Below, in pieces: positions 1-16,197 of a stretch of 16,197 bases of DNA (positions within the stretch are counted from its first letter, which is position 1; each line of letters opens with the position of its first letter). Source of the DNA: a virus. The position numbers and the translations under genes are program-made. The stretch is from IMG/VR virus record IMGVR_UViG_3300006162_000592; one strand, 5' to 3'. The notes beneath the pieces were generated by a model that did no database searches, had not been told where the DNA came from, and worked only from the letters and a program-made list of their open reading frames with translations.

Positions 1-7363: not shown

Positions 7364-7582
7364 TCAGTCTTTCCCGAACAAGTCTATGACGGCTTTGTTG
7401 GAAGCCCAGTTTTGCACAAATTTACGGATTTGTTCTTGACCCACTACGACGTACACGCCAGCGTGAGGGAAATGGAACTCTCCGTAGCCCTCGGCAACGC
7501 CACGCACGACGCATGTCCATTGGTCGCCTGCCACATGCTTCCAATGGATCGCCTGACGCTCTACTGTATATCTCCGAATCAC
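7364..7582 (-). CDS. hypothetical protein (72 aa)
   Basis: ATG at 7582 gives MIRRYTVERQAIHWKHVAGDQWTCVVRGVAEGYGEFHFPHAG... Confidence 0.5.
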   Translation of the reverse strand: MIRRYTVERQAIHWKHVAGDQWTCVVRGVAEGYGEFHFPHAGVYVVVGQEQIRKFVQNWASNKAVIDLFGKD

Positions 7583-7583
7583 T

Positions 7584-7880
7584 TTATTCTCCGAACACTT
7601 CGCGCACGAGCTTCACTAAGGTGTCGCCGTGGCACCGCTTGCCCTTGCCGTTCTTATTTTTGCACCAGCAGCCCAGCGTTTTGCCTCGAAGTTCACCCAG
7701 CCGCCTCATCAGGTCTCGGTTGCTGCGCACGTGCGCCTCGTACTTGTCGCAAACACAATCTCGCCCGCATCCAACCTCAATCTTGAACGGATTGTGCCAA
7801 GGCGACTCGTTAAACTCCATGAACGCCCGACCGATGTAGACGTCAAAAGGAGCTTTGCGCACGTGTACTACGCGAGTCAT
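7584..7880 (-). CDS. DUF4326-family protein (98 aa)
   Basis: VVHVRKAPFDVYIGRAFMEFNESPWHNPFKIE...GKTLGCWCKNKNG...CHGDTLVKL matches the DUF4326 signature as I remember it (VYIGR...S.WGNPF...GK.L.C.C.P..CHGDVL). There is an ATGA overlap with the upstream small ORF. Confidence 0.55.
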   Translation of the reverse strand: MTRVVHVRKAPFDVYIGRAFMEFNESPWHNPFKIEVGCGRDCVCDKYEAHVRSNRDLMRRLGELRGKTLGCWCKNKNGKGKRCHGDTLVKLVREVFGE

Positions 7881-8038
7881 TCCCGTTCTTCGGTGTACCA
7901 GTTAGCTTTATCGTCCGTAACCACGGGTTGTCCTTCCCACAACGCTACGTTGACCACCATCGCTGGGAAAGCATTCTTAGCTGTGTACTTGCCAACAATC
8001 TCACCCCAGTCGTTCTTGACCGTGACTTCAATCTGCAT
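7877..8038 (-). CDS. small hypothetical protein (53 aa), below the track's ORF cutoff
   Basis: Hand translation gives MQIEVTVKNDWGEIVGKYTAKNAFPAMVVNVALWEGQPVVTDDKANWYTEERE. It is coupled by TAATG to the upstream stop and by ATGA to the DUF4326 gene. Confidence 0.45.
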   Translation of the reverse strand: MQIEVTVKNDWGEIVGKYTAKNAFPAMVVNVALWEGQPVVTDDKANWYTEERE

Positions 8039-8355
8039 TATCTGATCCCCTTCTTTTTATTCTTGTACCGTTTGATGACAGGCGCGAGGGTTGCGATGGC
8101 ATCCTCGTTGACTTTGCCCGTGAACTCCGGCACTTCTTCCACGGTGATCATGACGGTGCGGCGTTCCTTAGAACCTAGACCGAGGCGTTTGATGAGATGC
8201 TGCGCTTGAGCTACGCCCTGCGCGTTGTCGTGGCACCCGTCTAGGTCAGCGCGGTCGTCCTCGTAGATACTGAGCAAAAACTTGTTGCACTCCGGGTGGA
8301 TTTTCTCAAAGAGCCACTTCGGCACCAAGACGTATTCTCGGTCGCCAATCTTCAC
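8038..8355 (-). CDS. hypothetical protein (about 105 aa), GTG start
   Basis: GTG at 8355..8353 overlaps the upstream stop as GTGA (VKIGDREYVLVPKWLFEKIHPECNKFLL...). The track start at 8394 would overlap the upstream gene by 42 nt. Confidence 0.4.
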   Translation of the reverse strand: MKIGDREYVLVPKWLFEKIHPECNKFLLSIYEDDRADLDGCHDNAQGVAQAQHLIKRLGLGSKERRTVMITVEEVPEFTGKVNEDAIATLAPVIKRYKNKKKGIR

Positions 8356-8630
8356 GCCATCCTCGCAAAAGTGGAGTCCTTGACCACAACCCACGTGCCG
8401 TTGTTGCTGTGGTCGCTGAAGCCTGACACTGTAACAACGTCCCCCACCTTGTAGGAACGGCGCGGTTGGAATTCAACCGTCTCTGTGGCTGCACAGGGAC
8501 CGCCGTGTCCGGCTCCCCGTGAGCAACGCCAGCCGGGCGGAGGAAGCGTGCAATCTAGGAGAAGTTTCGGTGCTACCACGGCAGCACCCAAGGCGACGGC
8601 GGCGAATCCTATGAATTCTCTGCGATTCAT
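8352..8630 (-). CDS. small exported protein with a Tat-like signal (92 aa)
   Basis: The N-terminus MNRREFIGFAAVALGAAVVAP resembles a twin-arginine motif (RRxF) followed by a hydrophobic stretch. There is an ATGA overlap with the upstream lipoprotein gene. Confidence 0.5.
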   Translation of the reverse strand: MNRREFIGFAAVALGAAVVAPKLLLDCTLPPPGWRCSRGAGHGGPCAATETVEFQPRRSYKVGDVVTVSGFSDHSNNGTWVVVKDSTFARMA

Positions 8631-9151
8631 TTCACCACCGTGTAGCCATCAATTTGGTAGCATCCGGGGTCGCCTGAATCCTCGTATGGGTGCCAGTGGA
8701 AATTCAGGATGACCGCACTGTTGACGGGGATCGCTTGGTTGGGGCAGACTTTCTCAAACTTTTTGACGAAGCCGCCGCGTTCGCTGAACGTGAACCAGAA
8801 AACGTGAGTCGTGGTATCCCCGTTCTTGGTGTCGGTCTCACCGACCTCCGTCACAGTACCTACGCCACTAATCTCCGGGTGCCCGATCTTCACTGACCCG
8901 TCAGAGTTGCGTCCGTTGCTGTCAAGCCTAGCAATGGCGTCTTGGATGTTCTTCTGAACCTGGGCAGCCTGGTCAGCGGCCGTCTGAGCAGCCTTGGCAG
9001 CCTGCTGCGCTTGGTCAAGCTGCGCTTGCACTGTGGGCACGCGGTTCTTCGCGTCAGGGGCGGTTCCACCGCATCCGTGCGCCAGCAATGCGAACGGCAA
9101 GATGAACAAGGGGATTATCAGGAACCACAGCCTTCTCTTTTCAATGCGCAT
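8627..9151 (-). CDS. lipoprotein with a Gln/Ala-rich coiled-coil segment (174 aa)
   Basis: MRIEKRRLWFLIIPLFILPFALLAHGCGG has a signal peptide and a lipobox-like LAHGC. It is followed by AQLDQAQQAAKAAQTAADQAAQVQKNIQD. Confidence 0.55.
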   Translation of the reverse strand: MRIEKRRLWFLIIPLFILPFALLAHGCGGTAPDAKNRVPTVQAQLDQAQQAAKAAQTAADQAAQVQKNIQDAIARLDSNGRNSDGSVKIGHPEISGVGTVTEVGETDTKNGDTTTHVFWFTFSERGGFVKKFEKVCPNQAIPVNSAVILNFHWHPYEDSGDPGCYQIDGYTVVK

Positions 9152-9545
9152 CTCTGATCTCCTTCACGTTATTGATGTCTGTACTATGGTACTCCAACCC
9201 GTCCTTTTCAGTCCACACAACTTGGTGGTTGTGTACCTCGCGTTTGCCCATACTGTCGGCGTAAATGTCAACGTGTCCGGGCAGGAAATTTGTGACCTTG
9301 ACGGTGCGATCAGACCCAAGATCGTAGTACTCCCGGTGGGCTTTGTCACGGGGCAAATCGTTTCGTAGGTGCCGAGGGTCTACTGCGTCGCTACAATCCT
9401 TGCCGCGAAAGAGGGAGTACGACCGTTGCTCCAGCTTGGGAAACAGGACATGCACCCTTGTTCCTGAGAGGATCGTCGCTGTCTGCCCGATCCTGAGAAG
9501 GTCGCGCAGGCGGTAGTCTTCAACGTATCCGGTGAATTCCATCAT
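9141..9545 (-). CDS. hypothetical protein (about 134 aa)
   Basis: ATG (MMEFTGYVEDYRLRDLL...) overlaps the stop of 9542..10063 as ATGA. The track start at 9554 is GTG. Confidence 0.5.
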   Translation of the reverse strand: MMEFTGYVEDYRLRDLLRIGQTATILSGTRVHVLFPKLEQRSYSLFRGKDCSDAVDPRHLRNDLPRDKAHREYYDLGSDRTVKVTNFLPGHVDIYADSMGKREVHNHQVVWTEKDGLEYHSTDINNVKEIRDAH

Positions 9546-10063
9546 CCCACCCACAGCTTGAACAGACCTGACATGGTTCGTCTGATCGTTGCGAAAGCGC
9601 CAAGTTTCTCATCCGGGGTTGGCGGAAGGTATCCCTGCTGTTCACCCCACTTGCGCCATAGTTTTGTCAGCGCAGTGTGCCGTCCTCGCATCCAGTCTTC
9701 AACCACCGGGGCGACGCCCCGCGCCCGCGTCTTCTCAAACAGCAGGTGCATCGCAGCCCACGAAGAGATGTTCCCCTTGCCTTTGCACTTCGGACAGCGG
9801 TTGCCTGTGGTCTTCGGGGGCCAAGTCTTGTCGCCTTTGTCCCAAGCCTCCTGCCAGCCGAGCGCGAATTCGTCGCCGAAGCCGAAGCACAGGTTGCAAT
9901 GCCAGTCCCGATCAAGCAGATCGTCAAGCAGCCACGGGATGATCTCGTCGCCCGCCGCGTGAAGCGCCTGATAGTCGGGGTGCGTATAAACCGCAGGGGC
10001 GGAGGACGTCATCGTCTCTCGGCTGTACGTCCGCATGTGCTCGCGGTATTCGTCCTTGGTCAT
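9542..10063 (-). CDS. hypothetical protein with CxxC...CxxC (173 aa)
   Basis: ATG at 10063 gives MTKDEYREHMRTYS...HCNLCFGFG...CPKCKGKG. There is an ATGA overlap with the upstream gene. Confidence 0.55.
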   Translation of the reverse strand: MTKDEYREHMRTYSRETMTSSAPAVYTHPDYQALHAAGDEIIPWLLDDLLDRDWHCNLCFGFGDEFALGWQEAWDKGDKTWPPKTTGNRCPKCKGKGNISSWAAMHLLFEKTRARGVAPVVEDWMRGRHTALTKLWRKWGEQQGYLPPTPDEKLGAFATIRRTMSGLFKLWVG

Positions 10064-10305
10064 GCTTCCCTTTCAATCATTTCCAGCACGATCTCTTCGT
10101 GCGTCTTGCAGGCGGTGACTATCTTATCGTTCCAGCCCCGGTAGACGATCACGATGGGGGCCGCCCCGCAGAAATGGCAACCGTCATTGCTTTCGCCTAT
10201 GATCCCATCAGCGAGGGTATTGACCGTTTCCATGATCTTACTGTGGTCGCGTACTACGAACCTGACACAGGGTCTATCTGTCACGTCTATAGGAAAATCA
10301 GGCAT
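10060..10305 (-). CDS. small CxxC protein (81 aa), paralog of 10298..10543
   Basis: MPDFPIDVTDRPCVRFVV...CHFCGAAPIVIVYRGWNDKIVTACKTHEEIVLEMIERE aligns with its neighbour ...CTFCGKKPVVAYTFALD...ATCKEHVSILQEQFEKD. Confidence 0.5.
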   Translation of the reverse strand: MPDFPIDVTDRPCVRFVVRDHSKIMETVNTLADGIIGESNDGCHFCGAAPIVIVYRGWNDKIVTACKTHEEIVLEMIEREA

Positions 10306-10543
10306 CGCCGTCCTCGGAGCCTAAGATGATGTCCGCGCCCTTGATGTCTTTCTCAAACTGTTCCTGAAGGATGGAAACATGTTCCTTACATGTTGCGACG
10401 ATGCTGTCCTGCACAAACTCCGGGTTGGCAGGCACGCCATCAACGATCTCGGCGTCCAAGGCAAAAGTGTAAGCCACAACGGGCTTTTTACCGCAGAACG
10501 TGCAGACCAAGCTGTCCTTGTCTATTTGGTCTAAGAATCCCAT
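10298..10543 (-). CDS. small CxxC protein (81 aa), paralog of 10060..10305
   Basis: GGGGGA lies before ATG 10543 (MGFLDQIDKDSLVCTFCGKKPVVAYTF...). Confidence 0.5.
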   Translation of the reverse strand: MGFLDQIDKDSLVCTFCGKKPVVAYTFALDAEIVDGVPANPEFVQDSIVATCKEHVSILQEQFEKDIKGADIILGSEDGDA

Positions 10544-10578
10544 CAGAAATGTCCCCCACTTACTTAGATGCTACTACA

Positions 10579-10737
10579 TTAAAGCGCGGCGCGGAGAATC
10601 AGCTTAAAATATCCCCACAACGCCACGAAAAAGATAACCACGTCGTCCCATCCAAGGTCACCGTCCGCAAGCATCAGGGCAGCCACGGCAGCCCAGTACG
10701 CGGCGGACTGAACCCACTTCTTGTGGAGCCAGCTCAT
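10579..10737 (-). CDS. small membrane protein (52 aa), below the track's ORF cutoff
   Basis: Hand translation gives MSWLHKKWVQSAAYWAAVAALMLADGDLGWDDVVIFFVALWGYFKLILRAAL, with two hydrophobic segments. There is an ATGA overlap with the upstream stop (10734..10737). Confidence 0.45.
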   Translation of the reverse strand: MSWLHKKWVQSAAYWAAVAALMLADGDLGWDDVVIFFVALWGYFKLILRAAL

Positions 10738-10937
10738 TTACAACTCCGACAACTCATGTCGCCATAATCGGCAATGTACTCTGGGGAGCACCACATGCAG
10801 CAGTCGCAGACGACCGTCTCGTAAGGACGTGCATACTTGGCCCAGTAGCCTCCAGAAACATCGTAGAAGCCGCTAGTAAACGTGTCGCCCCAGTTTCCCT
10901 CAACGTTTTTCTTGCACCTATCACAATGTACCAGCAT
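10734..10937 (-). CDS. small Cys-rich protein (67 aa)
   Basis: ATG at 10937 gives MLVHCDRCKKNVEGNWGDTFTSGFYDVSGGYWAKYARPYETVVCDCCMWCSPEYIADYGDMSCRSCK. The TGAtATG junction follows the kinase gene. Confidence 0.5.
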   Translation of the reverse strand: MLVHCDRCKKNVEGNWGDTFTSGFYDVSGGYWAKYARPYETVVCDCCMWCSPEYIADYGDMSCRSCK

Positions 10938-10938
10938 A

Positions 10939-11454
10939 TCACTTGCCTGCCAAGCGTTCGTAGAGGTTCTTCCGGTAGGCAATCAACCGAGGATAACAAC
11001 GTACGACTGCATGCGACGCGAACTCACCGGGAAGCTGGTCAAATTGGTCTCCCCAGATCAAGGGCTTGGGGTTAGAAAGATAACGCTGGAGCAGCGCCTC
11101 ATCCGTGTCCTCAAAGTACGTCACCGAGGTCAGGCTTTTCATCCGGTCGCAAATTGCCTCGCTCATGTACACCACGCTACCCGATGTGTCCAAGATGATG
11201 TTTTCTTCGCTGGCTTGGATTTCGTCCAAGGCCTCGTTCATAGACGACACTTCACACTCCAAATATCGCTGCTCGCGCTCGCGGTAGCCGGGTTCGTCCG
11301 GCCAGCCCATCCAGCTCGCCACACTGCCCACATCTGCGAGACCAAGCTTCTTCGCGATCATGTCGTCAATGCCGATGACGTGGAAAGTGCCGGATAGCTT
11401 CTGCGCCCAGTAGGACTTTCCAGCCCCGGACATGCCGATAAACGACAACTTCAT
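10939..11454 (-). CDS. P-loop kinase, shikimate-kinase / NMP-kinase-like fold (171 aa)
   Basis: MKLSFIGMSGAGKSYWAQKL...HVIGIDDMI... has a Walker A GxxGxGKS right at the N-terminus followed by a DxD-like segment, as in shikimate kinase, adenylate-kinase-like and polynucleotide-kinase-like enzymes. The substrate cannot be assigned by eye. Confidence 0.55.
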   Translation of the reverse strand: MKLSFIGMSGAGKSYWAQKLSGTFHVIGIDDMIAKKLGLADVGSVASWMGWPDEPGYREREQRYLECEVSSMNEALDEIQASEENIILDTSGSVVYMSEAICDRMKSLTSVTYFEDTDEALLQRYLSNPKPLIWGDQFDQLPGEFASHAVVRCYPRLIAYRKNLYERLAGK

Positions 11455-11633
11455 TCCTGTGCCTTCTCTATTGCCTCTATAGCTGCCTCTGTCTCCGCTA
11501 CCAGCTTTGACATCTCATCTCGGATGTGTTTCAACCGGATGACTTTGACTCGCGAAGGACGGTCTGAGTTTTCAATTTCTTCAGCAAGAGCTGCCAATTC
11601 CAAGCGTCTAGCTGTATGGAAATCAATGTCCAT
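11451..11633 (-). CDS. small acidic helical protein (60 aa)
   Basis: MDIDFHTARRLELAALAEEIENSDRPSRVKVIRLKHIRDEMSKLVAETEAAIEAIEKAQE. There is an ATGA overlap with the downstream kinase gene. Confidence 0.45.
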   Translation of the reverse strand: MDIDFHTARRLELAALAEEIENSDRPSRVKVIRLKHIRDEMSKLVAETEAAIEAIEKAQE

Positions 11634-11641
11634 GTTCGCCT

Positions 11642-11992
11642 CTACCAGGTGATCTTCATTCCGCCGCTCTGGTACTCCTCCACAGCATAGCCTTCGTTGC
11701 GAAAGTGGTTCATCAGCATCTCGTGGATCGGCAGGTCGGCGTCCTTGACCCAGATGACCTCGTCTCCGTTGGGGTTCAGGTCAGACGGCGCGTAAGTGCC
11801 GTGGTGCCCCTTCGCTGCCGCTGTCTTGATGTAACCCTCAACCTGCGAGACCAGCGCGGAACCGCGCTTCTTCCAAAGCGCCTCAGCCTGCTTGGTCTTT
11901 TTGACGAGGGTTGCCCTGTATTCCATTTCGTGGTCACGTTGCAGCTTGGCGATGGCTCGCTTCGCCTTTTCCCGTGCCTCTGTTGCGTTCAT
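11642..11992 (-). CDS. hypothetical protein (116 aa)
   Basis: GAGGGGG lies before ATG 11992 (MNATEAREKAKRAIAKLQRDHEMEYRATLVKK...). There is a TAATG overlap with the PTH2 stop. The Arg-rich N-terminal extension in the track is discarded. Confidence 0.5.
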   Translation of the reverse strand: MNATEAREKAKRAIAKLQRDHEMEYRATLVKKTKQAEALWKKRGSALVSQVEGYIKTAAAKGHHGTYAPSDLNPNGDEVIWVKDADLPIHEMLMNHFRNEGYAVEEYQSGGMKITW

Positions 11993-12273
11993 TATTCCCC
12001 CTCTTCGCCGTCTTCTTCTTCCTCGTACCAGCATACCACGGTGTGGGAGCCAGCGGGAACCTCTGTGTAGCCCGCGTCGGTGACAACGTAGCCCTCCGGG
12101 TGCGCTTGGACGGCCTCATAGAACTTTTTGGTGGAGGCTTCCAGCACGACACAAGACCAGTGGTCTTGCGGGTCTTTCTTGTACAGCCCGATGCCCGCGT
12201 GGACACACTGCGCCGCGACCTTGCGTTCCGACATTCGCAGGTTCTTGTGGATGAGCATCTTGATCTTCTTCAT
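11992..12273 (-). CDS. pth2: peptidyl-tRNA hydrolase, PTH2 (archaeal/eukaryotic type) family (93 aa)
   Basis: MKKIKMLIHKNLRMSERKVAAQCVHAG...DAGYTEVPAGSHTVV matches the PTH2 core as I recall it (human PTRH2 [25 protein letters not shown] ... DAGRTQIAPGSQTVL). Confidence 0.7.
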   Translation of the reverse strand: MKKIKMLIHKNLRMSERKVAAQCVHAGIGLYKKDPQDHWSCVVLEASTKKFYEAVQAHPEGYVVTDAGYTEVPAGSHTVVCWYEEEEDGEEGE

Positions 12274-12302
12274 GTAAGTAGAATACCACAGTAGGGAGGA
12301 TT

Positions 12303-12399
12303 TGGTAGCGGACCTCGGAGTCGAACCGAGCCGGGCACCCCAATCTAGGGCGACATCACGGGTTTATAAGACCCGCCCGCACAACCAGTGCTGTCCGCT
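12303..12399 (-). tRNA. atypical long tRNA (97 nt with CCA); best anticodon loop CUUAUAA gives anticodon UAU, which would read AUA
   Basis: On the minus strand it has a perfect 7-bp acceptor stem AGCGGAC/GTCCGCT, discriminator A73 and an encoded CCA. The T-arm is canonical (CTCGG TTCGACT CCGAG). The anticodon arm CGGGT-CTTATAA-ACCCG has U33 and A37. The D region is short (GCAC TGGTT GTGC), and a 28-nt variable region contains a second hairpin CGCCC-TAGATTG-GGGTG. It does not fit class I or class II cleanly. Confidence 0.5.
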
Positions 12400-12403
12400 A
12401 ATC

Positions 12404-12492
12404 TGGTGCGAGCGACAGGATTTGAACCTGCACTCCCCCGTAGGGGAAGGAGGGTTTAAGTCTCCGGCGTCTGCCAATTCCGCCACGCTCGC
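12404..12492 (-). tRNA. tRNA-Leu (anticodon UAA, reads UUA/UUG)
   Basis: Acceptor GCGAGCG/CGCTCGC, A73 and CCA. D arm is GCG-GAATTGGCAGA-CGC (E. coli Leu-like). Anticodon loop is CTTAAAC. Long variable arm TTCCCCTACGGGGGAG. T loop is TTCAAAT. Confidence 0.85.
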
Positions 12493-12497
12493 AAACT

Positions 12498-12587
12498 TGG
12501 CGGAGACGGTGGGATTCGAACCCACGGTACCAGTTACGGTACACACGCTTTCCAAGCGTGCTCCTTAAGCCACTCGGACACATCTCC
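12498..12587 (-). tRNA. tRNA-Ser (anticodon GGA, reads UCC/UCU)
   Basis: Acceptor GGAGATG/CGTCTCC, G73 and CCA. D arm is TCC-GAGTGGCTTAA-GGA. Anticodon arm is CACGC-TTGGAAA-GCGTG. Long variable arm. T arm is TGGG-TTCGAAT-CCCA. Confidence 0.85.
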
Positions 12588-12592
12588 AAACT

Positions 12593-12684
12593 TGGCGGTG
12601 GGCGAGAGAGTCGAACTCCCAACGGGCCGTTAGACCCGTAACTGTTTTCAAGACAGCCGGACTTGCCAATGTACCAAGCCCACC
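12593..12684 (-). tRNA. tRNA-Ser (anticodon UGA, reads UCA/UCN)
   Basis: Acceptor GGTGGGC/GCCCACC, G73 and CCA. Anticodon arm is GCTGT-CTTGAAA-ACAGT. Long variable arm CGGGTCTAACGGCCCG. T loop is TTCGACT. Confidence 0.85.
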
Positions 12685-12796
12685 GAACTACTCGCAGGGA
12701 ACAAAGTGTCAAGGTGTCGCGGCGTCGAAGCCCCAAAGCCTTTCGGCTTTTCTATCCAGAAGTAACCTTGTCAAACACCGCTGCGATCTAAAATTT

Positions 12797-12888
12797 TGGC
12801 GGAGAGGACAGGAGTTGAACCTGCAACGGGCTTTTATACCCGTAGTCGTTTTCGAGACGACCGGACTTGCCAGTGTACCAACCTCTCC
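12797..12888 (-). tRNA. tRNA-Ser (anticodon CGA, reads UCG)
   Basis: Acceptor GGAGAGG/CCTCTCC, G73 and CCA. Anticodon arm is GTCGT-CTCGAAA-ACGAC. Long variable arm CGGGTATAAAAGCCCG. T loop is TTCAACT. Confidence 0.85.
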
Positions 12889-12889
12889 A

Positions 12890-12979
12890 TGGCGGAGAAT
12901 GAGGGATTCGAACCCCCGGTCCCCTTGCGGGGACTCAGGTTTAGCAAACCTGCGCGATCAGCCGCTCTGCCAATTCTCC
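12890..12979 (-). tRNA. tRNA-Ser (anticodon GCU, reads AGC/AGU)
   Basis: Acceptor GGAGAAT/ATTCTCC, G73 and CCA. Anticodon arm is CAGGT-TTGCTAA-ACCTG. Long variable arm GTCCCCGCAAGGGGAC. T arm is GGGGG-TTCGAAT-CCCTC. It is separated from the previous tRNA by 1 nt. Confidence 0.85.
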
Positions 12980-12984
12980 GTTAC

Positions 12985-13024
12985 CGCAAGACAACAAAAA
13001 AGCCGCCTGACTTCGGCGGCTGGT
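12985..13024 (-). terminator. intrinsic terminator between the leader ORF and the first tRNA
   Basis: Minus strand has a 7-bp G/C-rich stem AGCCGCC / GGCGGCU with loop GAAGUCA, followed by UUUUUUGUUGU. On the + strand the hairpin is preceded by an A-run, not followed by a T-run, so it is orientation-specific. Confidence 0.65.
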
Positions 13025-13051
13025 TGCGATCTCTGTGTTTGCGTCTATTGC

Positions 13052-13123
13052 TTACGCGCCCACACCTTCGCCCCAGCCCATTGCTGAGCTACTAGAGGAC
13101 GATAATGTGGATATGAATGCCAT
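13052..13123 (-). CDS. leaderless 23-codon leader peptide MAFISTLSSSSSSAMGWGEGVGA, rich in the codons decoded by the downstream tRNA array
   Basis: The ATG 13123..13121 lies 6 nt after the -10 hexamer. Codons are ATG GCA TTC ATA TCC ACA TTA TCG TCC TCT AGT AGC TCA GCA ATG GGC TGG GGC GAA GGT GTG GGC GCG TAA. That is ATA, TTA and all six Ser codons consecutively, each once, plus an extra TCC. It is below the track's 60-aa cutoff. Confidence 0.6.
   Translation of the reverse strand: MAFISTLSSSSSSAMGWGEGVGA

Positions 13124-16197: not shown

Follow-up and report, generated by a model that had tools for sequence, protein, structure and literature searches.

A compact PTH2 protein encoded behind a serine tRNA array and a putative attenuator, and a separate shikimate-kinase-fold protein, in an uncultured, probably giant phage

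Results

Gene organization of the region

The analyzed DNA is a stretch of 16,197 nt from an IMG/VR virus record (IMGVR_UViG_3300006162_000592), which is called the window below; related loci are designated with L numbers. The window is probably a single minus-strand gene train of a large phage, probably a jumbo phage. The long plus-strand ORFs at positions 33-6378 were rejected as genes, because the substitution phase in comparison with L003 revealed that they are antisense shadows. When positions 10500-13200 were compared with cultured phages by megablast and blastn, no relative was found apart from short tRNA matches. The region of interest contains the following features, given in the order of the minus strand.

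13130..13158, minus strand: sigma-70-like promoter, TTGACA-17-TACTAT, 10 of 12 positions matching
13052..13123, minus strand: conserved leader ORF, MAFISTLSSSSSSAMGWGEGVGA followed by the stop
12991..13021, minus strand: intrinsic-terminator-like hairpin with T-run, 7 pairs (6 G-C), directly before the first tRNA
12404..12979, minus strand: array of five tRNAs, Ser(GCU), Ser(CGA), Ser(UGA), Ser(GGA) and Leu(UAA)
12304..12400, minus strand: sixth tRNA-like gene with a long variable arm, anticodon loop CUUAUAA (UAU, reading AUA)
11992..12273, minus strand: mini-PTH2 of 93 aa, predicted to hydrolyze peptidyl-tRNA or N-blocked aminoacyl-tRNA, ending in an acidic tail
11642..11992, minus strand: 116-aa protein, its ATG overlapping the PTH2 stop codon (TAATG)
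11451..11633, minus strand: 60-aa protein, upstream flank of the kinase insertion, its stop codon overlapping the kinase ATG (ATGA)
10939..11454, minus strand: P-loop kinase of 171 aa with shikimate-kinase fold, a C-terminally shortened relative of thrC-linked Terriglobia kinases
10734..10937, minus strand: 67-aa Cys-rich (zinc-ribbon-like) protein, downstream flank of the kinase insertion

An earlier note on this DNA had described ORFs of 93 aa and 171 aa, the second a kinase located two genes after PTH2 and carrying an N-terminal Walker A motif. Both are real ORFs at 11992-12273(-) and 10939-11454(-), they are separated by two small genes (116 aa and 60 aa), and the Walker A motif GMSGAGKS comprises residues 7-14 of the kinase. 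The numbers of homologues found were 58 for PTH2 and 266 for the kinase. Comparison with the L003 orthologues yielded dN/dS values of 0.055 and 0.155, respectively; both ORFs are under purifying selection, and neither is a chance ORF. For the 116-aa protein no significant family match was obtained, and tblastn searches of the related loci at 1e-4 gave no match for it.

The 93-aa protein is a member of the PTH2 family

The assignment of the 93-aa protein to PTH2 in the earlier note was verified on three levels. First, it matched the Pfam model PF01981 with 36.1 bits (E 8.3e-9, profile positions 4-96 of 115), which exceeds the gathering score of 23. Second, the AlphaFold model had a pLDDT of 91.9, and the best 14 matches of a Foldseek search against the PDB were all PTH2 structures. 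Their query TM-scores ranged from 0.47 to 0.75, and all were at least 0.63 except the lowest (1rzw, an NMR entry). Third, the motifs K-x-AAQ-x-HA and DAG-x-TE are kept. The best PDB sequence match was human Bit1/PTH2 (1q7s), with which the motifs K-V-AAQC-HA and DAG-x-T-x-(I/V)-x-x-G-S-x-T-V align. Thus, the protein is a PTH2-family member by sequence, fold and motifs.

Nine residues, i.e., K18, Q22, H25, D66, G68, T70, E71, G75 and T78, are invariant across 28 diverged family members. In the alignment, K18, D66 and T70 fall on the corresponding positions of the human and archaeal motifs. In a study of S. solfataricus Pth2, the Lys of K-x-AAQ-x-HA and the Asp and Thr of D-A-G-x-T were reportedly active-site residues, and the designation of catalytic residues in the phage protein is based on the alignment together with this report. 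From the fold and the catalytic-site motifs, the protein would hydrolyze the ester bond of peptidyl-tRNA or of N-blocked aminoacyl-tRNA.

The protein was also compared with the archaeal and eukaryotic Pth2 enzymes of known structure (PTRH2/Bit1, 1Q7S; A. fulgidus AF2095, 3ERJ; P. horikoshii, 1WN2; M. jannaschii, 2ZV3; S. solfataricus, 1XTY). It shares with them the four-stranded sheet core and the motifs K-x-AAQ-x-HA and D-A-G-x-T-(E/Q). However, canonical PTH2 proteins have 116-120 aa, four strands and four helices, whereas the phage protein, with 93 aa, falls short of this length and has four strands and only two helices; the C-terminal helix is absent and is replaced by the acidic tail. Because two of the four canonical helices are absent, activity is not guaranteed. 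A PTH2 fold that is catalytically inactive and serves as a tRNA- or ribosome-binding factor would fit the missing helices and the acidic tail, and also the scores against two NCBIfam equivalog models, which were far below the cut-offs (37.6 versus 82, and 34.2 versus 126). In contrast, the invariance of the conserved-motif residues and the strongly purifying selection argue for an enzyme, and an inactive protein is thus regarded as very unlikely. The compact form of about 90 aa is widespread (153 clusters at 50% identity, E < 1e-10). The PHROGs matches of the protein were solely families of unknown function.

PTH2 is linked to a dedicated set of serine tRNAs

All five tRNAs of the array are class II tRNAs with a long variable arm, and the four tRNA-Ser genes cover all six Ser codons. 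The same four-Ser set is present in L001, L003, L004, L005, L057 and L061. The sixth tRNA-like gene, the 3' end of which lies 31 nt before the PTH2 ATG, was not called by ARAGORN in the window. It matched the Rfam tRNA-Sec model with 30.5 bits (E 1.3e-4), which is below the gathering score, and its cloverleaf has an MFE of -43 kcal/mol. Its identity is 96% in L001/L002 and 86% in L004, and in L005 and L061 a tRNA-Ile(UAU) was called by ARAGORN.

The position of PTH2 just downstream of the tRNA array, as the earlier note had it, is a recurrent one. PTH2 follows or adjoins a four-tRNA-Ser array in seven of the ten related phage-like loci (the window, L001, L003, L004, L005, L057 and L061); in L057 the last tRNA of the array falls just after PTH2. 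In the three loci L058-L060 a related PTH2 is encoded, and there is no tRNA gene within 3 kb of it. No terminator-like site was predicted on the coding strand from the array to PTH2, and PTH2 is most likely co-transcribed with the tRNAs. An extended -10-like motif, TGnTATTCT (TGGTATTCT), is located 6 nt before the PTH2 ATG, and no Shine-Dalgarno sequence precedes this ATG. Based on these two observations, PTH2 may use a promoter of its own instead of read-through from the array.

A leader ORF and a terminator-like hairpin precede the tRNA array

The array is preceded by a promoter, a leader ORF and a terminator-like hairpin. The distance between the end of the -10 hexamer and the leader ATG is 6 nt. 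An equivalent promoter is present 5' of the leader in L001, L003 and L005, and in L004 a -10-like TATTAT was found upstream of the leader. The leader codons ATA, TTA, TCG, TCC, TCT, AGT, AGC and TCA are those decoded by the downstream tRNAs, i.e., the leader includes AUA, UUA and all six Ser codons, and each synonymous Ser codon is sampled once. A leader with ATA and a run of 6-8 Ser codons is kept in L001, L003, L004, L005 and L061. The terminator hairpin is kept in six loci with compensatory changes. In addition, a second, upstream hairpin can be formed, in which the Ser-codon run pairs with a G-rich part of the leader.

The kinase has a shikimate-kinase fold and is C-terminally shortened

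For the 171-aa protein the earlier note had considered a shikimate-kinase, NMP-kinase or polynucleotide-kinase-like fold. The shikimate-kinase part was borne out by profiles and structure searches. The best Pfam match was SKI (PF01202) with 21.1 bits, just under the gathering score of 22.1; of the other models named for it, AAA_33 reached 20.5 bits (threshold 27), and there was no Zeta_toxin match in the Pfam scan. The score against NCBIfam AroK was 24.7 bits (cut-off 195), and hhalign with E. coli AroK gave a probability of 95.9%. With phmmer the kinase alone found nothing in the PDB; the family profile reached shikimate kinases, marginally. The structural model was of moderate quality (pLDDT 67), and its best 20 Foldseek matches in the PDB were shikimate kinases. 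PHROGs yielded nothing useful.

A comparison with AroK/AroL revealed common as well as divergent features. The two proteins align at the Walker A motif, at the arginine of F/Y-R-x-x-E, at the R-x-x-L-Y-E helix and at the second of the two Asp in DxD. Of the shikimate-binding motifs, i.e., DxD, the Arg of F-R-x-x-E, GGG and the Arg of R-x-P-L-Y, the second Asp and both Arg align. In contrast, the first Asp of DxD is G/S, GGG is replaced by (T/S)-G-S (S-G-S in this check), the lid RPLL is changed to KP(L/V)(I/L)W, and the protein lacks beta5, the adenine loop and the last helix. The outcome that the earlier note had named as refuting its reading, i.e., a clear shikimate kinase with its full motifs, does not apply; GGG, the first DxD Asp and the whole adenine-loop segment differ or are absent. 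The phage kinase ends at about AroK residue 148, and its cellular relatives run another 36-40 aa. No remnant of the C-terminus was found 3' of the stop codon, where the next ORF is the conserved Cys-rich protein, which is also present in relatives that do not have the kinase.

The closest relatives are cellular kinases encoded next to thrC

Among the homologues of the phage kinase are 212-aa proteins from Acidobacteriota/Terriglobia MAGs, with which it shares 60-69% identity. The threonine synthase gene thrC is located directly downstream of the cellular kinase gene in 44 of 48 genome loci, mostly with a short overlap of a few bases between the two reading frames. Judging from this gene neighbourhood, the 212-aa Terriglobia proteins are probably homoserine kinases of the shikimate-kinase type. 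In NCBIfam, phage and cellular copies alike matched best to NF040667, the model of the Desulfovibrio shikimate-kinase-like homoserine kinase, the founding member of which, DvMF_0971 of Desulfovibrio vulgaris, complements E. coli thrB (Price et al. 2018, PMC5764234). At a cut-off of 197, the phage copy scored 28.3 bits and its cellular relatives scored 32.6-36.1 bits, and thus the clade is distinct from DvMF_0971. The fold of a shikimate-kinase-type P-loop kinase is common to both, and the thrC adjacency connects the cellular relatives to threonine synthesis. Unlike DvMF_0971, the phage copy has a shortened C-terminus and is not located beside thrC; hom does not adjoin it either, and no thrC was found in the window or in L003.

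The kinase was seen in only two phage lineages, the window and L003. It is absent from L001, L002, L004 and L005, and none was found in a scan of IMG/VR. Orthologues of the 60-aa protein are encoded in L001, L002 and L003, and in L001/L002 the orthologue of the 67-aa protein follows directly after that of the 60-aa protein, with no kinase in between. The phage kinase is thus an insertion between two conserved small genes. It would be an accessory gene that was acquired from, or is shared with, the host lineage. As the phage has captured and shortened a Terriglobia kinase, Acidobacteriota are indicated as hosts, and the host is probably an Acidobacteriota/Terriglobia bacterium.

Discussion

The kinase and tRNA repair

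The earlier note had placed PTH2 and the kinase in one island devoted to translation and had suggested, as a speculation, that the kinase is a polynucleotide or tRNA 5'-kinase. It would then act with PTH2, the tRNAs and a distant ligase in the repair of nuclease-cut tRNA, like T4 Pnk and Rnl. The arrangement is compatible with this, as the kinase follows PTH2 on the same strand at a distance of only 538 nt and no promoter is predicted in between. The homology results point elsewhere. The family profile matched T4 Pnk (1ly1) only at profile positions 6-40, i.e., the P-loop, with an E value of 0.83, and no PNK was among the top 50 fold matches. The kinase is a single domain of 171 aa with no phosphatase domain, its nearest profiles are shikimate kinases, and its close relatives are the thrC-coupled cellular enzymes. 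As had been noted before, no ligase is visible in the window: an RNA ligase or RtcB was detected neither there nor in the 20-kb flanks of four related loci, and a ligase could sit elsewhere in the genome. With the T4 system the kinase thus shares only the P-loop NTPase fold class. The kinase is missing from most of the relatives in which the tRNAs and PTH2 are present. Because the kinase is an insertion and resembles T4 Pnk at the P-loop only, both the tRNA-repair reading and the single island are unsupported, and a role in tRNA repair is considered extremely improbable. A seryl-tRNA kinase (PSTK-like), a reading prompted by the Ser tRNAs, was also rejected, because of the 60-69% identity to thrC-coupled enzymes and the absence of the kinase from most phages with the Ser tRNAs.

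Instead, it seems fairly probable that the region contains two unrelated things, i.e., a translation-support unit of tRNAs and mini-PTH2, and a separate accessory kinase of shikimate-kinase fold with putative small-molecule chemistry. The putative reaction would be the transfer of phosphate from ATP to L-homoserine or to a comparable small compound with a hydroxyl group; as the relatives are translationally coupled to threonine synthase, a homoserine-type phosphorylation is most likely. The kinase would then have an auxiliary metabolic function and not be involved in RNA 5'-phosphorylation.

Alternatively, the shortened protein may have taken on a new role: it could phosphorylate a different hydroxyl substrate, act as an NTPase, or bind substrate as a decoy and thereby disturb the threonine/methionine metabolism of the host. 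Beta5, the adenine loop, the last helix and a 7-aa insert are gone in both phage copies, and of the 68 columns that are conserved among the cellular proteins, 15 are changed. The phage clade sits on a long branch as the sister group of the Terriglobia sequences sampled, and the phage has no thrC partner in the two lineages. However, 53 of the 68 columns are kept in both phage copies, among the retained motifs are Walker A, DD, YRE, DT(S/T)GS, PKP, RCYP and RK-x-LY, and the dN/dS value shows that the protein is constrained. A repurposed kinase is therefore a less likely, but still appreciable, alternative to the homoserine-type reaction.

PTH2 and the supply of tRNAs

The earlier note had regarded PTH2 as rare in phages. 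This does not apply, because PTH2 has been published both for jumbo phages and for phage tRNA arrays: jumbo phages of groups 2 and 3 encode PTH2 (Iyer et al. 2021, PMC7824862), and it is found in the tRNA arrays of cluster C mycobacteriophages (PMC5966550). PTH2 after phage tRNA genes is thus an arrangement already known. Together with Pseudaeromonas phage KLEP7 gp109 (93 aa) and Vibrio phage ICP1, these are the closest known phage PTH2 proteins, with which the window protein has in common the short form, the large phage and the location beside tRNA or tRNA-maturation genes. In contrast to them, it is tied to a dedicated all-Ser tRNA set behind a leader peptide and a terminator, and it is just 34-40% identical to the PTH2 proteins of cultured phages. 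Taken together, of the earlier interpretation the identity of PTH2 and its position after the tRNAs stand, and its rarity, the RNA kinase and the common island do not.

The proposed translation-support unit has the order promoter, leader ORF, terminator, four tRNA-Ser genes, tRNA-Leu(UAA), UAU tRNA-like gene and mini-PTH2, and hydrolysis by PTH2 would make tRNAs available again that were caught in drop-off or stalling. An alternative is that PTH2 functions mainly in counter-defence, by deacylating aminoacyl-tRNAs that were N-acetylated by GNAT toxins or by clearing peptidyl-tRNAs that result from cleavage by host nucleases. In one study, cellular Pth is described as detoxifying the products of TacT-type tRNA-acetylating toxins (PMC9241777), and Iyer et al. 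proposed that phage PTH2 handles peptidyl-tRNA following tRNA cleavage (PMC7824862). That PTH2 accompanies a full replacement set of Ser tRNAs would also fit. However, a PADLOC scan of seven proteins from the region matched no family of defence or anti-defence, and in the literature on phage PTH2 no experimental paper was found. Furthermore, the phage uses the codons AUA, UUA and the A/T-ending Ser codons more than the host sample does, and thus the tRNAs are explained equally well by simple codon supply. A predominant role in counter-defence is therefore judged to be improbable.

A putative attenuator in front of tRNA genes

The region in front of the array resembles the attenuators of the amino acid operons his, thr, leu, phe and trp. 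In both cases there is a short ORF rich in regulatory codons, a hairpin that includes these codons, and an intrinsic terminator before the regulated genes. In contrast to the amino acid operons, the regulated genes would be the cognate tRNAs and probably PTH2, not biosynthetic enzymes, and the leader takes each synonymous Ser codon once; the attenuator is putative, and the antiterminator pairing is hypothetical. No described example of a leader-peptide attenuator that regulates tRNA genes was found in a search of the literature.

It is conceivable, and put forward here only tentatively, that PTH2 is the protein arm of a phage supply circuit that senses ribosome stalling, with the leader-peptide attenuator controlling the tRNA genes. 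If the decoding of AUA, UUA or Ser codons falters, e.g., due to depletion, cleavage or inactivation of host tRNAs, the terminator would be read through. Read-through would supply replacement tRNAs together with a hydrolase that would free the tRNAs held as peptidyl-tRNA.

Implications

The kinase result replaces an RNA-repair explanation that was appealing but wrong, and it provides two leads: a large Terriglobia family that probably supplies the homoserine kinase missing so far from these bacteria, and a phage that has captured and shortened such a kinase. The PTH2 assignment carries the known pattern of phage PTH2 and tRNAs into an uncultured lineage of very large soil phages. The codon-matched, conserved leader and the terminator before the tRNA-PTH2 unit are the most valuable by-product of the analysis, and they make a regulated tRNA supply by a phage directly testable.

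Gene layout and the PTH2 protein

On sequence grounds, the open reading frames for the PTH2-type peptidyl-tRNA hydrolase and the P-loop kinase are both real genes. Both exist on the minus strand at the lengths that the earlier note had given, each has many homologues, and the dN/dS values against the orthologues in L003, a related phage-like locus, were 0.055 for PTH2 and 0.155 for the kinase. The N-terminal Walker A motif of the kinase was present as described (GMSGAGKS, residues 7-14), and two small genes indeed separate it from PTH2. The features of the region are as follows.

Features around the PTH2 gene, in order of transcription
12985-13160, minus strand: promoter TTGACA-17-TACTAT, then leader ORF, then terminator, upstream of the tRNA array
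13052-13123, minus strand: leader ORF of 23 codons, MAFISTLSSSSSSAMGWGEGVGA
12991-13021, minus strand: strong intrinsic terminator directly before the array
12404-12979, minus strand: five tRNAs found by ARAGORN, Ser-GCU, Ser-CGA, Ser-UGA, Ser-GGA and Leu-UAA
12304-12400, minus strand: sixth tRNA-like gene, cloverleaf with long variable arm and anticodon loop CUUAUAA (UAU)
11992-12273, minus strand: PTH2, 93 aa
11642-11992, minus strand: small gene, 116 aa, its ATG overlapping the PTH2 stop codon
11451-11633, minus strand: small gene, 60 aa, its stop overlapping the kinase ATG
10939-11454, minus strand: kinase, 171 aa

The assignment to the PTH2 family was verified by a Pfam score of 36.1 bits for PF01981 (gathering score 23). 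The best sequence match in the PDB was human Bit1/PTH2, with which the motifs K-V-AAQC-HA and D-A-G-Y-T-E-V-P-A-G-S-H-T-V align. In a 28-member alignment with identities down to 48%, the residues K18, Q22, H25, A26, D66, G68, T70, E71, G75 and T78 were invariant. The AlphaFold model was confident (pLDDT 91.9), and its best 14 Foldseek matches in the PDB were all PTH2 structures. Fold, motifs and conservation are thus those of the family, and hydrolase activity is predicted. The protein is a reduced form with four strands and two helices in 93 aa, whereas canonical PTH2 has four helices and 116-120 aa, and an acidic tail stands in place of the canonical C-terminal helix. It scored far under the NCBIfam equivalog cut-offs. 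Such compact proteins are common, as a profile search yielded 153 clusters (50% identity) with E below 1e-10, many with lengths of 75-100 aa, and in the cultured phage KLEP7 a 93-aa Pth2 is annotated close to genes for CCA-adding enzymes. The premise that PTH2 is rare in phages was wrong, because it has already been published in jumbo phages (PMC7824862) and inside mycobacteriophage tRNA arrays (PMC5966550).

Linkage of PTH2 to the tRNA array

The proposed tie between PTH2 and the tRNAs was borne out by comparison with related phage-like loci on metagenomic and viral contigs. The same set of four Ser isoacceptors, accompanied by either Leu-UAA or Ile-UAU, adjoins PTH2, i.e., lies within about 1 kb of it, in L001, L003, L004, L005, L057 and L061; in L057 the last tRNA of the array is just after PTH2. 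No tRNA was found within 3 kb of PTH2 in L058, L059 and L060, the PTH2 proteins of which are 59-64% identical. In the window, no terminator-like site lies on the coding strand between array and PTH2. PTH2 has no Shine-Dalgarno sequence, and an extended -10-like motif, TGGTATTCT, is found 6 nt ahead of its ATG, a distance also seen at the leader ORF. Co-transcription of PTH2 with the tRNAs is likely.

All tRNAs of the array have a long variable arm (class II). The four Ser isoacceptors are a complete set covering all six Ser codons, and this set is kept in seven loci. ATA, TTA and the Ser codons ending in A/T are more frequent in the phage genes than in a small set of sampled Terriglobia genes. 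No recognised RNA was found in the 112-nt gap (12685-12796) inside the array. The sixth tRNA-like gene has a 7-bp acceptor stem and the T-arm GGUUCGACUCC. It was not called by ARAGORN in the window, and in Rfam only the tRNA-Sec model matched it, below threshold (30.5 bits). It is conserved at 96% in L001/L002 and at 86% in L004, and is absent from L003. Its body is that of a class II tRNA reading AUA, with Ile, Ser and Leu as candidate charging identities. In L003, an HNH endonuclease gene (5400-5882, minus strand) lies on the opposite strand directly after the array and overlaps the tRNA-Leu call; that HNH genes accompany tRNA arrays in phages is known (PMC5966550).

A codon-matched leader upstream of the array

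The leader MAFISTLSSSSSSAMGWGEGVGA contains the codons ATA, TTA, TCG, TCC, TCT, AGT, AGC and TCA, and thus each of the six Ser codons; the tRNAs encoded downstream decode these. Promoter, leader and terminator are conserved in this arrangement in six loci, namely the window, L001 (8600-8780), L003 (4670-4853), L004 (8460-8668), L005 (8570-8751) and L061 (1553-1720). The leaders of L005 and L061 have no TTA, but contain ATA; tRNA-Ile(UAU) is present in both, and the stretches retrieved showed no tRNA-Leu(UAA). The terminator before the array is conserved with compensatory changes, and so is a hairpin in which the Ser-codon run pairs with the G-rich leader end. Leader and terminator look like a candidate ribosome-mediated attenuator that would control the tRNA genes. 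A literature search found no description of an attenuator that regulates tRNA genes.

Identity and origin of the kinase

The next gene of interest was the kinase, for which a role as RNA 5'-kinase in tRNA repair had been suggested. Its match to T4 polynucleotide kinase was confined to the P-loop (E 0.83), and neither an RNA ligase nor RtcB nor a phosphatase domain turned up in the window and the flanks retrieved. Because none was found there and the kinase does not belong to a conserved module, the tRNA-repair idea is unsupported. The Pfam shikimate-kinase score was 21.1 bits, just short of the threshold of 22.1, and in a profile-profile comparison E. coli AroK aligned with a probability of 95.9%. 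The best 20 fold matches were shikimate kinases, with low TM-scores because the structural model is only moderate (pLDDT 67).

The decisive evidence on its identity is comparative, i.e., the identity of its relatives and their thrC (threonine synthase) neighbourhood. The kinase is 60-69% identical to proteins of 212-213 aa, a family well represented among Acidobacteriota/Terriglobia MAGs. The cellular gene is translationally coupled to thrC, which is directly downstream of it in 44 of 48 genome loci, mostly with an overlap of a few bases (in L006-L048, kinase 4001-4639 and thrC from 4633); a distant relative with 39% identity is among the thrC-adjoining kinases. The JGI name of the 212-aa family is 'shikimate kinase'. 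The best NCBIfam match of phage and cellular copies was the Desulfovibrio shikimate-kinase-like homoserine kinase, the founding member of which complements E. coli thrB (PMC5764234). Both score far too low for that model, at 28-36 bits against a cut-off of 197, and therefore the phage and cellular kinases form a separate clade. The cellular family is probably an undescribed clade of homoserine kinases in Terriglobia. Reconstructions of bacterial genomes commonly have a gap at ThrB (homoserine kinase; PMC7311316).

Of 68 alignment columns that are conserved among the cellular proteins, the phage copy retains 53, and it has also kept the Walker A, DD, YRE, DT(S/T)GS, PKP, RCYP and RK-x-LY motifs. 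It is without a 7-aa insert and without the last 36-40 residues, which in AroK align to strand beta5, the adenine-binding loop and the final helix. No remnant of the lost C-terminus was found downstream of the stop, and the L003 copy has the same end point. Most likely the enzyme phosphorylates homoserine or a small hydroxyl compound like it, and because of the truncation, repurposing to another function is a real possibility.

The kinase was found only in the window, in the 99%-identical contig P0059 and in L003. It is absent from L004, L005 and IMG/VR, and its flanking genes, for the 60-aa protein and a 67-aa Cys-rich protein, have orthologues that adjoin each other in L001 and L002; the gene is thus an accessory insertion, and tRNAs, PTH2 and kinase do not form a single functional island. 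In a neighbour-joining tree the phage clade was sister to the sampled Terriglobia sequences, with thrC-linked outgroups outside both. A capture from the lineage of the host would fit this topology, which suggests that the host is acidobacterial.

The surrounding phage genome

All genes of the window form a single train, with transcription from the minus strand throughout. At 33-6378, long plus-strand ORFs were considered as genes and rejected as antisense shadows, because their substitutions against L003 concentrate on codon position 1 (0.29-0.45 versus 0.06-0.15), corresponding to position 3 in the frames of the minus strand. The minus-strand ORF 3160-3879 showed the normal third-position excess.

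Features at the left end
33-2015 and 3178-3882, plus strand: shadow ORFs of 660 aa and 234 aa, antisense to real frames
3-1838, minus strand, running off the left end: major-vault-protein-like gene, the true left-end gene (MVP_shoulder 84.8 bits, E 5.9e-24; Vault_3 41.7 bits)

A vault-protein-like orthologue is present in the phage-like genome of L004 (15790-17337). Besides PTH2, the one gene conserved downstream of the tRNA array in all five related loci encodes a DUF4326 protein (window 7584-7880, minus strand; L001 15108-15407; L003 10721-11020; L004 12999-13313; L005 12891-13202). Upstream of the tRNA unit are the genes of two larger proteins (13338-14483 and 14480-15430, minus strand), which had only sub-threshold INT_rpt repeat matches of 19-25 bits (threshold 26.5).

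Among cultured phages there was no close relative at the DNA level. PTH2 relatives were found on metagenomic contigs of 121 kb (L001), 438 kb (L004) and 454 kb (L005), which have dense, small same-strand genes with almost no Pfam matches, and on eight further IMG/VR viral contigs. The stretches examined showed neither a capsid nor a terminase gene. These contigs suggest a lineage of large, probably jumbo, phages.

Taken together, PTH2 and its tie to the tRNAs stood from the earlier note, while rarity, RNA-kinase role and single island did not. The phage kinase is unusual in being a captured and shortened version of a probable homoserine kinase of the host. The PTH2 of the window adds to an already known kind of phage PTH2.

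Follow-up and report, generated by a model that had tools for sequence, protein, structure and literature searches.

A phage tRNA-Ile(UAU)-like gene with two tandem anticodon-type arms

The window, a 16,197-nt stretch of viral DNA (IMG/VR record IMGVR_UViG_3300006162_000592), carries a gene from a widespread, previously uncharacterised family of tRNAs that combine an ordinary tRNA body with two tandem anticodon-type arms. The gene, read from the sequence of the minus strand (12399..12303), is 97 nt long including the encoded CCA, and it is a real tRNA under structural selection, with the two-arm architecture. Its first arm (hairpin A) contains the anticodon UAU, and the loop of the second arm (hairpin B) contains GAU, the anticodon of the major tRNA-Ile. 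On balance, it seems somewhat probable that the gene encodes a functional elongator Ile tRNA, in which arm A decodes the rare Ile codon AUA and arm B is offered to IleRS.

Structure and conservation of the gene

All features described here are on the minus strand. The entire gene (12303..12399) corresponds to a five-stem tRNA-Ile(UAU)-like RNA, as seen from its sequence, a sub-threshold match to the Rfam clan CL00001 (12306-12400), a family covariance model, and covariation. The acceptor stem of the window copy has 7 bp and no mismatch, AGCGGAC (12393..12399) pairing with GUCCGCU (12313..12307); positions 1–6 are paired in all 21 distinct homologues, and six out of seven pairs show compensatory changes. 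The 3′ part of the gene (12303..12313) is completed by the discriminator A73 (12306) and CCA (12305..12303), both invariant (21/21), while two cyanophage members of the family retain A73 without encoded CCA. The T arm CUCGG-UUCGACU-CCGAG (12314..12330; helix 6) is 100% paired, with both-side changes in four out of five pairs. Hence, the general cloverleaf features are in place: a 7-bp acceptor, a 5-bp T stem with a UUCGA-type loop, a 7-nt anticodon loop, and a discriminator followed by CCA.

Two elements deviate from the standard. Whereas a standard D arm has two linker nucleotides, a stem of 3–4 bp, and a 7–11 nt loop with G18G19, A8 (12392) is the sole linker between the acceptor and D stems of the window copy, and its reduced D arm GCAC-UGGUU-GUGC (12379..12391) has a 4-bp stem and the 5-nt loop UGGUU (helix 2, 85.7% paired, both-side changes in three out of four pairs); other branches of the family have an ordinary class I D arm. 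In place of the standard single nucleotide (26) before the anticodon stem, there are three extra G (12376..12378). According to the MFE fold and the homologues, they pair with CCC (12335..12333), forming a short helix that closes both hairpins. The innermost pair of this helix is G–C in eight, C–G in seven, and A–U in three of the 21 sequences, and is unpaired in three; the outer pairs are weaker, and overall pairing is 69.8%. We rejected this helix as a family-wide feature, since all three pairs form in only 27 out of 174 members of the wide set, and thus it is clade-specific.

Hairpin A, the decoding anticodon arm CGGGU-CUUAUAA-ACCCG (12359..12375), has the anticodon UAU at 12368..12366, flanked by U33 and A37. 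The motif U33-U34-A35-U36-A37 is invariant in all 21 syntenic homologues; in the wide set it was imposed by the search pattern and so provides no independent evidence. Levels 2–5 of the stem are paired in 21/21 sequences, with compensatory changes, and the 31–39 level is frequently mismatched. Both Rfam and ARAGORN place the anticodon in the loop of hairpin A. A UAU or lysidine-AU anticodon combined with A73 is the sequence signature of a tRNA-Ile reading AUA, and both elements are invariant in the homologues. The 28-nt variable region contains hairpin B, CGCCC-UAGAUUG-GGGUG (12336..12352), with GAU at 12345..12343, and ends in CCCGG (12331..12335), five nucleotides that separate hairpin B from the T stem, constitute a class I-length variable loop at constant spacing, and include the CCC of the closing helix.

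These observations bear out the description given by the sequence-only reading, that is, a perfect 7-bp acceptor stem, A73, encoded CCA, and a canonical T arm on a compact-D-arm body, with three extra G (12378..12376), the anticodon UAU within CUUAUAA, and a second hairpin resembling an anticodon arm, which proves to be conserved in homologues.

ARAGORN called five tRNAs in the window, the 97-nt UAU gene not among them. At the gathering score, Rfam gave no match for the window copy, either to RF00005 or within CL00001. In the E-value mode, the best match was tRNA-Sec RF01852 (30.5 bits vs. the gathering score of 47, E = 7e-4), and this alignment has the anticodon loop at CUUAUAA. We considered and rejected an 8-bp acceptor (U-1:A73) or a tRNA-Sec-like 8/5 organization, which the window and some relatives could adopt but the homologues L005 and L017 could not; the Rfam alignment behind it also deprives the acceptor stem of C7. 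With RF00005 (gathering score 29), members whose D arm is normal reach 55–65 bits, e.g., 65.5 for L021, 60.4 for L100, 56.3 for L024, and 55.4 for L130.

Taken singly, the window gene shows no significant fold (z = -1.56); its more-than-chance status follows from covariation among homologues. The syntenic set, with the gene located between Leu-UAA and PTH2, comprises 38 loci, which yield 21 distinct sequences. In these, 90.3% of pair cells are paired, compared with 62.8% in shuffles, and 22 out of 29 pairs are altered on both sides. The covariation score is 0.682 vs. 0.192 for shuffles, with none of 500 shuffles reaching the observed value, and slid controls do not exceed 0.149. The acceptor stem, both hairpins, and the T arm were also recovered in an independent RNAalifold prediction, and the family covariance model (R1) assigns 65–100 bits to members and at most 42 bits to other class II tRNAs.

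Hairpin B and its likeness to tRNA-Ile(GAU)

The key feature of hairpin B, missed in the earlier reading, is that its loop triplet is the major Ile anticodon. GAU is invariant in the 21 syntenic homologues. It is present in 172 out of 174 members of the wide set, the exceptions being one parser artefact and one GAC; most of this set was retrieved by a pattern requiring WGAT and ACCA, and thus the invariance of GAU and A73 in it is partly by construction. The unbiased evidence comes from the syntenic set, from a scan with no GAU requirement, which added only two valid UAU tRNAs with a long arm, carrying GAU and GAC, respectively, and from a single phage-contig sample, where 17 out of 18 long arms have GAU.

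Other positions of the hairpin differ in their constraints. At the level equivalent to C29–G41, C–G is observed in 21/21 syntenic sequences and 144/174 of the wide set. In the loop (wide set), position 33′ is A in 157/174 and position 38′ is A in 143/174, while position 37′ is U in 87, A in 61, C in 14, and G in 12 members. Four stem pairs are always formed in the 21 sequences, with swaps between C–G and G–C. Loop B lies at a fixed distance of 9–11 nt from the T stem in 21/21, which equals one stem strand plus the 5-nt "variable loop," and the linker between hairpins A and B varies from 1 to 6 nt. Two candidate contacts of the loop were rejected: inspection showed no complementarity between UUAUA and AGAUU that would allow for a kissing interaction of loops A and B, and only in some members could GAU pair with AUC in the T loop.

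The E. coli tRNA-Ile(GAU) arm was confirmed to be CACCC-CUGAUAA-GGGUG, and the stem of hairpin B in the window coincides with CACCC/GGGUG at nine out of ten positions. In L017, hairpin B is CGCCC-CUGAUUA-GGGUG, and in an Actinomyces member, the loop is CUGAUAA, then AAGGUC. When hairpin B was deleted in silico, ARAGORN reported Ile(tat) for 144 out of 173 constructs; deletion of hairpin A resulted in Ile(gat) for 74 out of 173. With either hairpin removed, the product has a length of about 73 nt, the class I size. Hairpin B reproduces the anticodon arm of tRNA-Ile(GAU) along with its 5-nt spacer to the T arm and A73; the differences are the usual A at position 33, the unconstrained position 37, and the complete UAU arm inserted between the D arm and hairpin B. 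Our literature searches brought up no account of an extra arm bearing GAU.

A long stem-loop between the anticodon and T arms is also characteristic of class II tRNAs (Leu, Ser, and Tyr) and of nev-tRNAs, and the 4–5 bp stem of arm B, paired in 21/21, agrees with a class II long variable arm. However, loops of class II arms are typically short (3–5 nt) and not conserved in sequence, as is seen for the short arm loops of the neighboring Ser and Leu tRNAs in the window, and class II tRNAs have a characteristic D arm and a Leu, Ser, or Tyr anticodon. Here, the loop has 7 nt with an invariant GAU, and the anticodon is UAU. The proposal that the extra arm is a generic class II arm for LeuRS or SerRS therefore fails, as neither synthetase explains a 7-nt loop with an essentially invariant GAU.

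Codon use, aminoacyl identity, and the role of arm B

In proteins of the phage clade, ATA is used in an Ile-like manner, and not as a Leu or Ser codon. ATA sites align with Ile (24%), Met, and Val; Leu accounts for 10%, compared with 45–57% at real Leu codons, and Ser for 6%. The log-likelihoods are -211.6 for Ile, -236.1 for Val, -256.2 for Leu, and -312.2 for Ser; this analysis describes codon use and not the identity of the tRNA that reads the codon, and the sites are not independent.

AUA decoding in bacteria normally needs lysidine made by TilS, a dedicated and essential enzyme; IleRS rejects tRNAs with a plain UAU anticodon, which also carries a risk of AUG misreading. For E. coli IleRS, kcat/Km with UAU is 360-fold below that with LAU (PMC3575796). 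A73, the anticodon, and C29–G41 are among the elements of Ile identity, and t6A37 also weighs strongly in recognition by bacterial-type IleRS (PMC9976931). Hairpin B carries G34, A35, U36, and the pair equivalent to C29–G41. The U36-A37 of hairpin A could carry t6A, while hairpin B of the window has U37. C4–G69 is found in only seven out of 21 homologues, the window copy having G4–C69, and the E. coli D-loop elements (G16/D20/D21) are absent from the window type, whose D loop is too short; C4–G69 and U12–A23 are both present in the class I D-arm branches L021 and L024.

UAU tRNAs that read AUA without lysidine and have A73 are also known from tilS-less bacteria, such as Mycoplasma mobile and others (Taniguchi 2013, PMC3575796). 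Those tRNAs are ordinary class I molecules, and the synthetase is adapted, with Trp replaced by Arg at position 865/905 (PMC3575796), whereas the window family has an extra GAU arm and resides on phages and mobile elements whose hosts presumably possess standard IleRS.

Since bacterial-type IleRS charges UAU very poorly, a separate recognition module would help, and the conservation pattern of arm B suggests that it may be this module. Arm A (U33, UAU, A37) is complete for the ribosome and would decode AUA. Arm B resembles the corresponding arm of the major tRNA-Ile, having kept GAU and the C29–G41 equivalent that bacterial IleRS reads and lacking the positions required for decoding alone, with 33 mostly A and 37 unconstrained. 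Together with A73, it would supply the identity signal for IleRS. In the charging conformer, B rather than A would probably be stacked under the D stem, and the ribosome would afterwards read arm A. The outcome may be a TilS-independent AUA decoder portable between hosts by phages and mobile elements. Charging with Ile, recognition of arm B by IleRS, and the conformer switch are inferred, in the case of arm B from its conservation pattern.

Mimics of anticodon arms exist outside tRNA, e.g., the operator of E. coli thrS mRNA, bound by ThrRS, and viral tRNA-like structures. The likeness is that a non-decoding hairpin copying the cognate anticodon arm engages the anticodon-binding surface of the synthetase. 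The known mimics, however, are located in mRNAs and viral genomes, where they regulate or tag, whereas arm B would be part of a working tRNA and confer identity.

Several points speak against recognition of arm B by IleRS. Despite the importance of t6A37, position 37′ is U, C, or G in about 65% of members, including the window. The loop of a class II variable arm is far from the IleRS anticodon site, hence an alternative conformer must be assumed. The arm is not obligatory, since one phage-contig sample contained 17 class I vs. 18 armed UAU tRNAs. Finally, other Ile elements, i.e., C4–G69 and those of the D loop, are not conserved as described above.

An Ile-accepting AUA decoder whose arm B serves something other than IleRS recognition is the first alternative to weigh, and we consider it unlikely. 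Arm B could be a remnant of anticodon-arm duplication retained for folding or stability, a binding site or decoy for a host toxin or anticodon nuclease targeting tRNA-Ile(GAU), or a handle for modification or processing. To our knowledge, no nuclease specific for tRNA-Ile(GAU) has been described. Consistent with this alternative, about half of the phage UAU tRNAs have no arm, the variable-arm geometry is unfavorable for IleRS, most members have no A37/t6A37 in arm B, and position 33′ is selectively A, unlike in the tRNA-Ile loop; moreover, allo-tRNA-UAU genes have been described by Mukai et al. as lying near toxin–antitoxin systems (PMC5389517). On the other hand, the positions that are fixed in arm B (G34′, A35′, U36′, A38′, and C–G at 29–41) belong to the Ile identity set, and an invariant triplet is not expected in a pure relic with fully covaried stems. 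In the loop, AG|AUU is similar to RN|WUU, the motif of RNase E, as might suit a processing handle, but the motif has no need of an invariant G, and we rejected it since it also leaves unexplained the 35% of members with A at 37′.

The sequence-only reading offered two options, an Ile-decoding tRNA of unusual shape or a tRNA that reads AUA and is charged with Leu (or another amino acid), and pointed to a Leu-type discriminator. The first option is favored by our results and the Leu reading finds no support. A LeuRS substrate inserting Leu at AUA, as its A73 and long arm and the adjacent tRNA-Leu(UAA) gene might suggest, would resemble the nematode nev-tRNAs, which have a UAU anticodon and an A73-type Leu identity (PMC3333845) and of which nev-tRNA-Ile(UAU) is leucylated in vitro (PMC3333845, PMC4300185). 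We regard this as improbable: A73 is equally the Ile discriminator (PMC9976931), and, unlike what the nev-tRNA parallel implies, the clade uses ATA as Ile, with the low share of Leu and the poorer likelihood given above. LeuRS does not read the triplet of the arm loop, which leaves the invariant GAU unexplained, and deletion of arm B leaves a tRNA of class I size. The D arm is critical for bacterial Leu identity, and D arms vary widely across the family.

It is very improbable that arm B is the working arm, reading AUC/AUU with A as an insertion, or that both arms decode and so cover all three Ile codons. The canonical position of B relative to the T arm with the 5-nt spacer, the Ile(gat) calls after deletion of A, and the perfect CUGAUAA loop in some members, such as that from Actinomyces, are compatible with such decoding. 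However, normal decoding does not tolerate A33 or a pyrimidine at 37, which are found in arm B of 157/174 and 101/174 members, respectively, whereas U33 and A37 are invariant in arm A; besides, the leader peptide upstream of the array monitors ATA and, in the window, contains neither ATC nor ATT.

Allo-tRNA-UAU (Mukai et al. 2017, NAR 45:2776, PMC5389517) is the closest named group: it shares the UAU anticodon, the long extra arm, and a tRNA-Sec-like score, and is described as having a "five-stem-junction," an origin in soil and Acidobacteria, and no Ser insertion in E. coli. Type iii relatives of the window gene come from Acidobacteriota MAGs. The published description of the allo-tRNA-UAU set fits the window family, and the two probably overlap. 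Mukai et al. assumed Ser identity and suggested a non-translational role, and the main text makes no mention of a GAU-bearing arm or Ile identity (PMC5389517). A Ser-accepting missense suppressor of the allo-tRNA type (AUA to Ser) or a non-translational RNA, as proposed there for allo-tRNA-UAU, would agree with the top score of the tRNA-Sec model and with the family members from Acidobacteriota MAGs, and is nevertheless very improbable. Allo-tRNAs are defined by 8/4 or 9/3 acceptor/T organization and G73 or U73, the latter with a long V-arm indicating Ser identity, whereas the window gene is 7/5, with acceptor pairs 1–6 paired in 21/21 and all five T-stem pairs 100% paired, and has A73 in 21/21. 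Ser is rare at ATA sites and has the worst log-likelihood, six CUA-converted allo-tRNA-UAU species gave no Ser insertion in E. coli (PMC5389517), and the conserved ATA of the leader points to translational use.

A decaying tRNA pseudogene or chance tRNA-like fold, as might be suggested by the missed calls of ARAGORN and Rfam at gathering thresholds, by the insignificant single-sequence fold, and by an allo-tRNA-UAU pseudogene in Edaphobacter C40 mentioned by Mukai et al., is hardly credible, given compensatory changes in all five stems across 21 distinct syntenic homologues, invariant functional loops, tight spacing in the tRNA array, and a leader monitoring ATA.

Genomic context, distribution, and implications

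The UAU gene starts 4 nt past tRNA-Leu(UAA) and is the last in a tandem minus-strand array of long-arm tRNAs, all encoding CCA: four Ser tRNAs, Leu-UAA, and Ile-UAU. Ahead of these genes lies a 23-codon leader ORF, MAFISTLSSSSSSAMGWGEGVGA (13052..13123), whose codons 4–13 are ATA TCC ACA TTA TCG TCC TCT AGT AGC TCA. It is conserved in 13 distinct versions. The earlier observation of exactly one ATA in this leader is correct, and ATA is retained in 13/13 versions, while L055, which has no tRNA-Leu(UAA) in its array, is the sole case without TTA. Upstream of the leader there is a sigma-70-like promoter TTGACA-17-TACTAT (13130..13158; 10/12 matches, motif conserved in relatives), and between the leader and the first tRNA (12979) there is a terminator-like hairpin AGCCGCC-GAAGUCA-GGCGGCU (13001..13021), followed by UUUUUUGUUGU and also conserved in relatives. 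The fold of the leader has z = -3.0, and its regulatory codons are sequestered in an upstream hairpin. The best reading of these sequences is that the array is likely expressed behind a conserved leader-peptide attenuator with codons matching the tRNAs of the array.

Phage contigs, cultured phages, and genomes of bacteria contain at least 176 distinct, structurally valid relatives. The cultured phages include the Sinorhizobium phage Phosso, where the gene is annotated as tRNA-Ile(tat), and the Synechococcus phages S-SRM01 and S-SKS1; the bacterial carriers include Acidobacteriota, Actinomyces, Rhodobacteraceae, Xanthomonadales, and others. Standard tRNA finders overlook many members or leave them without annotation, e.g., the window gene and those of the cyanophages S-SRM01 and S-SKS1. 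A search of 5,426 E. coli genomes yielded no member. A near-identity search of the region against deposited phages and an exact pattern derived from the window gene applied to viral contigs gave no match, and the window PTH2 protein has no exact match on record. The prediction that phage UAU tRNAs are nearly always armed failed, as the ratio of ordinary class I to armed tRNAs was about 1:1 in the one scanned phage-contig sample. A BLAST comparison of hosts of armed and arm-less UAU tRNAs of cultured phages drew generic tRNA-Ile genes. In the Acidobacteriaceae arrays L110 and L142, the genes for tRNA-Ile(GAU) are themselves array or mobile copies with the arm CGCGG-YYGAUAA-CCGCG and provide no clean host reference.

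More tentatively, we propose that this may be a natural tRNA that separates identity, provided by the decoding-incompetent GAU arm and read by IleRS, from decoding, provided by the UAU arm and read by the ribosome, presumably by switching the hairpin under the D stem. AUA decoding would then be independent of both TilS and synthetase adaptation, and the array would be autoregulated by a leader attenuator sensing its own tRNAs, UAU included.

If true, this would constitute a new principle of tRNA identity, with an identity element relocated to an extra arm, and would give phages and mobile elements a new way of equipping any host with a decoder for a rare codon. Synthetic biology would gain a ready scaffold, as arm A could, in principle, receive another anticodon with Ile charging retained, and hence natural "anticodon-independent" Ile tRNAs for codon reassignment. 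Finally, it would reinterpret the group that is the most abundant among "allo-tRNAs" and was earlier thought to be inactive.

Structure and conservation of the two-armed gene

The gene lies on the minus strand at 12399..12303 and reads AGCGGAC-A-GCAC-UGGUU-GUGC-GGG-CGGGU-CUUAUAA-ACCCG-UGAUGU-CGCCC-UAGAUUG-GGGUG-CCCGG-CUCGG-UUCGACU-CCGAG-GUCCGCU-A-CCA, with a decoding arm (hairpin A, loop CUUAUAA, anticodon UAU) followed by a second arm (hairpin B, loop triplet GAU). All structural statements of the sequence-only reading, including the perfect acceptor stem, A73, the encoded CCA and the extra hairpin in the variable region, are correct on the minus-strand sequence. ARAGORN did not call this gene in the window, and Rfam gave no match to it at the gathering score; in the E-value mode, the top match was the tRNA-Sec model (30.5 bits vs. 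47), and this sub-threshold covariance match took CUUAUAA as the anticodon loop, as the sequence-only reading had done. Folded alone, the sequence does not stand out from shuffles (z = -1.56), the five stems being present already in the minimum free energy structure.

No close relative of the window was found among deposited phages. The PTH2-type peptidyl-tRNA hydrolase encoded directly 3' of the tRNA array (12273..11992, minus strand; Pfam PF01981, E = 8e-9) has many homologues with the same gene module in their genomic contexts, and in several of these loci ARAGORN predicts a “tRNA-Ile (tat)” of 89-95 nt in the corresponding position. R1, a covariance model representing the five stems, yields 65-100 bits for the family (38 loci) and at most 42 bits for every other class II tRNA; the selected loci comprise 21 distinct sequences with mean column identity of 66%. 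Pairing holds in 90.3% of their pair cells (62.8% in shuffles), both sides have changed at 22 out of 29 pairs, and the covariation score is 0.682 vs. 0.192 in shuffled alignments, a value that none of the 500 shuffles attained; slid controls stay at or below 0.149. On the same sequences, RNAalifold arrives independently at the acceptor stem, the T arm, and hairpins A and B. Since the covariation exceeds both types of controls and RNAalifold agrees, a pseudogene or a chance fold is excluded.

At pair 1-72, a G·U wobble occurs in 15 out of 21 syntenic members, in 103 out of 174 listed matches of the wide set, and in six out of 17 arm-less phage UAU tRNAs; the window has A1-U72 (12399 with 12307). 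Pair 31-39, closing loop A, is mismatched (C·A, A·A, A·C) in 13 out of 21 syntenic members and about 35% of the listed wide-set matches, and is U-A in the window (12371 with 12363).

The second arm and tRNA-Ile(GAU)

The 21 sequences show no variation at U33-U34-A35-U36-A37 (hairpin A), at A73-CCA, in parts of the T loop, at positions 3-5 (G-A-U) of loop B, which has 7 nt, or at the third stem B level, always C-G. The triplet GAU is also the anticodon of the major isoleucine tRNA, and the C-G pair is equivalent to C29-G41, an Ile identity pair of Escherichia coli (PMC9976931). The arm of E. coli tRNA-Ile(GAU), CACCC-CUGAUAA-GGGUG, found with 100% identity and annotated as tRNA-Ile in 5408 out of 5426 genomes, resembles hairpin B, which is CGCCC-UAGAUUG-GGGUG in the window and CGCCC-CUGAUUA-GGGUG in one relative (locus L017). 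Among the 174 listed wide-set sequences, loop B starts with C/U, followed by A (157), G (173), A (174), U (172), a variable position (U 87, A 61, C 14, G 12), and A/G.

Loop B keeps a constant spacing of 9-11 nt from the T stem, equal to one stem strand plus 5 nt, the class I variable-loop length, while the linker between the hairpins varies from 1 to 6 nt. In silico deletion of hairpin B leaves a molecule that ARAGORN calls tRNA-Ile(tat) in 144 out of 173 listed members, and deletion of hairpin A, one called tRNA-Ile(gat) in 74 out of 173. As both products are about 73 nt long, the molecule is the body of an ordinary tRNA bearing two tandem anticodon-type arms, arm A being canonical relative to the D arm, and arm B, relative to the T arm.

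We found no description of a second, GAU-bearing anticodon-type arm in the literature. The closest description is the “allo-tRNA-UAU” group (Mukai et al., 2017), but the window gene lacks the features that define allo-tRNAs there (an 8/4 or 9/3 branch and G73 or U73). The GAU arm is nowhere mentioned in the main text of that paper, and the absence of Ser insertion by allo-tRNA-UAU species in E. coli, described there, would be expected of a tRNA that accepts Ile.

ATA codons, the tRNA array, and its leader

The sequence-only reading offered two interpretations, an Ile-decoding tRNA of unusual shape or one charged with Leu (or another amino acid) that reads AUA. To assign the amino acid, orthologous ORFs of the clade loci were aligned, only segment pairs with differences concentrated at third codon positions being retained, and residues opposite each codon were counted, with ATA codons barred from voting and same-codon matches left out. 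Opposite ATA (85 sites) were I (24%), M (19%), V (17%), L (10%), and S (6%); control codons behaved as expected (CTA-L 55%, TTA-L 45%, GTA-V 45%, ACA-T 51%). By log-likelihood, the ATA votes fit Ile best (-211.6), followed by Val (-236.1), Leu (-256.2), Met (-256.8), and Ser (-312.2). Hence, judging by these alignments, ATA is used as an Ile codon in the clade, which counts against Leu or Ser recoding; the identity of the tRNA reading it lies outside the tally. The Ile-decoding interpretation is thus retained, and Leu identity is disfavored. The nematode nev-tRNA(UAU), a functional analogue of the Leu interpretation, likewise does not fit the present data. In the window, ATA constitutes about 21% of Ile codons (35 out of 164 in a crude ORF set with uncurated gene calls), which is high at 56% GC.

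The gene starts 4 nt 3' of tRNA-Leu(UAA) and is the last in a closely packed minus-strand array, Ser-GCU, Ser-CGA, Ser-UGA, Ser-GGA, Leu-UAA, Ile-UAU, with CCA encoded in all. All tRNAs of the array, the five at 12404..12979 and the two-armed one, are of a long-arm type, and the four for Ser together read the six Ser codons. tRNA-Ser(UGA) and tRNA-Ser(CGA) (12596..12685 and 12801..12888, respectively, minus strand) score 50.9 and 43.6 bits with the tRNA-Sec model (gathering threshold 47), with similar scores in relatives; these are Sec-like or allo-like Ser shapes, not selenocysteine tRNAs. They are separated by a 112-nt spacer (12685..12796) that contains a small hairpin (GCCUUUCGGC) and a weak CRISPR-DR60 match (12730..12766, E = 1); the remaining spacers are 1-5 nt, and comparable gaps occur in relatives. 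Between Ser-UGA and Leu-UAA in loci L003 (92..171) and L004 (1706..1785), ARAGORN lists a “tRNA-???” of 80 nt whose anticodon has two nucleotides (tc). In L005, L006, L007, and L009, the last A of the tRNA-Leu(UAA) CCA is nucleotide 1 of the two-armed tRNA (e.g., L005 3584), a one-base gene overlap. PTH2 is of the archaeal/eukaryotic type, and its synteny with the array is kept in dozens of related contigs, most relatives having an additional 90-110 aa ORF between it and the two-armed tRNA.

Upstream of the array, on the minus strand, are a sigma-70-like promoter (13158..13130), 5' of a 23-codon leader ORF (13123..13052; ATG GCA TTC ATA TCC ACA TTA TCG TCC TCT AGT AGC TCA ...), and a terminator-like hairpin with a T-run (13021..13001) directly 5' of the first tRNA. 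Out of ten consecutive leader codons, nine are decoded by tRNAs of the array, and the set (ATA, TTA, and each of the six Ser codons) mirrors its six tRNAs. The arrangement occurs in 13 distinct versions, where ATA is present in 13 out of 13, Ser codons swap synonymously, and TTA is absent only from L055, whose array lacks tRNA-Leu(UAA). The leader RNA folds with z = -3.0 relative to shuffles, the regulatory codons being sequestered in a hairpin 5' of the terminator. The whole looks like a leader-peptide attenuator sensing the array's own tRNAs, and provides an independent indication of a UAU tRNA active at ATA codons. We know of no tRNA operon in which codon-specific attenuation responds to the operon's own products. 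An ARAGORN “tmRNA” in L023 (369..697, tag AGEGVRTDIA*) is almost certainly a false positive from the leader-plus-tRNA layout, the tag being the leader ORF C-terminus fused to the next tRNA-Ser(GCU).

Spread of the family and a possible charging route

A structure-derived pattern (requiring WGAT) applied to genomes and viral contigs, with subsequent structural filtering, yielded at least 176 distinct sequences. Members occur in Acidobacteriota MAGs within large tRNA arrays, in Rhodobacteraceae, Xanthomonadales, Aggregatibacter, and others, and in Actinomyces, where the chromosomal copy has housekeeping genes on one side and, on the other, an integrated element encoding a large serine recombinase, a relaxase, and a T4SS coupling protein. 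In the Actinomyces loci L106 (1937..7965) and L100 (4168..4289), this element abuts the 3' end of the two-armed tRNA; L100 also has a group II intron. The member in Sinorhizobium phage Phosso is annotated as tRNA-Ile(tat); those in Synechococcus phages S-SRM01 (MW015081.1, ~32944..33035) and S-SKS1 (HQ633071.1, ~178500..178591; loop B CCGAUUA) have no annotation there and lack encoded CCA. Members with an ordinary D arm score 55-65 bits, passing the general Rfam tRNA model. A rescan without the WGAT requirement added just two valid long-arm UAU tRNAs, one with GAU and one with GAC. A single scanned sample contained 18 valid long-arm UAU tRNAs (17 GAU, one GAC) vs. 17 ordinary class I ones, so the arm is not obligatory, and where present, it is a GAU arm.

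E. coli IleRS charges tRNA with the UAU anticodon 360-fold less efficiently than with LAU, and the answer of Mycoplasma mobile is a change in the enzyme, Trp to Arg (PMC3575796). The fixed positions of arm B are those read by IleRS (G34, A35, U36, A38, C29-G41), plus A73; positions serving only the ribosome have been lost, with A instead of U33 in 90% of listed matches and position 37 free. This pattern leads us to propose that arm B may be an IleRS identity module while arm A decodes, the two probably stacking alternately under the D stem, a testable reading to which we give roughly even chances. Against it, t6A37 strongly determines charging by bacterial IleRS (PMC9976931) and A37 is missing from arm B in most members; the geometry calls for a switch between conformers; and about half of phage UAU tRNAs in the one scanned sample have no such arm.

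The family itself exists, with the pattern of selection described here, and the window gene is a member of this widespread and essentially uncharacterised group of two-armed tRNA-Ile(UAU), in which one arm would provide Ile identity and the other would decode.

What the first reader, a model, noticed from the sequence alone, without database searches (positions are those of the whole stretch)
12404..12979. Complete set of serine isoacceptors (GCU, CGA, UGA, GGA) plus tRNA-Leu(UAA) in one tight array
Four class II tRNA-Ser genes together cover all six Ser codons, and a bldA-like Leu(UAA) sits with them, packed 1-5 nt apart. One 112-nt spacer splits the array into 2+4. A phage or mobile element that brings every Ser decoder, not just the rare-codon ones, is unusual. 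Supplementing rare codons in a high-GC host would explain UGA, UAA and UAU, but Ser-GGA and Ser-GCU read the element's own preferred codons TCC and AGC. One alternative is independence from, or replacement of, host tRNA-Ser. That would matter if the host deploys anticodon nucleases or tRNA-depleting defences against Ser tRNAs, by analogy with phage tRNAs that offset retron, PARIS or PrrC tRNA cleavage.
Basis: partly seen in the sequence, partly recalled or inferred. Interest (0 to 1): 0.6.

Follow-up and report, generated by a model that had tools for sequence, protein, structure and literature searches.

The report
Serine tRNA block of a huge phage
Four serine tRNA genes, one leucine tRNA gene and a sixth odd tRNA gene form a conserved block in a lineage of phage-like elements of roughly 440 kb known only from metagenomes; this lineage carries equally complete tRNA sets for other amino acids, so the full serine set looks like part of a general translation kit, not a serine-specific trick.

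Summary
Five class II tRNA genes lie on the minus strand: Ser-GCU, Ser-CGA, Ser-UGA, Ser-GGA and Leu-UAA. They sit 1-5 nt apart, with one 112-nt spacer.

The block, followed by a PTH2-type peptidyl-tRNA hydrolase gene, is conserved in at least seven related metagenomic lineages. These include contigs of 436-455 kb. Orthologues group by anticodon although their sequences are only 71-85% identical.

The same lineage has equally complete sets elsewhere. A relative whose vault-protein gene is 94% identical carries 15 more tRNAs about 5 kb beyond the window's left end, including Arg CCG/GCG/UCG/ACG/CCU and Lys CUU/UUU. Other relatives add Thr GGU/CGU/UGU and Gln CUG/UUG.

The complete serine set is therefore one amino-acid-sorted block of a bacterial-style tRNA complement of a huge phage, which is a known phenomenon. 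It is not evidence of a serine-directed counter-defence.

The five anticodon loops have the standard 7-nt layout, no tRNA-repair genes were found, and the host is unknown.

The most unusual item is the UAU tRNA family, which is widespread in viral metagenome contigs and of unresolved amino-acid identity.

The parts
12890..12979 (-). tRNA-Ser(GCU). First gene of the block. Class II, G73, CCA encoded, anticodon loop UUGCUAA.
   Evidence: ARAGORN; Rfam tRNA 50.2 bits; 75% identical to the orthologue in L035.
12797..12888 (-). tRNA-Ser(CGA). Class II, G73, CCA, loop CUCGAAA. Has an atypical D arm (GGUACACUGGCAAGUCC) that it shares with Ser(UGA).
   Evidence: ARAGORN; Rfam tRNA 31.2 bits and tRNA-Sec model 43.6 bits; 85% identical to L035 Ser(CGA).
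12685..12796 (-). 112-nt spacer that splits the array into 2+4. It is a conserved element of unknown function. Its invariant ends, GAUCGCAGCGGUGUU and UUGUUCCCUGCGA, can pair with each other.
   Evidence: Alignments (conserved in L109, L106, L105 and L001). No Rfam family match with E below 1 (best: CRISPR-DR60, 19.9 bits, E 1.1). Folding z-score only -0.93. No covariation in the terminal stem.
12593..12684 (-). tRNA-Ser(UGA). Class II, G73, CCA, loop CUUGAAA.
   Evidence: ARAGORN; best Rfam hit is the tRNA-Sec model at 50.9 bits, but the anticodon is UGA; 76% identical to L035 Ser(UGA).
12498..12587 (-). tRNA-Ser(GGA). Class II, G73, CCA, loop UUGGAAA.
   Evidence: ARAGORN; Rfam tRNA 55.5 bits.
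12404..12492 (-). tRNA-Leu(UAA). Class II, A73, CCA, loop CUUAAAC with an A31-C39 mismatch.
   Evidence: ARAGORN; Rfam tRNA 47.2 bits.
12303..12399 (-). Non-canonical class II tRNA with anticodon UAU, lying outside the finding's coordinates. It has a 7-bp acceptor stem, a 5-bp T stem, A73-CCA and an invariant 4-bp D stem (GCAC/GUGC) with a 4-5-nt loop. A single nucleotide, A8, links the acceptor and D stems. The variable arm is about 27 nt and its loop holds an invariant GAU. The amino-acid identity is unresolved.
   Evidence: Rfam tRNA-Sec model 30.5 bits, below threshold. Family model R1 scores it 82.9 bits, E 7e-17. Covariation on 20 homologues: 95.5% of cells paired, 17 of 27 pairs with changes on both sides, 0 of 500 shuffles as high. 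The motif occurs in 46 IMG/VR contigs.
11992..12273 (-). Short (93 aa) PTH2-type peptidyl-tRNA hydrolase gene. It starts 29 nt after the last tRNA.
   Evidence: Pfam PF01981, 8.3e-9, 36.1 bits against a cutoff of 23. PDB 1q7s (human Bit1/PTH2), E 3.4e-8, with the KVAAQC.HAA and DAG.T motifs aligned. It lies next to or inside the same tRNA block in L001 and L105-L109.
13001..13021 (-). Intrinsic-terminator-like hairpin (7 bp, 6 of them GC, followed by a T run). It ends 21 nt upstream of Ser(GCU).
   Evidence: A similar hairpin with a T run lies directly before Ser(GCU) in L001 and L109.
13130..13158 (-). Sigma-70-like promoter match (TTGACA, 17 nt, TACTAT; 10 of 12 positions), about 110 nt upstream of the terminator. 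Whether it drives the tRNA block is not known.
   Evidence: 3 matches in the region against 0.5 expected.

Best explanation
The five genes are intact, bacterial-type class II tRNAs. Together with the sixth, UAU tRNA they form a conserved 'long-variable-arm' block in a lineage of very large, phage-like elements of about 440-455 kb. Relatives are listed as viral genomes in IMG/VR and are known only from metagenomes.

The block is one of several tRNA blocks sorted by amino acid. Together these give the lineage a bacterial-style complement with G34, U34 and C34 decoders for each codon family. In a genome with 68% GC at third codon positions, full coverage of serine needs exactly these four anticodons.

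The likely mechanism is as follows. The tRNAs are transcribed along with the co-directional gene train, cut out by host RNase P and 3'-end processing enzymes, and charged by host SerRS and LeuRS. Both enzymes ignore the anticodon. The tRNAs then supply the phage's own codon demand, preferred codons (AGC, TCC) and rare ones (UCA, UCG, UUA, AUA) alike, so that translation does not depend on the host tRNA pool. The adjacent PTH2 hydrolase would recycle tRNAs from dropped peptidyl-tRNA.

Shown: the genes, their conservation, the complete sets for other amino acids in relatives, and the codon usage. Inferred: expression, charging, and the selective reason for carrying the set. Possible reasons are host tRNA decline, a codon mismatch with the host, or general protection against tRNA-depleting defences.
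For: - The genes are real and their identity elements are intact.
- The same block is present in relatives: Ser GCU/CGA/GGA/UGA + Leu UAA + UAU tRNA, with the PTH2 gene inside or just after the block. It occurs in L001/L065, L105, L106 and L109. L107, on a 438-kb contig, also has it. L108 holds only the 3' part (Leu-UAA, UAU tRNA, PTH2) at the start of a 3-kb contig.
- L035 (455-kb contig) and L039 have the six tRNAs but no PTH2 match in the few kb held.
- The UAU member is confirmed in L001, L065 and L105-L109 by model R1.
- Orthologues pair by anticodon at 71-85% identity, so the set is older than these lineages and has been maintained.
- Other complete sets exist in the same lineage. L100, whose vault-protein gene is 94% identical, has 15 tRNAs 5.4-9.2 kb beyond that gene: Trp, His, Arg CCG/GCG/UCG/ACG/CCU, Asn x3, Lys CUU x2 and UUU x2, Gln CUG. 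L001, L062, L069 and L078 are similar. L002 has Thr GGU/CGU/UGU, Ile GAU and Gln UUG.
- Genome scale: the vault-protein gene (80% identical) sits on a 436-kb contig and on an 894-kb contig that is about twice 447 kb.
- Translation-related neighbours: PTH2 and a HisRS-like fragment next to tRNA-His.
- Codon usage: AGC 28% and TCC 26% of Ser codons. The strongly biased vault-protein gene uses 15 AGC and 14 TCC among 34 Ser codons.
- Huge phages with up to 67 tRNAs that differ from host tRNAs are documented (PMC7162821).
Against: - The window's own genome was not recovered beyond the window. L099, the same phage, ends 600 nt after the vault-protein gene. Further tRNA blocks in this exact genome are therefore inferred from a relative whose vault-protein gene is 94% identical.
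- No capsid or terminase gene was seen in the stretches I could read. The phage assignment rests on IMG/VR listing of relatives and a few PHROG matches.
- A terminator-like hairpin sits 21 nt before the first tRNA and no convincing promoter for the block was found.
- Expression and charging are untested.
- Two PTH2 relatives, L007 and L008, have no tRNA within 10 kb, so the PTH2-tRNA link is not universal.
- Most other tRNA-rich viral arrays that I scanned carry only Ser UGA + GCU. The four-member set is a trait of this clade, and its specific cause is not proven.
Confidence: 0.72

Rival explanations
1. Counter-defence specific to serine or to class II tRNAs. The block would replace host tRNA-Ser (and Leu) that a host nuclease or nucleotidyltransferase inactivates during infection.
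For: - The block holds only long-variable-arm tRNAs, is tightly packed and is conserved.
- Toxins aimed at tRNA-Ser exist. M. tuberculosis VapCs cut at GA within Ser NGA anticodons (as reported in PMC10264068).
- MenT3, a nucleotidyltransferase toxin, prefers tRNA-Ser 3' ends (PMC11541572). A separate preprint (10.64898/2026.01.19.700257) describes the abortive-infection nucleotidyltransferase toxin AbiEii; calling the two toxins relatives is my recollection.
- Human SLFN11 cleaves type II tRNAs (cited in PMC12330615).
- Phage tRNAs do neutralise PARIS and retron tRNases (PMC11464382, PMC11555353).
Against: - Relatives have equally complete sets for Arg, Lys, Thr and Gln.
- The five anticodon loops have the standard 7-nt layout with U33 and A37.
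- Anticodon-cutting enzymes cannot be escaped while the anticodon is kept, and mycobacteriophages avoid Ser NGA tRNAs (PMC10264068).
- The one characterised bacterial Schlafen cuts mainly tRNA-Lys(UUU) (PMC12330615).
- The window has no RNA ligase, no polynucleotide kinase and no recognisable defence or anti-defence gene.
- The host and its defences are unknown.
Confidence: 0.1
2. Plain codon compensation. The tRNAs only top up decoders that are scarce in the host relative to the phage's codon usage.
For: UCA, UCG, UUA and AUA are minor codons in the window. They cluster in the lower-GC genes at 13338-16032: 7 of 14 TTA and 8 of 30 ATA. A GC-rich host would have few such tRNAs (general knowledge).
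Against: Ser GCU and GGA read the phage's most used Ser codons. Relatives also carry decoders for abundant codons such as CGC (Arg GCG/ACG) and AAG (Lys CUU). In mycobacteriophages, codon frequency did not differ between codons with and without a phage tRNA (PMC10264068). Host codon usage is unknown.
Confidence: 0.12
3. The block is a passively carried or decaying remnant of captured bacterial tRNA genes and has no role.
For: tRNA sequences diverge quickly between relatives, to 71-85% identity and lower against L001. One relative's UAU copy (L001) has a weak T stem.
Against: All stems, discriminator bases and CCA ends are intact. The anticodon set and gene order are kept across at least seven lineages while the sequences drift. 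Compensatory changes occur throughout the UAU family.
Confidence: 0.03

Closest known systems
tRNA-rich huge phages (Al-Shayeb et al. 2020, PMC7162821)
   Same: - Relatives sit on contigs of 436-455 kb.
- There are many tRNAs, with 21 in about 27 kb when the window and L100 are combined.
- Translation-related genes are present (PTH2, a HisRS-like fragment).
- The tRNAs differ from typical bacterial ones.
   Different: - The window holds only 16 kb, so membership is inferred through relatives.
- The tRNAs are sorted into amino-acid-specific, isoacceptor-complete blocks scattered among genes. I did not find this layout described in the papers I read.
- No hallmark virion gene was seen in the stretches available.
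Phage tRNAs that offset tRNA-targeting defences (van den Berg et al. 2023, PMC10264068; T5 tRNAs against PARIS and retron Ec78, PMC11464382, PMC11555353)
   Same: These are phage-borne copies of tRNAs that could keep translation going if host tRNAs are destroyed.
   Different: Those cases involve particular target tRNAs that carry anticodon-loop changes, or avoidance of tRNAs that cannot be protected (Ser NGA). Here all isoacceptors of several amino acids are present, and the five anticodon loops have the standard layout.
Large tRNA clusters of cultured phages, such as mycobacteriophage cluster C1 (about 33 tRNAs, PMC10264068), and the 20-28-gene arrays in IMG/VR contigs seen here
   Same: Tightly packed tRNA arrays.
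   Different: Those arrays mostly carry one U34 or G34 tRNA per amino acid. For Ser this is UGA + GCU in 19 of the 31 partial loci with any Ser tRNA (a further 10 show a single Ser anticodon, one shows GGA + GCU), against two loci with all four anticodons. The window's clade carries all four.
For the sixth gene: (8/4) allo-tRNA-UAU (Mukai et al., PMC5389517) and nematode nev-tRNA-Ile(UAU) (PMC3333845, PMC4300185)
   Same: A long variable arm combined with the non-Ser, non-Leu anticodon UAU, and a short D loop that resembles tRNA-Sec. nev-tRNA(UAU) is charged with leucine in vitro because LeuRS ignores the anticodon.
   Different: The window family has a 7/5 acceptor/T arrangement, proven by covariation of the fifth T-stem pair, not 8/4 or 9/3. 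It has A73, not G73 or U73. It sits in phage tRNA arrays, not in bacterial toxin-antitoxin loci or nematode genomes. Its charging is untested.

Membership tests
Bacterial-type tRNA-Ser (SerRS substrates) | Cloverleaf detected by independent tRNA models | tested here: met
   ARAGORN. Rfam tRNA or tRNA-Sec models at 31-55 bits.
Bacterial-type tRNA-Ser (SerRS substrates) | [quoted passage not shown] These are SerRS identity elements, as stated in PMC5389517 and PMC7609411. | tested here: met
   All four genes have 16-20-nt variable arms with a 5-6-bp stem, then G73 and CCA (sequences).
Bacterial-type tRNA-Ser (SerRS substrates) | Actually charged with serine | not testable with these tools
   Needs an aminoacylation assay or tRNA-seq with charging analysis.
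tRNA complement of a huge phage (>200 kb, tens of tRNAs) | Genome larger than 200 kb | tested here: inconclusive
   Met for relatives: 436-kb, 438-kb and 455-kb contigs, and an 894-kb contig that is about twice 447 kb. The window's own genome was not recovered.
tRNA complement of a huge phage (>200 kb, tens of tRNAs) | Many tRNAs covering many amino acids, not a single family | tested here: met
   L100 (vault-protein gene 94% identical) has 15 more tRNAs for Trp, His, Arg, Asn, Lys and Gln. L001 has 20 ARAGORN-called tRNAs, plus the UAU tRNA that ARAGORN misses (found by blastn and by R1), in 22 kb. L002 has Thr, Ile and Gln.
tRNA complement of a huge phage (>200 kb, tens of tRNAs) | Viral hallmark genes on the same molecule | tested here: inconclusive
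   Relatives are IMG/VR viral contigs. PHROG matches found were phrog_10079, DNA ligase and helicase. No capsid or terminase gene lay within the regions I could read.
Phage tRNAs that evade tRNA-targeting defences | Anticodon-loop differences from the host's tRNA at nuclease determinants | not testable with these tools
   The host is unknown. No relative occurs in 185,579 species genomes. The loops themselves have the standard 7-nt layout with U33 and A37.
Phage tRNAs that evade tRNA-targeting defences | Restricted to the tRNA species that the defence attacks | tested here: not met
   Relatives have isoacceptor-complete sets for Arg, Lys, Thr and Gln as well.
Phage tRNAs that evade tRNA-targeting defences | Linked tRNA repair or anti-defence genes (for example RNA ligase and polynucleotide kinase, as in T4) | tested here: not met
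   Pfam scans of the window ORFs found none; PHROG scans covered the ten largest. Only PTH2 is tRNA-related.
allo-tRNA (for the UAU gene at 12303-12399) | 8/4 or 9/3 acceptor/T-stem arrangement | tested here: not met
   The fifth T-stem pair (alignment columns 70:86) covaries as UA, AU, CG and GC in 19 of 20 sequences, while A8 is invariant. The arrangement is therefore 7/5.
allo-tRNA (for the UAU gene at 12303-12399) | G73 or U73 discriminator (serine identity) | tested here: not met
   A73 is invariant in the 20 aligned homologues.
nev-tRNA-like mischarging tRNA (for the UAU gene) | Class II body with a non-Leu, non-Ser anticodon | tested here: met
   Variable arm of about 27 nt and invariant anticodon loop CUUAUAA.
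nev-tRNA-like mischarging tRNA (for the UAU gene) | Charged with leucine despite the Ile anticodon | not testable with these tools
   Only 11 ATA codons occur in 21 vault-protein genes. They align with I, V and L columns, which cannot separate Ile from Leu.

The most novel reading that the evidence does not exclude
The block could be a dedicated long-variable-arm module. Its sixth member, a covariation-supported class II tRNA with anticodon UAU and A73, occurs in at least 46 viral contigs and has no match in 50,697 deposited phage genome records. If host LeuRS charges it, as happens with nematode nev-tRNA(UAU), many environmental phages would read AUA partly as leucine. If IleRS charges it, it would be the first class II tRNA-Ile that I know of. 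Alternatively, the whole class II block could offset an undescribed bacterial tRNase or nucleotidyltransferase that recognises long variable arms.
Probability: 0.1. Interest if true: 0.75.

Novelty: new member of a known kind. Interest (0 to 1): 0.35.

Why it matters
The finding itself is a well-documented example of a huge phage lineage with a bacterial-style tRNA complement. The complement is complete at the isoacceptor level and laid out in blocks sorted by amino acid. This argues that these phages aim at full decoding autonomy, not at patching rare codons or countering one nuclease. It also gives a concrete, conserved module to test: the Ser x4 + Leu-UAA + UAU tRNA block with the PTH2 gene.

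The more valuable by-product is the UAU tRNA family. It is a conserved, atypical class II tRNA that standard tools call inconsistently. ARAGORN misses many copies and labels others tRNA-Ile. Its amino-acid identity bears directly on whether some phages decode AUA ambiguously.

Tried and rejected
- **Whole-window search.** A megablast of the whole window against 50,697 phage records found no match. A distant blastn of the array found only generic tRNA-Ser similarity.
- **Source contig.** Exact-pattern searches for the window's own contig in the viral, metagenome and genome collections found nothing. An exact look-up of the PTH2 protein found nothing. L099 is the same phage but ends 600 nt past the vault-protein gene.
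- **Host.** The vault-protein gene has no relative in 185,579 species genomes. Cluster members carry no organism names.
- **8/4 (allo-tRNA) fold.** I rejected it for the UAU gene and the window's Ser genes. Covariation of the fifth T-stem pair (UAU gene) and mismatches at the would-be eighth acceptor pair (Ser genes, sequences) rule it out.
- **Amino acid at ATA codons.** Reading it from vault-protein alignments was inconclusive. The window gene has no ATA codon, and there are only 11 across 21 genes.
- **The 112-nt spacer.** The consensus fold shows a terminal stem that is invariant, so there is no covariation evidence. There was no Rfam match with E below 1 and no acceptable sigma-70 spacing.
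- **The + strand ORF 33-2015 (660 aa).** I rejected it as a shadow of the minus-strand vault-protein gene.
- **Literature.** The supplement of Mukai et al. is not held, so I could not check whether the UAU family is among their sequences. Searches found no description of a phage class II tRNA(UAU).
Full report
**Observation**

ARAGORN finds five tRNA genes in the window, all on the minus strand:
- Leu(UAA) 12404-12492
- Ser(GGA) 12498-12587
- Ser(UGA) 12593-12684
- Ser(CGA) 12797-12888
- Ser(GCU) 12890-12979

Rfam covariance models recover the same five (E 4.5e-11 to 2.9e-7 in the local search). The gaps between them are 5, 5, 112 and 1 nt.

Every gene has a 7-bp acceptor stem, a 5-bp T stem, a long variable arm and an encoded CCA. 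The Ser genes have G73 and the Leu gene has A73. Each anticodon loop is the standard 7 nt with U33 and A37. Ser(UGA) and Ser(CGA) share an atypical D arm, which is why they score better on the tRNA-Sec model. Their anticodons are serine anticodons.

A model built from 15 homologues without the window copy scores it 82.9 bits, E 7e-17. The other class II tRNAs of the window reach at most 24 bits on that model.

**Surroundings**

All genes in the window are on the minus strand. The long + strand ORF 33-2015 is a shadow of a minus-strand gene that runs off the left end. That gene encodes a homologue of the major vault protein (Pfam MVP_shoulder 6e-24).

A 93-aa PTH2-type peptidyl-tRNA hydrolase gene starts 29 nt after the last tRNA (Pfam 8.3e-9; human Bit1/PTH2 structure 1q7s, E 3.4e-8, with the family motifs aligned). 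The rest of the window is mostly small ORFs with no recognisable family. There is no RNA ligase, no polynucleotide kinase and no recognisable defence gene.

A terminator-like hairpin ends 21 nt before Ser(GCU). A sigma-70-like promoter match lies about 110 nt further upstream. No promoter for the block itself was established.

**Relatives**

Nothing similar exists among 50,697 deposited phage genomes. The vault-protein gene finds relatives in IMG/VR and in JGI, ENA and Logan metagenome assemblies:
- one at 100% identity on a 13-kb contig (L099, the same phage)
- one at 94% identity on a 37-kb contig (L100)
- one at 80% identity on a 436-kb contig and on an 894-kb contig that is about twice 447 kb, so probably a concatemer

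PTH2 relatives sit on contigs of 91, 121 and 438 kb. No relative occurs in 185,579 bacterial and archaeal species genomes. The element is therefore probably not a prophage of a sequenced organism, and the host remains unknown.

Some neighbouring genes in relatives match phage protein families. I saw no capsid or terminase gene in the stretches available.

**The block is conserved**

The series Ser GCU, Ser CGA/GGA/UGA (order varies), Leu UAA, UAU tRNA recurs across the clade. The PTH2 gene lies inside or just after the block in L001, L105-L107 and L109. The loci are:
- L001/L065
- L105, L106, L107 and L109; L108 holds only the 3' part (Leu-UAA, UAU tRNA, PTH2) at the start of a 3-kb contig
- L035 (455-kb contig) and L039, where no PTH2 match was found in the 4.9 and 7.9 kb held

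Model R1 confirms the UAU member in L001, L065 and L105-L109.

Between the window and L035, orthologues pair by anticodon: CGA 85%, UGA 76%, GCU 75%, GGA 71% and UAU 72%. The four-anticodon set therefore predates these lineages and has been kept while the sequences drifted. That pattern argues for function.

**Serine is not special**

In L100, 5.4-9.2 kb beyond the vault-protein gene, there are 15 more tRNAs. That position corresponds to just outside the window's left end. The 15 are:
- Trp and His
- Arg CCG, GCG, UCG, ACG and CCU
- Asn x3
- Lys CUU x2 and UUU x2
- Gln CUG

L001, L062, L069 and L078 show the same block, and L001 adds Arg UCU and Phe. L002 has Thr GGU/CGU/UGU, Ile GAU and Gln UUG. 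A HisRS-like fragment lies next to tRNA-His.

The lineage thus carries G34, U34 and C34 decoders for several codon families, sorted by amino acid. In contrast, most other tRNA-rich viral arrays scanned here carry only Ser UGA + GCU. That pair appears in 19 of the 31 partial loci with any Ser tRNA, ten more show a single Ser anticodon and one shows GGA + GCU; only two loci have all four anticodons.

**Codon usage**

In 36 window CDSs (4889 codons, GC3 0.685), the serine codons are used as follows:

| Codon | Share of Ser codons |
|---|---|
| AGC | 28% |
| TCC | 26% |
| TCT | 13% |
| TCG | 13% |
| AGT | 11% |
| TCA | 9% |

TTA is 4% of Leu codons and ATA is 14% of Ile codons. The vault-protein gene, the most biased gene, uses 15 AGC and 14 TCC among 34 Ser codons and has no ATA, TTA or AGR codon.

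Two of the four Ser tRNAs read the element's favourite codons, so rare-codon patching alone does not explain the set.

**Interpretation**

The best reading is that this is one block of a near-complete tRNA complement of a huge phage. Complements of up to 67 tRNAs per genome, with sequences distinct from host tRNAs, have been described (PMC7162821). Such a complement makes phage translation independent of the host tRNA supply.

SerRS and LeuRS do not read the anticodon. This is stated for SerRS in PMC7609411; for bacterial LeuRS it is my own knowledge. Host enzymes could therefore charge all of these tRNAs.

The reason for autonomy cannot be decided here. Candidates are host tRNA decline, a codon mismatch with the host, or general protection against tRNA-depleting immunity.

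The serine-specific counter-defence reading is weakened on four counts:
- relatives have complete sets for other amino acids
- the five anticodon loops have the standard layout
- the window has no tRNA-repair genes
- mycobacteriophages exposed to VapCs that cut Ser NGA anticodons avoid those tRNAs (PMC10264068)

It is not excluded, because toxins aimed at tRNA-Ser exist (VapC; MenT3, PMC11541572) and the host is unknown.

**The sixth gene**

The motif AGCACUGG-N(1-2)-GUGCGG-N6-CUUAUAAAC occurs in 46 IMG/VR contigs of up to 455 kb. Where the fetched stretch showed other tRNAs (42 of the 45 loci scanned), the motif lies within or beside a tRNA cluster. It is often next to Ser GCU or Ser UGA. It has no match in deposited phage genomes.

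On 20 homologues the cloverleaf is 95.5% paired. Of the 27 pairs, 17 show changes on both sides, and none of 500 shuffles reached this.

Its features are:
- a 7/5 acceptor/T arrangement
- invariant A73 and A8
- an invariant D stem GCAC/GUGC with a 4-5-nt loop
- a 5-bp anticodon stem plus a 26:44-type pair, with position 31:39 usually mismatched
- an invariant loop CUUAUAA
- a variable arm of about 27 nt whose loop holds an invariant GAU

It fails two defining features of allo-tRNAs: the 8/4 or 9/3 arrangement and a G73 or U73 discriminator (PMC5389517). It resembles nematode nev-tRNA(UAU), which is charged with leucine in vitro (PMC3333845). Whether it carries Ile or Leu cannot be told from sequence, and the few ATA codons in conserved genes align with I, V and L columns.

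**Verdict**

The emphasis on serine is not supported. I classify the finding as a new member of a known kind, with a side observation, the class II tRNA(UAU) family, that deserves its own follow-up.

Noticed in passing
window 12303-12399 (-): Non-canonical class II tRNA with anticodon UAU and A73. It belongs to a family found in 46 IMG/VR contigs and has no match in deposited phage genomes. ARAGORN misses many copies and labels others tRNA-Ile(tat). Its amino-acid identity (Ile or Leu) is unresolved.
   Followed up: yes
window 3-1847 (-), running off the left end: N-terminal 615 aa of an 816-aa major vault protein homologue. It is conserved across this huge-phage clade, with more than 6600 homologues at E<=1e-10, and has extreme codon bias, which suggests high expression. 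I found no paper describing vault-protein homologues in phages.
   Followed up: partly
window 12685-12796 (-): The 112-nt spacer is a conserved element, also present in L109, L106, L105 and L001. Its invariant ends (GAUCGCAGCGGUGUU and UUGUUCCCUGCGA) can pair, and its middle is variable. The L105 copy contains an inserted T-arm-like GGUUCGAUUCC. In L001 an ORF of 149 aa with no Pfam match lies just upstream. Function unknown.
   Followed up: partly
window 13001-13158 (-): A sigma-70-like promoter match (10 of 12 positions) is followed about 110 nt later by a strong terminator hairpin. The hairpin ends only 21 nt before the first tRNA. This could be a small RNA or an attenuator. A hairpin with a T run directly before Ser(GCU) also occurs in L001 and L109.
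   Followed up: no
L109 1706-1785; also L106 4262-4341 and L108 92-171: Relatives carry an extra 80-nt tRNA-like gene between Ser(UGA) and Leu(UAA). It has an 8-bp acceptor stem, a T arm and CCA, but in place of the anticodon arm there is a 6-bp hairpin closed by a UUCG tetraloop, so it has no anticodon. It is absent from the window.
   Followed up: no
L001 5461-5549: The Ser(CGA) gene of this relative folds with an 8-bp acceptor stem and a 4-bp T stem (8/4). This matches the phage tRNA-Ser type reported by Mukai et al. The window's Ser genes are 7/5.
   Followed up: partly
L035 3336-3413: In the relative on the 455-kb contig, the Leu(UAA) gene is only 78 nt and has a short variable loop. It is a class I-like tRNA-Leu.
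   Followed up: no
L100 12112-12645; L101 19228-19701: A HisRS-like fragment of 157-177 aa (PF13393) lies next to tRNA-His, and an RlaP nucleotidyltransferase gene lies directly after the vault-protein gene. The region corresponds to just beyond the window's left end.
   Followed up: no
window 13338-14483 and 14480-15430 (-): Two adjacent proteins (381 and 316 aa) are built of repeats with a W/K/P/G-rich motif. They give weak hits to the 'integrase repeat unit' (PF14882). These genes have lower GC (0.51-0.52) and, together with the next gene at 15415-16032, hold half of the window's TTA codons (7 of 14).
   Followed up: no
L101 (contig Ga0374055_0000025, 894,233 bp): The 894-kb contig appears to be a head-to-tail double copy of a genome of about 447 kb. 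The vault-protein gene is at 697,499, against 250,467 on the 436-kb contig of another sample.
   Followed up: partly
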